From positions 4,323 to 68,322 of the forward strand of contig JBDIVK010000012.1 in the NCBI GenBank assembly GCA_039794425.1: a stretch of 64,000 nt of DNA, written 5' to 3'. The position numbers and the translations under genes are program-made. This DNA comes from Nitrosomonas sp. GTDB lineage: Bacteria; Pseudomonadota; Gammaproteobacteria; Burkholderiales; Nitrosomonadaceae. Numbering within the stretch: the stretch's first letter is position 1; every line of letters begins with the position of its first letter. The notes below the pieces were generated by a model that saw only the letters and a program-made list of their open reading frames with translations, had not been told where the DNA came from and did not search any database. Positions 1-64,000 of the stretch are shown here, one piece after another.

Positions 1-2
1 AG

Positions 3-1067
<1,065 letters not shown>

Positions 1068-1120
1068 AGCGCACAATATCTTTTCCCCTCGTTCATATCA
1101 ATGAAATGGAGAACGCTAAC

Positions 1121-1810
1121 ATGCAAAACGACAGCCAGAGCACAACTCATGCTGATAATGACATTACCCAGCTTGCGGAAGAAATCCGGGAAGCAGTGGC
1201 TCATGGCGGTAATGTCGAGCAAACTGTCAGGAATCTGACACTCAAGGCCATCCATACGCATGGCCTGGACATCGAATCTTTAAGACAAGTCGCATCGGCC
1301 GTTATGGAAGGTGCGCATGAAGGTGCGCAGCAGAAATTAACACACGCTTCCGAACAGTCTCACGTTGCTCAGTCACAAATAATCGAGGCAGTTACTGGAT
1401 TAGATACCGCTTTCGCACAACTGGCAGGAGCTTCGAAACTGGCTTTGGAAGAAGCGGCAAGTAAGGCGAAGCAATTCTCTCATGGTGAATTGGCCAGAGC
1501 ACGAGCAGACATCGAAAGCCTGGAGAGCCTGTTTCTAGACACCCTGAAGCATACAGCAACTGCTGCCCAAGGGTTGATTGCCGAAACACTCAGAGATCTG
1601 TTCACTCACGCACAACGTAATGGAACAGTCGTTGGTACACAGCTTAAAGATACACTGGCAGTTTTTGCACACCAAATGGCTTCAACCGGTCGTGCACAGC
1701 TAGAAGCAGGGGTACAACTTACACAAATGACAGCAGATCTTCTATATAAGATTTCCAGCGGGGTTTTAACCGGTATTACGGACCAGATCAAACAGGGTAA
1801 TGACAAGTAA
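1121..1810 (+). CDS. Hypothetical Ala/Leu/Gln-rich helical protein (possibly DUF6781-like)
   Basis: Long ORF with GGAGA RBS ahead of ATG 1121. No catalytic motif recognised; the family assignment is from memory only. Confidence 0.6.
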   Translation: MQNDSQSTTHADNDITQLAEEIREAVAHGGNVEQTVRNLTLKAIHTHGLDIESLRQVASAVMEGAHEGAQQKLTHASEQSHVAQSQIIEAVTGLDTAFAQLAGASKLALEEAASKAKQFSHGELARARADIESLESLFLDTLKHTATAAQGLIAETLRDLFTHAQRNGTVVGTQLKDTLAVFAHQMASTGRAQLEAGVQLTQMTADLLYKISSGVLTGITDQIKQGNDK

Positions 1811-1854
1811 TTTATTTTCTTAAGCTGAAACAACTAACATGGCCCCTATTCTTA

Positions 1855-2547
1855 TCAGAGTGATAAATAATAGCGTTTAACCGGTTTCAGCAAAGTATCA
1901 AGCTCATAACAAAGCGGTTGGCCGGTTGCAATCGACAGGCGCATGGTTTGCGAGCTTGTCAGCCCTTCTAATTGCATAATCAGCGTTCTCAGAAGATTTT
2001 TATGAGAGACGATCAGTAGACGCTTGCCATGTTTTATTTCAGGAAGAATAACTTTTTGCCACGCTGGCAGTAACCGCTCCAGCGTTTGCTGCATACTTTC
2101 TGCCAAGGGTAGCTGAGAACGATCGATAGCAGCATAGCGTTGCTGGTTAACGGGCGCCCGTGGATCATCCGGTGCTAATCTTGGAGGTATGGCATCGAAT
2201 CGGATCTGGCAGTTCACTATTGACCATATACCGAACTTTCGTATAGCCGCCCAACGACGCATGCCCTCCAGCGCACCATAATGGCGTTCATTCAATCGCC
2301 AACTCTGCTGAATGGGAAGGCAGTTCAAATCCATGGCTGACAGAATAATGGCCAGGGTATCCTGAGCTCGTTTCAGTTCAGAACTGAAACAAATATCGAA
2401 AGTGAAACCAGCCTGTTTAAGTAACCGGCCTGCTCTTTTTGCTTCCTCTTCACCTTGTGGGCTGAGTGCGACATCACTCCAGCCAGTAAAATGCCTGTCA
2501 TGATTCCAGATACTTTGCCCATGACGCAGCAGTACCAACTGGATCAT
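1855..2547 (-). CDS. Cofactor-dependent phosphoglycerate mutase-like histidine phosphatase (divergent GpmA paralogue)
   Basis: LLRHGQS, FTGW and LNERHYGAL motifs, colinear with GpmA. The WRR motif and the C-terminal tail are altered or absent. Confidence 0.85.
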   Translation of the reverse strand: MIQLVLLRHGQSIWNHDRHFTGWSDVALSPQGEEEAKRAGRLLKQAGFTFDICFSSELKRAQDTLAIILSAMDLNCLPIQQSWRLNERHYGALEGMRRWAAIRKFGIWSIVNCQIRFDAIPPRLAPDDPRAPVNQQRYAAIDRSQLPLAESMQQTLERLLPAWQKVILPEIKHGKRLLIVSHKNLLRTLIMQLEGLTSSQTMRLSIATGQPLCYELDTLLKPVKRYYLSL

Positions 2548-2568
2548 TTCTGTATTTTACTCAGGAAA

Positions 2569-3660
2569 TTAATCAGTTGGGAATCGGGAATCATCTCTGC
2601 GTAATATATTATTTTTCGTTGAGGTTGCTACAGCAGCTTCCTGCCAGATCTGCCTCAGCGCATCCCATAACCCCTTGCGGCTAGTTTGCGAGATCAGCTG
2701 ATTATCACCTAATTCCCGTGCCAGACGTCTTTGCGCTTCACCAAGATTATGATAAGGCAAGCTCATAAAAAGATGATGGGTAGCATGGTAACGCAACCCA
2801 ACAGGTGCCCATAGTACGGTCAGAAAATTCCCTGGCACGTTAACGGAATCCTGATACTGTTCGACTAAAGTCAGATGATGATCACCCGGATGACGATAGG
2901 CATGTGCAGCCAGCGTACGCAACGAGTTAAGAATGAAAATCGTAACTGCGATAGCATACCAGAGTAGTAATACCTGATAGGACAACTTCCCCTGTATCAC
3001 ACCGATAACAATGACAGCTGCGAATAAAAATGCCGCAAATTCCTGTATGCGCCAGTAATGATCGTTACGAATGGCGTCCTCTTTACGAATATAAGCGGGA
3101 TTGATAGTCAGTGAGGAAGCATGTTCCCAGACAATTTTTCGTAGGGCGGGAATCAGATACGACAGCGGTGTAAGCAGCAAAAATCGTGCCACCAGCAGCA
3201 GTGGCAAAATCAAAGAAAGCAGCACATAGCGCACCAGCGCTGATGGATGCTGCGTGGCAAAAGGAAGATATTCCCCATCTTCCCGCGTGCCATAAATACC
3301 TGGTTTATGATGATCATAATGTACACCATCATAAGTAAAGGACGGGATCATGAACGGTATGCCGCATGTCACATTCCACACCAGCCGGAACAGCTTAAAG
3401 GTGCCACGCTCAAGATGAGCTAATTCATGGATGAAAATCGCAGCCCGATAAAAGGCAAATACCGCTACACAATAGGAGAGAATCTGCCAGAAGGACAACC
3501 AGGGTGTCTGCAGTACTGTAACAAAAGCTGTCCAACCAAGCAAAATATGGAAAAGAAAGTCAGCCCAGTAAATCCTCGGGTCAGGAACCATCAGGTCACG
3601 TACCAGTGCACGTGCCTCATACAAGGGAAAATCAGTCTGGGTTGTATTATCATCAGTCAT
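2569..3660 (-). CDS. Membrane-bound fatty acid desaturase family protein
   Basis: Three His boxes (HELAH, HYDHH, HATHH) plus hydrophobic segments. ATG at 3660 lies 5 bp after the HIT stop. Confidence 0.85.
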   Translation of the reverse strand: MTDDNTTQTDFPLYEARALVRDLMVPDPRIYWADFLFHILLGWTAFVTVLQTPWLSFWQILSYCVAVFAFYRAAIFIHELAHLERGTFKLFRLVWNVTCGIPFMIPSFTYDGVHYDHHKPGIYGTREDGEYLPFATQHPSALVRYVLLSLILPLLLVARFLLLTPLSYLIPALRKIVWEHASSLTINPAYIRKEDAIRNDHYWRIQEFAAFLFAAVIVIGVIQGKLSYQVLLLWYAIAVTIFILNSLRTLAAHAYRHPGDHHLTLVEQYQDSVNVPGNFLTVLWAPVGLRYHATHHLFMSLPYHNLGEAQRRLARELGDNQLISQTSRKGLWDALRQIWQEAAVATSTKNNILRRDDSRFPTD

Positions 3661-3665
3661 AATCG

Positions 3666-4115
3666 TCACGAATACTCCCAGTGACGTAGCAAATATTCGA
3701 TCACCTGCTGGTTCAAAGCTGAATCCGTTTCGTTGATTTTGCCAAAATCCGGCACACCCGGCCAACCCGCATCCCCAAATACCATACCACCGAATTGTTT
3801 AGCTTGTGCATAGCGCGGAATAACATGAAAATGAACATCAGGATCGACCATCATCAACATCAGGTAATTCAACTTATCGTACTGAAAAGCCTTTTTTAAC
3901 GCTAATTCAATCTGACCGGTTACAACTTGCAGTTCTACAAAACTGGGCGCACTCAATGCGGAAAAAGTATGCACCGGCTCATGTGCAACCAATACCAGTG
4001 CACCCAGTGTCAATTGAGCCGGGCGTAACAAAACACTCCAATGCTGAAACTGATGAATAACCGTATCAGGCGCACCGAATTTCAGCATAGTGTCATTAAA
4101 AATCTTCGGATTCAT
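3666..4115 (-). CDS. HIT family protein
   Basis: DPDVHFHVIPRY, a HIT-like motif whose first His is replaced by Asp; size about 150 aa. Confidence 0.8.
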   Translation of the reverse strand: MNPKIFNDTMLKFGAPDTVIHQFQHWSVLLRPAQLTLGALVLVAHEPVHTFSALSAPSFVELQVVTGQIELALKKAFQYDKLNYLMLMMVDPDVHFHVIPRYAQAKQFGGMVFGDAGWPGVPDFGKINETDSALNQQVIEYLLRHWEYS

Positions 4116-4128
4116 ACCGTTTCCCTAA

Positions 4129-4938
4129 TCAGCCCGGAACTCGCAGTACCGGGTCGGATAAATGCTCCTGCGCGATATCTGCCGCTTGCAAAGTAAAGTG
4201 CTTTTTTGCTTTGTGCAAATCCTGAATGTAGTCGATCTCGCACCAATGATAACCCACAACTGAATGACTGCTTACCACATCATACTTCGCCAGTGCATCA
4301 ATAATTGCCAAATACCACGATCTGAGCTTTACCGGATCACGTAATGCCTGCTCCACGGCATCGCGAAAAAGCTGTACTCCTTTACCGCAAAAACGGAGAA
4401 GGCCGATTGATTCTGCATCCGTTTCCTTGGCAGATAACTTTTTACTGACCTGCCTCACCTGACCTTGTGCACCGAGTTGCACTTTCATATCATCTTCGTC
4501 GAATACTTGTTTGAAATCAACGCACAGGGTAACTGGTGCCGCTTGCGCCCGTAATACCTCTGCCAGCAATCCATCGCCCAGTAACGTATCACCATTCAAC
4601 AGCAGAAAGCTGTTATTCATCTCTTTACGTGCGATCCAACAGCTAGCCAGGTTGTCTGCTACTTCATAAAAAGGATTGAACAAGACTTTGATGCCAGCGT
4701 ATTCATGATAACGCTCAGCCAACATCTCTTCTACTTTGCCGACCTGAAAACCAGCGATAACGATGATTTCTTCAATACCATTAGCCAGCAACGTATCGAT
4801 CTGCCAGGCAATGACAGGCTTGCCTGAAACCGGCAGCAGGCACTTGGGAGTGTTTTCGGTCAGCGGTAACAACCGCCTGCCCTGTCCCGCACTCAGGATT
4901 ATCGCTTTCCTTGGAAAATCGTCGGCTCGTTCAATCAT
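4129..4938 (-). CDS. Nucleotidyltransferase, phosphocholine cytidylyltransferase (LicC-like) family
   Basis: N-terminal LSAGQGRRLLPLTENTPKCLL signature, LLLNGD and WCEID. Confidence 0.85.
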   Translation of the reverse strand: MIERADDFPRKAIILSAGQGRRLLPLTENTPKCLLPVSGKPVIAWQIDTLLANGIEEIIVIAGFQVGKVEEMLAERYHEYAGIKVLFNPFYEVADNLASCWIARKEMNNSFLLLNGDTLLGDGLLAEVLRAQAAPVTLCVDFKQVFDEDDMKVQLGAQGQVRQVSKKLSAKETDAESIGLLRFCGKGVQLFRDAVEQALRDPVKLRSWYLAIIDALAKYDVVSSHSVVGYHWCEIDYIQDLHKAKKHFTLQAADIAQEHLSDPVLRVPG

Positions 4939-4984
4939 TTATATTTGTCCGGTTATCATTCAACTGCACGGATTTCACATGTCT

Positions 4985-6145
4985 TCATGTATTCAATACT
5001 GCACTCATACTCTTCAGTTGATCAGTGATACGCTTAACGGCTGCGAGGAACGCATCCACTTCAGCAGTAGTATTACCAACCCCGAAGCTTACCCGTACTG
5101 CACAACGCGCGAGCACGGGGGAAACACCCATTGCTTCCAACACGTGACTTTTACCAGGCGTAGCACTGGAACAGGCAGCACCACTGGCAACTGCAAATCC
5201 ATTCTTATCCAGGCGAACGACTAAGGTATCTCCTTCAATATCAGGCAACGCAAAATAACAGGTATTAGGCAAACGTGGTGCATCCAGACCAAATATCCTG
5301 GCACCCATTGCAAGCAAACCCTGTTCAAGGTGATGACGCAACCTAGCCGTATGGGCGGCCAATTCAGTCATTCTGGACATAGCAAGCTCACAAGCAGCAC
5401 CAAAACCGACGATAGCCGGTACATTCTCGGTACCCGAACGCAACCCATTTTCATGCCCTCCACCATAAATGAGCGGCTTAATCGGCAAACGCGGATCGAT
5501 AATCAAAGCCGCTGCTCCCTTGGGTCCATAAATCTTATGTGCAGACAGTGTCATAGCGTGTACGCCAAGTTCCTCAAAATTCACCGGGATTTTTCCGAAT
5601 GCCTGCACTGCATCGGTATGTACCCAAGCACCCTGCTCTTTAGCTATTCCGACAATAGTCGCAACATCCTGAACCACACCTGTTTCATTATTGGCGAGCA
5701 TGACTGAAACCAAAGCAGGATTTGCTTCTGTCAGAATATTTGCGGCCCCTTCTACCTTTATCCGACCCGATTCATCCACCATCAGATGATGTAGCTGCCA
5801 TTTTTCGTTGCGCCTTCTCATCAATTCCTGTGCAGGACGAAGAATACAGGGATGTTCGATGGTACTTATGGCCAATGCAGAAGATCTCAAACTATCCGAT
5901 ACACCACGAATAAAAAGATTGTTAGCTTCCGATCCACCACTGGTGAAAATTACTTGCGAAGGCTGAACATTTATGGCCTGGGCTACCTGCTCACGTGCAC
6001 GATTAATTGCACGACGCGCCATCAAACCAAGAGAGTGACTACTGGAAGCGTTACCATAACCTTCACGGAAATAGGGCAGCATCGCATCCAATACCCCGTC
6101 ATCTATCCTGGTAGTAGCGTTATGATCGAAGTAGGTTTGGGTCAT
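4985..6145 (-). CDS. iscS: Cysteine desulfurase (IscS/NifS group I)
   Basis: YFDHNATT, the PLP lysine in SAHKIYGPKG, GGGHENGLRSGT, and the catalytic Cys in ASGAACSS. Not flanked by other isc genes. Confidence 0.9.
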   Translation of the reverse strand: MTQTYFDHNATTRIDDGVLDAMLPYFREGYGNASSSHSLGLMARRAINRAREQVAQAINVQPSQVIFTSGGSEANNLFIRGVSDSLRSSALAISTIEHPCILRPAQELMRRRNEKWQLHHLMVDESGRIKVEGAANILTEANPALVSVMLANNETGVVQDVATIVGIAKEQGAWVHTDAVQAFGKIPVNFEELGVHAMTLSAHKIYGPKGAAALIIDPRLPIKPLIYGGGHENGLRSGTENVPAIVGFGAACELAMSRMTELAAHTARLRHHLEQGLLAMGARIFGLDAPRLPNTCYFALPDIEGDTLVVRLDKNGFAVASGAACSSATPGKSHVLEAMGVSPVLARCAVRVSFGVGNTTAEVDAFLAAVKRITDQLKSMSAVLNT

Positions 6146-6404
6146 AAAGAATTTTGACAAATAATACGCTGATGAGCGCTCGAACTTTCCGACAAACGCT
6201 AATCCAGATATGCATAAAAAGTATATGTAAATTTAAAAGTCTCGACATTATCTTTCCCAGATGCTGGCGTTGACCCAATCCATATAATTTCAATCAGTAT
6301 GCAAATATGAAAGCATACTATGATTGTCTTGCCCTGTTAATCGTTACTACCCAGACCATCGTGACAAAATAAAAATCCCGGAACTTTGTGCCTTGATCGC
6401 AATT

Positions 6405-6542
6405 ATCCTAAAAACCGCAGTTGGACGCACACTCGGATGCGTAGCAGTTTCACCTACCGGGTCGGCATGAGTGAAGGCAACAAGCTCACTATCTATCGGG
6501 ACCTCTAGAGGTTGATAAGCGATCAACTGCGGTTTTTAGGAT
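6405..6542. repeat. MITE-like inverted-repeat element, family 1 copy A
   Basis: Perfect 19-bp terminal IR ATCCTAAAAACCGCAGTTG (6405-6423) / CAACTGCGGTTTTTAGGAT (6524-6542). The interior is shared with the copy at 27078. Confidence 0.85.
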
Positions 6543-6782
6543 TATGCATTTCCTCTCTTTCCAACTATTGACACATTGCCCCTCTTTTAATCTTACTAAC
6601 CCCTGTCAGGAGACATGAAAACGGAATAAAACAAAAGAGAGTAGGTCACACCCTATTTCATACCATGATGATGCATGTTTCTAGCTCCAATGCATTGATT
6701 TGACTTGGACAAGCTTTTTATTAAAGAGTAAAATCGCCACCTTGTAAAACTGATGAATTAATTACCAAGCAGGAGAAAATAT

Positions 6783-7052
6783 ATGGCGGTAACAACCGAT
6801 CAAAAAGCACAAGTGGTGCGTGATTATCAGAGAGCGGCAGGAGATACAGGCTCACCCGAAGTACAAGTGGCGCTTTTGACAGCTCGTATTAATGATTTGA
6901 TTGATCACTTTAAGAAACATGTCAAAGATCATCACTCCCGTCGAGGGTTGCTTCGCATGGTAAGTCGGCGCCGCAAGCTACTGGACTACCTGAAATCAAA
7001 AAACAGTGATAGTTATCAAGCACTGATTGAACGCCTTGGTTTGAGAAAATAA
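6783..7052 (+). CDS. rpsO: 30S ribosomal protein S15
   Basis: [13 protein letters not shown] and [20 protein letters not shown]; AGGAG RBS. Confidence 0.98.
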
Positions 7053-7247
7053 AAAGAGAAAGCCAAACAGTTCGCACATTTCGGGTCATTGCGGATGACG
7101 ACTATAAGAATAAAACAGTGTATTACCCCAGAAAACTGATGTGTACTTCAGCTATCAGTGTTTAACTCTGAGATAAATTCCAGTTTTCCGCGACAATGCG
7201 ACGTTTGCAGTAAGTCTTAGGCATGATTTGATGAGAAGGATTATTAA

Positions 7248-9362
7248 TTGAAATCGATAAAAAAAAGCATAACCTACGGACACCATACACTCACGCTTGA
7301 AACTGGAGAAATCGCCAAACAGGCACATGGTGCAGTAATGGTTTCCATGGACGATACGGTTGTGCTGGTTACCGTAGTGGGAGATAAGAAAACGAAGCCG
7401 GGGCAGGATTTTTTCCCACTTACCGTCGACTACCAAGAAAAATTTTATTCTGCCGGCCGCATTCCAGGAAGTTTTTTCAAACGTGAAGGCCGCCCCTCTG
7501 AAAAAGAAACACTGACTTCCCGTTTAATTGATCGACCCATACGCCCGCTTTTCCCTGATGGCTTTTACAATGAAGTGCAAATCGTTGCAATGGTACTGTC
7601 GTCTGATACGGAAGTAGACGCCGACGTTCCCGCGATGATCGGTACATCTGCCGCTCTAGTACTCTCTGGCATCCCGTTTGATGGCCCCATCGGGGCCGCA
7701 CGAGTAGGTTATATCAATAACGAGTACGTGCTTAACCCGACCACCACTCAACTCAAGGAAACTCAGCTCAATCTCGTCGTTGCAGGTACCCAGCAAGCTG
7801 TTCTAATGGTCGAATCGGAAGCCAATGAACTTTCCGAAGAAGTAATGCTGGGCGCGATAACATTCGGGCATGAGCAAATGCAACAAGTGATTAGTATGAT
7901 CAATGAGCTAGCTGATGAAGCAGGTGTCACCGCGTGGGACTGGAAGCCGGTAGAAAGGGATTTGTTACTGGTTGAAAAAATTACCCAACTGGCAGAAGCC
8001 GATTTGCGTAATGCATTCCGGCTAAAGCAAAAATCGGTCAGAACAGAAGCAATCAGCGAAATCTGGCAACGTGTTTATACTGAACTGGGTGTCGGCTCTG
8101 AAGAAGGTCCAAGTGAGTCAGCCGTCAGGGAGATTGGTTTCGAACTTGAATCCAGAATCGTTCGCAACAGTATCCTGGACGGGGAATCCCGCATTGATGG
8201 TCGCGGAACTCGTACTGTTCGGCCTATCACCATCCGTCATAGTGTGCTACCACGTACGCATGGCTCTGCCTTGTTTACACGTGGCGAGACGCAAGTTTTA
8301 GCAGTTACTACATTGGGTACGACCCGGGATGAGCAGAGAATCGACGCGCTACAAGGGGATTACACCGAGCGTTTCATGCTTCACTACAATATGCCACCTT
8401 TTGCTACAGGTGAAACCGGACGGGTAGGTACTCCCAAACGACGTGAAATTGGCCATGGACGCTTGGCTAAGCGCGCGTTACTCGCGGTGTTACCATCCGT
8501 GGAAGAATTCGGTTACTCAATGCGGGTAGTATCTGAAGTAACAGAATCAAACGGCTCGAGCTCCATGGCATCCGTTTGCGGTGGTTGCCTTGCGCTTATG
8601 GATGCAGGCGTTCCCCTGAAAGCACATGTAGCAGGTATCGCCATGGGGTTGATCAAAGAAGGTAATCGCTTTGCCGTGCTGACGGATATCCTCGGTGATG
8701 AAGACCATCTCGGTGATATGGACTTCAAGGTAGCTGGTACCGAAAATGGGATCACTGCTCTGCAAATGGATATAAAAATCCAGGGAATTACGAAAGAAAT
8801 CATGCAGGTAGCCTTACTGCAGGCAAAAGAGGGGCGCTTGCACATTTTGGATATCATGAAGCAATCACTGCCTGCAACGCGGGAAAATATCTCGGTTCAT
8901 GCACCGCGTATCATCAAATTTAAAATCAATCCTGAAAAAATTCGAGATGTAATTGGTAAAGGAGGCGCAGTAATCCGCGCATTGACCGAAGAAACCGGAA
9001 CTACCATTGATATTTCAGACGATGGAGTCGTAACGATCGCTTGTGTCAACAGTGAAGGTGGAGAACAAGCAAGGAAACGCATCGAAGATATTACTGCAGA
9101 TGTCGAAGTAGGAAAAATATACGATGGAATAGTACTCAAATTACTTGATTTCGGTGCTATCGTCAGTATTTTGCCCGGTAAAGATGGCCTGCTCCATATT
9201 TCTCAAATTGCCAATGAGCGTGTTGAAAGTGTTGCCGACCATCTCAAGGAAGGCCAAGTCGTGCGTGTCAAAGTACTGGAAGCTGACGAGAAAGGCAGGC
9301 TTCGTCTCAGTATGAAAGCTGCTGCCGTTATTATAGAAACGACTGACAGTGAGGTATCCTGA
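7248..9362 (+). CDS. pnp: Polyribonucleotide nucleotidyltransferase
   Basis: Two RNase PH domains, DFKVAGT, KH (IGKGG) and S1 domains; follows rpsO. Confidence 0.98.
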
Positions 9363-9403
9363 TAAATTGACCAAGATATCGTCGTGTTACGCGACAAATA
9401 TAC

Positions 9404-9444
9404 GAGGCATTCCCGAGGTATTCCCTAGGACTGCCTCTTTTTTT
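9404..9444 (+). terminator. Probable intrinsic terminator of rpsO-pnp
   Basis: GAGGCA...TGCCTC stem with inner pairing, followed by 7 T. Confidence 0.65.
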
Positions 9445-9566
9445 GTAAACAGTTCGATTACTGTATACCTAAAACGGGTTTTCATTTTATTGTCGCGAAG
9501 GCGAAAATACCAATAAATTCACGATGGGCCATATCATTTTATCAGCTGATAACCTCTCACTCGTGG

Positions 9567-10298
9567 ATGCAGATAATTTCGGCACCTGATCTCGCTTTGC
9601 TGTCGCCCCATCAGCGGGCAACTATGTACCAGGCAGGAAAAGAGGTCATGGAGTGTTACCGCGTATTACGCAAAGTTGGATTCAATATCGTAGGAGAAAT
9701 ATTACGTGACACGTTCAATGCTGGCAAACCCTTCTATGAGCTTGAACATTATCCACCTGATGATGTTTATGATACGCAAACCCATGCACAATATTACTAT
9801 CATGCCCATCGCAGTAAAATCAAAGAGCATGGCCACTTCCATACCTTCCTGCGACCACGCGGTATGCCTGCGGGGGTATCACCTATAGACTTTCCGGCAA
9901 CTGATCCTTGGCCGCAAGGTAACGAGGCAGTCTCGCATCTGTTCGCCATCGCCATGGATGCGTATGGCTATCCAACCGGCTTATTCACTGTCAACCGTTG
10001 GGTAACGGCCGAAGCATGGTACCCTGCCGACCAAGTCATACGTATGCTGGACCATTTTATAGTTGACCATGCTTTCCCCTCATGGCCAGTCAACCGCTGG
10101 ATCAGTGCAATGGCTGTCCTCTACCGACCGCATATCGAAGCATTACTGCGACAACGGGATGAAGTAATATGGGAATCTTTCAGAAAGAGGCCGGGACAGG
10201 ATATTTTTGAGGATCGTTCACTCGATATTACCAGTTATTTACCTATTTCTGTCGATACCCTGATAATGGAGCTCGAGCATCTGATTGATCCTGGATGA
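9567..10298 (+). CDS. Conserved hypothetical His-rich protein (DUF6969-like)
   Basis: YYYHAHR and EHGHFHTF motifs. The family name is recalled and not verified. Confidence 0.55.
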   Translation: MQIISAPDLALLSPHQRATMYQAGKEVMECYRVLRKVGFNIVGEILRDTFNAGKPFYELEHYPPDDVYDTQTHAQYYYHAHRSKIKEHGHFHTFLRPRGMPAGVSPIDFPATDPWPQGNEAVSHLFAIAMDAYGYPTGLFTVNRWVTAEAWYPADQVIRMLDHFIVDHAFPSWPVNRWISAMAVLYRPHIEALLRQRDEVIWESFRKRPGQDIFEDRSLDITSYLPISVDTLIMELEHLIDPG

Positions 10299-10332
10299 TT
10301 CGTATCAACTATTTGATCGTTTTACCCATCGT

Positions 10333-10674
10333 ATGAAAAAGCTTTATACGGCCAACCATCTCCTGGAAGCGCAGCTCGTCCTCGACCTTCTGGAAAACGC
10401 GTATATTCCGGCCAAATTGTTTAACGTACACGCACAAGGGGGAGTGGGTGAAATTCCGTTTACCCATGCCTATCCGGAAGTATGGGTCGTGCGTGATCAG
10501 GATTTCGAACGTGGACGGGCAATCATTATTGCTTATGAGCAAACTCCCCCTGTCACCCATATCCTTACTTGCCCAGAATGTGGCGAAGAAAATCCTTATA
10601 ACTTCCAACTATGCTGGCAATGCGGCAGCGGGCTGGAAGTCATCAAGGAAAACATCCAATACCCCGACACCTGA
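10333..10674 (+). CDS. DUF2007 (PII-like putative signal transducing) protein with C-terminal zinc ribbon
   Basis: MKKLYTANHLLEAQLVLDLLE...GEIPF...PEVWV, followed by CPECG...CWQCG. Confidence 0.75.
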   Translation: MKKLYTANHLLEAQLVLDLLENAYIPAKLFNVHAQGGVGEIPFTHAYPEVWVVRDQDFERGRAIIIAYEQTPPVTHILTCPECGEENPYNFQLCWQCGSGLEVIKENIQYPDT

Positions 10675-10798
10675 AAATTATGCTGCAAACTATTATGACA
10701 AATGCCTTCCCGGCTTTAATCTACCGATAGATTAGGAGTATAGATCGAACGCTTAACAAAACCGCGTATTCATCGACGACTTACCTTGAGCATGCACA

Positions 10799-11860
10799 TC
10801 AACCAGGCTCGATCGGCAGATTCTGCAAACCATAAGCAGTATTCCGGGGGTTATAAGTAAAAAGACTTTCTCCATCACGTTTGACGACACTCTCATGCAT
10901 CATTTCGTTGATACCGGCCTTATCAGCGCCGATATCTTCATGTAATTGCCCGATAGGTCTTAAATAAGCACCAAATATCTTATAAGCCGAAGAGTAAGAA
11001 TCGACTAACTGACCACGATAATTCTCCTGCAGCTTTTTCGGGTCGCTTAAATAAGTCTGATCGAATTCAAGCCCTCTCAGTTCGGCTTTTTTGAGCATCC
11101 ATACCAAGGCTGTATCAGATAACCCTGCATCTTTATATCCCCCACCGACATTCGAATGGGCACCAGAAAACCAAACCTGCTTCATTTCCTTACAATCATT
11201 AACCTTAGTCCAAATGCTGGGCCGGAATGGCTCGCGACGTTCATCTACTGCTAACGCATGATATGCATAATCAGCATTACGTAATTCTGTATCATGAAAA
11301 CTTACCCACAATTTGCGGCTTATCCAACCCAGTAGAGGAGTCGGTGCTCCTAATGCACCTACAGTATCCCAGACACCGATAAACTTGAAGCGAGGTGTAA
11401 TGGCTCGGGCTTTCAACGTCTCAACCCTCGCAAAGTTTTTATGATGAGGGCGCTTGGCTGGTGATTCCCGATACAGATCGTATAACAGGTCGAGTTGTCC
11501 CAGTTCCTGCTCGGCAAGTAACCCGAAACTGGTTACAAAACCGACAAAAGAGCGAACAGTATAAGCACCGCGACTGAAGCCAAAACAGTAAATCTCATCA
11601 CCTTGCTGGTAGTGCCGAGCAAGAAACTGATAACAATCCTTGATATTTCTCGAAATCCCCATACCGGTAGCCCCTCCGATATATTTATCGATGAAACCAC
11701 CATTAGTACCAATACCTTGGTCATAAAATACCAGCTGTTGTACTTGTCGGGAATCAATCGGCAGGAGTGCTTCTTTCAACTTACAAACATTGGTCGGTAT
11801 GACTTGATCGAGAGTATTCCAAGTCCCATCGCATAAAATCACTATTTTTTTGCCGCTCAT
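10799..11860 (-). CDS. DUF2235 alpha/beta hydrolase (Tle1-like phospholipase domain)
   Basis: ILCDGTWN, the nucleophile elbow GFSRGAY, GVWDTVG, and WFSGAHSNVGGGY. Confidence 0.85.
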   Translation of the reverse strand: MSGKKIVILCDGTWNTLDQVIPTNVCKLKEALLPIDSRQVQQLVFYDQGIGTNGGFIDKYIGGATGMGISRNIKDCYQFLARHYQQGDEIYCFGFSRGAYTVRSFVGFVTSFGLLAEQELGQLDLLYDLYRESPAKRPHHKNFARVETLKARAITPRFKFIGVWDTVGALGAPTPLLGWISRKLWVSFHDTELRNADYAYHALAVDERREPFRPSIWTKVNDCKEMKQVWFSGAHSNVGGGYKDAGLSDTALVWMLKKAELRGLEFDQTYLSDPKKLQENYRGQLVDSYSSAYKIFGAYLRPIGQLHEDIGADKAGINEMMHESVVKRDGESLFTYNPRNTAYGLQNLPIEPG

Positions 11861-12360
11861 ATGACCTCCTAAAGAACCAGTGACCTAGGACTGTCATTTT
11901 CCTCCATCATATTGCGCTGACTGTTAGTTTTTTCACATTTTTGATTTTTCTGTGATCTGTTTCCAGAGTGGATAGAAAAATGTTCTTGCTATCAATTCGA
12001 TATAGTGATTAATAAATCCAGAATATCGTCAAATGCATAATTTGCATGAAAATGCTGAGGGCTATGGAAGGATTTCTATTTGATTATCTATTCTATATAG
12101 CATGAAGTTATAAACGAACAGGCGCCATCACGGTTTATCAGATATCATGCCAAGGAAAGACTATTGAAAAAAACCACTTACTATTAAGTAGCTTAAAAGG
12201 ATAGGGATAAAAAACCGCAGATACAGATCTTGCTGCTTGTTCATCAAAACCTGTATCTCCAAAATACATGCTTCATTTACCTTTAGGGTAGCTGTATTAT
12301 TACTGAGTACTCACCATAGCAAAAGCTAATCAGCACAATTTCTTCCGGCACGAATAATTT

Positions 12361-12648
12361 CTATTCATGCGCAATAGTCTTATCAGTAAACAGGTAATCT
12401 TTCAGCTCTGTATCGAAAGAAGCATCTCGTCTGCGAATCCACTCCAATATCATGGCTGCATGTTCTTTTTCTTCATCACGATTATGTGCCAGAATTGCTT
12501 TAAGCTCCGGATTGCGGCATGCATCCACCCGTTGATTATAAAGATCAACTGCCTCTAGTTCTTCCCGTAAGGAAATAATTGCCCGGTGCATATCCCGTGT
12601 TTCGTCCCTCAGTTCTTGAACTGGTTCATGGTAACCATCACTTGCCAT
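12361..12648 (-). CDS. Encapsulin-associated ferritin-like protein (EncFtn family)
   Basis: HRAIISLREELEAVDLYNQR and HNRDEEKEHAAMILEWIRR; GGAGGA RBS ahead of ATG 12648. Confidence 0.88.
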   Translation of the reverse strand: MASDGYHEPVQELRDETRDMHRAIISLREELEAVDLYNQRVDACRNPELKAILAHNRDEEKEHAAMILEWIRRRDASFDTELKDYLFTDKTIAHE

Positions 12649-12732
12649 CACTATCCTCCATTCCGTCGATGAACTATTCTCTCTTTGATTTTGATATGTT
12701 TGGCTACCGCCATTCTTTCCAACATTAAACTA

Positions 12733-15700
12733 CTACAGTTTCTCCTCTACTTCTGTCGTCGGAGAAGAGTCATTACTCGTCTCAACCTGTTCAGTCTCAG
12801 GTACTGGACGCTCGGTGCGTCGCGTAATTTTTCCAATCAACACGAAAAAAAACGGTACGAAAAAAATTGCCAAAAATGTAGCGGCCAACATTCCCCCAAA
12901 TACGCCTGTACCGATGGAATGCCGACTTGCCGCACCTGCTCCAGAAGCGATCACAAGAGGAAACACACCCAGAATAAAGGCCATGGATGTCATGATAATA
13001 GGCCGAAAACGAAGTCGCGCAGCTTCAAGTGCTGCATCAACCAACGACATACCTGCTGCATACCGTTGATTAGCAAACTCAACAATCAAAATCGCGTTCT
13101 TGGCAGCCAACCCAATCAATGTCACTAATCCAATCTGAAAATAAATATCGTTGGTCAACCCTCGTGTCCAGATAGCCAGTAATGCTCCCAGGACTCCAAA
13201 AGGTATCGCAAGGATAACCGCAAATGGAATAGACCAGCTTTCGTACAAAGCCGCCAGCACTAAAAAAACCATGAGTAACGCAAAGGAAAATACCCAGATG
13301 GATTGCCCCTCAGCCTTACGCTCCTGGAAAGAGATCCCACTCCAATCGAGCATATAGCCCTTGGGAGCCAAAACCTCGTCAGCCGCTTGTTCCAATGCTT
13401 CAAGCGCCTGCCCCGAGCTATAGCCAGGTGCTGCACTTCCCAATATGAGTGCTGAATTGAATCCGTTGAAATGAGTAACGGGATCCGGTCCACTGTTAAA
13501 TTCAGTCGTCACTACAGAATCCAATGGAATCATAGTATGTGTCGTGCCGCTTTGGGCACGTACATATATTTTACTGATATCGTCCGGATTAGATCGATAC
13601 TCGGGTAATGCTTCTGTTTGTACCCGATAGATACGACCAAATTTCACAAAATCGTTGACATACAAATTCCCGAAATAAGCCTGCATAGTATCGAAGATTT
13701 CGGAAATAGGTACACCCAACGCTTTTGCCCGCTCCCGGTCTACTTGTGCATATAGCCTGGGCGCACTTACACGAAAATTCGTATTGGCAACCGCGATTGC
13801 CGGATGCTCCATAGCCTTGGCTACGAATTCCTGGGCAACGGCTGCAAACTCGGAAAAATGACTGCCACTCGGATCCTGTAATTGAGCTGTAAATCCCCCG
13901 GTGGAACCAAGCCCACGAATCGATGGTGCATTAAAAGCCAGGATCAGAGCTTCAGGAATTTTGGCAAATTCCTGAAAAGCCGACGTAATAAGACTGGGCA
14001 CCTGTTCCTCGGCATTTTTACGCATATCCCAATGATGCAACGGTACAAACATCGTTGCCTGATTTGTTCCACGGGTCCCGAAAACAAAATTCTGTCCGGC
14101 CAGCGTATCCGTTGAATGGATCGCCGGAATCGATTGAAAATAATCCTCTATTTTAGTCAGAACTTCTGTCGTCCGTGCCATAGAAGCACCATCCGGCAAC
14201 TGAACCACTGAAATGAAATAACCTTGATCCTCTTCCGGAAGAAAACTGCCCGGAACAGTTCTGAATAAGCCTAAGATAACGAATAGCAGTACCAAGAAAA
14301 TGACCATCGCCATTGCTGATCGTTTAAGGATCAGTCCGGCAGTTCCAACATAACGTGTCTGCAACCAGTCAAACGACCGATTGAATATTTTCCAGAATCC
14401 TTTAGGAGAATCATGGCCCGGTTTGAGAACTAAGGCACATAGTGCAGGACTGAGCGTCAGCGCCACAAACCCGGAAATCGCAACAGATAATGCAATGGTA
14501 ATTGCAAACTGTTTATATAATTCACCGGTAATCCCTCCCAGAAATGCAACCGGGACAAACACGGCAGCCAATACCAGAACGATTGCGATCACTGGTCCGG
14601 TCACCTCATCCATCGCCTTTTTTGCTGCCTCTCTAGGCGCCATCCCGCCCTTTGTCAAATGTCGTTCGACATTTTCCACCACCACAATCGCATCATCTAC
14701 CACGATACCGATGGCCAGAACCATACCGAAAAGAGTCAATGTATTAATCGAAAATCCCAGCGCTTCCATTCCCGCAAAAGTTCCGATAAGCGAAATAGGT
14801 ACTGCAACGGCCGGGATAATCGTCGCACGCCAACTCTGCAGAAAAACAAAAACGACCAGAATTACCAGCAGTATTGCTTCTGCAAGAGTCTTGACGACCT
14901 CCTTGATAGAAACATCAATAAACGTAGTCGTATCATAAGGCACGTCATAAGACACAGCCGCTGGAAAGTTTTTGGCCAGCTTTTCCATTTCCTGACGGAT
15001 ATTTTGGATCGTGTCGAGTGCATTGGCACCTGGCGCAAGAAAGGTCAAGAGAAAAGTATTGGGCTTCCCATTCCACCGCCCTTCAAGGTCGTAAGATTGA
15101 GCACCCAGCTCTACGCGTGCGACATCCCGTAGGCGTACCATAGAACCATCTGGATAAGCCCGAACGATCATCTCCTCGAATTCCTTTACTTCGCTCATCC
15201 GTCCACGTGTAATGACCGGAATGGTAAGCTCCGTCCCCCGAGGCATCGGCTCACGGCCGATTCTCCCGGCAGGAAAATCGCGATTCTGCTCCCGAACGAC
15301 TGCTGCAATTTCAGTTGGCGTCAGATTAAGCTGTGCCATACGGATAGGGTCAAGAATCAACCTCATGGAATAATTCTGACCACCAAAGATGATGGCATCT
15401 CCTACACCTGGAAGCCGTTTGATATTGTCGATAATTCGAAGCAAGGCGTAGTTCGAAAGGAAAATAGTGTCATGCTCAGGATCGGTAGAACTCAGCGCAA
15501 TGACCGACAATAAATCAGGCGATGTTTTTTTTACGGTTACTCCCTGACGAACGACTTCATCCGGCAGTTGGGGCTCGGCGAGACGCTGCCGGTTCTGTGT
15601 CTGGACCTGAGCAATATCGATATCAGTTCCAATCTCGAACGTAAGCCTCATCGTCATATGCCCGTCGTTCGTACTCGTAGAATCGTAATACAATAGATTA

Positions 15701-15921
15701 TCGATACCGGGAAGCTGTACCTCGATGGGACGCGCGACAGCTTCCGCAACGACTTCTGCACTCGCACCCGGGTAATCTGCATCGATTTGTATCATGGGAG
15801 GAGTAATCTCGGGGAACTGCGCGACCGGTAATTTCTGTAAAGAAACCAAGCCAACGACTACGATAATGATGGACAGGACCGACGCAAAAATGGGTCGGTC
15901 GATAAAGAAATGAGGACTCAT
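12733..15921 (-). CDS. RND efflux permease, HAE1 (AcrB/MexB) family
   Basis: FIDRPIFASV, GIVVDDAIVVVENV (proton relay), AKNAILIVEF, RFRPIIMTS. Confidence 0.95.
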   Translation of the reverse strand: MSPHFFIDRPIFASVLSIIIVVVGLVSLQKLPVAQFPEITPPMIQIDADYPGASAEVVAEAVARPIEVQLPGIDNLLYYDSTSTNDGHMTMRLTFEIGTDIDIAQVQTQNRQRLAEPQLPDEVVRQGVTVKKTSPDLLSVIALSSTDPEHDTIFLSNYALLRIIDNIKRLPGVGDAIIFGGQNYSMRLILDPIRMAQLNLTPTEIAAVVREQNRDFPAGRIGREPMPRGTELTIPVITRGRMSEVKEFEEMIVRAYPDGSMVRLRDVARVELGAQSYDLEGRWNGKPNTFLLTFLAPGANALDTIQNIRQEMEKLAKNFPAAVSYDVPYDTTTFIDVSIKEVVKTLAEAILLVILVVFVFLQSWRATIIPAVAVPISLIGTFAGMEALGFSINTLTLFGMVLAIGIVVDDAIVVVENVERHLTKGGMAPREAAKKAMDEVTGPVIAIVLVLAAVFVPVAFLGGITGELYKQFAITIALSVAISGFVALTLSPALCALVLKPGHDSPKGFWKIFNRSFDWLQTRYVGTAGLILKRSAMAMVIFLVLLFVILGLFRTVPGSFLPEEDQGYFISVVQLPDGASMARTTEVLTKIEDYFQSIPAIHSTDTLAGQNFVFGTRGTNQATMFVPLHHWDMRKNAEEQVPSLITSAFQEFAKIPEALILAFNAPSIRGLGSTGGFTAQLQDPSGSHFSEFAAVAQEFVAKAMEHPAIAVANTNFRVSAPRLYAQVDRERAKALGVPISEIFDTMQAYFGNLYVNDFVKFGRIYRVQTEALPEYRSNPDDISKIYVRAQSGTTHTMIPLDSVVTTEFNSGPDPVTHFNGFNSALILGSAAPGYSSGQALEALEQAADEVLAPKGYMLDWSGISFQERKAEGQSIWVFSFALLMVFLVLAALYESWSIPFAVILAIPFGVLGALLAIWTRGLTNDIYFQIGLVTLIGLAAKNAILIVEFANQRYAAGMSLVDAALEAARLRFRPIIMTSMAFILGVFPLVIASGAGAASRHSIGTGVFGGMLAATFLAIFFVPFFFVLIGKITRRTERPVPETEQVETSNDSSPTTEVEEKL

Positions 15922-17168
15922 GGTACGCTTTGCGTGATTTGTTCTTCTAGATGATCATCCGGAGTAATCTGGTCCTTCTGATACTGAATAGCATGTACCT
16001 GGACTCCCGGCTGAATGCGATGAAATCCTTCCACCACCACTCGCTCTCCCGGCTGCAGGCCATTATCGATCAACCATTCCTTCCCACGCCATACACTGGC
16101 CCGGATGGGGCGAAATTCTACTTTCTCATCCTCATTAACCACATACACGAATGAACCATTAGGCCCCTGCTGGACGGCGCGCTGAGGAATGAGGATGGCA
16201 CCGATTCGGCTATAACCCTTGACACGAATTTTAACGAACTGGCCAGGATAAACATAAGATTGCCCGGGTGCTCCTTTCCCTTCCGGGTTAGGAAATGCGA
16301 ACCGTCCCTGCAATGTTCCCGTCTCAGGCCGTAAAGCAACGTCTGCAAAATCCAGTATCCCCTCCTCTGGGTACACACTTCCATCTGAGAAAGTCATGAC
16401 CCCGCGCAGCTGAAAGATATCGGGCCTCTCGATCTTATGCTCGGCCAATTCACGACGACGACGCAGAAGATAACTCTCAGGCACACTCACATTCACATAC
16501 ATGGGATCCAACTGATCTATAGTGGCCAGAAGCGTAGTTTCAGCAGAGATCAAACGCCCTTCGTAAAAATAACTGCGACCGATCCGACCATCTACAGGAG
16601 CAGTTATCAACGTATTATCCAGATCAAATTTTGCCTTGATCAGATCATTCTGTGCAGCCTCCAAAGCAGCTTGAGCTCCACGCACTTCTGCTGCGGCATC
16701 GTCAACATTTTTTTTACTGACAGCTTGTTGCTTGAGAAGTGGCTGCACACGTGCCAGATCCAACTTAGCCTGGTCCAGACGCGCCTGCGCCTGTGCCACT
16801 CTTGCTTTGCTACTGAGGTAAATAGCTTTAAATGGTACGGGATCAATGAGGTACAGACGATCCCCTTTTTTAACATTCCGACCCTCAGTAAAGAAAACCT
16901 CTTTGATAATTCCGCTTACTTGTGATCGAATCTCTACTGGACGAAAAGCCTCCGTTTGCCCGATGAATTCCGGTTCATCCTGAATCGTTCTGGTCGTGAC
17001 TGTAATGAATTCCACCTGAGGAATGGGCGGAGACGAATCTGTGGATGATTCCTCCGAGCAGCCAACGAGAAGCATAACCATCAGAAGCAGCCCCACGCGC
17101 ATATTCCTCGTAACAAGCCTACCGGTACAAACAGCCAACGTAATTAACCATTGGATCGTTTGATACAT
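15918..17168 (-). CDS. RND periplasmic adaptor (MFP) lipoprotein; true start may be near 17103
   Basis: Lipobox LLVGC, EIRSQVSGII, TLITAPVDGRIG; overlaps the permease start by 4 bp. Confidence 0.92.
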   Translation of the reverse strand: MYQTIQWLITLAVCTGRLVTRNMRVGLLLMVMLLVGCSEESSTDSSPPIPQVEFITVTTRTIQDEPEFIGQTEAFRPVEIRSQVSGIIKEVFFTEGRNVKKGDRLYLIDPVPFKAIYLSSKARVAQAQARLDQAKLDLARVQPLLKQQAVSKKNVDDAAAEVRGAQAALEAAQNDLIKAKFDLDNTLITAPVDGRIGRSYFYEGRLISAETTLLATIDQLDPMYVNVSVPESYLLRRRRELAEHKIERPDIFQLRGVMTFSDGSVYPEEGILDFADVALRPETGTLQGRFAFPNPEGKGAPGQSYVYPGQFVKIRVKGYSRIGAILIPQRAVQQGPNGSFVYVVNEDEKVEFRPIRASVWRGKEWLIDNGLQPGERVVVEGFHRIQPGVQVHAIQYQKDQITPDDHLEEQITQSVP

Positions 17169-17273
17169 ATACTCGACCTCTAGTTATTTTAAAAGGGAAG
17201 GAAGACCCGCCAAAGATTACATGATAATCAAAACGCTGTCGAAAATTTCAGCTTTTGAAAGCAGTACACCCGT

Positions 17274-18725
17274 TCAGTTTTTAAAAAGTTTTTCGCTCAC
17301 GGGCCTTGATGACAAAACTTCTGCTTCATCCGGAATCCACCCCCCACCCAATGCCTTATAAAGTTGAACAATAGAAACCAGATGAAGACGATGTGTCGCC
17401 ATGAGATCGAATTCCGCATCGAATAAATTGCGCTTTGCAAGGAGCACATCGACATAGCTGGTAATTCCGCCCTGATAGCGGATATCCGCTATTTGCAAAG
17501 CTGAACGCAACGCTTCAACCTGCTTTTGCTGTGCTTGACGCTGATCGTTGGCTGTTCGAATAGCTACCAGAGCATCCTCAACTTCTTTGAATGCAATGAG
17601 GACAGTTTGCTCGTATTGCGCCAGTGCCTGCCTTGCCTGTGCTTCGGCAGCCCGCTGTTCAAAACCCAACGTCTGTGAATTCAGCAAAGGTGCCGCAAGC
17701 CCAAACCCACCTACACCAAACTCGCTGCCGGATTGCAGCAAATTGGCTAATGCCGGACTGGATAAACCCAGAAAACCTGTGAGAGAAAGTCTGGGAAACC
17801 GTGTTGCTTTGGCAACTCCGATTCTGGCGGTAGCTGCTGCCAGATCCTGCTCAGCTTGCAGAATATCAGGCCGCCGCTGCAATAACTCGGATGGCAGGCC
17901 GGCGGGTACTTCAGGTGGAATCAGTTGCTCTGTCAGAGAACGTCCCCGTACGACCGGCATAGGATTTCTTCCCAGCAGTACACTCAGTTCGTTCTCTTTC
18001 TGGGCAATTTGCCGCTCGAGTTCTGCTTCCCGAGCAGCTGCTCTGGCGTACTCCGCTTCAAACTGATCCAGGTCGAGACGGGAAATCAGCCCGCCTTGCA
18101 GTTGTGCCCGGGAAATCGCGACCGATTCTTCCCACGAAAGCAGTGCACGGTGAGCAATATCCAACTGCATATCGAATTGCAAGAGGTCAAAGTAAGACTG
18201 TGCCACTGTACTCACTAATGTCAGCACGATCGCACGGCGGCTTTCTTCGCGCGCAATCAGATCGGCGCGAGCTGCCTCATTGGCACGTCGGATTCTTCCC
18301 CAAATATCCAGCTCCCAATTCAGGATAGTTTGCCCGAAATAATTATAGGGTGTGGGAAACCCGGGTTGACGAAATCCACCAAGCGTACCGAACGCTGGTG
18401 CATTACCACTGATCTCCATATTAGGCACAAAATCCATACGAGCAACACCGAGACGGGCCTGAAGCTCATCAACACTAGCTGCCGCCTCTTTGAGATCCTT
18501 GTTCTCCAGCAGAGCCTGATTGATGAGCGATTGCAGGGCTTCATCCTGCAGCAGCTCCCACCAGGGCAGATTGGCAATAGATCGTCCTTCCACCTGGGTC
18601 ATGCGGAACTTGTCCGCGATATCGACATGAGGTCGTAAATAGTCGGGTCCCATGGCACAGGAAACCATTAACAAACTTAAACATAGCAACAATATGTGAT
18701 GAACCCGGCGATTACTGCACTTCAT
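17274..18725 (-). CDS. RND outer membrane factor (NodT/OprM family) lipoprotein
   Basis: LMVSCAMGPDY lipobox, WELDIWGRIRR, PSELLQRRPDI, LYKALGGGW. Confidence 0.92.
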   Translation of the reverse strand: MKCSNRRVHHILLLCLSLLMVSCAMGPDYLRPHVDIADKFRMTQVEGRSIANLPWWELLQDEALQSLINQALLENKDLKEAAASVDELQARLGVARMDFVPNMEISGNAPAFGTLGGFRQPGFPTPYNYFGQTILNWELDIWGRIRRANEAARADLIAREESRRAIVLTLVSTVAQSYFDLLQFDMQLDIAHRALLSWEESVAISRAQLQGGLISRLDLDQFEAEYARAAAREAELERQIAQKENELSVLLGRNPMPVVRGRSLTEQLIPPEVPAGLPSELLQRRPDILQAEQDLAAATARIGVAKATRFPRLSLTGFLGLSSPALANLLQSGSEFGVGGFGLAAPLLNSQTLGFEQRAAEAQARQALAQYEQTVLIAFKEVEDALVAIRTANDQRQAQQKQVEALRSALQIADIRYQGGITSYVDVLLAKRNLFDAEFDLMATHRLHLVSIVQLYKALGGGWIPDEAEVLSSRPVSEKLFKN

Positions 18726-18876
18726 TCCAGATGATTCAACACAAGCCAACCTACAAGACACGATGGAAACCATCCCACTCATCAAATAAGAAAATCTAAC
18801 ACACGGCAGCATACCGTTTCCTTTTCATGAACTTAAAAAGTATCATAATCTGGCCGTGCCTTTACTTCTCACAGCC

Positions 18877-19151
18877 TCATGATAGATTGATAACGATATT
18901 AATCTTCGCGTTTACGGCGTCACGATGCTTCTGGATTCGAACACAACCTACGCAAATACATGCTATCGTCAGACACGACATCCACCATTGTAAAAGAAGT
19001 CATACCCTTGATTTCCAGATCATCGCCGATGCATTCCCAGTAATCAAGTGCGCCATACTCTTTCCAGATTTGGCTCGCTCGGCGATACGTTTATGGTCTT
19101 GATCTTGTCCTTTTGGAGCGGAATCACAAACCCACCGACATAACGGCCCAT
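18877..19151 (-). pseudogene. DUF1428 (YbaA-like) pseudogene
   Basis: After an AAAGGAGGT RBS, segments in shifting frames read MGRYVGGFVIPLQKDKI, IWKEYGALDYWECIGDDL, VFA*VVFESR and KHRDAVNAKI. Confidence 0.75.
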
Positions 19152-19236
19152 ACAGCTACCTCCTTTCACGCCTTTCCATCCTGACTGCCTCCCGGTGATT
19201 GGAAGCAAGCTCAGGAAAATTATAAGATAACAATGA

Positions 19237-20310
19237 TCAGAATCCGTAACCGATATTGAAAAGATAACGTGTATCGAATTTTTCTTTATCCGGTGCCGGT
19301 TTGCTGAAGTAATCCACTTGTACTTCATTGGAAAACTGGAATCCACGCCACAAGGGTATGCGGAAGCCTGTACGGGTACGAATAAAAAGATCGCTCGTCG
19401 CCAACCCCTCATTCGTATGGAAAAGCTGTATGGCACGATTCCAGAGCCATTGGTCGTATCGGGTCAGCCAGCGACCTGCTACATTACGCCTGTCCTGGAT
19501 CTTGTCACATGCAGCAGGATCGGATGAAAGCCTGGTTTCACATCGGTATGGACGATCATAAAAAGCAACGCTAACATAATCGGGACCAGCCTCGATAGAT
19601 AAATTAAGCCCCCCTGTCGCAAAAATCTGGTAACCAACACCAATACCAAGAGCGGATCTTAATTTGATATCCTGCAGACGATCATTGGTAAAGAGGCTAT
19701 GTACATAGCCGTACCACTGATCATTAAAAAAATGTGAGTAGTCGGCATAAAGCTGAAAATTACGTGCATTAAGCACGTTATTTCTCCTGCCATCCGCATC
19801 TCTCCTCGTATTATTCGCGTAGTTGAACTGACTACCGAAAGAAACCCGGTCATCTTGTCCTCGGACTACGATATCAGTACTCAAATTATAGGATTGGCGC
19901 TCCGTGTTCCCATCAAAAACGGCTCCCCCTACATTTACTTGGCCAGAAAAGAATTTTTTGTTGATTTCCGTGACTTCAGATAGCGGGATCGGCTCTGATT
20001 GATGGATACCATCCTTTTTGATCGTCAGCATATTATCGGGAGAAGTTTCAATCACACCCGTCACTTCTTCTTTGTTTTTAAGCGTCAGCAATACAGCTTG
20101 ATTCGTTTTAATGCTCTCAATCGCGCTCCATTTAATCAAAATCTTGCTTGAGTATTCAGTTTTTATTTCAAGGGTATTACCAAATTTATTGATAATCGTT
20201 CCTGTAATTCTGTCCCCGTTTTTCAACAAAATCTCATCCGCCTTCACAGTCAGCACAAAAAAAGCAAGCAAAACAAATAGCGCGATCAATGATTTCTGGC
20301 TCATTCCCAT
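19237..20310 (-). CDS. DUF481 (YdiY-like) outer-membrane beta-barrel protein
   Basis: Signal peptide, DEILLKNGDRITG N-domain, amphipathic strands, and a C-terminal aromatic residue (IGYGF). Confidence 0.75.
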   Translation of the reverse strand: MGMSQKSLIALFVLLAFFVLTVKADEILLKNGDRITGTIINKFGNTLEIKTEYSSKILIKWSAIESIKTNQAVLLTLKNKEEVTGVIETSPDNMLTIKKDGIHQSEPIPLSEVTEINKKFFSGQVNVGGAVFDGNTERQSYNLSTDIVVRGQDDRVSFGSQFNYANNTRRDADGRRNNVLNARNFQLYADYSHFFNDQWYGYVHSLFTNDRLQDIKLRSALGIGVGYQIFATGGLNLSIEAGPDYVSVAFYDRPYRCETRLSSDPAACDKIQDRRNVAGRWLTRYDQWLWNRAIQLFHTNEGLATSDLFIRTRTGFRIPLWRGFQFSNEVQVDYFSKPAPDKEKFDTRYLFNIGYGF

Positions 20311-20902
20311 TTCCTTTAAAGGAACTCTTCTTTTTTATAGTATTTCCAGTCAGGCAAGCACGTCGAAATAGAAAAACCGGAGAAGCGAGAATTAATCACG
20401 CTAAATTCGCTCTTCTGGAAATTAATCTAGCGGATTTGGCAGCAATGATTTCTTGAATTGCAGGATGAAGAAAAACGTAAAATATGAATGTTCACTTAAT
20501 ATTTCACACAGGATCACAAGCACCCATATACTGTTACAAGCATACTTTCATAGGCACACTTGAGCTTACCATATCAGTAGGTATCGATGGAGATATTGAG
20601 AATCAATCCGCTGCTGTAATAGAGAAAATAAAGGGGATATGGGGTTGCTCTGGATATTCAGCCTCTGATTCTGACTGACAGTATCTATATACTGAATACT
20701 GAACAGCAAACGTTTACAAGGACAAAAAAGAGATCAGATGATTGTGAAGATTGTATAAAAATAATCCCCCCTGGAATACCCGCTACGCTTAAAAACAAAA
20801 AACGTAGCGTGCACTATTTTTCACTTCGTCTGTCCATCGGCTGTCATCGTGTACAGCAAAGTCGATGGACCATATCAAACTCCTTGGCAGTAAGCTCTCT
20901 TA

Positions 20903-22240
20903 TTAATCAGGAACGAACTTCAGCACGTTGCCATTGATACAATAGCGTTTGAAGCTGGGAGGTGGGCCATCGTCGAAGACATGGCCAAGATGAATGCCGG
21001 AGCTTGCACTGCGAACTTCGATCCGTTGCATACGACCTGAATTGTCTTTATGAAGCGTCACTGATCCTTCGACAGGCTCGAAAAAGCTGGGCCAGCCGGT
21101 TTTGCTGTCGAATTTTGTCCCACTGAGAAACAGTGTAGCACCGGTAATGGGGTCGACAAATCTACCGGGACGCTTCTCATCCAGGTTGGAGGCGGTGAAA
21201 GGCAGTTCCGTACCTTGCTCAAAGGCGATCTTCTGCTGTTCCGGGGAAAGTAACTGGAAACCCAGCCATTTCCAGAAATTTGTTTTCTCCCCGTTGTACC
21301 CTGTATAACGAGTTACTTCTTTGCCTTCTCTGAACAATACAATGGTAGGTGCCGCAAACAAAGGTTTCTCCAGTGTCCAACCGGCAGGGGGATCGGTATT
21401 CATCGTCGCCACCACAGGAACTTCCGCTTGCCAGTGACGGAGAATATCCCGGTCAAACTGCTCGCAGAATTCGCAATTTTCGGATTCAAAAATTACTAAC
21501 TGCTGGGCAAAGTTCAAATCTTTGCCCTCCAACGGCTTCATGAGATCCTCTGCCGTATCAGCAGGAATGCCACTTTGTGTAATTTCCTGACCTGATACGG
21601 GATATTTCACACCTGTACCGCCGAGACCACAGTACCCATCAGGATTTTTCTTCAGATAATTCTGGTGGTACTCCTCAGCAGTAATGTAATTTTTCAGTGG
21701 CAGGATTTCAGTCGTGATCTGGCCATATCCGGCAACATTCAGCGCCTGCTGATAGACTTTCTGGGTGATCAATGCAAGCTCTTTTTGGGTCGGATCATGA
21801 TAATAGATCGCACTGCGGTAATTACTGCCAATATCGTTACCCTGACGATCGCCCTGCGTAGGATTATGGTTTTCCCAGAATTTTGCCAAAACAGTTTCCA
21901 GCGTTACCTGCTGCGGATCGAAAATCACTTTGATTACTTCGGCATGATTCCGCCCCACGACCTTGCCGGCACGCAGCGCCTTCTCATAATCCAGAATCTG
22001 ACGATAACCAACGTTAGGAAGATCACCCCCTGCATAACCACTTTCCACATCAAGCACCCCAGGAATTTCTCCCATACGTTTCTCGGCCCCCCAAAAGCAG
22101 CCCATTCCCAAGACAATATAATCCGCATTTGAACTGATAGGCTGGCTTGATTTTACAGGGCTGGATATCACTGGTTTCTCCATCACCAATACTGTCAGAA
22201 TTATCATTAAACCTATGGCTGTCACAATAATAGCTTTCAT
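20903..22240 (-). CDS. msrAB: Exported methionine sulfoxide reductase fusion MsrA - thioredoxin-like - MsrB
   Basis: N-terminal hydrophobic leader; MsrA GCFWG and EEYHQ; central CEFC plus cis-Pro motif APTIV; MsrB GWPSF, HLGHVF and RYCIN. Confidence 0.9.
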   Translation of the reverse strand: MKAIIVTAIGLMIILTVLVMEKPVISSPVKSSQPISSNADYIVLGMGCFWGAEKRMGEIPGVLDVESGYAGGDLPNVGYRQILDYEKALRAGKVVGRNHAEVIKVIFDPQQVTLETVLAKFWENHNPTQGDRQGNDIGSNYRSAIYYHDPTQKELALITQKVYQQALNVAGYGQITTEILPLKNYITAEEYHQNYLKKNPDGYCGLGGTGVKYPVSGQEITQSGIPADTAEDLMKPLEGKDLNFAQQLVIFESENCEFCEQFDRDILRHWQAEVPVVATMNTDPPAGWTLEKPLFAAPTIVLFREGKEVTRYTGYNGEKTNFWKWLGFQLLSPEQQKIAFEQGTELPFTASNLDEKRPGRFVDPITGATLFLSGTKFDSKTGWPSFFEPVEGSVTLHKDNSGRMQRIEVRSASSGIHLGHVFDDGPPPSFKRYCINGNVLKFVPD

Positions 22241-22699
22241 TTTCTATCTCTGCTATTTAATCTCAGTATATTTTTCGACATTTCAGAATACCCCAGGTTC
22301 TCATTATGATTAAAACCCCAATTATCTGAATTCTGTCTAATTAAGCGGCCAAAAATTATCCAGAGTTAGTACTTTAACCATTTGAATGAAATGGCCAGGT
22401 TGACAAGTTTAATCCTGGATGTTTAGCCCCAAGTTATGCTGGCGAAATATAATCAGCAGGTAAGGCGAACACCTTCTGCAAAAGCACGGCAATACACTGA
22501 TTCAGGGTCAGGGTCTACCATCGTATTTTGCAGGATGACACGCCACAGAGCCCTGGATTAATATAGTAAATACGGATGGGATGTAGCTCATGGGGCCAGC
22601 GGCAGGGATTCCGGTTCGCCAGACTTGAAATGCCGTCCCTGTCCTTCTGCGTCATCCGACGTGTCGTTCGGGATGGTGCCGATTCTTTTGATTGTGGCT

Positions 22700-22850
22700 C
22701 TGTATGTAGACGAGACCGACAGATGATTGATCGGTTGAGTCGTCACCGTCGTGCCTTGATGGATGAAAAGAACCGCCTGCAAAGTCGCCTTCAGAGCGGT
22801 CTTCACGCAGTGTGCCCTGATCTGTTGGATATGCTTGTGCAGAATAGACG
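22700..22850 (+). mobile_element. Degenerate IS110-family transposase fragment
   Basis: Reads MIDRLSRHRRALMDEKNRLQSRLQSGLHAVCPDLL, which resembles the IS110 coiled-coil segment. There is no intact ORF. Confidence 0.45.
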
Positions 22851-23050
22851 TATTCTGTGCAAGAAAGGAAAGGGATAGAAACCGGGTTCGTCATGATTGG
22901 CTATTTCGATGATTCTAAATCCCAAGCCATCCAGCAAATCGGCAAGATTCTGTCGTGCAAGGCTTGTCTTCTGGATCTCAACTCCCCCACTTCATCAAGT
23001 CTGTACAGAAATAAGTGCGATTGACACGTTAAGGATATCGAATTCTCCCA

Positions 23051-23956
23051 TCAATCCTGTTCGATCTGATAATTGGCAACCAGCCGGAATTCGCTGCCCG
23101 GCCGGACACTAACTCGATCCGTGGCTGCGTTGGTGGTTTCAACGCAGATAAAGCGCAGATAATCGTCATCCTGCAGATCTGCCATTTCGGTTGAGATTTT
23201 CGCCCAGGGATTCCATACCACTGCCGTTCTGTTGCCTTTGGAAGTAATCCGGATACGGCGTTTCAGGGTTGCATCATGGATGACGAGATCATTGCCGACC
23301 GCCAGATAAATTCGATCTACTTCCGCATCAATGGTCACGGCACCCGTTTGGCTCTTTTCCAGGTTATCGTCCACCTTATCGATATAGCGGGTATTTTCCA
23401 GGCCCGATACACTGGTCTGGCTGATATCACCCACATTGAAATAAGTATGAAAAGCTTGCGTAACCGAAAACGCCTGTGAACCGGAGTTACGGGTCACCAG
23501 TTCCAGATTGAGCGTATCACTGACAGTAATTTCCAGTCTCAGCACAAAAGCGCGTGGCCAGATGGATTGTGTCTCTGCAGTATCCGACAATCCCAGTACA
23601 ATACGGTTATCTCCATCCGGGGTCGTGGATGTTTCCACCACTTCCCACATGCGGTTGCGTAGAAATCCATGTGCCGGACGTCCCAGGCCCTCTGGATCCG
23701 GTCCGAACCATGGCCAGCATATTGGCACACCGCCCTTGATCGCTTTGCCTGACTGATAATACGCCCGCTCACTCAGAAACAGGAGATCATCATGCGCATG
23801 CCTGGGCTGAAAAGAAAGCACCTGACCAGCGTAAACTGAGATCAGTGCATTAGCCTTGTCGTTCTGGACGTTGATGAAAGGAAAGCCGCCTTCACCCGTC
23901 ACGAATGTCACCTGGCCTGCTACACCATGATCATTGTTCAATTGCTCGATATTCAT
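23051..23956 (-). CDS. D-hexose-6-phosphate mutarotase (aldose 1-epimerase family, YeaD-like)
   Basis: KAIKGGVPICWPWFG, HGFLRN, FHTYF, VVWNPW and FICVET; AAGGAG RBS. Confidence 0.9.
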   Translation of the reverse strand: MNIEQLNNDHGVAGQVTFVTGEGGFPFINVQNDKANALISVYAGQVLSFQPRHAHDDLLFLSERAYYQSGKAIKGGVPICWPWFGPDPEGLGRPAHGFLRNRMWEVVETSTTPDGDNRIVLGLSDTAETQSIWPRAFVLRLEITVSDTLNLELVTRNSGSQAFSVTQAFHTYFNVGDISQTSVSGLENTRYIDKVDDNLEKSQTGAVTIDAEVDRIYLAVGNDLVIHDATLKRRIRITSKGNRTAVVWNPWAKISTEMADLQDDDYLRFICVETTNAATDRVSVRPGSEFRLVANYQIEQD

Positions 23957-24097
23957 CATTCTCCTTGTTAGAAAAATACAAAAATCCCTTCGCTGCCCGT
24001 TTCCGGCCAAATTTGGTCATGAGCTGCGCAAATGATAAACTCAATCGGCTATGGCATAAATACCAAGTGCTCACAGTCTCTCGTTCAAGGAACCACC

Positions 24098-26950
24098 ATG
24101 ACCCATAATTTATTCAATACGTTAAGTACTCTGAATCTTTCCAGTGGCAAAACGATGCAATTTTACGCTCTACCGGCACTTGAAACAGCCGGATTGGGAA
24201 CGATCTCACGCTTGCCGGTCTCGATCCGGATCGTACTGGAATCGGTATTACGTAATTACGACGAAAAGAAAATCACCGAAACGCATATCAGACAACTGGC
24301 CGGCTGGCAACCGCAGGCTCCGCGTACGCACGAGATTCCGTTTATAGTGGCGCGCATCGTGCTGCAGGACTTCACTGGCGTACCGCTGCTGGTCGACTTG
24401 GCTGCCATGCGCAGCGCCGCACAGAAACTGGGCAAAAATCCTGAATCGATCGAGCCTCTGGTGCCTGTCGATCTGGTAGTTGATCATTCGGTACAAGTCG
24501 ATTATTACGGTAACGATCGGGCATTGATGCGCAACATGGAAATGGAATTTCAGCGTAATCAGGAGCGTTATCAGTTTATCAAATGGGGCATGCAGGCGTT
24601 TGACACTTTTGGAGTAGTTCCGCCCGGCATTGGCATTGTTCACCAGGTCAATCTGGAATATCTGGCCCGCGGCGTCCACCAAAAGGATGGGTTGATTTAT
24701 CCTGACACGCTGGTCGGTACCGACTCTCACACCACCATGATCAATGGTATCGGTGTCGTCGGATGGGGAGTAGGCGGGATCGAAGCTGAAGCAGGCATGC
24801 TGGGGCAGCCGGTCTATTTTCTTACACCGGATGTAGTTGGTGTCAATCTGACCGGACGGTTGCGGGAAGGTGTCACCGCCACCGATCTGGTACTGACTGT
24901 CACGGAAATGCTGCGCCGGGCCAATGTCGTGGGTAAATTCGTGGAATTTTTTGGCGAAGGTACCGCTTCGCTGAGTCTGCCGGATCGTGCCACGATCGCC
25001 AACATGGCCCCCGAGTATGGCGCGACTATGGGATTCTTCCCGGTAGATGACGCAACGCTCACCTATTTCAGACATACCGGCCGTACGGAAGAAGAAATCG
25101 ATGCGTTTGAACGTTATTTCAAGGCACAGGAATTATTCGGTATGCCGCGCCATGGAGACATCGATTACAGTCAGGAGCTCACGCTGGATCTGGATTCGAT
25201 CATACCTTCACTGGCCGGGCCCAAACGTCCGCAGGATCGCATTGCACTCGAAGACTTGAAATCAAGTTTCATCGAACTTTTCAGCAAACCTGTCAAAGAA
25301 AACGGATACGGTAAGCCAGCTGAAACGTTGGAAAAAACTTATATCACTCGCGACAGTCGTTATTCGGATGCTAATCTCTGTATCACACCCGACAGTAGTC
25401 AAAATGAATCGGCACTGCCACCGGGAAGTGAGCGTAATGTAGTCGAAATGGCCAATGATCATCCTACCCAGCAGACCGTCACTGATAACATACCGGCCGA
25501 GGTACAAAGGATCGAACTGCATCACGGCGATATACTGATCGCAGCGATTACCTCCTGTACCAATACGTCCAACCCAACCGTTCTGATCGCTGCTGGATTG
25601 CTGGCCAAAAAAGCCGTGGAACAAGGGTTGACAGTCAAACCACATATCAAGACTTCACTGGCCCCGGGCTCACGTGTCGTTACGGAATATCTCACTGCTG
25701 CTGGTCTGTTACCTTATCTTGAGCGCCTCGGCTTCAGCCTGGCCGGTTACGGCTGTACGACCTGTATCGGAAACTCCGGACCACTGTCGGAAATCATCGA
25801 AGAAACCGTCGTCAAAGATGATCTGATATGTGCAGCAGTATTGTCCGGTAACCGCAATTTTGAAGCAAGAATTCATCCCAATATCCGCGCCAATTTTCTT
25901 GCGTCGCCCCCGCTGGTGGTGGCTTATGCAATCGCAGGAACCGTCCTGAAAGATCTGATAAACGAACCATTGGGATGGGGAAAAGATGGTCAACCTGTAT
26001 GGCTGCACGATATCTGGCCGAGCAGTACGGAAATTGAATCCATGATGAAGTTTGCCACCCGGGCAGAAACGTTCCGTCGCCTGTACAGCGACTTTACCCA
26101 GGATCACCCGCTCTGGAACAACGTGACCTCAGTCACCGGCAAACTGTATAACTGGCCGGATTCCACCTATATAGCAGAACCTCCGTTCTTCCAGGATTTT
26201 TCTCTGCAAATCGATCCTGCAACCATACCAACTGAAATCCGCGGTGCACGCGCTCTGGCGATTTTCGGTGATTCGGTTACGACCGATCACATCAGCCCGG
26301 CGGGAGCCATCAAAGAAACCTCACCGGCGGGGCAATATCTGCTCGCTAATGGTGTAACTCGCGCGGATTTCAATAGCTATGGCTCCCGCCGCGGGAATCA
26401 CCACATCATGATGCGTGGTACCTTTGCCAACGTGCGTATCAGAAACCTGATGGTTCCCGGCAGCGAAGGAGGCATTACGCTATACCGGAATGGTAGCGAT
26501 AGTGACGAAGAGAAAATGACTATCTTTGATGCGGCCATGAAATATCTTGAAAATGAAATACCTACTATTGTATTTGCCGGCAAGGAATATGGCACCGGTT
26601 CCAGCCGCGATTGGGCTGCCAAAGGTACACAACTACTGGGTGTACGTGCAGTGATTGCAGAAAGCTTCGAACGCATCCATCGCAGTAATCTGGTTGGGAT
26701 GGGCGTTCTGCCCTTACAGTTCAAAGACGGCGATACTGTCAGCTCTCTTGGAATCCAGGGAAACGAACACTTTGATATTCTGGGCCTGGATAACATTCAG
26801 CCGCAACAGGAAGTAATACTGATCATCCATAATCAGGATGGATCCAAGCGGGAAATCAAATTACGCTGTCGGATTGATACCCCCATCGAAGTCGATTATT
26901 ACCATCATGGCGGTATTCTGCCCTATGTACTGAGAAGAGCTTGCGAGTAA
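24098..26950 (+). CDS. acnA: Aconitate hydratase A
   Basis: [55 protein letters not shown]. Confidence 0.97.
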
Positions 26951-26977
26951 ATCCATCCTCTATCTCTCTTTAAACTT

Positions 26978-27011
26978 CTTCCGGAGTGCTTGGCACTCCG
27001 GAAGTTTCTTT
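26978..27011 (+). terminator. Intrinsic terminator after acnA
   Basis: 12-bp perfect stem CTTCCGGAGTGC/GCACTCCGGAAG followed by TTTCTTT. Confidence 0.8.
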
Positions 27012-27077
27012 AAATAATACAAAACGAGCTTTCGCATCAGCTGGTGATTGCGTTACCAAATAACCACCCTTCCTCTG

Positions 27078-27239
27078 AACCTAGAAACCGCAGTTGGACG
27101 TGCCCGAGTGTGCGTCTAGCCCGCTGCCTGGCAAGGCGCGACGAGACGGCAGAGGCGGCATGAGTGAAGGCAGCAAGCAAGCTCACTATCCATCGGGATA
27201 TCCGGAGGCTGATAAGCAGTCAACTGCGGTTTCTAGGTT
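27078..27239. repeat. MITE-like inverted-repeat element, family 1 copy B
   Basis: Perfect 19-bp terminal IR AACCTAGAAACCGCAGTTG / CAACTGCGGTTTCTAGGTT. Shares CGGCATGAGTGAAGGCA...CAAGCTCACTATC..ATCGGGA..GAGG.TGATAAGC with copy A. Confidence 0.85.
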
Positions 27240-27351
27240 AAAACTTCAACTCGACAATGATCACAACGTTGATCAGCCCAGACCAAAATTTTTTATAGAA
27301 TCATAGCCTTCTGCCTGTACAATCAGGACTGACTGCAACTACCCCCGTCAA

Positions 27352-27360
27352 TGCTATAAT
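27352..27360 (+). promoter_or_regulatory. Candidate extended -10 promoter upstream of mcl-mtkAB
   Basis: TGCTATAAT matches TGnTATAAT, about 200 bp upstream of the mcl start. Confidence 0.35.
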
Positions 27361-27566
27361 TGCCCCAATCTGATTGGTAACGTCGTCCATTTTTCTAAAA
27401 TACCAGTTCCCGCGCACTCGAATTTAAATCTCTATGAAATAAACTTTTCCAGTTTCTGTACCGTGCTACTAATGTGCTCGTGTATTGGTTGATCATGGCA
27501 TTCAACTCAATTAAACATGTATTCCGGTATGCGGCACAACGTCGTATTTAATTTGTTGGAGAAATA

Positions 27567-28517
27567 ATGAGCCACACATTGTATGAAACCAAAACTCAGC
27601 GTGTGCAGCGCTGTGAGCTGGCTGTTCCGGGTTCCCGCCCTGAAATGTTCGAAAAAGCGCTGAACAGCGGAGTAGATTTCGTATTTCTGGATCTGGAAGA
27701 TGCAGTCGCACCTGATGACAAAATACAGGCGCGCAGAAATATCATCCAGGCGATCAATGATCTGGACTGGAAAGGACACGACATCACCCTTTCTGTACGC
27801 ATCAACGGTCTGGATACCCAATACATGGTGCGTGACGTAGTCGATCTAGTCGAACAGGCTGGACACAAAATCGATACCCTGCTGGTTCCTAAAGTCGGAG
27901 TTTACGCCGATGTCTATATGGTGGAAGCCATGCTCAACCAGCTTGAAATGCAGCAGGGACTGAAAAATCGGATCGGTGTGGAAGCACTGATTGAAACCGC
28001 ACTGGGAATGGCCAATGTCGAAGATATTGCGCGCAGAGGGACGGCAGGACGCCTGGAAGCGCTGCACTTCGGGGTAGCCGATTATGCCGCCAGCAATCGC
28101 GCCCGCACTACCAATATCGGTGGACTCAATCCGGACTACCCGGGTGACCAATGGCATGCAGCAATCAGCAGAATGACAGTGGCCTGCCGTGCATTCGGCT
28201 TGCGACCCATCGATGGTCCTTTTGGCGATATTCAGGACCCGGAAGGTTATAAACAGGCCGCCAGACGGGCTGCGGCACTGGGCTGCGAGGGGAAATGGGC
28301 GATTCATCCGTCCCAGATCAGTCTAGCAAATGAAGTCTTTACACCACCTGCTGCGGAAATTGAGAAAGCCAAGCGGATACTCACTGCGCTGAAAGAAGCC
28401 GCTGCGCAGGGGAAAGGTGCTGCCTCGCTCGACGGACGGCTGATTGACGCCGCATCGGAAAGAATGGCCAACAATATCGTCAAAATGGCAGAAGCCATCG
28501 CTGCTAAAAGCAAATAA
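27567..28517 (+). CDS. mcl: L-malyl-CoA / beta-methylmalyl-CoA lyase (CitE-like HpcH/HpaI family)
   Basis: RCELAVPGS, FLDLEDAVAPDDK.QAR.NII.AINDLDW, VRINGLDT, GKWAIHPSQI; closely resembles methylotroph and Rhodobacter Mcl. Confidence 0.85.
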   Translation: MSHTLYETKTQRVQRCELAVPGSRPEMFEKALNSGVDFVFLDLEDAVAPDDKIQARRNIIQAINDLDWKGHDITLSVRINGLDTQYMVRDVVDLVEQAGHKIDTLLVPKVGVYADVYMVEAMLNQLEMQQGLKNRIGVEALIETALGMANVEDIARRGTAGRLEALHFGVADYAASNRARTTNIGGLNPDYPGDQWHAAISRMTVACRAFGLRPIDGPFGDIQDPEGYKQAARRAAALGCEGKWAIHPSQISLANEVFTPPAAEIEKAKRILTALKEAAAQGKGAASLDGRLIDAASERMANNIVKMAEAIAAKSK

Positions 28518-28581
28518 ACATAGTCTTATCCAATTCCATACAGCCTTGCTGTAGGATTCTGGAAAATAAAGGGAGAACACA

Positions 28582-29757
28582 TTGGATATCCACGAATATC
28601 AGGCCAAGGAAATCCTGGCTGAATACGGTATCAAACTAGCCGAAGGTGGTCTGGCACATACCGTGGAAGAAGCAGTCCAGCGTAGCCGGGAAATCGACGG
28701 TAACGTCTGGGTTGTCAAAGCGCAAATTCATTCCGGTGCACGCGGCAAAGCCGGTGGCATCAAAGTATGCCGAAATCATGAAGAAATCGAAACGGCTGCC
28801 GAATCGCTACTTGGTAAACGATTGGTCACCCATCAGACCGGGCCGCTGGGTAAACTTTGCTCGAAGCTGTATATCGAAGCGGGCACCGATATTGCCAAGG
28901 AATTATATCTTGCATTTATGATCGACCGCAGTCATGAACGGGTCATCATGGTTGGCTCAGCCCAAGGGGGAATGGATATCGAAACCCTGGCAGCCACCAA
29001 TCCCGATGCCATCAAAAAAATCTACATAGAACCTGCCGTAGGCTTGCAGGACTTCCAGGCAAGAAAAATGGCCTTCGCACTGGGACTGGGCGAGGAATTG
29101 CTCAATCACGCCGTCAAAACCATCAAGAGCTGTTACCGTGCCTTACGTAACCTAGACGCCAACATACTCGAAATCAATCCGCTGGTCGTCACTCGCAACA
29201 ACGAACTGATCGCACTCGATGCGAAAATGAGCTTCGACGAGAATGCTCTGTTCAGACGCCACCGAATATCCGAATTACGTGACAATACACAGGTCGACCC
29301 GCGCGAAGTGGCTGCAGCAGAAGCCGGTCTCAGCTATGTCGGACTGGATGGGGATATCGGCTGCATGATCAATGGTGCAGGACTTGCGATGGCCACTATG
29401 GACATGATCAAGCTGGCCGGTGGCGAACCGGCCAATTTTCTGGATGTTGGCGGAGGTGCCTCTGCTGAACGGACTGAAAAAGCCTTCCGGCTGGTACTGG
29501 CTGATCAAGGCGTCAAAGCGATGCTAGTCAATATTTTTGCCGGTATTAATCGCTGTGACTGGATTGCTGAAGGCGTAGTACAAGCGGTACGAAACATCGA
29601 CATGACCATCCCGCTGGTTGTCCGCCTCTCCGGCACTAATGTAGAGGAAGGCCGTCGCATCATCGCCGACAGTGGCTTACCGATCATCACGGCGGAAACC
29701 CTGGCCGATGCGGCAGAAAAAGTAGTGCAGGCACGTAATCAAGTGGTTGCAGGTTGA
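28582..29757 (+). CDS. mtkA: Malate--CoA ligase (malate thiokinase) beta subunit
   Basis: SucC fold with MtkA-type features: [32 protein letters not shown]; adjacent to mcl. Confidence 0.82.
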
Positions 29758-29785
29758 TACAACACGAAACGAAAGGAACAGAAAA

Positions 29786-30673
29786 GTGGCAATTTTGATC
29801 AATGAGCAAACACGCATCATCGTGCAAGGTTTTACCGGCCGGATCGGTACCTTCCATGCTCAGGAAATGATTGATTACGGGTCCAATGTCGTGGGAGGTG
29901 TGACGCCAGGTAAAGGTGGACAGAAACATCTGGGTCTGCCCGTATTCAATACAGTCAAGGAAGCCGTCGAACAGGTTGGAGCAGAAGCCAGCATCGTATT
30001 CGTACCCCCTGCCTTTGCAGCCGATTCGATCATGGAAGCAGCCGATGCGGGTATCAAGTACTGCGTTTCAATTACTGACGGCATCCCCACCCAGGATATG
30101 ATGACAGTCAAAAACTTTTTACGTCGATTCCCGAAAGCAAGCAGAATGATGCTGACCGGCCCTAACTGTTCGGGCACGATCAGCCCGGGACGTGCAATGC
30201 TCGGAATCATGCCGGGGCATATCTATACACGTGGCATAGTCGGCGTAGTCGGCCGTTCCGGAACACTGGGCTATGAAGCGGCAGATCAAATGAGGCGATT
30301 GAATATCGGTATTTCCACCTCGGTCGGGATCGGCGGAGACCCCATCATCGGCAGTTCTCATCGCGATGTCTTAGAGAAATTGGAGCAAGATACTGAAACC
30401 AAGGTCGCTCTGATGATCGGAGAAATTGGTGGCCCGATGGAAGTCGAGGCCGGTCTATTTGCCAAAGAAAACATGAGTAAACCCCTGATCGCCTATATCG
30501 CGGGGCTAACAGCACCAACCGGCCGGCGAATGGGACATGCCGGGGCAATCATTTCCTCAGCCGGTGAAAGTGCAGCGGAAAAAGTGGAACGGTTGAAAGA
30601 ATTGGGTGTAACCATCTGCCCGACTCCTTCGCTCATGGGACAAACAGTCGCCGAAGTACTGGCCAGGCTCTGA
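29786..30673 (+). CDS. mtkB: Malate--CoA ligase alpha subunit (SucD-like)
   Basis: GTG start giving MAILINEQTRIIVQGFTG; GPNC, SGTL, and the phospho-His motif RMGHAGAI. Confidence 0.82.
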   Translation: MAILINEQTRIIVQGFTGRIGTFHAQEMIDYGSNVVGGVTPGKGGQKHLGLPVFNTVKEAVEQVGAEASIVFVPPAFAADSIMEAADAGIKYCVSITDGIPTQDMMTVKNFLRRFPKASRMMLTGPNCSGTISPGRAMLGIMPGHIYTRGIVGVVGRSGTLGYEAADQMRRLNIGISTSVGIGGDPIIGSSHRDVLEKLEQDTETKVALMIGEIGGPMEVEAGLFAKENMSKPLIAYIAGLTAPTGRRMGHAGAIISSAGESAAEKVERLKELGVTICPTPSLMGQTVAEVLARL

Positions 30674-31111
30674 CTAGCCGAAATACCCTGATCCAGCCAG
30701 CCATACGGCACTGACAGCACGAGTGTTGCTGCATTAAAAGGCTAATTGAAGACCGCACAATTCGGCGAAGTTACCGTGAACACATATCCGGTAACTCCAC
30801 CGATCCTCCCAAGTCACCGAGTCAGCGAAGAATTAGAGAGCTCCGCTAATCGCATTTAGCAACAAGTGGGGTTCTTATTTGCAAGAACAGGGAATCTTGG
30901 TTCTGGATTCACCCCTTTCTTTCCCCGGGCGTTTCCTCTTGGCTCTCGCGAACTATCCAGCCTGATTTCCTCGAATTGTTCACACCTTTGGGTAGCTCTT
31001 TCTCATCCCCAAATTTCTTCATCATATCAAGAACTCTGAATGCACTCTTTCAAACTCACGGTCGACAGAAACTGTTTGGATAAGCGTAGTAGCGCTCAGT
31101 ACCAGTTGACG

Positions 31112-31270
31112 TAATGGAATGGACGCCCACTATCTTAAACGGCATCGAAGTGCCAAAGTAATGGAGCAGTAAAGCCCCCTGAACAAGAGAGAAGCGTCCG
31201 ACATGAAGATTACAACGATAGGTATTGATTTAGCAAAAGAAGTATTTCAGATTCACGGAGTAGATATGCG
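31112..31270 (+). mobile_element. IS110-family (IS1111 subgroup) left end and truncated transposase N-terminus
   Basis: 7-nt end TAATGGA plus subterminal IR ATGGACGCCC (31119-31128). From ATG 31203 it reads MKITTIGIDLAKEVFQIHGVD and is then interrupted. Confidence 0.75.
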
Positions 31271-31288
31271 TGACCTGGTCAGAGACAG

Positions 31289-31470
31289 ATGCGGCCTTAT
31301 TCACAAGATTTGAGGGATCGTATACTCACCGCATTGGAGCGTGGAGAATGTCCGACGGACATAGCGGCGCACTTTGAAGTGAGGCGGTGTGGGTGTATCA
31401 GGTACGTGATCGCTTCCGGAAGGTAAGCGCAGTCCGTTGCAAGTGGGTGATATCGGCTCCCGGGGCGCTC
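31289..31470 (+). mobile_element. IS630-family transposase N-terminal fragment (frameshifted)
   Basis: MRPYSQDLRDRILTALERGE..IAAHFEV, then after a frameshift VWVYQVRDRFRK: an HTH typical of IS630. Confidence 0.7.
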
Positions 31471-31475
31471 ATATG

Positions 31476-31518
31476 GAGCTGACGCTGCTCGCGGTACAGC
31501 TTAATTCAGGCGTTATGT
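31476..31518 (+). other. Partial integron attC site (central hairpin, L' and R' boxes)
   Basis: GAGCTGACGCTGCTCGCGGTACAGCTTAATTCAGGCGTTATGT closely resembles the 3' two-thirds of an aadA-type attC. The R'' half is missing. Confidence 0.75.
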
Positions 31519-31520
31519 TT

Positions 31521-31913
31521 TTACAAAGCTGAAACCAATCCGAGATATTTGACAAATGGATCAAAATCTCGATCCAAGTATAGAAGTGGTAGTTGATATT
31601 CTATGCAGTAGGTAGCAATGATGACATCATTTGTTTTGCGGACAGTAATTCCTTTTTTGCGCAAATCTCTATAGTTTTCAGCACATCGCTCAACCATAGA
31701 GCTATTAAAAATAGAATATTGATCAAGCTTTGCTAATCGATCCTTTGCTTGCACATAGTCCTTGTCGTTTTTAAAACCTTGCAGGACCTCCAGGAAGATC
31801 AAATCAGCAATCGCCACGGTACCAGCAAAGAGGGCGGCATCTAGGGTGTCGGTATGCGCATTAATATTGCCGTTAACGTAATCAATCCAAACACTGGTAT
31901 CAGCCAGTATCAT
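31521..31913 (-). CDS. vapC: VapC PIN-domain toxin
   Basis: MILADTSVWID, EVLQGF, RKKGITVRKTNDVIIA and DRDF acidic residues. Confidence 0.92.
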   Translation of the reverse strand: MILADTSVWIDYVNGNINAHTDTLDAALFAGTVAIADLIFLEVLQGFKNDKDYVQAKDRLAKLDQYSIFNSSMVERCAENYRDLRKKGITVRKTNDVIIATYCIEYQLPLLYLDRDFDPFVKYLGLVSAL

Positions 31914-32104
31914 TTGCCTCCTCTCATTTCATCCAAGTCGCCTTCCCACCTAAGCTTGCCTCTCAGCTCACGGATGGCTTGCTGATTACTACGCTGCAGT
32001 ATTAGTTTAAGTCCTTGCTCCACAACCTCTTTTTTCGTTTTAAGGCCGCTTACCTTAATAGCTTCGGCCATCAGTTCATCGTCAATTACAATATTGGTTC
32101 TCAT
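31910..32104 (-). CDS. vapB: VapB antitoxin (RHH, Rv0623/DUF2191-like)
   Basis: MRTNIVIDDELMAEAIKVSGLKTKKEVVEQGL; 4-bp overlap with vapC. Confidence 0.9.
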   Translation of the reverse strand: MRTNIVIDDELMAEAIKVSGLKTKKEVVEQGLKLILQRSNQQAIRELRGKLRWEGDLDEMRGGK

Positions 32105-32114
32105 AAGGCACCTG

Positions 32115-32141
32115 TGTGTATATAATCGTTTAGTATACACA
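32115..32141 (-). promoter_or_regulatory. vapBC promoter with palindromic operator
   Basis: IR TGTGTATA-N11-TATACACA overlapping a minus-strand TATACT -10 (32132-32137). Confidence 0.6.
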
Positions 32142-32153
32142 TTACACAGCAAG

Positions 32154-32185
32154 AAAAACATAACAAGCTACTCAACGGGACCAGT
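32154..32185 (+). other. Left half of the attC site belonging to the vapBC cassette (R'' and L'' boxes; truncated)
   Basis: AAAAACATAAC-AAGCTACTCAACGGGACC. The first 11 nt are the exact reverse complement of GTTATGTTTTT at 31512-31522. Confidence 0.7.
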
Positions 32186-32318
32186 GAGTGTTCACTTTTT
32201 TGATGGAACTCTCCCCTCCGCATGAGTACCTTCAGGTTATTTCCTTCTCGCAATTTATGCCGCAAGGTATTGTCAAATTCCATGCAACATTCAATGCTGA
32301 AATAAAATTGAGACAAGC

Positions 32319-33002
32319 ATGACCCTTAACTACCGCTGGCTTTACGACACAGTACGCAAGCGTTTTGAATCGGACGAGGCGATGGAAGCTTTCCTGCCCA
32401 AAGCGCTTACTTCCGAGGAGTTAAAGCAGAAGGGCGATGATCGCTATCTTTCTGCCATGAGCCAGCGGGTATTTCAGGCCGGTATGCAACACTCGGTGGT
32501 CAACGCCAAGTGGCCTGCCTTTGAAGAAGCCTTCTGGGGCTTTGTACCTGAAACAATGGTGTTGCTCAGCCCGGAGCAGATCGAAGGCTATATGAAAAAT
32601 AACCGAATCATCCGTCATTACACCAAACTGCAAACCATTCCCAGAAATGCCCAGTTTATTCTGGATATTCGCCAGGAACACGGCAGCAGTTTTGGCGAGT
32701 TTATTGCTGACTGGCCGAGTGCTAACATCATCGGCTTATGGCGTTTACTGGCCAAACGCGGTGCTCGCCTGGGCGGGCGCTCGGCTGCCGGATTTTTGCG
32801 TCTGGTCGGGAAGGATACTTTTTTATTGACCAGCGATGTGACTGCACGCCTGATAGCCGCGGGCATTATTGACCATGAACCTACCAGTCAGCGTGATATG
32901 CAAATCGTACAGGATGCTTTCAATGAATTACAGCAAGACTCAGGAAGACTGTTGTGTCAGCTATCGGCCATGCTGTCGTTGAGTATTAATCCGAGGTTTT
33001 AG
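32319..33002 (+). CDS. DNA-3-methyladenine glycosylase I family protein
   Basis: DDRYLSAMSQRVFQAGM, KWPAFEEAF, IIRHYTKLQTI. Confidence 0.8.
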   Translation: MTLNYRWLYDTVRKRFESDEAMEAFLPKALTSEELKQKGDDRYLSAMSQRVFQAGMQHSVVNAKWPAFEEAFWGFVPETMVLLSPEQIEGYMKNNRIIRHYTKLQTIPRNAQFILDIRQEHGSSFGEFIADWPSANIIGLWRLLAKRGARLGGRSAAGFLRLVGKDTFLLTSDVTARLIAAGIIDHEPTSQRDMQIVQDAFNELQQDSGRLLCQLSAMLSLSINPRF

Positions 33003-33086
33003 TGAGAAATTCAGGGCCTGGCCAATACGAGGTACAGTAAATCCTCTCCCAAATGGCACAATTTCTGATCTCAATGGAGGAGTAAC

Positions 33087-33572
33087 ATGACAATACCAGC
33101 AAAAAATACGGTTTGCCTTTGGTACGACGGCTGCGCTGAAGATGCGGCACGGTTTTACGCCGATACCTTTCCCGATTCGTTTGTCGGTGCAGTACATCGC
33201 GCACCGGGAGATTTTCCGTCAGGGAAGAAGGGGGACGTGCTGACCGTCGAATTTACCGTGATGGGCATCCCGTGCCTCGGGCTCAACGGTGGATCGGCAT
33301 TCAAGCACAGCGAGGCATTTTCGTTTCAGGTCGCAACTACTGATCAAGCCGAAACAGATCGCTATTGGAATGCGATCGTCGGCAATGGCGGTCAGGAAAG
33401 TGAATGTGGCTGGTGTAAGGACAAGTGGGGGTTATGCTGGCAGATAACGCCGATCATCCTGATGAAAGCGATCACCGATCCTGATCCCGTTGCTGCCAAG
33501 CGCGCGTTCGATGCAATGATGCAGATGAGAAAAATTGATATCGCCACAATCGAGGCAGCACTTCGTGGTTAA
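33087..33572 (+). CDS. VOC/PhnB-like protein (3-demethylubiquinone-9 3-methyltransferase family)
   Basis: CLWYDGCAEDAARFY, LNGG, CGWCKDKWGLCWQI, MMQMRKIDIA; GGAGG RBS. Confidence 0.88.
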   Translation: MTIPAKNTVCLWYDGCAEDAARFYADTFPDSFVGAVHRAPGDFPSGKKGDVLTVEFTVMGIPCLGLNGGSAFKHSEAFSFQVATTDQAETDRYWNAIVGNGGQESECGWCKDKWGLCWQITPIILMKAITDPDPVAAKRAFDAMMQMRKIDIATIEAALRG

Positions 33573-33655
33573 CATACGGGCAATCTGCTCAGACGCGCAT
33601 ATACGACAAATAACTTAACATTCTGGACTGCTTCTTCGGAATAAAATTTCGGTAG

Positions 33656-33825
33656 TTAAGGAAGCGCTGATTAAATCGATAAATGTCTTTGCGAACACCG
33701 AAGGGGTGAAGCAATCCAGCAGCGATGATGATAAAGGCACTGAATCGCCACGGCCCGGAGGGCCTCGCGAAGACAGGTGGAGGTGGTGTGGCTCGTGATG
33801 ACGGAATAAATCGGTGTTTGCTTAA
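33656..33825. repeat. Degenerate TTAA-bounded inverted-repeat element with internal palindromic unit
   Basis: TTAAGGAAGCGCTGATTAA ... TAAATCGGTGTTTGCTTAA imperfect IR; internal GTCTTTGCGA (33685) ... TCGCGAAGAC (33765-33774). Confidence 0.55.
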
Positions 33826-33969
33826 GGAACCTCTGAAAAACTACCTGCGTTGCCATTTCTGCGTTAAAAATCGGCTTAAAATGCTCATTTATTACGTATA
33901 AACTCCGCTTTTTCGCCGATTTTTGCCTTGAACTGACTGCCTCGCTGACGTTTTTCAGAGGTTCCTTAA
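33822..33969. repeat. MITE-like element, family 2, TTAA-bounded
   Basis: Perfect 20-bp terminal IR TTAAGGAACCTCTGAAAAAC / GTTTTTCAGAGGTTCCTTAA. Confidence 0.85.
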
Positions 33970-34012
33970 CGGGTTATCAGCTTCTGACAACCCGCTTAAT
34001 ACAAACATATCA

Positions 34013-35107
34013 TCAGCCGACCTGATGATTTTTATCCTTTCCATCTGTGTGGTAACGCACACTTTGCGCATGTACTGCTTCAACCAGCGCTTGTGCATTT
34101 TCAGGTGGGGTGAACTGGGAAATGCCGTGTCCCAGGTTGAATACGTGGCCATGGCCGTGGCCGTAACTTGCCAGTATTTTCCCGGCCTCAGCGGCAATTA
34201 CTTCCGGTGAGGAAAACAGCACGGCCGGATCCAGATTCCCCTGCAAAGCTACTTTATCCTGGGTACGCCGACGGGCTTCGCCGATATCGATGGTCCAATC
34301 CAGCCCGATTGCGTCACAACCGCTGGCCATGATGGATTCCAGCCACAACCCGCCACCCTTGGTGAACAGAATATTCGGAATACGCACACCTTCATGTTCA
34401 CGTTTCAGTTCAGCCAGAATCTGCTTCATATAATGTAAGGAAAATTCCTGGTAGGCAGCGTTGGATAACGCTCCACCCCAGCTATCGAAGATCATCACGG
34501 CCTGTGCCCCCGCTTCAATCTGGGCATTAAGATAAGCAGTGACCGCCTGTGCTGTCACGTCAAGGATATGATGCAGCAGATCGGGCCGCGCATACAGCAT
34601 GGTCTTGATTTGGCGAAAATCACTGCTGCCCGCCCCTTCTACCATATAACATGCCAGTGTAAATGGACTGCCGGAAAATCCGATCAGAGGTACCTGGTCA
34701 CATAACGCTTTGCGGATTTGTGTGACGGCATCCAGCACATAACGCAAATGGGTATCCGGATCCGGTACGGTCAACGAGCGAATCTCCCATTCCTCGCGTA
34801 ATGGACGCTCGAAACGCGGCCCCTCGCCCTCAGCAAAATATAGTCCCAGCCCCATCGCATCCGGAATTGTCAGAATATCGGAGAACAGAATCGCCGCATC
34901 GAGCGGAAATCTGGCCAACGGCTGCAAAGTCACTTCCGTCGCAAAATTCGGATTTTTACACAGGGAAAGGAAATCGCCCGCACGTGCCCGGGTCTGGTTG
35001 TATTCCGGCAAATAGCGCCCGGCCTGGCGCATCATCCAGACAGGTGTATAGTCGGTAGGCTGGCGCAGCAATGCGCGGATAAAAGTGTCGTTCTTTGGTT
35101 TGGCCAT
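34013..35107 (-). CDS. hemE: Uroporphyrinogen decarboxylase
   Basis: [33 protein letters not shown]. Confidence 0.97.
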
Positions 35108-35188
35108 TGTAAATATATAATTAAATTTCAAAAAATCTGTACGGCAATCAAACCAAGCGCATGCCTGCTTCGCTACCGTGATTAAACT

Positions 35189-37945
35189 TCAACCTAATTT
35201 ATGCAGCTGTTCGTTAAGTTTTTCTAGGGTTGCACTGAACGCAGCCAGCCGGTCTTTTTCCTGCAGCACAACTTTCTCAGGCGCACGCTGGATAAAATCT
35301 GGATTATCCAGTTTCGTTCTGGCCTTACTGATCTCGGCCTCCAATCGAAGTACTTCCTTCCCTAGTCGTTCGCGCTCTGCAGCGACATCCACCTCGATTT
35401 TGAGCATCAATCTGAATTCACTCACGATGGCGACCGGTGCATCGGTATCCGGCAATCCTCCGGGCAGGATATCCACTGCGGATAATCTGGCCAGCGTCAG
35501 CAGATAAGAAGAGAAATCCGCTAACCTGGTGTCGTCACCTTCTATCAGCAGCGGCACACGCTCCGCTGGCGATAATTTCATTTCTCCGCGCAGCGTGCGA
35601 CAGGCATTGATGATCGCCTTGAGCAGCTGAATATCGGCTGCAGCCTGCTCATCGATACGCGTCAGGTCAGCTTGAGGATAGGGCTGGCACATGATACTCG
35701 TGCCGGTTTTACCTGCGAGTGGCGCTACCGCCTGCCAGAGTTCCTCGGTGATGAACGGAATGATCGGATGCGCCAGTCTCAGCATAGCTTCCAAAACACG
35801 CACCAGCGTACGGCGGGTAGCCCGCTGCCGGGCTTCATCCGTACTGCCCAGTTGTACCTTGGCCAGTTCCACATACCAGTCGCAATATTCGTCCCAGACG
35901 AATTCGTACATCTCTCGCGCAGCCAGATCGAAACGGTAATCATTGAAAGCTTGTACCACACCCTGTTCAGCCTGCTGTAAACGGCCGATGATCCATTTAT
36001 CCGCCTGTGAAAAACTGACCGGCAGCGTTTCATCCAATCCGGTATCTTTACCTTCACAGTTCATCAGCACAAAGCGGGTAGCATTCCACAATTTGTTGCA
36101 GAAGTTACGATAGCCCTCACAGCGCTGCAGATCGAATTTGATGTCACGCCCATGTGAAGCCAGGCTGGCAAAAGTGAAACGCAGCGCATCGGTTCCGAAT
36201 GCGGGAATTCCCTGCGGAAACTGCTTGCGCGTGGTTTTCTCGATGGATTCCGCCTGTTTAGGATTCATCAGTCCGGTAGTACGCTTTCTGATCAATTCCG
36301 GCAGTGTCACGCCGTCTATCAGATCAAGCGGATCCAGTACATTGCCTTTGGATTTACTCATCTTCTGGCCTTCTGCATCACGGATCAGACCAGTGATATA
36401 CACTTCCCGAAAGGGAACTTCGCCGGTGAAATGCAGCGACATCATGACCATGCGCGCCACCCAGAAAAAGATGATGTCAAACCCCGTAACCAGTACTGAA
36501 CTGGGTAGAAAAGTTTTGAGTTCAGATGTTTCCTGTGGCCAGCCGAGTGTCGAGAAAGGCCACAGTGCCGAAGAAAACCAGGTATCGAGTACATCCTCAT
36601 CCTGCCGGAGGGTTTCCTTACCGGAGAGTTTTCTGGCTTCTTCCAGATCATGCGCAACCGTCACGTTGCCATCCTCATCGTACCAGGCCGGGATCCGGTG
36701 CCCCCACCACAGCTGTCGTGAAATACACCAGTCCTGAATGTTTTCCAGCCACTGATTATAGACATGCGTCCAGTTCTCAGGCACAAACCGGACTTTGCCA
36801 CTGTCGACTGCCTCCAAACCGCGTTTGGCCAAGCCTTCCATAGCCAGATACCATTGGTCGGTCAGCATCGGTTCGATGACAGTATGAGTCCGATCACCGC
36901 GTGGAACCATCAGTTTATGGGGGCGGGTTTCGACCAGTAATCCCTTGGATTGGAGATCGGCAATCACTTTTTTTCTGGCTTCGAAGCGATCCATGCCCTG
37001 ATATTCAGCAGGCGCACAGTCGTTGATCTTGCCATCCAGCGTAAAAATGTTGAGCGCCACCAGCTTATGCCGTAACCCCACCTGATAATCGTTGAAATCG
37101 TGCGCCGGCGTGATTTTCACACAACCGGTACCAAAAGCAGGGTCGACGTAGGTATCGGCAATAATCGGGATCGTGCGCTCGGACAACGGTAACCGTAAGT
37201 GTCGTCCGATCAAATGTCGGTAGCGTTCATCTTCAGGATGTACGGCAACCGCCATATCCCCCAGCATGGTTTCAGGCCGTGTGGTAGCAACGATCAGACC
37301 TTCATTTCCGCTGCCCCCTTCCGCCTGCTCAAACGGATAGCGGATGTGCCAAAGTGATCCCTGTTCTTCGGTTGAAACCACTTCCAGATCAGAGACTGCC
37401 GTTTGCAGCACAGGATCCCAGTTGACCAGGCGTTTACCACGATAAATCAACCCTTCCCGGTAGAGACGAACGAATACTTCGGTCACTGCACGGGAAAGCG
37501 TTTCATCCATGGTGAATCGTTCGCGCGACCAGTCACAGGAAGCTCCCATCCGCCGCATTTGCCGGGTAATGGTAGAGCCGGACTCCTCTTTCCACTGCCA
37601 GACTCTTTCGAGAAAAGCCTCTCGCCCAATCTGACGACGATTTTTACCTTCCTGATCCAATTGGCGTTCGACTACAATCTGTGTAGCAATCCCAGCATGA
37701 TCGGTACCAGGCTGCCATAATGTATTGTCTCCCAGCATACGGTGATAACGAATCAATGCATCCATCAGGGTATGTTGGAAGGCATGCCCCATATGCAGCG
37801 TACCGGTAACATTGGGGGGCGGTAGCATGATGCAATAGGCCGCAGCATCCTCCCGCTTGGTTGGACTGAAATAACCAGCTGTTTCCCAAGTCGCATACCA
37901 GCGGGTTTCTATGTCCTTGGGATCAAAGCTTTTTGCAAGTTCCAT
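35189..37945 (-). CDS. valS: Valyl-tRNA synthetase
   Basis: [17 protein letters not shown], and a C-terminal coiled coil. Confidence 0.98.
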
Positions 37946-38016
37946 GGCAATCAGGCAGGTAAATGAATCGAAGAATAAAACCGGCCATTATAGCGAATGA
38001 AGATAGAATTCACGGT

Positions 38017-38397
38017 TTAAAAATTCTTGGGCAACCGTTTTGCCAAAGCCTGGATCAGAGTCAATCGTTCCGCAGGCGTCAGGCTGATCTGTGTTTCTCT
38101 TACCGCAGCGTCGAAAGCAAAATACAGTAACTCGGAAATTTCTGTTTGTGCGGGCCATTCATCTATAGAAAGTGTCACTTTCTCATTCAACACCGGGATC
38201 TCACCGGTATCAGGCGGTGGTTCGGTATCCACCTGAGATGTGTCAACTTCGGAAGCAAGTGCCTCCACGGAAACAGCTTGCTCCGCCGCATGTATGAGAG
38301 ATGAGTATTCCCGCCGATGCCTGCGCAGCATCGAATCCAGTTTATCCAGCAGAATTTCATCTTCCTGTTCTGGAGATTGATCAGATTCGTCTGTCAT
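38017..38397 (-). CDS. Hypothetical acidic protein between holC and valS
   Basis: ORF in the operon context; IPVLNEKV resembles the DUF2486-like proteins usually found at this locus. Confidence 0.6.
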   Translation of the reverse strand: MTDESDQSPEQEDEILLDKLDSMLRRHRREYSSLIHAAEQAVSVEALASEVDTSQVDTEPPPDTGEIPVLNEKVTLSIDEWPAQTEISELLYFAFDAAVRETQISLTPAERLTLIQALAKRLPKNF

Positions 38398-38457
38398 CGA
38401 ATATTTTTCCACTCAGGCCAGCATTTACAAACAACTCCCACATATACCCAGGTGCCT

Positions 38458-38886
38458 CTATCCCCCATCGAGCCGGTGATGGCGTACATCGTGCCCCTGC
38501 TCCTGATAAAACCGGTAACGTTTGCGCGCAAGCTGCTTATCGTTCACTGCTTCGTCGACAATTTCGACAACCCGCTGGAAATACTCAAAACCCGTCGGTA
38601 CGGCACCATCCAGATTCAACAACACATCAAAACTGCCTTCTCCCGTCAGTACAGGTTCGTCGCTCAATATCACTGGCGTCACACCCGCCAGCTTGTCATA
38701 GGCGCGACAATGCGGAACAAAGCTGGTCGGTGAGAACGTCCAGAGTAATTTATCGAACTGCCCGGCCAGCGAGGCATCTGGTATGTGCACAATAGTTCTC
38801 AGACCCTGCTGTACCGCTTTCGCACAAAGACGGCAGGCAATCAGTAATCTATCCGTTGCACCTGTATAAAAGTCAACTTGTGTCAC
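38458..38886 (-). CDS. holC: DNA polymerase III chi subunit
   Basis: MTQVDFY, LDKLLWTF..SFVPH-like motif, ARKRYRFYQEQG; pepA-holC-valS synteny. Confidence 0.93.
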   Translation of the reverse strand: MTQVDFYTGATDRLLIACRLCAKAVQQGLRTIVHIPDASLAGQFDKLLWTFSPTSFVPHCRAYDKLAGVTPVILSDEPVLTGEGSFDVLLNLDGAVPTGFEYFQRVVEIVDEAVNDKQLARKRYRFYQEQGHDVRHHRLDGG

Positions 38887-38906
38887 ACTTACCTGATCGA
38901 TCTACC

Positions 38907-40397
38907 TTAATGCTTGGTGCGGTCTATCAGAAACTGTGTCAGCAGCGGCACCGGACGACCGGTAGAACCTTTTTCTTTACCGGATTTCCAGGCGGTTCCG
39001 GCGATATCCAGATGTGCCCAGCGGAATTTTTCAGTAAAGCGTGCGAGAAAACACGCAGCAGTGATTGCTCCGCCCCAGCGACCACCAATATTGGCCATAT
39101 CGGCAAAATTACTCTTAAGAAGTTCCTGATATTCCTCCCACAGCGGCAGCTGCCAGGCACGATCCGACGCACGTTCCCCCGCCTGTAACAGGTCCTGCAC
39201 AAGCTGCTCATCATTTCCCATCAAACCAGTCACCACATGCCCCAGAGCCACTACACAAGCACCGGTAAGCGTCGCGATATCGACCACCACTTCCGGCTTG
39301 TAACGTTCAGCATAAGTCAACGCATCACACAGAATCAACCGCCCTTCCGCATCGGTATTCAATATTTCGATCGTTTGACCGGAAAGGCTCGTAACGACAT
39401 CGCCCGGTTTAGTGGCATTACCACCCGGCATATTTTCGGTTGCAGGGATAATGCCTATCACATTGACAGGCAATTTCATCTCTGCTACGGCTGTCAGCGT
39501 ACCCAGAACACTTGCTGCTCCACTCATGTCGTATTTCATTTCATCAAGATCAACAGCAGGCTTCAATGAAATACCACCCGTATCAAAAGTCACGCCTTTG
39601 CCAACCAGTACCACCGGTTTTTCTGTATTTTCCCTGCCACGGTATTCCAGCACGATCAGTTTAGCCGGCTGGCGGCTGCCACGTGCTACGGCAAGTAACG
39701 CGCCCATACCGAGCTTTTCCATGTCTTTCTCTTCCAACACGGAAAATTTGAGCTTGAATGTTTTTGCCATATCCTTAGCCTGTTCAGCCAAATAGGAAGG
39801 AGTACAAACATTGGGCGCCAGATTACCCAGATCCTTGGCTACACTCATACCATGCGCGATAGCTGTACCTTGCTGTACTGCCATTTCTGCAACCTCTGTC
39901 GCAGATTTATCGTTAATGAAAATACTTACTTTCGCAAGGGATGGCTGATGTTTATCAGATTTACTTTTCAGGCGATCAAAGCGATAGATGCTCTCCTCTG
40001 CCAGGATAACCGTTTGCCGTACATTCCAGGCAGTATCTCTTTCCTTAACCGGGATATCCGTTATACATAGACCAGCATCCTTCGCACCAGTCTGATGCAA
40101 GGCCTTGAATGCCGTGCGTATTGCTCCGAGCAATATCTTTTCTCCAAACTCCTTCTCTTTACCCAGTCCAACCAGTAACACACGTTTGCTGCCGATATTG
40201 GGAGCACCATGCAGCAACAAAGTCGTATTGGCCTTGCCATCCATATCCCCTTGGTTCACTACCTTACCCAGATAACCCTTGCATGCTTCATCTAAGGATT
40301 TGGCTGCCTCGGTCAGTTTACGAGATTCAAATACACCCACCACAATACAGTCACCACGATATTTTTCCGGGCTACCAGATTTGATTGCAAAGTCCAC
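38907..40397 (-). CDS. pepA: Leucyl aminopeptidase
   Basis: GKGVTFDTGGISLK, MKYDMSGAA, NTDAEGRL. Confidence 0.97.
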   Translation of the reverse strand: MDFAIKSGSPEKYRGDCIVVGVFESRKLTEAAKSLDEACKGYLGKVVNQGDMDGKANTTLLLHGAPNIGSKRVLLVGLGKEKEFGEKILLGAIRTAFKALHQTGAKDAGLCITDIPVKERDTAWNVRQTVILAEESIYRFDRLKSKSDKHQPSLAKVSIFINDKSATEVAEMAVQQGTAIAHGMSVAKDLGNLAPNVCTPSYLAEQAKDMAKTFKLKFSVLEEKDMEKLGMGALLAVARGSRQPAKLIVLEYRGRENTEKPVVLVGKGVTFDTGGISLKPAVDLDEMKYDMSGAASVLGTLTAVAEMKLPVNVIGIIPATENMPGGNATKPGDVVTSLSGQTIEILNTDAEGRLILCDALTYAERYKPEVVVDIATLTGACVVALGHVVTGLMGNDEQLVQDLLQAGERASDRAWQLPLWEEYQELLKSNFADMANIGGRWGGAITAACFLARFTEKFRWAHLDIAGTAWKSGKEKGSTGRPVPLLTQFLIDRTKH

Positions 40398-40652
40398 GTT
40401 TTTACTCCTGTTTTATTTATGAATTTTCAATAACGGATATGAACGGATTATGGCGGTACTCTTCACTTCAAGTCAAAAAAAGCCGGATTCACTTACCACT
40501 TTCCAGAATTTTGCTTCGATTCAGGTCAAACGACCCTATTTTTCCACTCTTTTTTCATATTTTCTCAAGGCCATATCAGGTAGAATTATTTTTCCTGAAA
40601 AAGGCCAGAACAAATAAGCAGATAGGCTATCTATGCCCTCTAAGAAAATAGT

Positions 40653-42134
40653 ATGAAAGAAAACTTGCTTGAGCAATTGCGATTCTGTACCAATCTTCCC
40701 AGCCTACCTGCAGTCGCGCTCAAAATTATCGACCTGGCGGGTAAAGCCGATACCAATCTTACTCAAATTAATCATTATATCTCGCTCGATCCAGTACTTG
40801 CCGCCAAAATCGTCAAGACAGCCAATTCTCCGCTGTATAAATCCAGACATCCGATCAGCAATATCAGTCAGGCCGTAAGTATGCTGGGAACACACGGGGT
40901 AATGACAGTCGCATTGTCTTTCTCACTGATGGATTCCCTGATGAAACATTCCAGGGAAAAACTGGATCTGGCCAGCAGCAGTGTGTTCTGGCGCCGCTCG
41001 ATTACTTCTGCATTAGCCAGCCGCGCTTTGGGCAAGCGACTGGGCATGACCATGCTGGACGATTTGTTCCTGGCAGGCCTGCTTCAGGACATTGGAATTC
41101 TTGCGCTCTATGCCATCCTGCCTGACACCTATCCCTCAATTTTTTCCTCCGCTGCCAATCATGATGCGCTTTTCAAAACCGAGTGTGAGACATTCGGCAT
41201 AGGACATGATGAACTGGGTGCGGCACTACTCGAACGCTGGAAGCTTCCTACCTACATTTCCAATGCATGCCGATACAGCCAAAATGCACTCAAAAACCCA
41301 AGCCGGATCGGTATCAATGAATGCGTCGCGACCTCCGGCTACGTCGCCGATTATTTTCTGGCACCCGGTGAAAAAGAAAAGGTCACCGTAGTCATCGACA
41401 CAGCACGGGCGTATCTCGATCTCGATGAACATGCATTGATAGAAGTTCTGGAAGATATGAAGGACGAACTGCACCATGTAGAAGATCTGTTCGAAATTTC
41501 CATTCTCGATCCTGTACATCTCAGCAGTATCGTCGACGAGGCTCGAGAATTGTTGACAATGCGTACCTTGATCAAGGTACGAGAATTGGAAGACAAAATA
41601 CAGCACGATGGTCTGACCGGTGCGCATAACAGGGCCTATTTCAACGATACCTTCCAGTGCGAATTTCTGCTTTCAAGTCAACAGGGACTGCCGCTTTCTC
41701 TGGCGATGATTGATATCGACAACTTTAAAACTGTCAACGATACCTATGGACACATCGCAGGTGACGGTGTACTGGTAGCTGTCGTCAAAGCCATTTCTGG
41801 CCAGATCCGTCAAACGGATATCCTCTGTCGGTACGGTGGTGAAGAATTCGCTCTGATTCTGCCAGGTACACCACTTGCAGCATCTCGTGCTATCCTTACC
41901 AGAGTAAAGGATAGTATTGCGGCCATTGCCTATAAGCTCGATACGAGTCATACCATTCACATCACAGCTTCGATCGGTCTGGCCGTTAATATGGATAAAG
42001 AAAAGTCCTTCGATACTTATCGGGATATGCTGGAAGCTGCCGATTGCGCACTTTACGCAGCCAAGCATGGTGGCCGCAACCGGATCACGGAATGGAACCC
42101 GGCCTTGGTTTCACCCATCAAAACCCAGCCATAG
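40653..42134 (+). CDS. HDOD-domain diguanylate cyclase
   Basis: LPSLPAVAL and DPVLAAKIVKTANS (HDOD), GLLQDIG; C-terminal RYGGEEF preceded by an RxxD I-site (RQTD). Confidence 0.9.
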   Translation: MKENLLEQLRFCTNLPSLPAVALKIIDLAGKADTNLTQINHYISLDPVLAAKIVKTANSPLYKSRHPISNISQAVSMLGTHGVMTVALSFSLMDSLMKHSREKLDLASSSVFWRRSITSALASRALGKRLGMTMLDDLFLAGLLQDIGILALYAILPDTYPSIFSSAANHDALFKTECETFGIGHDELGAALLERWKLPTYISNACRYSQNALKNPSRIGINECVATSGYVADYFLAPGEKEKVTVVIDTARAYLDLDEHALIEVLEDMKDELHHVEDLFEISILDPVHLSSIVDEARELLTMRTLIKVRELEDKIQHDGLTGAHNRAYFNDTFQCEFLLSSQQGLPLSLAMIDIDNFKTVNDTYGHIAGDGVLVAVVKAISGQIRQTDILCRYGGEEFALILPGTPLAASRAILTRVKDSIAAIAYKLDTSHTIHITASIGLAVNMDKEKSFDTYRDMLEAADCALYAAKHGGRNRITEWNPALVSPIKTQP

Positions 42135-42228
42135 CCCATCGGGCATAATTTGTTCTTTCCCGCATACCGGCATGGCATCTCATGCATATTGCATACAACT
42201 ATTATCAACTTAAAATAAAACAACTTTC

Positions 42229-43059
42229 ATGAATCTTATCATTCAAGGAACAGACATTCAGAATAGTGACTTACGAACTATTGCCAAATTTACCAAAGCC
42301 AGTCAGATCGAACAAATTACCGGAGAAGCCTTCCGACTGCTGGATGCTCAACCACATCCGGATATCCCGCAATATTGCGATGAAGCAAAGCTGGATTATG
42401 CTTTTGTCCAACCTGGAAAAAAACTGACCGATTTTGGTCTGGTAGCGATGGATATGGATTCGACGCTGCTCGCCATCGAGTCTATCGATGAAATCGCCGA
42501 TATGCACAATGTTAAACCCCAAGTCTCTGCAATCACTCAGAGTACCATGCGTGGAGAAATCAGTTTTGCCGAAAGCCTTACTCGCCGTACCGCTTTACTC
42601 GCAGGACTGGCACAGGAAGCGTTGCAGAAAGTTTATGATGAACGCGTACGATTGAGCCCGGGTGCCGAGAAAATGCTGCAACGGCTGCAGGCTGTAGGCA
42701 TAAAAACCATGGTAATATCAGGTGGTTACACCTTTTTTACCGATCGGATCAAAGACCGGCTCAGTCTGGACTATGCATTTGCCAATACTTTCGAAATTCA
42801 GGATGGAAAACTGACCGGGCGAGTGCTCGGTAATATCATCGGCGCATCCGGCAAGGGGGAAATCCTGAAACGGATACGGGATGAACTCGGGCTTGGAAAA
42901 GAGCAGGTCATTGCTATCGGAGATGGTGCAAACGACCTGAAAATGCTGGAAGAATCGGGTGTAGGTATCGCTTTCCATGCCAAGCCGGTGCTGCGAGAAA
43001 AAGCGACTTTCTCTATCAATCACGTTGGGCTAGATGGCATCATCAATTTGTTCGACTGA
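42229..43059 (+). CDS. serB: Phosphoserine phosphatase
   Basis: HAD motifs MDMDST, SGG and IGDGAND. Confidence 0.95.
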   Translation: MNLIIQGTDIQNSDLRTIAKFTKASQIEQITGEAFRLLDAQPHPDIPQYCDEAKLDYAFVQPGKKLTDFGLVAMDMDSTLLAIESIDEIADMHNVKPQVSAITQSTMRGEISFAESLTRRTALLAGLAQEALQKVYDERVRLSPGAEKMLQRLQAVGIKTMVISGGYTFFTDRIKDRLSLDYAFANTFEIQDGKLTGRVLGNIIGASGKGEILKRIRDELGLGKEQVIAIGDGANDLKMLEESGVGIAFHAKPVLREKATFSINHVGLDGIINLFD

Positions 43060-43157
43060 CAACACATGATATAACGGCCTGCAAACCTGCTGATCATCAA
43101 GCGTATTTGGCTATTTAATTACTGGATTGGCGGGTTCTGCCTGGCTTAGTCCCGAAC

Positions 43158-46100
43158 TCAAGTACGGTTCTCGATCCACGCCAATAAATCCGCCTCAGTC
43201 ATAGGATGCGCCAACAGATAACCCTGAACGAAATAACAACCGTGCCGTTTGAGAAATTCCAGTTGTTCAACTGTTTCCACACCCTCGGCAATCACTTCCA
43301 ATTCCAGGTTGCGCGCAAGCATAATCGTGGCCTTGACGATTTCCTGATCACTCGGATCGTGCAACATATCACGCACGAATTCCTGAGCAATTTTCAGGCA
43401 ATGAAACGGCCATCGCTTGAGCGTCAGCAAGGAAGAATAACCAGTGCCAAAATCATCAATGGAAAACAACATACCGCTCTGTGCCAGATTTCTCAGAATA
43501 CTATCGACATTGGTACGCGGCTCCATCATGACACGCTCGGTCAATTCAAGCTCTATCAGATGACTGGGCAAGGAGAATTTCGCCAATAAAGCAATCAGCT
43601 TGCGATCGAAGGCCTCTTCGTCCAATTGTAAGGGAGACAGATTGACCGACACCACCCCCGTCTCTACACCAAGACGCTGCCACCGACCCATGGCTTCACA
43701 AGCCAGTTCCAGCACTTTAAAGCCCAATATGTGCATCAGACCGTGTGTTTCTGCAATAGGAATAAATTCTGCCGGTGAAATGATGCCTTGAATAGGATGT
43801 CGCCAGCGCAGCAGCGCTTCCAAGCCAACCAGTCGATTGTTTCTTACATCGATCTTGGGCTGGAAAACCAGGAACAGGTCATCAGCCTGCAGCGATTCTT
43901 TCAAATCGTTGCGCAGAGCCAGACGACGCCGGACATCCTGTGTCATGTCACTGGTATGAAAGGCAAAATTTCCCCGCCCTTTGTTCTTGGCTTCATATAA
44001 TGCCGTATCAGCTTGTTCGAGCAAATCGATATCAGTACTCTGACCAGGCTGCCAGCAGGCGATTCCGATACTCGCACCACTCTGAATTCTGGTTTGATCG
44101 ACGATATAAGGTTGTGCCAGCAGATCGATCAATTTCCGGCCAAGTACTGAAATATCCTGTATCGAATTCGGATTGTGTTGCAAAATAGCAAACTCGTCTC
44201 CCCCCAGACGCGCAACGAAATCATTTTTACGCAAACACTGTTCGAGCCGCCGGGCAACTTCCCTGAGAAAACGATCCCCCACAGCATGCCCAAGCATGTC
44301 ATTGATCTGTTTAAAATAATCCAAGTCGAGTAGCAAAACAGCAATCCTGCTTTGATTCTGCCTGGCAAAGTCCAGCTCACGTTTCAGCATTTGCGTAAAC
44401 TGTGCCCGGTTCGGCAAACCGATCAGACTGTCGTGATAGGCCAGATGCAGGATATGTTGCTCGCTACGTTCCTGCCGGGTTTCGTGACTCCTGCGGGCAT
44501 AATAGCAAGCACCGATCAGCGCGATATTCATCAGCCCCAGAAAGCTGATCATCCAGATCGGTGCCGAAGCAATTGACCAGCCTTCAATCGGAATGGCACC
44601 CAACTGCCAGTGACCACCTGGTACAGTTACATTGACTGTTACTGCCTGTCGATCGAATATACTGGCATCACCGAAGAATATCTCTCCTCGGCTGCCTTTA
44701 CCATCTTTTCCACGTATGCCCACTTCCAAACCACTTCCTGAATCATTCAAACCGGCAGCCTGGTAAAGCGCATCCGTATGCATGACCGTAGACAACATTC
44801 CCCAGAATCTACGCTGACCGGATTCACTGTGAATGAAAACAGGCATTCTGCCGACTACGCCTGTACCGCCCTGTATCAAATTCATCGGTCCTGCCAGCAC
44901 AGTTTGCTCCAGATCTCTGGCTCTGAGAACTGCTTCGATCTGGTCGGGAAGGCTACGAAAATCGAGATTGAAAGCCTGCTCATTGCTTTCAATCGGATAA
45001 ATCATACGGATTACCAGATCCGGCGCAGCAGCAAGATTACGGATGGAAGAATTATAATCCAGCAGATTTTTGGCAAGTGGTTCAAAATCCTGCTGAGTCA
45101 GATCCGGATGATGCTGAATATACGCAACCAGTCCTCTGACCAGGAAAATATTACCGTGGATCGATTTTTCCAATTGCACGCGTAGTCGCAGCAACTTGTT
45201 CAATACCTGTTCTTTTTGCTGTTTCATTTCCTGATCGCGATAAAGCATCACCGCGAACCAGGTAATTGTTAGCGTCAGAATAACCAGTGTCAGAGGAACC
45301 ATGCGATACGAACGACGCATGCTGAACCAGCCTACCAGCGAAATGGTAGTCGCCATATACAATACTAGTAAAATCGGCAGAATCCAGTCTTTACTCATAT
45401 TTTTCCCTGGAGATGAGGTCAGAATCTGGCTGCTCTCCTTGAATTCATTCTCCAGCACACCGATATTTTTTAAAGCTGCATGCACGCGCCGCCATCGTAC
45501 GGGATCATTTTCCCCGATTGCTATTTCCGGATAACGGGAAAGCTTCAGATAACGATTGGCAAGATAGTGATTCAAGCTGATCAGATTGGAATTGGTCGTT
45601 TTATGGAAGTAGCATGCAATCATCTGTGCAATGGTTTCATCCTGATGATCAAACGCATAAGCCCAACCACGTGCTGTCGCCTTTAGAAAACGCTTGATCA
45701 CATGAGGTGATGCGTTGAATTTCCCACTATTGGCTGTAATGACATCACCATAAAAATCCAATCCATGATTTTCAATATAAAAAGCCGATAATTGGACACC
45801 ATACTGTCTGGCTGCCCAGCGCATACTTTCAGCATGCGCTGGAACGATATCGGCTTTTCGATTCAGCAAACTCTCGATTACAGGAGGTGCTTCGATTACC
45901 CGATCGGGATCGAATGGTATCCCAGCCTTCTGCAGAGCTAGCTTATAGAGGGCCAACCCATCGGAAGAAGCTGCAATAGTTTTTCCGGAAAGATCATGCA
46001 GATCACTCAATGGCTGGTCCGGCAAACTGTAAAATACCCAGGAAGCGTTCTGCAACAAAGGTTGCAAAGCAATGAGGTCAGCCCCTTTATCCTGTGCGAC

Positions 46101-46391
46101 CAGCACCGCCAGCCCATCAAATAGTGCCAGATCGGCCTCTCCTCTTGCTACCGCCGCCAATGCATCGACTTCCTTGCCCGATCGATCGATACCGCTACGT
46201 AGTTCGACATTGATACCGGCTTCCCGATAATATCCCTGCCACAAGGCCTGATAAAATCCGGCAAACCTAAAACTATGATCTCCTGTTAATTGAACACTCA
46301 GAAAAGTTTCTGAGGCAACTAATTGAGAGGAGTAGAAAATAATAGGAAATAAAAGAATTAAAAAAAATCTGAGCAATTTCCTGGCTAACAA
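43158..46391 (-). CDS. Membrane sensor: NMT1/THI5-like binding domain + CHASE + GGDEF + EAL
   Basis: F.FAGFYQALWQGYYREAGINVELR and LDFYGDVI (NMT1-like); TM segments; LAGPMNLIQGGTGVVGRMPVF (CHASE); RLGGDEF; EALLRW; IDDFGTGYSSL. Confidence 0.85.
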   Translation of the reverse strand: MLARKLLRFFLILLFPIIFYSSQLVASETFLSVQLTGDHSFRFAGFYQALWQGYYREAGINVELRSGIDRSGKEVDALAAVARGEADLALFDGLAVLVAQDKGADLIALQPLLQNASWVFYSLPDQPLSDLHDLSGKTIAASSDGLALYKLALQKAGIPFDPDRVIEAPPVIESLLNRKADIVPAHAESMRWAARQYGVQLSAFYIENHGLDFYGDVITANSGKFNASPHVIKRFLKATARGWAYAFDHQDETIAQMIACYFHKTTNSNLISLNHYLANRYLKLSRYPEIAIGENDPVRWRRVHAALKNIGVLENEFKESSQILTSSPGKNMSKDWILPILLVLYMATTISLVGWFSMRRSYRMVPLTLVILTLTITWFAVMLYRDQEMKQQKEQVLNKLLRLRVQLEKSIHGNIFLVRGLVAYIQHHPDLTQQDFEPLAKNLLDYNSSIRNLAAAPDLVIRMIYPIESNEQAFNLDFRSLPDQIEAVLRARDLEQTVLAGPMNLIQGGTGVVGRMPVFIHSESGQRRFWGMLSTVMHTDALYQAAGLNDSGSGLEVGIRGKDGKGSRGEIFFGDASIFDRQAVTVNVTVPGGHWQLGAIPIEGWSIASAPIWMISFLGLMNIALIGACYYARRSHETRQERSEQHILHLAYHDSLIGLPNRAQFTQMLKRELDFARQNQSRIAVLLLDLDYFKQINDMLGHAVGDRFLREVARRLEQCLRKNDFVARLGGDEFAILQHNPNSIQDISVLGRKLIDLLAQPYIVDQTRIQSGASIGIACWQPGQSTDIDLLEQADTALYEAKNKGRGNFAFHTSDMTQDVRRRLALRNDLKESLQADDLFLVFQPKIDVRNNRLVGLEALLRWRHPIQGIISPAEFIPIAETHGLMHILGFKVLELACEAMGRWQRLGVETGVVSVNLSPLQLDEEAFDRKLIALLAKFSLPSHLIELELTERVMMEPRTNVDSILRNLAQSGMLFSIDDFGTGYSSLLTLKRWPFHCLKIAQEFVRDMLHDPSDQEIVKATIMLARNLELEVIAEGVETVEQLEFLKRHGCYFVQGYLLAHPMTEADLLAWIENRT

Positions 46392-46604
46392 GTTCTATCT
46401 GCCTTGGAGAGAATAAGCACCTATTTTTTTATTTATATGAAATCCATGCCAAAGAGTTATTAAATCACACTTGATAAAAATCAAAATTTAGATTAGGCAA
46501 TTTAGTGCCGGTTATTTAATAAAGTGCAGAACTTCGGCACATGTTTACAAAAAAACCAGAACAAACTAAACCTGTCCTGGCAATTTGCAAGCAGTGATAC
46601 CATT

Positions 46605-48215
46605 TCAATAACCGGGGTCATACATCAAGGTTTGTACATAAGTTTCCAGATCATCAGGCAAATCCACAGTTGCCAGTCCTTCTTGCTGCGCCACACGGCA
46701 GACTTCTACCGCAATTGCCAGTGAAACATTACGTACCCGTGTCAGGTTCGGATAAATTGATCCACGTTCAATTTCTTCAGGCAGCACTCTGTCTGCCAGT
46801 ACTTTGGCTGCCGCCAGAAACATACGCTCAACCACTAGTCTTGCACAGCTGGCCAGCACCCCCAATCCTACACCGGGAAAAATATAAGCATTGTTACCTT
46901 GTGCAGGTTGATAAAGCCGTTCACCCAATACTACAGCTGGAAACGGACTGCCACTGGCAAAAACTGCCCGGCCATCACTCCACCGGTAAGCCTGTTCCGC
47001 AGTGCATTCCGTATGTGAAGTCGGATTGGAAAGTGCAATAATGACAGGACGTTCCTGGTATTGTGCCATTTGACGAATGACAGCTTCATCGAATGCACCT
47101 GCAGCACCCGTTGCACCGATCAGAATATCCGGTCGAATACTGGCGATCGCTTCGACGAAACTGACTGGAGCATGCTCCCGCGCGAAAGGCCGGATACGTG
47201 GCTTCAATTGCTCGCGTGCCTTGATGACCAACCCCTGTCTGTCTACGAAAGTTATTCTGGAACGTGCCTGTGTTTCATCCAAACCGACCGACATGAATGC
47301 TGACAACATCAGCTCAGCAATACCGGTTGCAGCCGAACCGGTTCCCAGCAGCATAATTTTCAGATCGGCAAACCGTTTATGTGTGATACGACAGGAAGCG
47401 TGAATGCCGGCCAATGTGACTGCCGCTGTTCCCTGAATATCATCGTTAAAACAACGAACCCGTTGCTGGTAACGGTCTAACAAAGCAAATGCATTCTGGC
47501 TATTGAAATCTTCGAACTGAATCAGCGCATCTGGAAATTTATGCTGTATCGCCTGGACGAATTCATCAACCAGCGACAAATAATCCTGCCCAGTCAGCCG
47601 TGGATAAGGATAGCCGAGATAGAGCGGATCGTCCCTTAACACCTGATTATTAGTCCCTACATCCAGCATGACCGGCATACAACGGGCCGGATGGATGCCG
47701 GCACAGGCCACATATAACGCAATTTTACCAATCGGAATGCCCATGCCGTTTGCACCCAGATCCCCGAGTCCCAGGATACGTTCCCCGTCCGTTACCACGA
47801 TAATGCGCACATCGATTTCTGGCCAGTTCTCGAGTAGAGACGCAATTTTTCCCCGATCCATGGGTGTGACGTAAAAGCCCTGCGGTTTTCTGAAAATATG
47901 CGCAAATTCCTTGCACGCTTCTCCTACTGTGGGCGTATAGACGAGCGGCATGATTTCCTCGATATGATCGATCAGCGTGCGGTAAAATAAATGCTGGTTG
48001 CGATCGAGCAACCCATTCAGAAAAATATATTTTTCGATATCACTGTTTTTTACGCGCAGGTTACCCAGTACTCTCTGCTGTTGCTTCCTGATATCCATCA
48101 CACCATAAGGCAGCAGACCCTGCAAACCATGGCACTCACGCTCCTCCCGGGTAAATGCGGTAGATTTATTTTGTGCCGGATCATCCAGTAATGCTTTTCC
48201 ATGCAATGGTTTCAT
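46605..48215 (-). CDS. maeA: NAD(P)-dependent malic enzyme (SfcA/MaeA type)
   Basis: PLVYTPTVG, VVTDGERILGLGDLG, QFEDF, FNDDIQGT, ALSNPT. Confidence 0.92.
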   Translation of the reverse strand: MKPLHGKALLDDPAQNKSTAFTREERECHGLQGLLPYGVMDIRKQQQRVLGNLRVKNSDIEKYIFLNGLLDRNQHLFYRTLIDHIEEIMPLVYTPTVGEACKEFAHIFRKPQGFYVTPMDRGKIASLLENWPEIDVRIIVVTDGERILGLGDLGANGMGIPIGKIALYVACAGIHPARCMPVMLDVGTNNQVLRDDPLYLGYPYPRLTGQDYLSLVDEFVQAIQHKFPDALIQFEDFNSQNAFALLDRYQQRVRCFNDDIQGTAAVTLAGIHASCRITHKRFADLKIMLLGTGSAATGIAELMLSAFMSVGLDETQARSRITFVDRQGLVIKAREQLKPRIRPFAREHAPVSFVEAIASIRPDILIGATGAAGAFDEAVIRQMAQYQERPVIIALSNPTSHTECTAEQAYRWSDGRAVFASGSPFPAVVLGERLYQPAQGNNAYIFPGVGLGVLASCARLVVERMFLAAAKVLADRVLPEEIERGSIYPNLTRVRNVSLAIAVEVCRVAQQEGLATVDLPDDLETYVQTLMYDPGY

Positions 48216-48282
48216 AGTATTTTTCCTATCAAGAGCAAATTGCGGGGTGCATCGCCCGCTCAGCCAGACCGTTTATGGATAT

Positions 48283-49288
<1,006 letters not shown>

Positions 49289-49309
49289 TCATAAAACCAT
49301 ACCGGAATC

Positions 49310-50236
49310 ATGACTCTCACCAACCAATCAAGTAACACAGCTATCGATCAAGCCAGAGAAGAGCTATGCACCTTACGTGATCTGCTGCGTTTCACAGTAA
49401 GTTATTTTAGTCAGTCCGATCTTTGCCTGGGACATGGTCTGCCCACCACCTATGATGAAGCAGCCCATCTGATTTTGCATACCTTGCATCTCACCCCTGA
49501 TCAACTGGACATATTTATGGATACCCGCCTGACTCGCAACGAACGAGCACAGATCCTGCGCAGCATCGAACGGCGTGTCAACGAAAAAATCCCGGTTGCC
49601 TATCTAACACATGAAGCATGGCTGGGAGATTTCAACTTTTATGTTGATGAACGTGTCATTATACCGCGCTCGTTCATTGCTGAATTGTTACAAACTCACT
49701 TGTCACCGTGGGTAATCGATCCAGACAGCATTCATTCTGCCCTCGATCTCTGTACCGGGTCCGGTTGTCTTGCCATCTTACTGGCCCATGCCTTTGAAAA
49801 TGCCCATATCGACGCGAGCGATATTTCTACAGATGCCTTAGACGTTGCCCATAGAAACGTGACCAATTATGGTCTGGTAGACCGGATCCACCTGATCCAT
49901 TCCGATCTCTTCGCAAAATTACAAGGTAAGCAATACGATCTGATCATCAGTAATCCCCCTTACGTCAATACAGAGTCCATGGCCTCGCTCCCTGAGGAAT
50001 ATCGTCATGAACCTGATATTGCACTGGCAGGGGGAATCGATGGATTGAATATCATTCGTAAAATTTTCAGCGGAGCAGCCAGGCATCTGACTGAGAATGG
50101 CTTGCTGGTTATGGAAATCGGCCATAATCAGGAGGTAATCGAACAAGCCTTCCCCCGATTACCCTGCACATGGTTGGAAACCAGTGCGGGTGATCAGTTT
50201 GTCCTCATGGTCAGGTGTTGTGACCTACCCACATAA
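49310..50236 (+). CDS. prmB: 50S ribosomal protein L3 N5-glutamine methyltransferase
   Basis: FYVDERVIIPRSFIAE, LDLCTGSG, SNPPY. Confidence 0.93.
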   Translation: MTLTNQSSNTAIDQAREELCTLRDLLRFTVSYFSQSDLCLGHGLPTTYDEAAHLILHTLHLTPDQLDIFMDTRLTRNERAQILRSIERRVNEKIPVAYLTHEAWLGDFNFYVDERVIIPRSFIAELLQTHLSPWVIDPDSIHSALDLCTGSGCLAILLAHAFENAHIDASDISTDALDVAHRNVTNYGLVDRIHLIHSDLFAKLQGKQYDLIISNPPYVNTESMASLPEEYRHEPDIALAGGIDGLNIIRKIFSGAARHLTENGLLVMEIGHNQEVIEQAFPRLPCTWLETSAGDQFVLMVRCCDLPT

Positions 50237-50270
50237 AAGGTTTACTCGTATGAAAGAATAGCGAGACCCG

Positions 50271-51122
50271 CTACGATTTAATAAGTGCCAACAGTTGCTC
50301 GACTTCTGTATTCATCAGCTCCAACCACATGCCACGCTTAAGCCGGGGAGGAAGATGGATCGGACCGAATCTCACACGCATCAAGCGGCTGACCGTCAAT
50401 CCCAGCGCTTCAAACATTCGGCGTACTTCCCGGTTTCTGCCTTCTTTCAGGGTGACCCGATACCAGTGATTGGTCCCCTTTCCCCCCTCATCGGATAGCT
50501 GGTCGAATTTAGCCAGACCATCCTCCAGTTCGACTCCCGTTGTCAATCTGGTGATCTGTTCAACTGTCAGTTGCCCGACAATACGTACCGCATATTCCCG
50601 TTCCATCTGGAAACGCGGATGCATCAAGCGATTGGCCAACGTACCATCAGTCGTGAAAATCAACAAACCACTGGTATTGAAGTCCAGTCTGCCTATGGCT
50701 ATCCACTTGGAAGATTTCATACGTGGCAGCTTTTCGAACACTGAAGGTCTGCCCTGTGGATCATGCAGACTGACGATTTCACCCTCCGGCTTATGATAAA
50801 TGATGACACGCGGCAGACGTACACCCATGCTAAAGCGGATCACCCGCCCATCGATCCGTACCATATCCCCGGGTCCGACTTGATCACCCAGTTTTGCAGT
50901 TACACCATTGATACTCACCCTGCCGGCAGCGATCATCTCTTCCATTTCTCGTCGTGAACCCAATCCATTCCTGGCCAGCAGTTTTTGCAACCTGCAGGTT
51001 TCTACCAGAGCAGGTACCGAATCAGATTTTTTCGGAATGGATGATAGTGCACACCTGGGCCGAAACTTCTGAGCGCGCGATCGATTAACCGGCATGCGCA
51101 ATCCTGGATATTCCTCGGCCAA
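50271..51122 (-). CDS. rluB: 23S rRNA pseudouridine synthase RluB (start uncertain)
   Basis: S4 domain [35 protein letters not shown]. Confidence 0.9.
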
Positions 51123-51229
51123 CCGCTAATTCAGATACTAATGTCATGAACAGGACAGCCAACGAAGGCGGTCAGCGTTATCTGCAGCAGTTTCTCCACA
51201 CAGCACCATTCCACCAAACAGAGTCCGAA

Positions 51230-51553
51230 TCAAAAAGGAAATTTCATCCCCATGGGCAAGCCCAATCCACCCGTTATACTGGCCATATTTTCCTGGGTCG
51301 TGGCTTCCACCCGGCGTACTGCATCATTCACTGCTGCAGCGATCAGGTCTTCCAGCATATCCTTATCGTCACCGATCAAACTGCTATCGATATTGACCCG
51401 TTTCACATCATAGCGACAGGTCATGATCACTTTGACCATTCCAGCCCCAGCCTGGCCTTCCACTTCTATCGTCGCCAGTTTTTCCTGCATGGCTTTCATA
51501 TTTTCCTGCATCTGCTGCGCTTGCTTCATCAAATTACCCAGATTGGCTTTCAT
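51230..51553 (-). CDS. ybaB: YbaB/EbfC nucleoid-associated protein
   Basis: [27 protein letters not shown]; downstream of dnaX. Confidence 0.95.
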
Positions 51554-51569
51554 CACTTTGCAATCTCCG

Positions 51570-53165
51570 TTATTCAATCGGTTTAATAGAAGAAATATTC
51601 AATTTGGCATCGAATTGTTCGATCAATTCCCTTACATAAGGATCAGACTCGATAGCATCAATCGCCCGGGATTGTTTCTCCAGCTTGTCACGATCCTGCA
51701 ATACAGCCGAGGTAACCCCCGTGATACTTCCCAGAGAAAAAATCACCTCGACAGGTTTCCCGAAATGTGTTTCCAGTTGTGACTTAAGCCTGTCCTGATA
51801 GGACTTCTCCAGCAGATGCTTGTGCATTTCTGCTACGCACAGCTCGATTTTGTCTAGTGAAAAAGACTTTGCCTCACAGTATTGTGCCAGCATCCGCGTC
51901 ATCCCACTCAATTTTAGCTGATTAATCAGTGCAATCCAGGCATCATTCGGAGAATGATTGTCTTGTATATATGCTAGCTCCTGGCGATCGGGAGACGATG
52001 CAGGTTTGACCTCACTGACATTATCCGTTTTGGTCTTAGTCTTAGCCTCACCCTTCGCCTGACCTCTCAACTGTGTAGAATCCGGCAAAAAAGCCAGCAT
52101 CCGCATCAGAGCCATGGTAAATCCGCTATATTCATCTGGTGCCAGACTCAAATCAGCACGTCCATGCAGGGCGATCTGATAAAATAATTGAATATCCTCG
52201 GGAGTGAACCGCTTCGTCAGCGCCAGCAATCTGCCATACTCTGGCAATGCTTGATCGATGCTTTGTGAAACGATCTGGGCGGTAGCTATTCGATGTAGCA
52301 ATACCGCCAGATCCTGCAGAGCCTGATCGAATGATACACTGGCTGCTTCCAGTTCATCCGCGATGGTAAGCATAGTTATACCATCTTTGTCAGCTAATGC
52401 CTCCAGCAGCGTAAACAGATAATCCTGATCCAATATCCCCAGCATCGCGCGGATATTTGCCTCGTCCACTACCGCATTACAAAAAGCGACTGCTTGATCA
52501 AGCAGGCTCAATGCATCGCGCAAACTTCCTTTGGCAGCATGTGCCAGCAACTTCAGAGCAGCCATATCCACTGTTATTCCCTCGGCTGATAAAATTTCAG
52601 CCAAGCGTGCTGTAATCAGCGATGGGGGGATTTGTTTCAGACTAAATTGCAGGCAACGTGATAAAACTGTAATGGGAACTTTCTGGGGATCTGTCGTCGC
52701 CAAAATAAATTTGACATGATCAGGCGGCTCTTCCAAGGTCTTGAGCATCGCGTTGAAAGCCGATTTGGAAAGCATATGTGCTTCGTCGATCAGATAGACT
52801 TTGTAGCGCGCAGCAACAGGTGCATACTGCGCGTTATCCAGTAATTCACGCATAGCATCTACCTGAGTATTGGATGCCGCATCCAGCTCAACTAAGTCGA
52901 CGAAACTCCCTCGATCAATCGCCAAGCAGGCTGTACATTTTCCACAAGGTGTGGCAGTGATTCCCTGTTCGCAGTTCAGCGCTTTGGCCAGAATCCGGGC
53001 AACAGTGGTTTTGCCGACTCCACGCGTACCGGTAAACAAATACGCGTGATGAAGCCGGTTCTGTTCCATCGAATTGACGAGCGCTCTGACCACATGCTCT
53101 TGTCCAACCAGCTCCGAAAATTCTTTTGGACGCCACTTGCGGGCAAGTACTTGTGAATCCACCAA
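51570..53165 (-). CDS. dnaX: DNA polymerase III subunit gamma/tau
   Basis: [26 protein letters not shown]. Confidence 0.97.
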
Positions 53166-53248
53166 GATTTTCTATCGAGTAAAAAAGGCGAATGCCAACT
53201 GCATTCATTGTAAGGTTGAAAACAGATCCACACTGCTCATCTTTAGAA

Positions 53249-53347
53249 GGTGGCGAGCCGAACCCCCGGCACTTGCAGAAAATAGCTGTGGCTGCTTCCT
53301 TCCGGACCTGACCAGGTTCACCACCCTGCAATGCGGGGAGGCCCGCC
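53249..53347 (-). ncRNA. ffs: Signal recognition particle 4.5S RNA
   Basis: Minus strand contains GGTCAGGTCCGGAAGGAAGCAGCC (domain IV, GGAA tetraloop) with self-complementary ends; located upstream of dnaX. Confidence 0.95.
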
Positions 53348-53497
53348 ATGTGCTCATTTTACCTCAAGCAACCACTTGAATGTAGTAATGTTCAAGCAAA
53401 CTGTCTTTTAACGATGTCATACTGGCACTCATCTGACAGTACAATCTTACGTCGCCTTATGATCAAGTACTCAGGCAGACAGTGATCATGCGTCAGT

Positions 53498-53914
53498 TCA
53501 ATAACTGTATTTTATGATACGTGTACCCGCCAGCTTGTCGTGCAAGAATTGCCGATCACGATCGAATAACGCCCACAGCAACCCAAATCCCAGAAAACTT
53601 ATGCCTATTACAGCCAGCAGATAACGTGTCATGGCCTGTTGAGTGGTTATTTTTTTTCCATCCGCGGAAACCAGCCGCAGTTTCCAGGTTTGCATGGCCA
53701 ACGTTTGGCCACCATGTGTCCAGAACCAGATAAAGTAAGCACCACCGACACATAACAAATAAAACTGAAACAGAGGCCTGAAATATCCTGCGGTGGTATC
53801 ACGAAATATCAGATGAAACAGAAAACTGGCAATGAACCACACGGCAAGTAGCAGCATGAATTCATAAGACATTGCCAGCATCCGTCGCCAAAATCCAGGA
53901 GTCAGATTTTCCAT
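53498..53914 (-). CDS. RDD family membrane protein
   Basis: PGFWRRMLAMSYE, GQTLAM, FLHDKLAGT. Confidence 0.88.
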   Translation of the reverse strand: MENLTPGFWRRMLAMSYEFMLLLAVWFIASFLFHLIFRDTTAGYFRPLFQFYLLCVGGAYFIWFWTHGGQTLAMQTWKLRLVSADGKKITTQQAMTRYLLAVIGISFLGFGLLWALFDRDRQFLHDKLAGTRIIKYSY

Positions 53915-53969
53915 AAATGATCCCCTGCGCAGGATAATTCAAAAAAGCGGGGAAATACTTTACCTTCCA

Positions 53970-55040
53970 TCACGACAATTTACGGCAAACCCAGAGTGCG
54001 GCAGTAAACAGCAGTACGGCACCCGCCTGGTGGGCTGCAGCGAATGTCAGTGGTACCGAAAGCAATAATGTCGTTATTCCCAGTCCCACTTGAATGACCA
54101 GCGTTACCAGCAGGAGATGACAGGCCACACGAGTAGAAGTTGACAGCGGTAACTGCCTTGCTTTAAACCAGAAATAAGGGATCGAAAACATCAGCAACCA
54201 TGCAATCAGGCGGTGATCGAACTGAACAGTAGTCATGTTATCGAAAAAATTACGATACCATGGTTCCAGTACGAACATGGCCGGTGGAATCAAATAACCA
54301 TCCATCAGAGGAAAAGTATTATACGCTTTACCGGCATGAATCCCTGCTACCAACCCGCCGGACAACACCATGATGAATATCAAGGTGGTCAAAGCCAATG
54401 CATACCGGCGCAAGCCGCGCACAGACGCTGAATCCGACTGATGTCCACTGGCAGGTGACAATAGTCCTGTCGCTACCCAGAACATCGCTGCATAGATGAT
54501 GAAAGCCAAGCCGAGATGCGCGGTCAATCGATATTGGCTGACATAAATATTATCCGCCAACCCACTCATGACCATGTACCAGCCCATCAGGCCCTGCAGG
54601 CCGCCGAGTACGAAAATACCCAGGAGTTTCAAGCCGAGCACACGATCAACTCGCTTGCGTACGATGAAATAAACGAAAGGAATAAAATAAACCAAACCAA
54701 TCAAACGTCCGAGTAAACGATGAAAGTATTCCCACCAGAAAATCCCTTTAAATTCATCCAGTGTCATACCTTTGTTGACTTCTTCGTATTGCGGAATCTG
54801 ACGATATTTTTCCAGCAGTACTTCCCAGTCTTCCTGGGTAATGGGCGGAATCGTTCCAACGATGGGTTGCCACTCCACGATGGACAATCCGGAACCGGTA
54901 AGGCGCGTTACCCCACCTACAATGACCATGGCGAATACCAATGCACAGCAGATTAACAGCCAAACTGCAATGGATGTCTGGCTCTGTGTCTGGTGCCGGG
55001 AAGATTCAGGAATGATGGATTTATATGAACTTATCTGCAT
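53970..55040 (-). CDS. ctaA: Heme A synthase (COX15/CtaA type 2)
   Basis: [36 protein letters not shown]. Confidence 0.93.
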
Positions 55041-55049
55041 TGATTTCTA

Positions 55050-55499
55050 TCAGGTATGATGAGTACGTAACAAACGCTGTTTGTCACGCTCCCATTCTTT
55101 ACGTTTTTCACTTTCACGTTTGTCATACTGCTTTTTACCCTTGGCCAGCCCGATTTCCAGTTTGATCCGACCTGCTTTATAATGCATATCCAATGGAACC
55201 AAGGTATACCCGGCACGTTCGACCTTGCCAATGAGTTCGCTGATTTGTGATGCATGGAGCAGTAACTTGCGTGTCCTTACAGGATCGGGGTGGACATGCG
55301 TCGATGCTGCAGGCAATGAACTGATGTGGCTCCCGATAAGGAATAATTCGCCACGGCGGATGATGATATATGCCTCCTTCAACTGAACTCGCCCAGCACG
55401 AATTGCCTTGACTTCCCACCCTTCCAGCACGATGCCTGCTTCATACTTCTCCTCAATGAAATAATCGTGAAAGGCTTTTTTGTTTTGCGCAATGCTCAT
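55050..55499 (-). CDS. smpB: SsrA-binding protein
   Basis: [33 protein letters not shown]. Confidence 0.98.
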
Positions 55500-55600
55500 T
55501 CAAATTACACAAGAGGAAAAAGGAATATGACTTTTGAAAAATTTTCGTTTAGTGTATCAGTTTTTCAGTATCTCCTCGCCCGAAAAAGGTAATTTATCGT

Positions 55601-56044
55601 ATGGCTGAAATAGAAAAATCAGTATTAGTCGGTTACTCGGCAGCCCAAATGTTCAATCTGGTCGATACCGTTGAAAACTATCCAGACTTTCTGCCCTGGT
55701 GCTCAGGTGCATCGATGGAATTACAGGAAGACGATGAGATCGCACATGCCACTATCGATATAAACTATCACCACATCAAGCACAGCTTCACTACCAAAAA
55801 TACACGGCACCCGCCGGAATTGATCAAAATGGAATTACTCGAAGGCCCTTTCGAACACCTGGATGGCCACTGGCGTTTTATTCCGCTAGCAGAAAATGCT
55901 TGTAAAATAGAATTCCGGTTACATTATACGTTCTCGCATAAGTTGCTGGAGAAATTGGTAGGCCCTGTCTTTTATGTGATTGCCAACAACTTTGTGGAAG
56001 CTTTCGTCGAGCGAGCAGAAGCAATTTATGGTTCCGCCATCTGA
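55601..56044 (+). CDS. ratA: RatA/YfjG START-domain (Coq10-like) protein
   Basis: YSAAQMFNLV..VENYPDFLPWC, GPFEHLDGHW; divergent from smpB. Confidence 0.92.
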   Translation: MAEIEKSVLVGYSAAQMFNLVDTVENYPDFLPWCSGASMELQEDDEIAHATIDINYHHIKHSFTTKNTRHPPELIKMELLEGPFEHLDGHWRFIPLAENACKIEFRLHYTFSHKLLEKLVGPVFYVIANNFVEAFVERAEAIYGSAI

Positions 56045-56339
56045 GCAATCATCAGCGTATATAGTGATCGAGGTAGCCTATGCGCTCCCTCGTTGTCAGT
56101 TTCTCAAACGGTTTACAGTCCCGGCCGGGACTTCGCTCGCACAGGCCATCGAACTTTCCGGGGTAACCAGTATTTTTTCTGAAATTGATTGCACTGTCAT
56201 GAAAACCGGTATCTATGGCAAGATCGTAAGTGCGGAAACCATTTTGCAACCCTATGACCGAGTCGAGATCTATCGACCGCTTACGATCGATCCCAAGGAG
56301 AAACGCAGGCTTCGATCAGCAAAGCGTATAAAAAAGTGA
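56028..56339 (+). CDS. rnfH: RnfH/RatB ubiquitin-like protein
   Basis: IEVAYA, GIYGK, DRVEIYRPL..DPKEKRR. Confidence 0.9.
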   Translation: MVPPSEQSSAYIVIEVAYALPRCQFLKRFTVPAGTSLAQAIELSGVTSIFSEIDCTVMKTGIYGKIVSAETILQPYDRVEIYRPLTIDPKEKRRLRSAKRIKK

Positions 56340-56393
56340 AAATCAAGACCACCATCCCAATACGCCTTGGTTGCAGAGAAATTCCATTAATAC

Positions 56394-56876
56394 CTATTTT
56401 TCCTGAACAGAGTTATTCTGTCCGGTTCTGACACTATCCAAGATCAACAAGCATGCGCCACCGAAGATTGCCGAATCAGCAACGTTAAAGGCTGGCCAAT
56501 GATAACCACTAAAGTGGAAGTCCAGAAAATCAACAACATGTCCGAGCATGATACGATCCCACAGGTTTCCCAATGCTCCTCCCAGAATAAGACTCAGGGC
56601 AATACAAAATAGTCTGTTGGTCGTATGTTTATACAGCAGATAGATGATCAGAACAGATACGAATAAAGCGACCGCACTCAGAAACCAGCGTTGCCAGCCT
56701 GAAGCATCGCTCAAAAAACTGAAAGCGGCCCCTGCATTGTAGGCCAATACCAAATTGAAAAAATCCGTCACCGCAATTTGTTGGCCGTATATCAAAGCAG
56801 ATTCTACCCATCGCTTAGTAAACCAGTCTATTAACAAAACGACTGTCGCAAGTATCAAGCTGAAGTGCAGTCTCAT
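56394..56876 (-). CDS. lspA: Lipoprotein signal peptidase II
   Basis: NAGAAFS, GALGNLWDR, VVDF, FNVAD. Confidence 0.96.
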   Translation of the reverse strand: MRLHFSLILATVVLLIDWFTKRWVESALIYGQQIAVTDFFNLVLAYNAGAAFSFLSDASGWQRWFLSAVALFVSVLIIYLLYKHTTNRLFCIALSLILGGALGNLWDRIMLGHVVDFLDFHFSGYHWPAFNVADSAIFGGACLLILDSVRTGQNNSVQEK

Positions 56877-56921
56877 TGAATCTTTTTTATCACTATATGT
56901 TGATGGTTCATAGCTAGGCAA

Positions 56922-59744
56922 TCAAGCATGGCAACGGGATTCTCCTGGTCCGGATAAATTACTCACACAACGACCACACAGTGTCGGATGATCAGTATGT
57001 TCTCCCACATCCTGCCGGTAATGCCAGCAGCGCTCACATTTCGGATGTGGACTCGCAGTCACGTTAATGGCCTCTGCTGCAACATGATCGACCCGCTGCA
57101 GGTGAACTTCCGAGGTAATCAGTACGAATCGCAGATCATCTCCCAACGAATCGAGCAATGTGTAATTTTCTCCGGCCGCTTGTATTTCCACGATCGCTGC
57201 CAGTGATGAGCCGATTTCGCCTTGAGCACGGGCATCTTCCAGTTGTTTTTGTACCTGTGCACGCCACTCACGCAACCGTTGCCACCGCTGCAACAATGTT
57301 TGCGTATCACACGGATTTCCCGCCTGTTCCGGAAATCGATGCCAAGTATGAAAAAATACGCTGTCATCTGCTGAACTACTCAACTGCTGCCACGCCTCTT
57401 CCGCAGTAAAGCTCAGAACGGGTGCGAACAATCGTACCAGACTGTGTGTGATATGGTAGAGTGCATGCTGCGCGGCACGCCGGGGAACACCGGCTGCTGC
57501 CGTAGTATAGAGTCGATCCTTGAGAATATCCAGGTAGAACCCTCCGAGATCTTCTGAACAAAAATTATGCAGCCTGGAAACCACCTGATGAAATTCATAG
57601 CGCTCATAAAGCTGGATGAGATCATGCTGTAGCGCCTCAGTATAAGCCAGCATATAGCGATCGATTTCCATCCATTCTTCGATCGGCAATGTTTCTGTAA
57701 CCGGGTTGAAATCAGCCAGATTCGCCAGCAAAAAGCGCAGGGTATTACGGATGCGTCGGTAAGTCTCAACGGTACGCTTGAGAATTTCATCGGAAATGGA
57801 CAGCTCGCCGGAATAATCAGTGGAAGCAACCCATAGTCGCAGAATATCAGCCCCCAATGTATCGGCAATTTTCTGTGGAGCAATCACATTACCCTTTGAT
57901 TTGCTCATCTTGTAGCCTTGACCATCCACCACGAAACCATGAGTGAGCAGAGCATCATAGGGTGCATATCCATCGATTGCACACCCCGTCAGCAATGAAG
58001 ACTGAAACCAGCCGCGATGCTGATCGGAACCTTCCAGATATAGATCAGCTGGATGCTTCAATTGCTCATTTTTCTTTAAGACCGTTTCATGCGTGGTACC
58101 GGAGTCGAACCAGACATCAAGCGTATCCGTCAACTTATGATATTGCTGCGCTTCTTCCCCCAGAATACTCTTCACATCAAGGCTGAACCATGCTTCTATT
58201 CCCTGCTGCTCGACCAGGCAGGCAATCTCTTCCAGCAGATCATCAGTACGCGGATGCAGTGTATGCGTATCTTTATGCACGAAGAAAGTCATCGGAACTC
58301 CCCAATTACGCTGGCGCGACACACACCAATCGGGGCGATTTGTGATCATTGCTTCGAGCCGCGCTCTGCCCCAGGCAGGATAAAAACGCGTAGTATCCAC
58401 TGCCCGGAGTGCCAATTCACGCAACGATGCTTTGGCAGACACCGGGATAGCCTCACCTTGCCGTTGCATACCAATAAACCACTGCGGCGTTGCACGAAAA
58501 ATTATCGGAGTTTTATGACGCCAGCAATGAGGATAGCTGTGCTCGATTTTTTCCACATGTAATAAATGATCACTGCTTTTCAGCGCATCGATCACAATAT
58601 CGTTAGCTTTCCAGACAAATAATCCTCCAACTAACGGCGTCTCATCGGAAAATTTGCCATCGCCATTCACCGGACTGTCATTAGGCAGACTATATTGTTG
58701 TCCGATAAAATAATCATCCAGACCGTGGGCAGGCGCAGTATGTACCAAGCCAGTACCGGCTTCCAATGTTACGTGCCGGCCACAAATCATCTTGACCATA
58801 CGTGCTGCAAAGGGATGCTGTAGAAGCAAGCCTTCCAGTAGCTGTCCTTTACAGGACGCTATAACTTGTCCTTCGAGCTGGTAGCGAGTGAGGCAAGCTT
58901 CCATCAGTTCAGAAGCCAGAATCAACCAGCTATGAGATGTTCTGACCAAGCTGTAGTCAAACTCCGGATGCACGCATATCGCTTGATTGGCTGGCAATGT
59001 CCACGGTGTAGTCGTCCAGATTACGGCATAAATTCTGGCATCGGTCGGTATAGGTACACCCAGCATACTCGCAAGCGGATGTTCTGCTCCTTTCTCGCCC
59101 ACTACTTCAAAACCGACATCAATTGCGGGCGAAAGCTTATTCTCATACTCTACCTCGGCTTCAGCCAGAGCTGAGCCACAGTCAATACACCAGTTGACAG
59201 GCTTGCGCCCCTGATAGAGATAACCATTCCGATAAATTTTACCTAGCGCACGAATAATGCCTGCTTCGGTAGCATAATTCATGGTGAGATAAGGATGCTC
59301 CCAGTCACCCAGTACGCCCAGCCGTATGAAATCTGCTTTCTGCCGCTCTACTTGCTCTTGCGCAAATGCTCGGCACAACTGCCGTATCTGATCGGCCGGC
59401 AAATGCTTGCCATATTTTTTTTCGATCTGATGCTCGATCGGCAAACCATGACAATCCCAGCCGGGCACATACGGCGCATCAAAGCCTGCCAGGGTCTTAC
59501 TCTTGATAATGATATCCTTGAGAATCTTGTTGACGGCATGTCCAATATGAATATCGCCATTGGCATAAGGTGGGCCGTCATGCAAGATGAATTTTGGGCG
59601 GCCCCGGCTGACGGCACGAATTCTCTGGTAAAGATTCTTTTCCTGCCAGGTTCTGAGCATGGCGGGCTCGCGCCTGGCCAGATCACCACGCATAGGGAAA
59701 AGCGTATCAGGCAGATTCAGGGTTTTCTTGTAATCGGTAGTCAT
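56922..59744 (-). CDS. ileS: Isoleucyl-tRNA synthetase
   Basis: [17 protein letters not shown], and a C-terminal zinc finger (CERCW..CGRC). Confidence 0.98.
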
Positions 59745-60723
59745 ATTGGGAATCTAGTCTAGCAGTCTCATGGAGTATAGTATCCGCCTGAGAAAAATAG
59801 TTTTTTGCGTGAGCGATATCCTGCTCGATTTGCCTGGCAAGCGTTTGCAAATCAGGATATTTCTCTTCATCTCTGAGTTTATGCAAAAAATCGACCCGCA
59901 AGTGCTGACCATAAATCTCCTCGTTGAAATCGAACAAATGTACTTCCAGCACAGATTGACCATGGTCAAGGATGGTCGGCCGCACACCCAAGCTGGCCAC
60001 TCCTCTGATTTGCTCGGAATGAAAAGCGTCTTTCTGCCAGCAGACTTCTACCACAAAAATGCCCTTTAACGGAGGACGGTTGTGTTTCAGCTGGATATTG
60101 GCTGTCGGGAAACCTATTTTCTTACCCAGTTTATTACCATCCACGACACGCCCACTGATACGGTAAGGACGTCCTAACAAACGTCTTGCCAAATCGAGAT
60201 CACTACAAGCCAGTGCGTTACGAACCGCTGTGCTGGAAACTCTTAATCCGTCTACCATGAAGCTTGGCATCACTTCGAGCTCGATACCTCCCGGTTGTGA
60301 TGAAAACTTTTGCAGCAAAGCAATATCACCCGTACGTCGGGTACCGAAACGAAAATCATCCCCAATCAAAAGCCAGCGAACGTCAAGCTCCTGTTGCAAC
60401 ATGCGTACAATAAACGCTTCCGCACTGATTTCTGCGAACTTACGATTGAAGTGGCAGATTTGTACCCGATCCAACCCCAGTTCAGCTAACAGCTCAAGCT
60501 TCTCACGTAAATTCGTCAATCGAGTCGGTGCTTGGTCGGGGACTAGAAATTCACGAGGATGCGGTTCAAACGTCATCACGCATGACGCAATACCTAATCG
60601 TTCGGCAGCCTGTTTCAGGCGCATAAGCATCGCTTGATGCCCCAAATGTACACCGTCGAAATTGCCAATTGTCAAAGCGACAGGCTGTCCCGCCTGGGTC
60701 AATGCCCGTCGAGTAATACGCAT
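59707..60723 (-). CDS. ribF: Bifunctional riboflavin kinase / FAD synthetase
   Basis: [25 protein letters not shown]. Confidence 0.96.
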
Positions 60724-60834
60724 GCCGGTAGACAAATGATCAGTCGGGTCGAAACATCTCCCGTTAGAACGAAAATGACGTGGCAACCTGGTAATTTGCC
60801 CATGCTCCACTGACAGCTCAGAATTTGTTCTTTT

Positions 60835-61266
60835 TCACGCAGTCTCAGTATTCAGGTCAACTGGTTGCCGGTGAGGGAAGTGGCTCATTTGGTAACCCAT
60901 CCAAAGTCGCCCGGCAATAAACTCTGCCAGCGTATCGGCATGCTGCTTCAGCATAGGGTTGCCCAATTCGAGTGTTGTCTCCCGGAAAAGCTGCAACCAG
61001 CGTTTGAACAATGTAGCATTGAGGTCAGGCAGAGCAATATGCTTGGGCATGGGTGCACCGCGAAAACGGCTGGTACCGCGCAATTGTGCCGACCAGAAAT
61101 TGGTCATTTGTACGAAATGTGCATCCCAATCAATCACATGCTCTTCAAAAATAGGGCCAAGTGCAGGGTCTTTTCTTGCCTTGGCATAAAAATCATGTAC
61201 CAGCTTTGAGATCTCTTCTTCGGTATACAAGTCCGGGCTGGATTCAGGAATCTGTCGAGGTACCAT
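60835..61266 (-). CDS. Group III truncated haemoglobin
   Basis: LVHDFYAKARKDPALGPIF, WDAH, NFWS, PMPKH, FKRWLQLF. Confidence 0.88.
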   Translation of the reverse strand: MVPRQIPESSPDLYTEEEISKLVHDFYAKARKDPALGPIFEEHVIDWDAHFVQMTNFWSAQLRGTSRFRGAPMPKHIALPDLNATLFKRWLQLFRETTLELGNPMLKQHADTLAEFIAGRLWMGYQMSHFPHRQPVDLNTETA

Positions 61267-61502
61267 GGTCGTTGATTATTATATAAATTGAATTTCCATC
61301 TATATACCGGATCAGATTCAAGTCATAATCTGACCGCTTAAACGATTATTTTCTCACATTTGTAACGCTGCTTCGAATCTTTGTATATTGTTGGAATTTT
61401 TCTTGAAGCTTACCGAGCTTTAGGGAGAATTTTCAGTCACGATTAGATAACGAGAATCATTTTTCAATGTTAATGCTTTCCCACATTCTCAAATATATTT
61501 AT

Positions 61503-63677
61503 ATGCAACGCCAGTTTGGCATGCTGCTTCTGGCCATGTCATTAACCGCCTGTGCCGATGTCTGGAATAACCCATACCCTGCAGAAGATTCAGGTAAGAA
61601 CATTCTCTACAATGCTTTTGCCGAGCGCCCCAAACATCTGGATCCAGTACAGTCCTACAGTTCAAATGAAATCCTGTTCACTACCCAGATCTACCAGTCT
61701 CCTCTGCAATACCACTATTTAAAGCGGCCACTGACTCTGATTCCTCAAACGGCCAGCAGCATGCCTACTGTCCATTATTTCGATGCTAATGGTTCACAAT
61801 TACCGGACGATACAACCAGCGCAAATGTTGCTTACTCAGTTTATGAAATTTCCATCAGACCCGGCATCCTTTATCAACCTCATCCGGCATTTGCCAGAGA
61901 CGAGAAAAAAAACCTGCTTTATCATACATTGACCACACAGGATACGCGACCAATATACAAAATAAGTGATTTCGAATATACCGGAACCCGAGAACTGATA
62001 GCAGATGACTACATTTATCAGATAAAGCGACTCGCGCATCCTAAACTACATTCACCAATCTTTGGTCTGATGGCCGACTACATCGTAGGATTGCACGAGT
62101 ACGCAGATACATTGAGGCAACACACTGATACTCTGCCCAAGAATACATTTCTGGATCTGCGCGAGTTCCCTCTGGAGGGGGTAGAACGAATAGACGATTA
62201 CACCTATCGCATTCGTATTAAAGGTAAATATCCACAGTTCCTGTACTGGCTCGCTATGCCGTTTTTTGCTCCGATTCCGTGGGAAGCAGATCATTTTTTT
62301 TCACAGCCGGGCATGGCAGAAAAGAATCTTACGCTTGACTGGTACCCGGTAGGAACAGGCCCATATATGCTGACTGAGAACGACCCGAACCGAATTATGG
62401 TGCTGGAGCGCAATCCGAATTTTCAAGGAGAATATTATCCAGATGAAGGTATGCCGGCAGACATAGAAAAAGGTCTGTTGCAAGATGCAGGTAAACCGAT
62501 CCCGTTCATCGACAAAGTTGTATTCAGCCGCGAAAAAGAAGGCATCCCGCGCTGGAATAAATTCTTGCAGGGGTATTACGACGCATCAGGTATCGGTTCG
62601 GATAGCTTTGATCAAGCCGTACAGATAACTGGACAAGGTGAAGCAACGGTTACTGACAAAATGGAAGCGCAAGGTATTCGCCTTGAAACAACTGTAGCAC
62701 CCTCCACCTACTATATGGGTTTCAATATGCTTGATCCGATTGTAGGTGGCCGTACCGAGCAAGAAAAAATATCCGCCCGTAAGCTGCGTCAAGCCATTTC
62801 CATTGCAGTAAATTATGAAGAATTTATTTCGATATTCGCTAATGGTCGCGGTATTCCGGCACAGGGACCACTGCCCCCGGGCATTGAAGGCCACCATGAA
62901 GGTAAAAAAGGCATGAACCCGATTGTTTATGAGTGGCACGATGGCGAAGCCCAGCGTAAATCGATCAGGCAAGCCAAAGCATTGCTTGCCGAAGCTGGCT
63001 ATCCCGGGGGTATTGATATGAAAACCGGCAAGCCGCTCGTCTTGTATTTTGACGCCACAGCACGCAGCGCAGATGATAAATCCATCATGGACTGGATGCG
63101 GATGCAGTTCCGAAAACTGAATATACAATTGGTCGTACGCAGCACCGATTACAATCGGTTCCAGGACAAAATACGCAAAGGCAATGCACAAATTTTCGAA
63201 TGGGGCTGGAATGCGGATTATCCTGATCCGGAAAATTTTCTGTTTCTATTATATGGCCCACAACGTAAGGTAGGTAATAATGGTGAAAACGCTGCTAATT
63301 ATGATAACGCTGAATACAACCGCCTGTTCGTACAGATGAAAAATATGGAGCCAGGCCCACAGCGTATGCGTATCATCAACCGAATGATCGCTATTCTGCG
63401 GGAAGATGCGCCTTGGCTATGGGGCTATCATCCAATGGAGTATGCTTTATATCATTCCTGGTACCGGAACGTGAAGCCTAACAGGTTGGCCTATAACACC
63501 ATCAAATATTTTCGGATAGACCCGGTTTTACGCGAACAAAAACGACGTGAGTGGAACGAACCGGTAATCTGGCCAATCGGTACAGGCATAGCCCTACTCG
63601 TAATCTGCCTGATGCCGGCATGGCTGGCTTATCGCCGTCGGGAACGGAAGCAGAGTATCGTCAAGCAGGCAGCTTAA
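61503..63677 (+). CDS. ABC transporter family 5 (peptide/nickel) substrate-binding lipoprotein
   Basis: Lipobox LTAC, PVGTGPY, GWNADYPDPENF, and a C-terminal TM helix. Confidence 0.9.
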   Translation: MQRQFGMLLLAMSLTACADVWNNPYPAEDSGKNILYNAFAERPKHLDPVQSYSSNEILFTTQIYQSPLQYHYLKRPLTLIPQTASSMPTVHYFDANGSQLPDDTTSANVAYSVYEISIRPGILYQPHPAFARDEKKNLLYHTLTTQDTRPIYKISDFEYTGTRELIADDYIYQIKRLAHPKLHSPIFGLMADYIVGLHEYADTLRQHTDTLPKNTFLDLREFPLEGVERIDDYTYRIRIKGKYPQFLYWLAMPFFAPIPWEADHFFSQPGMAEKNLTLDWYPVGTGPYMLTENDPNRIMVLERNPNFQGEYYPDEGMPADIEKGLLQDAGKPIPFIDKVVFSREKEGIPRWNKFLQGYYDASGIGSDSFDQAVQITGQGEATVTDKMEAQGIRLETTVAPSTYYMGFNMLDPIVGGRTEQEKISARKLRQAISIAVNYEEFISIFANGRGIPAQGPLPPGIEGHHEGKKGMNPIVYEWHDGEAQRKSIRQAKALLAEAGYPGGIDMKTGKPLVLYFDATARSADDKSIMDWMRMQFRKLNIQLVVRSTDYNRFQDKIRKGNAQIFEWGWNADYPDPENFLFLLYGPQRKVGNNGENAANYDNAEYNRLFVQMKNMEPGPQRMRIINRMIAILREDAPWLWGYHPMEYALYHSWYRNVKPNRLAYNTIKYFRIDPVLREQKRREWNEPVIWPIGTGIALLVICLMPAWLAYRRRERKQSIVKQAA

Positions 63678-63695
63678 TCCAATTTCTAACCCAGT

Positions 63696-64000
63696 ATGCT
63701 AAATTACATCATCCGCCGTGTCTTTTATGCAATTCCCATTCTGCTAGGCGTTAATCTCATCACTTTCGTACTTTTCTTCGTGGTCAATACACCCGATGAT
63801 ATGGCGCGGATGCATCTAGGTACGAAACACGTCACGGAAGAAGCCATCTGGAAATGGAAGCAGGAACATGGTTATAACAAACCACTGTTGTACAACGATG
63901 CAGTACATGGAACACACAAAGTTACCGATACAATCTTCTTCGAAAAATCGATTGCCATGTTTGCATTTGATTTTGGTCGGGCCGACGATGGGCGTGATAT
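63696..64000 (+). CDS. Peptide ABC transporter permease, 3'-truncated by the window edge
   Basis: MLNYIIRRVFYAIPILLGVNLITFVLFF, a DppB-like N-terminus; absent from the ORF track. Confidence 0.85.
   Translation, partial: MLNYIIRRVFYAIPILLGVNLITFVLFFVVNTPDDMARMHLGTKHVTEEAIWKWKQEHGYNKPLLYNDAVHGTHKVTDTIFFEKSIAMFAFDFGRADDGRD

Follow-up and report, generated by a model that had tools for sequence, protein, structure and literature searches.

A Nitrosomonas gene cluster with a CpgD-type nucleotidyltransferase, predicted to serve a phosphoglycerate-headed anionic sphingolipid pathway

The five-gene locus

The window analysed here is a stretch of 64,000 nucleotides from a Nitrosomonas sp. genome, in which the listing of open reading frames (ORFs) places five co-directional genes on the minus strand between positions 1855 and 6160. 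Gene families were assigned by Pfam and NCBIfam. The features, in the direction of transcription, are the following:

6340-6312, minus strand: weak sigma-70-like promoter match (TTAACA-17-TATGCT, 9/12 matches)
4985-6160, minus strand: NifS-like cysteine desulfurase of the NifS/IscS type (Aminotran_5, PF00266), with an ATG at 6145
4129-4938, minus strand: CpgD-type nucleotidyltransferase (NTP), 269 aa (NTP_transferase PF00483 and PF12804)
3666-4115, minus strand: CC_1157-type HIT protein, 149 aa (weak PF01230 match)
2569-3660, minus strand: His-box membrane enzyme of the FA_desaturase family, 363 aa (PF00487), ATG start
1855-2547, minus strand: accessory dPGM paralogue, here called gpm2, 230 aa (His_Phos_1, TIGR01258)

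The intergenic gaps computed from the ORF coordinates are 46, 13, 5 and 21 bp, exactly as given in an earlier sequence-only reading of this DNA, and no terminator-like site was seen between the five genes. A TTG-extended form of the desaturase ORF (to 3765) would overlap the HIT gene. The site at 6340-6312, the only promoter-like one upstream of the unit on the same strand, is weak evidence of a promoter; promoter-like matches were rarer than in shuffled sequence, and the site serves as a pointer only. The same five-gene order is found in all six other Nitrosomonas genomes examined and in N. eutropha, whose Neut_0265-0269 proteins are 72-80% identical to those of the window, which brings to seven the other genomes keeping it. 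In five of those six genomes other genes stand in place of serS and pnp at the flanks, while the five-gene order is kept. The arrangement is not due to chance.

The nucleotidyltransferase and the HIT protein

The product of 4129-4938 is 72% identical to N. eutropha ABI58552.1 (Neut_0268), the reported orthologue of CC_1152/CpgD (44% identity, 93% coverage, 5e-62; PMC11324152), and 44-46% identical to NTP genes located within alphaproteobacterial spt/cpgA clusters. The ligand-contact residues named for CpgD (bioRxiv 10.64898/2026.05.18.725363) all fall on invariant columns, corresponding in the window to G18, R22, N96, S99, N115, G116, M151, K166, S177 and W208, a mapping made through a Phenylobacterium homologue, by residue order and offset, rather than on the Caulobacter CpgD sequence. 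The protein thus groups with CpgD and neither with sugar-phosphate enzymes nor with LicC, and is predicted to be a CTP:phosphoglycerate cytidylyltransferase, that is, a candidate CDP-glycerate synthase.

The HIT protein is 75% identical to ABI58551.1 (Neut_0267), the orthologue of CC_1157 (PMC11324152), and its top match in the PDB is 2oik. Its HIT motif reads D-V-H-F-H-V-I: Asp replaces the first histidine of the triad, and the histidines serving as nucleophile and acid are retained. This subfamily is rare outside the Nitrosomonadaceae (4 of the 398 non-family genomes of a phylum sample), and three alphaproteobacterial genomes carry homologues 50-54% identical inside their spt/cpgA/lptFG2 clusters. 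Fusion to a CTP_transf_like cytidylyltransferase is seen in some members, and HIT also occurs beside a CDP-glycerol transferase.

The phosphoglycerate mutase paralogue

With TIGR01258, gpm2 scores 264 bits, and it falls under the GpmA equivalog cut-off (276 vs 305). It is 45% identical to the housekeeping gpmA of its own genome (G000:C4:20002-20682) and keeps the catalytic residues R8, H9, N15, R60, E87 and H182. In dPGM/BPGM the substrate phosphate is bound by Arg116 and Arg117 (PMC8972806); the equivalent positions are Q and I/L in all eight gpm2 orthologues, in which HGN has also become H-[KRQ]-[NHG]. Both motifs are retained in the housekeeping gpmA, a gene present in 41/41 Nitrosomonadaceae genomes. 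The enzyme may be a phosphatase rather than a mutase: the loss of the distal phosphate-binding arginines makes it likelier that gpm2 trims a phosphorylated metabolite than that it supplies 2-phosphoglycerate (2-PG), the two options that the sequence-only reading had left side by side. Five genomes of genus g18 lack NTP, HIT and cpgA and yet have gpm2 adjacent to the desaturase, so gpm2 is not strictly tied to CpgD.

The desaturase and the desulfurase

The product of 2569-3660 is the only FA_desaturase-family member of the genome, and its three His boxes, HELAH, HYDHH and HATHH, do not vary among the aligned sequences. Of the 398 non-family genomes of the phylum sample, 16 carry the subfamily, among them 13 Sphingomonadaceae and a Phenylobacterium. 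In the Sphingomonadaceae the homologue divergently adjoins a bCerS homologue, at 7/7 sampled loci and 64/80 named ones, with a median gap of 235 bp, and within the Nitrosomonadaceae the gene is kept in 17 of the 21 genomes that lost HIT/CpgD. The desaturase therefore tracks the ceramide core (spt, bCerS) and not the CDP-glycerate head-group genes, with which the sequence-only reading had placed it. It is predicted, from its family and neighbours, to be a ceramide desaturase or N-acyl hydroxylase.

The desulfurase, which scores 392 bits with the NifS model (cut-off 531), is the only NifS/IscS-type gene of the genome. Its orthologue occurs in 18 of the 20 HIT-positive and 20 of the 21 HIT-negative Nitrosomonadaceae genomes, two complete HIT-positive genomes of genus g20 lacking it, and in genera g18, g19 and g20 it is encoded at a distance from HIT. 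As it is adjacent in one genus only, Nitrosomonas, and occurs with or without HIT/CpgD, it is a housekeeping upstream neighbour rather than the module member it had been taken for.

Sphingolipid genes elsewhere and co-inheritance

Both spt and the CDP-alcohol transferase, absent from the window as the sequence-only reading stated, have been found on other contigs of the same genome, within two groups of genes:

C1:208824-213265: spt/acpR/cerR/aasR
C8:11723-19192: cpgC/cpgB/cpgA/lptG2/lptF2/CC_1153-like/bCerS

As a point on the other side, the Tam41 Pfam model does not pick up the cpgC-like gene. Among 41 Nitrosomonadaceae genomes, 20 HIT-positive and 21 HIT-negative, NTP is present in 20/20 vs 0/21 (Fisher p = 4e-12), cpgA in 20/20 vs 1/21 (p = 8e-11) and gpm2 in 20/20 vs 5/21 (p = 2e-7), p values that overstate independence since the genomes are related. 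The losses occur in three genera; in one genome (G054) a HIT pseudogene fragment is left, NTP, gpm2 and cpgA are gone, and the desaturase, spt and cpgC stay. The gene order differs in genus g19 (NTP-GT2-gpm2-HIT, 3-16 kb from cpgA).

Comparison with known systems

The closest known system is the ceramide diphosphoglycerate (CPG2) pathway of Caulobacter crescentus, which comprises CpgD (CCNA_01210/CC_1152), CpgA, CpgB, CpgC and CC_1157 (Zik 2022; Olea-Ozuna 2024, PMC11324152; Dhakephalkar 2025, PMC12275187). The window shares with it the nucleotidyltransferase family, with CTP and glycerate contacts conserved, and the HIT subfamily, and the genome shares the partner genes cpgA/B/C, CC_1153-like, lptF2/G2, bCerS and spt/acpR/cerR/aasR. 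In Nitrosomonas, however, the genes are spread over three regions, and the adjacent CpgD and HIT genes are joined to the desaturase and the dPGM paralogue, neither of which is part of the Caulobacter locus; for the Caulobacter metallophosphoesterase CC_1158, no Nitrosomonas orthologue has been reported. Mutants of Caulobacter CC_1157 were not cofit with the remaining cluster genes, and its authors considered this gene probably unrelated (PMC11324152), whereas in the Nitrosomonadaceae HIT is inherited strictly together with cpgD and cpgA. HIT and CpgD are adjacent also in Sphingomonas wittichii (Swit_1306-1309: CC_1153, cpgA, HIT, cpgD; PMC11324152), in a block that includes cpgA and a CofC-like NTP but lacks the dPGM paralogue and the desaturase. 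By description, the window desaturase resembles CC_0202 (CCNA_00202), a Caulobacter hydroxylase of the DesA family that acts on the N-acyl chain of sphingolipids (PMC11324152), both being sphingolipid-tied membrane His-box enzymes away from the spt locus; Phenylobacterium (Caulobacteraceae) carries a 36-37% identical homologue, likewise at a site separate from spt. The Arg-His...Glu...His catalytic core of gpm2 is shared with GpmA, the 2,3-bisphosphoglycerate-dependent phosphoglycerate mutase (dPGM), and with the dPGM-like phosphatases in the histidine phosphatase superfamily. Its clade differs from these in the Arg116/Arg117 site and HGN, and gpm2 is an accessory gene, distinct from the housekeeping gpmA.

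Alternative readings

Could the nucleotidyltransferase be a LicC-type cytidylyltransferase for phosphocholine or another phospho-alcohol, decorating LPS or a glycan, its sphingolipid link being coincidental? Streptococcus pneumoniae LicC (CTP:phosphocholine cytidylyltransferase, 1jyk) is its best solved-structure match (E 1e-18), with the same fold and N-terminal nucleotide-binding region; the N. eutropha orthologue is named a "phosphocholine cytidylyltransferase family protein" at NCBI; and in genus g19 the gene adjoins NeuB, CMP-sugar synthetase and GT2 genes. The match, however, spans the N-terminal 112 residues only, leaving the substrate-specific C-terminal half unaligned, whereas the contacts specific to CpgD towards the C-terminus (M, K, S, W) show no variation. 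LicC also has other partner genes and lies in a different genomic setting, NTP presence agrees with cpgA in 40/41 genomes and the homologues sit in spt clusters, which makes this explanation highly improbable. Nearly as improbable is an unrelated housekeeping operon (Fe-S supply, glycolysis, nucleotide hydrolysis, fatty-acid desaturation) united by genus-level synteny. This holds for the desulfurase, public records annotate the genes generically and some genomes keep the desaturase and gpm2 without HIT/NTP; but NTP, HIT and gpm2 are clustered with two distinct gene orders across genera and are lost jointly with cpgA, the universal gpmA is a gene separate from gpm2, and the desaturase subfamily, which abuts bCerS in Sphingomonadaceae, is limited to taxa whose examined genomes and loci carry spt or bCerS.

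A better case, although still an unlikely one, can be made for gpm2 as a true mutase that feeds CpgD its preferred 2-phospho-D-glycerate from Calvin-cycle 3-PG. Its full-length identity to genuine GpmA is 45-48%, it passes the TIGR01258 dPGM subfamily model, and it retains every catalytic residue listed above; CpgD favours D-2-PG (Km 0.8 mM vs 10.9 mM for 3-PG; PMC12275187, 10.64898/2026.05.18.725363), and Caulobacter cpgD mutants cofit with gluconeogenesis genes (PMC11324152). On the other hand, the Arg116/Arg117 and HGN changes extend to all eight orthologues, and 2-PG is already made by the universal gpmA.

A predicted role in anionic sphingolipid synthesis

In our judgement, NTP, HIT and gpm2 probably form the soluble half of the "second phosphoglycerate" branch (CPG to CPG2) of a Caulobacter-type anionic sphingolipid pathway, with the desaturase modifying the ceramide. 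From orthology and the conserved contacts, the CpgD-type enzyme would join CTP and 2-phospho-D-glycerate to give CDP-glycerate, a synthesis shown only for Caulobacter CpgD (PMC12275187; 10.64898/2026.05.18.725363). CpgA, the CDP-alcohol phosphotransferase encoded on another contig, would then transfer phosphoglycerate to ceramide phosphoglycerate, following the published model. For the other proteins we infer the pathway roles: HIT would attack the alpha-phosphate of CDP-glycerate-type nucleotides and, through hydrolysis or phosphorolysis, remove surplus donor or incorrect isomers; gpm2, with its phosphohistidine machinery kept and its distal phosphate site lost, would act on a phosphoglycerate-type ester phosphate, more likely removing or moving it than interconverting free 3-PG and 2-PG; and the His-box enzyme, given its genomic linkage to ceramide synthase, would desaturate or hydroxylate the ceramide.

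The sphingolipid-type head-group module of the sequence-only reading is supported by the CpgD orthology, the spt and cpg genes of the genome and the co-inheritance with cpgA, and none of the outcomes which that reading named as refuting it was observed. The pathway is not undescribed, as that reading had suggested, since CPG/CPG2 synthesis has already been predicted for Nitrosomonas, with Neut_0268 and Neut_0267 tabulated against CC_1152 (CpgD) and CC_1157 (PMC11324152, 2024, S2D Table); a literature search found no Nitrosomonas lipidomics. What is new here is that gpm2 and HIT are inherited together with the CPG pathway genes, that the HIT subfamily is found fused to cytidylyltransferases, and that gpm2 has kept its core and lost two phosphate-holding arginines. 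In genus g19, NTP, gpm2 and HIT adjoin nonulosonic-acid and glycosyltransferase genes, and CDP-glycerate might thus also feed a glycan. As for Nitrosomonas itself, the assignment of four of the five genes to the already predicted phosphoglycerate-headed anionic sphingolipid pathway appears, on comparative genomic grounds, largely right.

Organization of the gene cluster

Five closely spaced genes occupy the minus strand near the start of the window, and the ORF listing reproduces the intergenic gaps of 46, 13, 5 and 21 bp first read from the sequence.

4985-6160 (ATG at 6145), minus strand: NifS-like cysteine desulfurase (Aminotran_5; Pfam, NCBIfam)
4129-4938, minus strand: NTP_transferase (Pfam), predicted CpgD-type
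3666-4115, minus strand: HIT protein (weak Pfam HIT match, E 1e-3)
2569-3660, minus strand: FA_desaturase (Pfam)
1855-2547, minus strand: dPGM-type His_Phos_1 protein, the accessory mutase paralogue gpm2 (Pfam, NCBIfam)

A sequence scan of the cluster revealed no terminator-like site between the five genes. The cluster is flanked on one side by serS and a gene for a DUF6781 protein (1106-1810, plus strand, E 2e-44), the latter lying between serS and the cluster, and on the other side by rpsO (6783-7052, Ribosomal_S15) and pnp. The five-gene order has been found in all six other Nitrosomonas genomes compared, five of them with changed flanks, and also in N. eutropha; both N. eutropha and one further genome have the serS-DUF6781 pair beside their cluster too. 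The 1.1-kb stretch separating the desulfurase from pnp (6161-7247) also holds roughly 600 bp of non-coding sequence that is AT-richer (GC 0.42).

Relation to the published sphingolipid pathway

According to Caulobacter genetics, ceramide phosphoglycerate (CPG) is made via cpgB and cpgC, and a second phosphoglycerate is added via cpgA and cpgD to give the diphosphoglycerate form (CPG2). CpgD (CC_1152) is a CTP:phosphoglycerate cytidylyltransferase that yields CDP-glycerate and prefers D-2-phosphoglycerate (PMC12275187); its crystal structures have been described (bioRxiv 10.64898/2026.05.18.725363). For the Caulobacter sphingolipid locus, the S2D Table of PMC11324152 gives the orthologues in N. 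eutropha C91, where aasR/cerR/acpR/spt correspond to Neut_0458-0461, and cerS, a CC_1153-like gene, lptF2/G2, cpgA, cpgB and cpgC to Neut_1100-1106. A third region comprises Neut_0267, orthologous to the HIT protein CC_1157 (44% identity), and Neut_0268, orthologous to CC_1152 (44% identity, 93% coverage, 5e-62). The same work calls the HIT gene "probably unrelated" and does not discuss the desaturase, gpm2 or the desulfurase (PMC11324152).

The window proteins share 72-80% identity with their counterparts in the N. eutropha five-gene cluster, the nucleotidyltransferase being 72% identical to Neut_0268. By exact-sequence look-up, the HIT protein and nucleotidyltransferase of that cluster are ABI58551.1 and ABI58552.1, the accessions published for Neut_0267 and Neut_0268, so that two of the five genes had already been tied in print to the CPG2 pathway; the other three members are ABI58550.1 (desaturase), ABI58549.1 (mutase paralogue) and ABI58553.1 (desulfurase). 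The sequence-only reading had proposed a possibly undescribed five-gene sphingolipid head-group operon. Its core idea, a CpgD-like head-group module linked to sphingolipids, was right; the pathway itself is already predicted for Nitrosomonas in PMC11324152, and the unit shrinks to four genes by exclusion of the desulfurase. What is new is the strict co-inheritance of the HIT gene with cpgD and cpgA, the remodelled active site of the accessory dPGM paralogue, a desaturase subfamily linked to the ceramide synthase bCerS, and the existence of lineages that have lost the CPG2 branch.

Remaining pathway genes in the same genome

With the proteins of alphaproteobacterial spt/cpgA clusters as tblastn queries, two further regions were found in the genome, on contigs C1 and C8:

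C1:208824-213265: spt (49-54% identity), acpR, cerR, aasR
C8:11723-19192: cpgC-like gene, cpgB, cpgA, lptG2, lptF2, MobA-like nucleotidyltransferase (CC_1153-like), bCerS-like gene

Both are supported by Pfam matches (Aminotran_1_2, PP-binding, Epimerase, DAGK_cat, CDP-OH_P_transf and NTP_transf_3), and the genome thus holds the sphingolipid genes on which the proposal depended. The cpgC-like protein (C8:11723-12703) shows 35% identity to its alphaproteobacterial homologues by tblastn and no match to any Pfam model; the Tam41_Mmp37 model finds no match in this genome, nor in any of 14 control genomes, which leaves weak similarity as the basis of the published Tam41 assignment.

An ArnT/PMT_2-type glycosyltransferase gene (C1:205566-207029) adjoins the spt operon. 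Genes of this type also adjoin the HIT cluster in two other genera of the family, here g19 and g20 (loci L033:10763-13357, L037:3466-4884 and L038:11352-12779), and the g19 enzyme is fused to GT2 and GtrA domains. Such enzymes may glycosylate a lipid of the sphingolipid pathway.

The nucleotidyltransferase

The protein matches PF00483 (E 2e-14) and displays the NTP_transferase fold with the G-x-G-x-R nucleotide loop, in which G18 and R22 of LSAGQGRRL fall on invariant columns; every NCBIfam equivalog score is far under its cut-off. In an alignment of seven sequences (Phenylobacterium, Sphingopyxis and five Nitrosomonadaceae), all the residues that the CpgD crystal structures show touching CTP or glycerate (G12, R16, N90, T93, N110, G111, M147, K161, S170 and W201) lie on columns invariant in 7/7, with S or T in the column of T93, as mapped by residue order with offsets of -2 to +1 in the Phenylobacterium homologue rather than in C. 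crescentus CpgD itself. The equivalent window residues are G18, R22, N96, S99, N115, G116, M151, K166, S177 and W208. When the Phenylobacterium protein from a Caulobacter-ordered cluster is used as query, the window gene is the sole match in the genome (45% identity, 2.5e-51), and presence of the nucleotidyltransferase agrees with that of cpgA in 40 of 41 genomes.

The enzyme's best solved-structure match is LicC (1jyk), restricted to query residues 10-121 (N-terminal 112), and a phosphocholine cytidylyltransferase of LicC type was rejected, full-length similarity being absent and the operon containing no lic genes. An operon for phosphonate/AEP or for a compatible solute (DIP, glucosylglycerate) was likewise set aside, as neither a PEP mutase nor a glycosyltransferase partner is present; PhnW-type scores are negligible, and cpgA and spt are strongly linked to the operon. 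Orthology, the conserved contacts and co-occurrence with cpgA place the protein with CpgD rather than with LicC or the sugar-phosphate enzymes, and it is a predicted CpgD-type CDP-glycerate synthase.

At one g19 locus (genome G068, L033:620-6359), the neighbours of the CpgD-type gene are NeuB, a CTP_transf_3 CMP-sugar cytidylyltransferase, two oxidoreductases and a GT2 gene. This nonulosonic-acid context would allow for a second use of CDP-glycerate.

Co-inheritance and loss in the Nitrosomonadaceae

Of 151 Nitrosomonadaceae genomes, 127 encode a member of the HIT subfamily, which is missing from all of genus g18 and from scattered members of two other genera. Gene presence was compared between 20 HIT-positive and 21 HIT-negative genomes.

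Genes in HIT-positive and HIT-negative Nitrosomonadaceae genomes
CpgD-type nucleotidyltransferase: 20/20; 0/21
cpgA: 20/20; 1/21 (a 79%-complete MAG)
dPGM paralogue (identity class 56% or more): 20/20; 5/21
Desaturase: 20/20; 17/21
spt: 20/20; 18/21
Desulfurase: 18/20; 20/21

Fisher values are 4e-12 for the nucleotidyltransferase, 8e-11 for cpgA and 2e-7 for gpm2, figures in which the kinship of the genomes overstates independence; across the same 41 genomes there is no signal for desaturase, spt or desulfurase. A second gpmA, at 44-49% identity, is found in all 41.

The losses are spread over three genera. A complete small genome of g20, G054, carries the HIT gene as a 37-residue fragment with a stop codon (L037:7585-7695); it has lost the nucleotidyltransferase, gpm2 and cpgA and kept the desaturase, spt and the cpgC-like gene. 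This pattern fits the Caulobacter split between cpgB/cpgC, leading to CPG, and cpgA/cpgD, adding the second phosphoglycerate, and G054 is a natural intermediate in the decay of the CPG2 branch. In g18, whose genomes are small (about 1.0-2.2 Mb), the HIT gene, the CpgD-type gene and cpgA were found in 0/13 sampled genomes; spt is kept in 11 of the 13, and in five the desaturase and gpm2 lie behind rmlBA. There the pathway is predicted to stop at ceramide or CPG.

Gene order differs among the genera: nucleotidyltransferase-HIT-desaturase-gpm2 in g20, where the desulfurase is not included; nucleotidyltransferase-GT2-gpm2-HIT in g19, with cpgA 3-16 kb away, NeuB and CMP-sugar synthetase genes alongside, and the desaturase elsewhere, after rmlBAC; and rmlBA-desaturase-gpm2 in g18, without HIT or nucleotidyltransferase (e.g. 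genome G063, L035:8045-9904). The nucleotidyltransferase, HIT and gpm2 genes thus stay together in two orders, and the desaturase and desulfurase do not.

The desulfurase scores 392 bits as a NifS-like protein, under the equivalog cut-off of 531. It is the sole NifS/IscS-type gene in the genome, is near-universal in the family, adjoins the module only in Nitrosomonas and has no counterpart in two complete HIT-positive genomes; this makes it a housekeeping neighbour outside the lipid module. Delivery of its sulfur into the product, as a thio-sugar or thio-lipid, was rejected for a gene that is universal, the only one of its type and unlinked outside the genus.

The HIT protein

The nucleophile and acid histidines are kept (H-x-H-x-x), and VHFHVIPR is conserved across 15 subfamily members; in the motif NYLMLMMVDPxVHFHVIPRY the first triad position is variable, being Asp in the window protein. 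An even sample of the phylum yielded the subfamily in four of 398 genomes outside the family. Three are alphaproteobacteria (Sphingopyxis, Phenylobacterium and one other), in each of which the HIT gene lies within an spt/cpgA/lptFG2 cluster, with the nucleotidyltransferase (44-46% identity) near it in two; the S2 tables of PMC11324152 also locate HIT among cpg/spt genes. In the fourth, the gammaproteobacterium G193, HIT is fused to a TagD-like CTP_transf_like domain and adjoins a CDP-glycerol glycerophosphotransferase gene (locus L032: 9351-10214, minus; 10297-11361, plus; 19483-19917, minus). An exhaustive representative search returned 417 subfamily representatives at E 1e-10 or better, further HIT-cytidylyltransferase fusions included (P0153, P0225 and P0126 are similar). 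The spt/cpgA clusters and the cytidylyltransferase fusion are two independent contexts in which the HIT subfamily goes with CDP-alcohol chemistry, which argues against the gene being unrelated to the pathway.

At the G193 locus the fusion is divergent to the CDP-glycerol:poly(glycerophosphate) glycerophosphotransferase gene; 9 kb away there is another cytidylyltransferase, this one stand-alone.

The mutase paralogue

The gpm2 protein gives full-length alignments with GpmA of B. pseudomallei and E. coli (E 1e-67 to 1e-69) and scores 276 bits, under the NCBIfam GpmA equivalog cut-off of 305. It keeps N15 and the phosphohistidine core (RHG, E and the second H), in which R8, H9, R60, E87 and H182 are invariant. 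In 8/8 orthologues, WRRSY, the segment with the distal phosphate-binding pair Arg116/Arg117, is replaced by [CT]-Q-[IL]-x-F and HGN by H-[KRQ]-[NHG]; both motifs are intact in the housekeeping paralogue and B. pseudomallei GpmA. Human BPGM, a homologue, uses Arg116, Arg117, Arg100 and Asn190 to grip the phosphoryl group of 3-PG and 2-PG when these are bound (PMC8972806). Retention of the core together with loss of this distal anion site suggests that the substrate has changed and casts doubt on classical mutase activity, and a predicted phosphatase or phosphotransferase acting on a phosphoglycerate-type ester is ranked above a supplier of 2-PG. No gpm2-like gene was seen near HIT or CpgD in the four non-family genomes examined.

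The desaturase

The His boxes HELAH, HYDHH and HATHH are invariant in 10/10 sequences, and the gene is the sole FA_desaturase-family member in the genome. Its subfamily (36-45% identity, E 1e-62 to 1e-75) was detected in 16 of the 398 sampled phylum genomes, 13 of them Sphingomonadaceae in a named scan, the rest being Phenylobacterium, one other alphaproteobacterium and one gammaproteobacterium; no further match among the 398 reached E 1e-20. Among Sphingomonadaceae loci, the gene divergently adjoins a bCerS homologue at all seven that were sampled and at 64 of the 80 named ones (median gap 235 bp). At 37 of the 80 named loci a cpgB-like kinase is found no more than 4 kb away, and at three of the seven sampled ones spt and cerR are within 8 kb. 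The desaturase, we infer, would modify ceramide. In Caulobacter, the DesA-family protein CC_0202 hydroxylates the sphingolipid N-acyl chain (PMC11324152), and orthology of the window desaturase to it is plausible; the best 120 matches of a Caulobacteraceae desaturase-homologue query are all Phenylobacterium proteins.

In a 2.1-Mb genome of the same class as this Nitrosomonas (G370, L059:9565-11333), a desaturase homologue lies between rmlA and a gene for a cpgB-like lipid kinase (28% identity).

Proposed steps and significance

A tentative model, possible rather than probable in our judgement, gives the CPG2 branch two steps beyond the Caulobacter scheme, namely a gpm2 phosphatase or phosphotransferase and HIT editing of the CDP-glycerate pool. 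A neofunctionalised gpm2 would act on a phosphoglycerate-terminated intermediate, with a logic like that of PGP phosphatase, and would replace the CC_1158 metallophosphoesterase missing in the Nitrosomonadaceae. A dedicated HIT enzyme would edit the CDP-glycerate pool, from which wrong isomers need to be removed because CpgD also accepts L-2-PG and 3-PG; the same subfamily would likewise act in CDP-glycerol systems, there as fusions to TagD-like cytidylyltransferases.

Nitrification in soils and wastewater plants is driven by beta-proteobacterial ammonia oxidisers, and no analysis of their predicted anionic sphingolipids was found in the literature searched. Public annotations as "phosphocholine cytidylyltransferase/choline kinase", "Ap4A hydrolase" and "phosphoglycerate mutase" are corrected, and the cluster offers testable candidates for the open CPG2 steps: the role of HIT, a possible phosphatase step and the ceramide-modifying enzyme. 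The family also provides natural "knock-outs": spt is kept, and cpgD, HIT and cpgA are absent, in one whole genus and in several lineages that are Nitrosospira-like or have small genomes.

Follow-up and report, generated by a model that had tools for sequence, protein, structure and literature searches.

A near-universal malyl-CoA lyase and malate-CoA ligase operon in the Nitrosomonadaceae and its possible role in central carbon metabolism

The window analysed here is a 64,000-nucleotide stretch of DNA from a Nitrosomonas genome. The host is close to N. halophila. Three co-oriented open reading frames occupy window positions 27567-28517 (316 aa), 28582-29757 (391 aa) and 29747-30673, exactly where a sequence-only reading of this DNA had placed a malyl-CoA lyase followed by a two-subunit, MtkA-like CoA ligase, and those identities are supported by the comparisons given below. 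The features of the locus are as follows.

26978-27004, + strand: terminator-like hairpin 3' of acnA, with a 12-bp stem, 8 of whose pairs are G-C, and a T-rich 3' tail
27374-27401, + strand: weak candidate sigma-70-like promoter upstream of mcl, from a consensus match alone (9 of 12 hexamer positions)
27567-28517, + strand: mcl, predicted L-malyl-CoA/beta-methylmalyl-CoA lyase, 316 aa (PF03328, PDB matches, aligned ligand residues)
28582-29757, + strand: mtkA, predicted malate-CoA ligase (malate thiokinase) beta subunit, 391 aa, TTG start (NF010647, tree)
29786-30673, + strand: mtkB, predicted malate-CoA ligase alpha subunit, 295 aa, GTG start (SucD-type models, MGHAGA)

Ribosome-binding sites precede all three genes, with GGAGA ahead of the mcl ATG. 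The longest reading frame for mtkB opens with a TTG at 29747, and the GTG at 29786 is the most likely start, judged from an AAGGAA ribosome-binding site and from agreement with the starts of aligned orthologues. The candidate promoter is a mere lead because such sites are no commoner in the region than in shuffled sequence. The mcl unit is bounded on its upstream side by the hairpin, and the mcl-mtkA-mtkB order is preserved wherever flanks permit among 80 loci from many phyla. The earlier description of the module as lying right after acnA holds in that acnA (24032-26950) is upstream, but the hairpin and a 616-nt spacer intervene, and, as acnA neighbours these genes in 0 of the 80 related loci examined, the adjacency is incidental. 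Positions 27567-30673 constitute a self-contained mcl-mtkA-mtkB operon. None of hpr, sga, gck or icl was found in the window, in line with the same reading.

The product of mcl has the HpcH/HpaI (CitE-like) TIM-barrel domain (Pfam PF03328, 128.3 bits, residues 19-248) with a C-terminal PF15617 domain. Residues R78, E143 and D172, situated in the motifs SVRINGLD, LIETA and GVADYAAS, align with R76, E141 and D168 of R. sphaeroides Mcl1, the Mg2+ and substrate ligands of that enzyme. The best solved relative in the PDB is the malyl-CoA lyase of Methylobacterium extorquens (5ugr, 388 bits, full length); R. sphaeroides Mcl1 (4l9y) scores 311 bits, the Chloroflexus-type Mcl 173, CitE at most 121 and malate synthase 46. 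By these scores, in a comparison set without an Mcl2 sequence, the nearest enzymes are Mcl1/MclA and not CitE, and no second CitE/Mcl2-type gene, a possible malyl-CoA thioesterase, was found in the genome. The best NCBIfam match is RipC at 180 bits (cut-off 375), a haloarchaeal model scores 138 (cut-off 500), no bacterial Mcl equivalog is among the matches, and orthologues carry merely the NCBI label "CoA ester lyase". That the lyase falls below every NCBIfam equivalog cut-off would suit an enzyme acting on another CoA ester, as would the fact that known Mcl enzymes also cleave beta-methylmalyl-CoA; the margin of the characterised Mcl enzymes over CitE argues against it. The protein is a predicted malyl-CoA lyase (Mcl/MclA, EC 4.1.3.24), interconverting malyl-CoA with acetyl-CoA and glyoxylate.

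The two ligase subunits share their fold, subunit architecture and phosphohistidine motif with succinyl-CoA synthetase (SucCD): the beta subunit combines PF08442 (ATP-grasp) with PF00549, and the alpha subunit combines PF02629 (CoA_binding) with PF00549 (Ligase_CoA) and carries MGHAGA at residues 249-254. Against a curated model, however, the beta subunit scores 701.9 bits on NF010647, "malate--CoA ligase subunit beta" (cut-off 604), and only 537.6 on the poorer-matching SucC model, whereas the genome's own SucC reaches 533.7 bits on NF010647, below the cut-off. That SucC is part of a separate, true sucCD on another contig (C29), 3' of a histidine kinase gene, and the window subunits are 52.8 % (MtkA) and 45.8 % (MtkB) identical to its products. 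In the beta-subunit tree the window protein falls inside the MtkA clade, with SucC outside on a long branch, so that tree and cut-off agree with the earlier view of the ligase as MtkA-like rather than SucC-like. Fourteen positions distinguish 69 MtkA from 9 family SucC sequences, and the motif FAGINRCDW of MtkA corresponds to FGGI(M/V)RCD in SucC. Seven of the 14 fall at residues 275 to 327 of the C-terminal CoA-ligase domain, which in succinyl-CoA synthetase contains the succinate site. A second succinyl-CoA synthetase isozyme might be read from the UniProt/UniRef label "Succinate--CoA ligase" on the orthologues and from MtkB, which matches SucD-type alpha models, no MtkB-specific alpha-subunit model being in existence. 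Opposed to this are the curated cut-off, the location of the conserved substitutions, and a gene order identical to that of the serine-cycle clusters of Hyphomicrobium and methanotrophs. The 95 % identical N. halophila MtkA is named "malate--CoA ligase subunit beta" by NCBI, and the N. multiformis MtkB orthologue is named "malate thiokinase small subunit". By these comparisons the ligase is a predicted malate-CoA ligase (MtkAB, EC 6.2.1.9), distinct from the succinyl-CoA synthetase of the TCA cycle, and together the two enzymes are predicted to catalyze malate + ATP + CoA <-> malyl-CoA + ADP + Pi <-> acetyl-CoA + glyoxylate.

These genes belong to the core repertoire of the Nitrosomonadaceae. 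MtkA exceeds its cut-off in 139 of 151 genomes of the family (137 of 149 without two unpublished genomes) and is retained even in genomes of 1.3 Mb. Beyond the family, the closest MtkA proteins are those of type I methanotrophs (Methylococcales), at 78-82 % identity; the ammonia-oxidiser clade nests within the methanotroph group in the tree, and Mcl shares one 90 %-identity cluster with Methylotuvimicrobium. This pattern suggests one old gene transfer, with type I methanotrophs as the nearest outside relatives. In methanotroph loci, hpr and sga are divergent and adjoin mcl, and the sga/hpr pair is not kept in Nitrosomonas loci. RefSeq names the MtkA gene correctly, while UniProt labels it as SucC.

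The rest of the genome sets the frame within which the operon must be understood. Two form I RuBisCO large subunits identify the host as the autotroph it had been taken for; its description as non-methylotrophic stands solely insofar as no PQQ methanol dehydrogenase was found in the genome. Glycolate dehydrogenase (GlcD, GlcE and GlcF) is encoded, with GlcF above cut-off in 145 of the 151 family genomes, and glcB is absent, malate synthase (PF01274) having no match in this genome or in any of the 151. Neither isocitrate lyase nor glyoxylate carboligase (best TIGR01504 match 348 bits, cut-off 711) was found in the genome, and hydroxypyruvate isomerase was found in 0 of 9 genomes. Also encoded are an AGXT-type alanine-glyoxylate aminotransferase (59 of 61 family genomes), the glycine cleavage P-protein gene gcvP, pyruvate dehydrogenase (PDH) E1 (aceE, in every genome tested), a 2-hydroxyacid/tartronate-semialdehyde-type reductase beside glcDEF (363 on TIGR01505, cut-off 340.75), a MOFRL protein that resembles glycerate 2-kinase but stays under the cut-offs for that enzyme (232 vs 550), a Ppc candidate (tblastn, 31 % identity over 909 residues) and, in the window at 46605-48215, an NAD-malic enzyme. 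A serine-cycle-type Sga is matched at just 31 % identity, AGXT being unrelated and of cyanobacterial type, and genes of methylotroph loci taken to be mtdA or fch have no close homologue (tblastn best 27-32 % identity or none). For SHMT, enolase and Mdh the evidence comes from relatives' published proteomes and not from this genome. The earlier proposal that the module works outside its textbook pathway calls for two qualifications: nearly all other serine-cycle-type steps have candidate genes elsewhere in the genome, and the module, far from being a peculiarity of the window, is among the annotated core genes found throughout the family.

Published proteomes of three cultured ammonia oxidisers show that these proteins are abundant. 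The study lists the ligase under a succinyl-CoA synthetase name, and its abundant "SucC/SucD" rows are read here as MtkA/MtkB from the consecutive accessions Q82TR3-5, UniRef naming and the N. multiformis names (PMC5960693, Table_7). As NSAF % in the order N. europaea, N. multiformis, N. ureae, which is not a measure of flux, Mcl stands at 0.25, 0.35 and 0.25 and MtkA at 0.26, 0.20 and 0.13, several-fold above PDH E1 (0.04, 0.04, 0.02), citrate synthase (0.07 in all three) and true SucC (0.04, 0.03, 0.04), with SucCD 3-10 times scarcer than the window ligase's counterparts (PMC5960693). AGXT (0.29, 0.27, 0.18), SHMT (0.25, 0.12, 0.11) and GcvP (0.12, 0.14, 0.21) are likewise well represented; Mdh and enolase are also detected, and phosphoglycolate phosphatase reaches 0.07-0.10 % (PMC5960693). 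The GlcD/E-like oxidase is found at 0.006 and 0.016 and is not detected in N. ureae, 20-50 times below Mcl and MtkA, a ratio in which membrane-associated GlcDEF is likely under-counted (PMC5960693). Ppc and Mdh are 3-10 times scarcer than Mcl and MtkA, malic enzyme has no row in the orthologue table, and no C1 substrate supply is reported for the cultures (PMC5960693).

Besides SucCD, four known systems come closest. Serine-cycle methylotrophs such as Methylobacterium extorquens and Hyphomicrobium use the same MclA and MtkAB enzymes in the same gene order, with Hyphomicrobium MtkA 64-66 % identical to that of Nitrosomonas. Here, in contrast, they occur in an ammonia oxidiser that uses the Calvin cycle and in which no methanol dehydrogenase was found, and the operon stands alone, lacking the sga, hpr, ppc and mtdA/fch neighbours; the full module set of the C1-assimilating serine cycle (methanol dehydrogenase, mtdA/fch, sga-hpr-gck) was not found, although analogous AGXT, glycerate kinase and reductases exist. 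Type I (RuMP) methanotrophs (Methylomonas, Methylobacter, Methylotuvimicrobium, Methylococcus MCA1739-1741), the nearest outside relatives, have a partial serine cycle and, like the ammonia oxidisers, hold the module beside another main carbon assimilation cycle (PMC517821). The ammonia oxidisers differ in having kept only the three genes, in an AGXT 31 % identical to methanotroph Sga, and in obtaining glyoxylate additionally from RuBisCO oxygenation. In the synthetic malyl-CoA-glycerate pathway of 2018, Ppc, Mdh, Mtk and Mcl cleave a C4 acid to acetyl-CoA and glyoxylate beside the Calvin cycle, and glycolate dehydrogenase, glycerate kinase and a reductase of the tartronate-semialdehyde type are coupled to them (PMC5964204). 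Candidates for most of these steps are present in this genome, with Mdh and enolase taken from relatives' proteomes; glyoxylate carboligase and hydroxypyruvate isomerase are missing, and glyoxylate recycling would need AGXT, glycine cleavage and SHMT instead. The malate cycle of Cupriavidus necator likewise operates in a Calvin-cycle chemolithoautotroph (Claassens et al. 2020, PMC7486775). Its GlcDEF, malic enzyme and PDH have counterparts in Nitrosomonas, where malate could be formed from glyoxylate and acetyl-CoA, but the defining malate synthase is absent throughout the family, and Mcl with reversed Mtk would have to substitute for it.

In this Calvin-cycle autotroph, the module would link the C4 pool with a node at glyoxylate, which may also be fed from phosphoglycolate by GlcDEF and drained by the abundant aminotransferase to glycine, the glycine cleavage system and SHMT. 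The sequence-only reading offered two roles, acetyl-CoA from malate or assimilation of glyoxylate; the gene identities and all the genomic checks that it proposed bore it out, without singling out either role. The reading preferred here, which has about an even chance of being correct, is that the main net flux in growing cells is cleavage, from PEP + HCO3- through oxaloacetate, malate and malyl-CoA to acetyl-CoA + glyoxylate, a direction drawn from protein abundance and gene content alone. Cleavage would give acetyl-CoA without the CO2 loss of PDH, plus glyoxylate for glycine, and surplus glyoxylate could be brought back to C3 through transamination, glycine cleavage, serine formation, hydroxypyruvate reduction and glycerate kinase.

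Several observations favour this direction. AGXT, SHMT and GcvP, downstream of glyoxylate, are about as abundant as Mcl and MtkA, while the GlcD/E-like oxidase that would supply glyoxylate is far scarcer; the other steps have genes here or in relatives (Ppc, AGXT, gcvP, reductase, glycerate kinase-like protein, Mdh, enolase); and the module apparently descends from methanotroph clusters with sga and hpr alongside. The methanotroph module runs in the cleavage direction. Counting against cleavage is the scarcity of the feeder enzymes Ppc and Mdh relative to Mcl and MtkA, and, with PDH E1 in every genome tested, the route is not required for acetyl-CoA. Since Mcl and Mtk are both reversible, the module could also absorb glyoxylate under high RuBisCO oxygenation. 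A further step, put forward tentatively and at less than even likelihood, is that the malyl-CoA-glycerate pathway has a natural counterpart in betaproteobacterial ammonia oxidisers. PEP + bicarbonate would be converted to acetyl-CoA + glyoxylate by Ppc, Mdh, MtkAB and Mcl, and AGXT, glycine cleavage, SHMT, hydroxypyruvate reduction and glycerate kinase would replace glyoxylate carboligase in returning glyoxylate, including that from RuBisCO oxygenation, to C3.

The main rival, a real though rather doubtful possibility, runs the same enzymes the other way as a glyoxylate sink for phosphoglycolate salvage. Glyoxylate from GlcDEF would condense with acetyl-CoA to malyl-CoA (Mcl), and Mtk in reverse would yield malate + ATP in place of malate synthase; the malate would refill the C4 pool or be decarboxylated by malic enzyme and PDH in a variant of the malate cycle. 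The lack of malate synthase, isocitrate lyase and glyoxylate carboligase and the widespread GlcDEF suit this rival just as well as cleavage. It also draws on the family counts (malate synthase in 0, GlcF in 145 and MtkA in 139 of 151), the lack of a second CitE/Mcl2-type gene as malyl-CoA thioesterase, the malic enzyme in the window and PDH in the genome, and well-expressed phosphoglycolate phosphatase. Physiological use of Mtk in the ATP-forming direction is not known from any organism, which counts against the rival, as do the scarcity of GlcD/E-like proteins, the missing malic enzyme row, and a complete alternative sink in AGXT (59 of 61 genomes), the glycine cleavage P-protein and the glycerate kinase-like gene. 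Moreover, other RuBisCO-bearing genomes of the order Burkholderiales hold malate synthase together with MtkA, so that MtkA is not merely a malate synthase replacement. The malate cycle is nevertheless an established backup for 2-phosphoglycolate in C. necator (PMC7486775).

A working serine cycle for C1 carbon is improbable. Ammonia monooxygenase would co-oxidise methane or methanol to formaldehyde and formate; methylene-H4F and glycine would give serine and then hydroxypyruvate, glycerate, PEP, oxaloacetate, malate and malyl-CoA, with glyoxylate and glycine regenerated and acetyl-CoA as product. Ammonia oxidisers do incorporate some methane and methanol carbon, the tree gives the module a methanotroph origin, and candidate genes exist for AGXT, the hydroxyacid reductase, MOFRL glycerate kinase, Ppc, MtkAB and Mcl, with SHMT, enolase and Mdh expressed in relatives. 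However, no methanol dehydrogenase was found in the genome, the mtdA/fch-type flanking genes of methylotroph loci are absent from Nitrosomonas loci, the sga/hpr pair of the donor cluster has been lost, and a pathway serving an occasional side substrate should be neither universal nor retained in genomes as small as 1.3 Mb. Expression is, further, high in cultures with no reported C1 substrate (PMC5960693). Least probable of all, on the scores and substitutions given above, is an operon unrelated to malate or glyoxylate, its ligase a second succinyl-CoA synthetase isozyme and its lyase acting on citramalyl-CoA, beta-methylmalyl-CoA or citryl-CoA.

The genes themselves are already known and annotated; their role in CO2-fixing ammonia oxidisers is a testable question. 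None of the papers searched discusses Mcl or MtkA in ammonia oxidisers, and for the N. europaea genome-scale model, the main text and the supplementary files covered contain no mention of malyl-CoA or of the enzyme. Nitrification in soils and wastewater plants is the work of ammonia oxidisers, and because these live close to the limit set by their energy supply, the way in which fixed carbon is spent matters. An operon in nearly every genome of the family, malate synthase in none, and high abundance of Mcl and MtkA together point to an overlooked high-capacity step of central metabolism. If cleavage holds, nature already has the carbon-saving shortcut that has been engineered into cyanobacteria and plants; if uptake holds, phosphoglycolate salvage would proceed without malate synthase and with ATP conserved. 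Were the counterpart of the malyl-CoA-glycerate pathway to prove true, a large share of the acetyl-CoA in these energy-starved autotrophs would arise with no CO2 lost at PDH, and current metabolic models of Nitrosomonas, in which the enzyme appears as succinyl-CoA synthetase or is left out, would miss a major flux.

The three co-oriented open reading frames at 27567-30673 have the identities that the sequence-only reading had given them, and each is preceded by a ribosome-binding site, with spacers of 64 and 28 nt between them:

ORF1: mcl, malyl-CoA lyase (Mcl), 316 aa, HpcH/HpaI fold
ORF2: mtkA, malate-CoA ligase beta subunit (MtkA), 391 aa, TTG start, 701.9 bits on the NCBI malate-CoA ligase beta equivalog (cut-off 604)
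ORF3: mtkB, the alpha subunit (MtkB) matching ORF2, start GTG 29786, MGHAGA phosphohistidine loop

The start of ORF3 was placed at GTG 29786 and not at TTG 29747 by comparison with orthologues. Mtk converts malate, ATP, and CoA reversibly to malyl-CoA, ADP, and Pi, and Mcl, likewise reversibly, cleaves malyl-CoA to acetyl-CoA and glyoxylate. The top solved relative of ORF1 is the malyl-CoA lyase of Methylobacterium extorquens (5ugr), matched end to end at 388 bits; the Rhodobacter sphaeroides enzyme (4l9y) gives 311 bits, as against at most 121 bits for citrate lyase beta subunits. Its residues R78, E143, and D172 align with R76, E141, and D168 of the Rhodobacter enzyme, which we take to be substrate and Mg2+ ligands. 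No second gene of the CitE/Mcl2 type was found in the genome; an HpcH-family gene on contig 16, considered as a possible Mcl2, was rejected as an HpaI-type aldolase in a kdsB sugar cluster.

On the SucC model, ORF2 scores 537.6 bits. In an alignment of 69 MtkA sequences with nine SucC sequences of the family, fourteen positions have a residue that at least 95 % of the MtkA sequences share and that another, invariant residue replaces in SucC; seven of these lie within residues 275-327, in the CoA-ligase domain. This stretch includes FAGINRCDW in MtkA versus FGGI(M/V)RCD in SucC, a loop that presumably forms part of the succinate site in succinyl-CoA synthetase. The fourteen positions would add small support for the identity of the ligase; the sequence matches to solved enzymes are decisive. 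The draft genome (2.89 Mb in 58 contigs, 95.6 % complete, with the window on contig 12) also has the separate sucCD for which a search had been proposed. In this true pair, which follows a histidine kinase gene on contig 29, SucC reaches 572.5 with the SucC model and 533.7 with the Mtk model, short of the cut-off of 604; identity to MtkA and MtkB of the window is 52.8 % for the beta and 45.8 % for the alpha subunit.

The position of the three genes next to acnA, by contrast, is meaningless, as acnA adjoins the operon in none of 80 related loci. Beyond the end of acnA at 26950 stands a strong terminator-like hairpin (26978-27004), within a 616-nt spacer; on these grounds, and given the unconserved adjacency, a functional link between acnA and the operon was rejected. 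The order mcl-mtkA-mtkB itself holds throughout the 80 loci wherever the flanking sequence suffices to show it; the loci are drawn from Nitrosomonas, Nitrosospira, Methylococcales, Hyphomicrobium, Mesorhizobium, Roseovarius, Gemmatimonadales, and others. In several other Nitrosomonas, mnmG-rsmG-parA-parB lies upstream of the operon, an arrangement that is uninformative.

The named relatives of the encoded proteins are from Nitrosomonas (95 % identity for N. halophila and strain ANs5, 83-92 % for others), and the assignment to this genus is based on these 83-95 % identical proteins and on the loci, not on amoA. Pfam and TIGRFAM models for amoA have no match in the 58-contig draft, but this is uninformative because the control genomes are also without a match and multi-copy amo operons are often missed by assembly; in the draft they are probably collapsed or unassembled repeats. 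The features of the wider genome that bear on malate and glyoxylate include the following:

L016:5662-9569 (a locus on contig C5 of the draft genome, G000), minus strand: glcD-glcE-glcF, an operon
L016:9460-10374 (contig C5), minus strand: tartronate-semialdehyde-reductase-type gene, TIGR01505, 363 bits (cut-off 340.75)
G000:C8:81042-84293 (contig C8), minus strand: glycine cleavage P-protein, one open frame, 1129 aa
46605-48215 of the window, minus strand: NAD-dependent malic enzyme, NF010052, 714 bits

The genome also encodes two form I RuBisCO large subunits, an alanine-glyoxylate aminotransferase (AGXT) of the cyanobacterial type (PDB 1vjo, 361 bits), a MOFRL glycerate-2-kinase-like protein, Ppc, PDH E1, and 2-oxoglutarate dehydrogenase E1. 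No malate synthase, isocitrate lyase, hydroxypyruvate isomerase, or PQQ methanol dehydrogenase was found in it, and nothing above the model cut-off for glyoxylate carboligase; thus, among the genes that the sequence-only reading had named as worth seeking, glcDEF is present and glcB is absent. The reductase-type gene lies directly upstream of glcDEF in the same orientation, and its substrate may be hydroxypyruvate or glyoxylate, since the genome lacks both glyoxylate carboligase and hydroxypyruvate isomerase. The P-protein model aligns as two segments (its positions 7-425 and 443-870) about 660 nt apart, and the protein could be a fused two-subunit form or carry a large insert. The malic enzyme gene is 16 kb from the operon and unlinked to it. 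Elsewhere in the window, an ORF at 10799-11860 on the minus strand has a T6SS Tle1-like phospholipase catalytic domain (PF09994, 264 bits) and matches no NCBIfam model.

Across the Nitrosomonadaceae, the module is nearly universal. In a sample of 151 genomes from four genera (149 without the unpublished genomes G075 and G083), 139 (137/149) encode an MtkA that passes the curated cut-off, 1.3-Mb genomes included, 145 (143/149) have a GlcF above its cut-off, and none (0/149) yielded a malate synthase; AGXT was found in 59 of 61 family genomes. Loss of PDH in small-genome relatives, which would have forced a cleavage role, was rejected, as PDH E1 is present in 12 of 12. In the wider order Burkholderiales, MtkA is patchy, occurring in 24 genomes out of 201, or 23 out of 200 if the unpublished G179 is set aside. 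Among the 18 other MtkA-bearing genomes of the order, RuBisCO and malate synthase occur in 11 each, together in several; the co-occurrence with malate synthase weakens any general rule that Mtk and Mcl simply replace that enzyme.

A phylogeny of the beta subunit, also proposed beforehand, was obtained by maximum likelihood (quick search, SH-aLRT support). In this tree, SucC of the genome falls on a very long branch, and the Nitrosomonadales MtkA sequences are monophyletic (support 98) inside a clade with support 100 common to three Methylococcales groups, the whole nested among gammaproteobacterial sequences. The simplest reading of the tree would be that the family's ancestor acquired the genes once, long ago, from a methanotroph-like gammaproteobacterium and that they were inherited vertically thereafter, with the direction of transfer resting on outgroup rooting. 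The Mcl of Nitrosospira multiformis (L037:4830-5777) belongs to a 90 %-identity cluster of 176 members that holds Nitrosospira/Nitrosovibrio and Methylotuvimicrobium proteins, an unusually high identity across two proteobacterial classes. In methanotroph loci hpr and sga adjoin mcl, whereas the ammonia oxidizers have kept only the three genes; clusters of gammaproteobacterial MAGs and of alphaproteobacteria also have ppc, which the ammonia-oxidizer operon lacks, and several of them have a gene family that we take to be mtdA.

Databases differ in the names they give to these proteins. For Nitrosomonas, RefSeq calls the ligase subunit "malate--CoA ligase subunit beta" and the lyase "CoA ester lyase," and UniRef/UniProt names the MtkAB orthologues of ammonia oxidizers "Succinate--CoA ligase [ADP-forming]," with the consequence that two "SucCD" pairs appear in the comparative proteomes of N. 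europaea, N. multiformis, and N. ureae (Supplementary Table 7, PMC5960693). One is among three consecutive accessions including Q82TR4 "SucC" and Q82TR3 "SucD"; the other, Q82Y39 and Q82Y38, adjoins the histidine kinase Q82Y40 (PMC5960693). As the true sucCD of the present genome is arranged like the latter, we infer, from gene order and naming and not from sequence comparison, that Q82TR3-5 are MtkB, MtkA, and Mcl. By this assignment, Mtk accounts for the more abundant of the two "SucCD" pairs; the proteins in question receive no discussion in the paper. For the present strain, a search for RNA evidence listed no RNA data set, and only two runs contained 6 % of the sequence words sampled.

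Abundance (NSAF %) in N. europaea / N. multiformis / N. ureae (PMC5960693), with Mcl, MtkA, and MtkB as assigned here
Mcl: 0.25 / 0.35 / 0.25
MtkA: 0.26 / 0.20 / 0.13
MtkB: 0.06 / 0.07 / 0.07
True SucC: 0.04 / 0.03 / 0.04
PDH E1: 0.04 / 0.04 / 0.02
Citrate synthase: 0.07 / 0.07 / 0.06
Ppc: 0.03 / 0.08 / 0.02
Mdh: 0.03 / 0.05 / 0.07
AGXT: 0.29 / 0.27 / 0.18
SHMT: 0.25 / 0.12 / 0.11
GcvP subunit 2: 0.12 / 0.14 / 0.21
Phosphoglycolate phosphatase: 0.07 / 0.10 / 0.09
GlcD/E-like oxidase: 0.006 / 0.016 / not detected
RuBisCO large subunit: 1.1 / 1.8 / 0.5 and 0.8 (two forms)

The preferred reading, with about an even chance, is that net flux through the module in this Calvin-cycle autotroph would run toward cleavage. 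PEP and HCO3- would then yield oxaloacetate, malate, and finally acetyl-CoA and glyoxylate, a route that would spare the CO2 loss of PDH. The synthetic malyl-CoA-glycerate pathway has the same logic (PMC5964204), and the genome has candidates for most of its steps but none for glyoxylate carboligase. Cleavage is favored by the abundance of AGXT, SHMT, and GcvP, which take glyoxylate onward and match Mcl and MtkA, by the rarity of the glycolate-oxidizing GlcD/E-like oxidase (20-50 times below Mcl/MtkA), by the probable derivation of the module from methanotroph clusters, in which it is reported to supply glyoxylate and glycine, and by its presence beside malate synthase elsewhere in the order, so that it is not merely a stand-in for that enzyme. 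Two weaknesses are the abundance of Ppc and Mdh, which falls below that of Mcl and MtkA, and the presence of PDH in every genome tested.

The main rival, tentative and distinctly less probable, is uptake, in which acetyl-CoA would combine with glyoxylate that stems from phosphoglycolate, and reversed Mtk would set malate free while forming ATP, the two enzymes replacing the malate synthase used in the "malate cycle" of Cupriavidus (PMC7486775). The joint absence of malate synthase, isocitrate lyase, and glyoxylate carboligase beside a universal GlcDEF speaks for it, and the NAD-malic enzyme is a possible partner in such a cycle; however, AGXT and the glycine cleavage system offer a complete alternative sink for glyoxylate, and malic enzyme has no row in the published orthologue proteome table (PMC5960693). 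A serine cycle for C1 carbon from side reactions of ammonia monooxygenase is a minor alternative. Another minor one is a second succinyl-CoA synthetase beside an unrelated CoA-ester lyase, against which the matches to solved enzymes stand.

Neither the module nor its annotation is new, and the window's copy is an ordinary family member with nothing special about it. Its interest belongs to the family as a whole, in which it is nearly universal, highly expressed, and mislabelled in UniProt. A literature search found no paper on the mcl/mtk module in ammonia oxidizers, and malyl-CoA is not mentioned in the accessible text and supplementary files published with the genome-scale model of N. europaea; for the glyoxylate node of these organisms, cleavage and uptake now stand as two testable hypotheses on the role of the module.

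Follow-up and report, generated by a model that had tools for sequence, protein, structure and literature searches.

A vapBC module in Nitrosomonas as the probable remnant of an integron gene cassette

The DNA discussed here, which we call the window, is a stretch of 64,000 nucleotides (C12:4323-68322, C12 being one contig of a 2.89-Mb draft genome of Nitrosomonas) that includes a vapBC operon on the minus strand. The vapC gene (31521..31913) encodes a PIN-domain toxin of 130 aa (Pfam PF01850, E 1.4e-11) with its catalytic acidic residues intact, and D5, E42, D96, D114 and D116 are invariant in an alignment with homologues. It is preceded by vapB (31910..32104), for an antitoxin of 64 aa (Pfam PF09957, E 3.1e-16), and the two genes overlap by 4 nt (ATGA); the gene call for vapB at homologous loci is likewise 64 aa. 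A PIN toxin with its acidic residues and a small overlapping vapB before it are the marks of a type II toxin-antitoxin (TA) system of the VapBC kind. Next to vapB there is a palindrome (GTGTATA ... TATACAC, 32114..32141, minus strand), read from the sequence, and homologous cassettes have the same palindrome, TGTGTATA...TATACACA, at the equivalent place. We infer that it is the vapBC operator, and the promoter is presumed to be in the same region. In the orientation of an integron array the vapBC gene cassette is read on the plus strand from 31513 to 32179, beginning with TTATGTTTTT and ending where the 5' half of its own attC ceases to be recognisable, so that the palindrome is inside the cassette and the vapC stop codon is inside its 5' boundary. 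The GC content of the cassette is 40.5%, against 47.9% for the window. From its sequence this appears to be an intact type II module of foreign base composition, and it is probably active.

To the left of the cassette mtkB (29747-30673) is followed by about 430 nt with weak repeats, and then by fragments of two insertion sequences, both on the plus strand. The first (31107..31272, 166 nt) belongs to an IS110/IS1111-family element, of which the left terminus and the 23 initial codons are preserved; its identity is 99% with the start of the full copy at C1:218906 and 90% with that at C24:26666. It is cut off by the second (31276..31465, with an ORF at 31289-31426), an N-terminal transposase remnant, MRPYSQDLRDRILTALERGE..., that abuts the broken 5' end of the attC site described below and that we assign provisionally to the IS630 family by its motifs, Pfam giving no match. 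To the right there are genes for a Tag-like (Adenine_glyco) glycosylase (32319-33002) and a PhnB-like protein (33087-33572), both on the plus strand, and then hemE and valS on the minus strand. The 168-nt element at 33803-33970, with an inverted repeat of about 15 nt (TTAAGGAACCTCTG...) and an inverted copy of 88.7% identity elsewhere in the related genome G040, looks like a miniature inverted-repeat element. Long palindromes on CCTAAAAACCGCAGTTGGACGC... at 6405-6532 and 27078-27229 of the window and at G000:C17:53560-53610 form a dispersed family that is REP-like or terminator-like.

The interval between mtkB and hemE is a variable region within the genus. The Tag-like gene is present in 2 of the 41 genomes of the genus, and in G040 it is between rpoZ and hemE-valS, with neither vapBC nor the PhnB-like gene. 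Only one genome, G001, has mtkB beside hemE, the two being only about 1.1 kb apart, and for this reason no simple empty site can be defined.

The earlier note on this DNA drew attention to an 11-mer, GTTATGTTTTT, at 31512-31522 and its exact reverse complement, AAAAACATAAC, at 32154-32164, and both the coordinates and the complementarity are correct. The two are separated by 631 nt, and AAGCTACTCAACGGGACC can be read directly 3' of AAAAACATAAC. However 60 pairs of inverted 11-mers occur in the window at distances of 100-1000 nt, making up about 18 distinct repeats, where Markov-1 random sequence gives about 17 pairs on average, and most of the excess comes from a few long palindromes. A perfect inverted repeat of 11 nt is not in itself beyond chance, and it is the match to attC half-sites that makes the site significant.

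As Rfam has no attC model, we built our own covariance model iteratively. The seed model, R1, comprised seven attC sites (that of catB3, five from plasmid pHRM2a and one from the genome's own array), with one spacer base removed from two of the seeds to bring them into register; an RNAalifold consensus on the seven seed sites lost the R-box pairs, and the structure was entered by hand. For R2 we took 55 real matches, from arrays of Nitrosomonas, from pHRM2a and from a class 1 integron, and for R3 120 matches, adding arrays beside VapC homologues, with 5 of the 120 rows (about 4%) being mirror-strand matches of near-palindromic sites. Sequence of the window was excluded from the training of all three. 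The models are home-made and the E-values are rough. Because truncated sites cannot score in a full-length model, we also made separate weight matrices for the two half-sites, each of 22 positions, from the 115 correctly oriented rows of alignment A5, and scanned both strands of the genome with them (5.77 million positions). A heuristic attC finder using core-site patterns and folding energy was dropped as too noisy, giving many false matches on C9 and C17. There is also a weak attC-like match at 62510-62570 of the window (minus strand), without AAC/GTT cores, for which the score drops as the model broadens (15.1 bits with R1, 11.0 with R2 and 9.8 with R3), and which is probably due to chance.

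The left flank of the cassette reads as the remnant of the attC of a preceding, lost cassette (31467..31518, plus strand). The stem, L', the spacer and R' are present, while R'' and the 5' spacer are absent. With filters off it scores 13.5 bits with R1, 13.9 bits with R2 (E 0.39) and 11.8 bits with R3 (E 2.6), and for R2 and R3 it is the top match in the whole 64-kb window, yet it is below threshold and below genome-wide significance. In the alignment L'' through R' is matched at all positions up to the terminal GTTATGT at 31512-31518, and R'' with the 5' spacer is replaced by GCTCA with a deletion of 7 positions. The 3'-half matrix gives 26.1 bits at 31497-31518 (training median 23.2), which ranks first among the 5.77 million genome positions; with the 5'-half matrix no 5' half was found in the window preceding 31497. 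The crossover point G|TT is at 31512/31513, and the cassette begins there as expected for the G|TT of a preceding attC. The R' box departs once from the consensus GTTRRRY, with T at the second R, and the same departure is found in the genuine attC of catB3 (GTTATGC) and of pHRM2a (GTTATGT).

The earlier note described this flank as the 3' part of an aadA-type attC, and both the attribution and the likeness hold. With 31440-31530 as BLAST query against 72,556 plasmids, 2024 records were matched, of which two matches were inspected. The best match is a cassette attC on the Desulforapulum plasmid pHRM2a, and the listed class 1 integron match is the attC after catB3. Over 31477-31517 the identity is 83-84% both to this pHRM2a site and to the 60-nt attC of the catB3 cassette, which is carried by more than 2000 class 1 integron plasmids, and the aligned part comprises the attC stem, L', the spacer TCAGGC and R' GTTATG. 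The remnant thus resembles the short (about 60 nt) class 1 attC sites (catB3, aadA) over about 41 nt, with L', the spacer TCAGGC and R' GTTATG(C/T) in common. It differs from them in having no R'' or 5' spacer, and in its loop, GCTGACGCTGCT(T)CGCGGTACAG, which is almost identical in an attC of the genome itself on C17 and does not match the clinical sites. The remnant is 87% identical to this attC (C17:54129-54167), and comparison of the loops points to an attC type of the host lineage.

On the right is the 5' half of what appears to be the cassette's own attC (32154..32179, plus strand), with an A-run, R'' ACATAAC (32158-32164), the spacer AAGCT and an L''-like ACTCAACGGG. Together with the A-run before it, ACATAAC forms an 11-nt complement to GTTATGTTTTT, so that R'' is the complement of the first bases of the cassette, as it should be in a cassette's own attC, and a genuine pHRM2a cassette has the same extended R'' complementarity. 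The 5'-half matrix gives 20.4 bits at 32158-32179 (training median 21.3), ranking fifth genome-wide, and of the four sites that outscore it three, on C9, C7 and C10, were identified as attC sites independently. The remaining one, G000:C13:18052 (minus strand, GTATAACCAGGCACTCCAGCCG), has the highest 5'-half score in the genome, 24.8 bits. Elsewhere in the window neither matrix gives a score above 12.4 bits, and the two half-sites are on the same strand and in correct cassette order, 640 nt apart and enclosing vapBC.

The right site was not detected as a whole attC by R1, R2 or R3. An R3 search of 32120-32290 gave a 5.6-bit partial alignment via ACATAACAAG and no score for 32158-32243, and for the L'/R' 3' half there is no 3'-half matrix score of 10 bits or more anywhere downstream of 32179. 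The segment 32158-32243 can fold weakly into an attC-like hairpin that has GTTATTT at its end (-12.7 kcal/mol and z -2.2 for the bottom strand; other z -1.2), and by this folding may be a much-decayed but full-length attC. We considered it as a full site of 86 nt and rejected it, as the hairpin is weak, with 11 of 19 arm positions complementary by eye, and the 3'-half matrix gives no support. A complete foldable attC, running R''-L''-loop-L'-R', is thus not found at the right site, and what we have is therefore a cassette remnant and not an intact cassette. In an alignment with G040, made to locate the right truncation point, clear homology begins only at about 32310, with a shared 13-mer, CACTTTTTTGATG, that is out of register. 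The suggestion in the earlier note that both attC sites are truncated is supported by the combination of whole sites that fail the covariance models with half-sites that rank first and fifth genome-wide. We also considered the Tag-like and PhnB-like genes as possible cassettes, and rejected this since they have no half-sites and the G040 copy of the Tag-like gene is between rpoZ and hemE.

A scan of 185,579 species genomes gave 80 loci with relatives of the window VapC, and some of these are cassettes in genuine arrays. At about 24 of the 80 there are model-supported attC sites at the equivalent two positions, directly flanking vapBC and antisense to it. With R2 at E up to 1 there are 64 attC matches in the 80 loci, 61 of them on the strand opposite vapBC, and of the other three two mirror stronger matches. 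In about 20 loci the attC match ends about 250 nt before the vapC start, that is about 55 nt upstream of vapB, which equals the spacing from 32104 to 32158 in the window, and in eight loci a match begins 7-15 nt past the vapC stop. Several of the homologues (at L074, L095, L140 and L127) are within multi-attC arrays. The VapBC family to which this module belongs is thus a widespread antisense integron cassette in Gamma- and Betaproteobacteria.

These homologues have one architecture, in which the vapB start is followed by the palindrome, an A-run, ACATAAC, AAG and an attC of variable length (58-152 nt). AAAAACATAACAAG, upstream of vapB, recurs across the family and is nearly invariant in alignment A6 of the homologues, and the vapC stop is within ...AAACATAAC, the complement of the first bases of the cassette. 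About half of the homologue loci retain the boundary motifs. As these motifs are conserved in homologous cassettes, the 11-mers of the window are inherited cassette boundaries and not a coincidence, and the view that they are the complementary core and inverse-core sites of a cassette is upheld by this conservation by descent. The same is true of the proposal that the TA pair is antisense to its array and has its own promoter region, given the conserved operator-like palindrome and the position of the homologues' attC sites opposite vapBC. The earlier note had named two observations that together would refute a cassette: no attC model match, and homologous loci without such flanks. The first holds in that the models give only sub-threshold matches; the second fails decisively, with genuine attC sites in those flanks.

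The closest attC-bearing homologue is that of Thiodiazotropha (85% aa identity), with its own attC of 116 nt (25.3 bits with R3), and the homology of the window to this cassette covers 31528-32167. The closest homologue of all is in Nitrosomonas sp. HPC101 (91% aa identity, and 85% nt identity over 31537-32142 only), at a different chromosomal site; no attC flanks or attC trace were found at the HPC101 vapBC, which shows that the module exists outside cassettes too.

At least 20 contigs of varied origin (metagenome assemblies and a MAG) have a gene for the identical VapC. Four of these contigs are 97.5-99.7% identical to the window from 31282 to as far as 33687, keeping the junction of the IS630 fragment with the left attC and both half-sites, while their outer flanks differ, there being a heme-binding FMP-type gene at one end and an IS110 transposase at the other. 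As the same truncated arrangement is present on related contigs with different outer flanks, it is fixed and not an assembly artefact, and the shared truncations must be older than the split between these strains. Left of 31282 the related strains no longer match the window, and they have the break without the IS110-family fragment (31107-31272). The fragment is therefore a later arrival and not the cause of the break. The IS630 junction is the likely break point of the left attC.

With regard to the integrase, the earlier note held that there was none in the window, and this is correct: we found no intI in the 64 kb, and the vapBC locus on C12 has no intI adjacent to it. It does not extend to the genome, as the only TIGR02249 match above cut-off (C9:57793-58731) is an intact integron integrase gene, with 483 bits against a cut-off of 265 and no stops, and it is accompanied by an array of at least five attC sites (61516, 63008, 63353, 64171 and 64727). 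The complete integron (C9:57793-68000) has an attI-like GTTAGGC near 58880, and its array extends up to cbbR and RuBisCO genes; a group II intron, with its reverse transcriptase on the minus strand, is at about 59.7-61.5 kb. Further attC sites, with no intI near them, are on C7 (66938 and, from the matrix, 67590), C10 (60877 and 61928), C17 (53631 and 54126) and C6 (119411). These form pairs at C7:66938-67680, C10:60877-61995 and C17:53631-54187, and a single site at C6:119411-119489. In the C7 cluster, which comes after a P-type ATPase gene, there are two ORFs, one small and lipoprotein-like and the other peroxiredoxin-like. As candidates the sites on C7 and C10 are better than those at the vapBC locus, and those on C17 are weaker than those on C7 and C10.

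Taking these data together, we think it very likely that vapBC is a gene cassette from a former integron array, that the array has since been broken up, and that the cassette is now immobile. We regard the cassette origin as settled because homologous loci carry attC sites at the same positions. The cassette would once have been part of an array, antisense to it and transcribed from its own promoter. With the later disruption of the array, the upstream neighbour's attC would have lost its R'' core and spacer at the junction now held by the IS630-family and IS110-family fragments, and the cassette's own attC would have lost everything past L''. We infer that IS activity caused the left truncation. 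Neither site would then recombine, leaving the cassette fixed in place, and what remains would be a vapBC module beside accessory genes, those for the Tag-like glycosylase and the PhnB-like protein. It is plausible that post-segregational killing by VapC favoured retention of the fragment, in line with the earlier note's proposal that the addictive TA cassette alone outlived the array.

There are other ways to account for the locus. It might be an ordinary chromosomal vapBC with a fortuitous 11-nt inverted repeat and an AT-rich core-like sequence, as 11-nt inverted repeats are common in the window and neither site passes the full attC covariance model. However such a chance resemblance is hardly credible: the half-sites rank first and fifth genome-wide, with the strand and order expected of a cassette, the left site has the catB3 attC of more than 2000 plasmids as a match, and both motifs are retained in homologous cassettes with genuine attC sites. 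A single cassette might also have been integrated by an integron integrase at a secondary, non-attC site downstream of mtkB, without ever having been in an array. Insertion at secondary sites is known to give rise to CALIN, attC clusters with no integron integrase nearby (PMC4889954), and there would be a parallel in G016, where a lone cassette is found about 700 bp past mtkB. This has a complete 61-nt attC scoring 50 bits with R3 (contig C33; L062 5189-5249), and its 179-aa ORF begins at GTTAGGCC in non-attC DNA and ends with GGCCTAAC and the attC, so that it looks like a secondary-site insertion, and cassettes may have landed repeatedly in the region after mtkB. The G016 cassette is followed by a gene resembling those for REP-associated tyrosine transposases. 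At the vapBC locus, however, the left junction is an attC with stem, L', spacer and R' and not chromosomal DNA, and the right attC is incomplete, whereas insertion at a secondary site should have left a complete one. Nor does the left remnant read as the 3' half of the cassette's own attC, the two halves not being complementary beyond the R box. We consider origin by secondary-site insertion quite improbable.

Slightly less probable still, in our view, is that the cassette remains mobile, its degenerate sites being functional attC sites recombined in trans by the C9 IntI. The genome does have an intact intI, the 11-bp R-box complementarity is perfect and there is the weak hairpin at 32158-32243 ending in GTTATTT. 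However R'' is missing from the left site, L' and R' cannot be recognised in the right one, and the arrangement is unchanged in the at least 20 related contigs. Integron integrase acts on a folded attC strand with paired R and L boxes, so neither half-site should be a substrate, and from their sequences both are probably inactive. A further proposal, compatible with the origin in a broken array that we prefer, is that the relic travels in an IS-bounded block and owes its position between mtkB and hemE to IS-mediated rearrangement. The 2.4-kb block 31282-33687 consists of the IS630 fragment, half attC, vapBC, half attC and the Tag-like and PhnB-like genes, and may move or rearrange as a unit. 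In favour of this are its 97.5-99.7% identity in contigs with differing outer flanks, the occurrence of the Tag-like gene in only 2 of 41 genomes of the genus, and the distance of only about 1.1 kb between mtkB and hemE in G001. Against it, no composite-transposon terminal repeats were found, and in G040 the Tag-like gene is beside hemE-valS without vapBC, which puts part of the block in a stable chromosomal context. We think this proposal rather unlikely, though far less so than the other three.

The locus is a decayed example of things that are known, TA cassettes and CALIN-type relics. Like the TA cassettes of sedentary chromosomal integrons, for example the Vibrio cholerae superintegron, it combines a type II TA operon and a promoter of its own in one integron cassette. 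It differs in being a VapBC in Nitrosomonas, outside an array and with half of each attC, and with only these halves in its flanks the cassette would no longer be excisable. TA cassettes of chromosomal integrons are thought to stabilise the arrays, since their loss is lethal to the cell (Richard et al. 2024, PMC13108822), and retention of vapBC through addiction, which is plausible, would be consistent with that role. With CALIN it shares the presence of cassette material far from intI in an IntI-encoding genome with an IS nearby, and IS activity and rearrangement are among the origins of CALIN listed by Cury et al. (2016, PMC4889954). However the definition of CALIN needs at least two detectable attC sites, and here none passes the full attC model (11.8-13.9 bits at best, with home-made models), so that the locus is a decayed remnant below that definition.

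There is also some likeness to the targets of the IS1111-attC group, elements that insert near the 5' end of attC (Tetu and Holmes 2008; Post and Hall 2009; both cited through PMC3001079 and PMC11187229), in that an IS110/IS1111-family fragment is beside an attC broken near its 5' end. However those elements are antisense to the array (PMC3001079), whereas the fragment in the window is sense, and its full copies on C1 and C24 are outside attC sites. We considered that an attC-targeting element of this type had broken the left attC, and rejected this on the grounds of its orientation, the location of the other copies, and the related strains that have the break without the fragment.

The vapBC relic does not change what is known of integrons or TA systems, and its value is as a clean and datable example of integron cassettes stranded in chromosomes. 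It also illustrates a practical limit, as such a relic is missed by full-length attC covariance models and becomes unambiguous once half-sites are scored separately and homologues compared. We suggest, tentatively and as somewhat less probable than its converse, that integron arrays are a source of ordinary chromosomal TA loci, with the addictive TA cassette, as the part that the cell cannot afford to lose, outliving its attC sites as the array decays and turning into a fixed module of the chromosome. If this is true, the window would represent an intermediate stage in which half of each attC can still be read, and Nitrosomonas sp. HPC101, with a vapBC of 85% identical DNA in which homology stops just inside the cassette boundaries, would represent the end stage.
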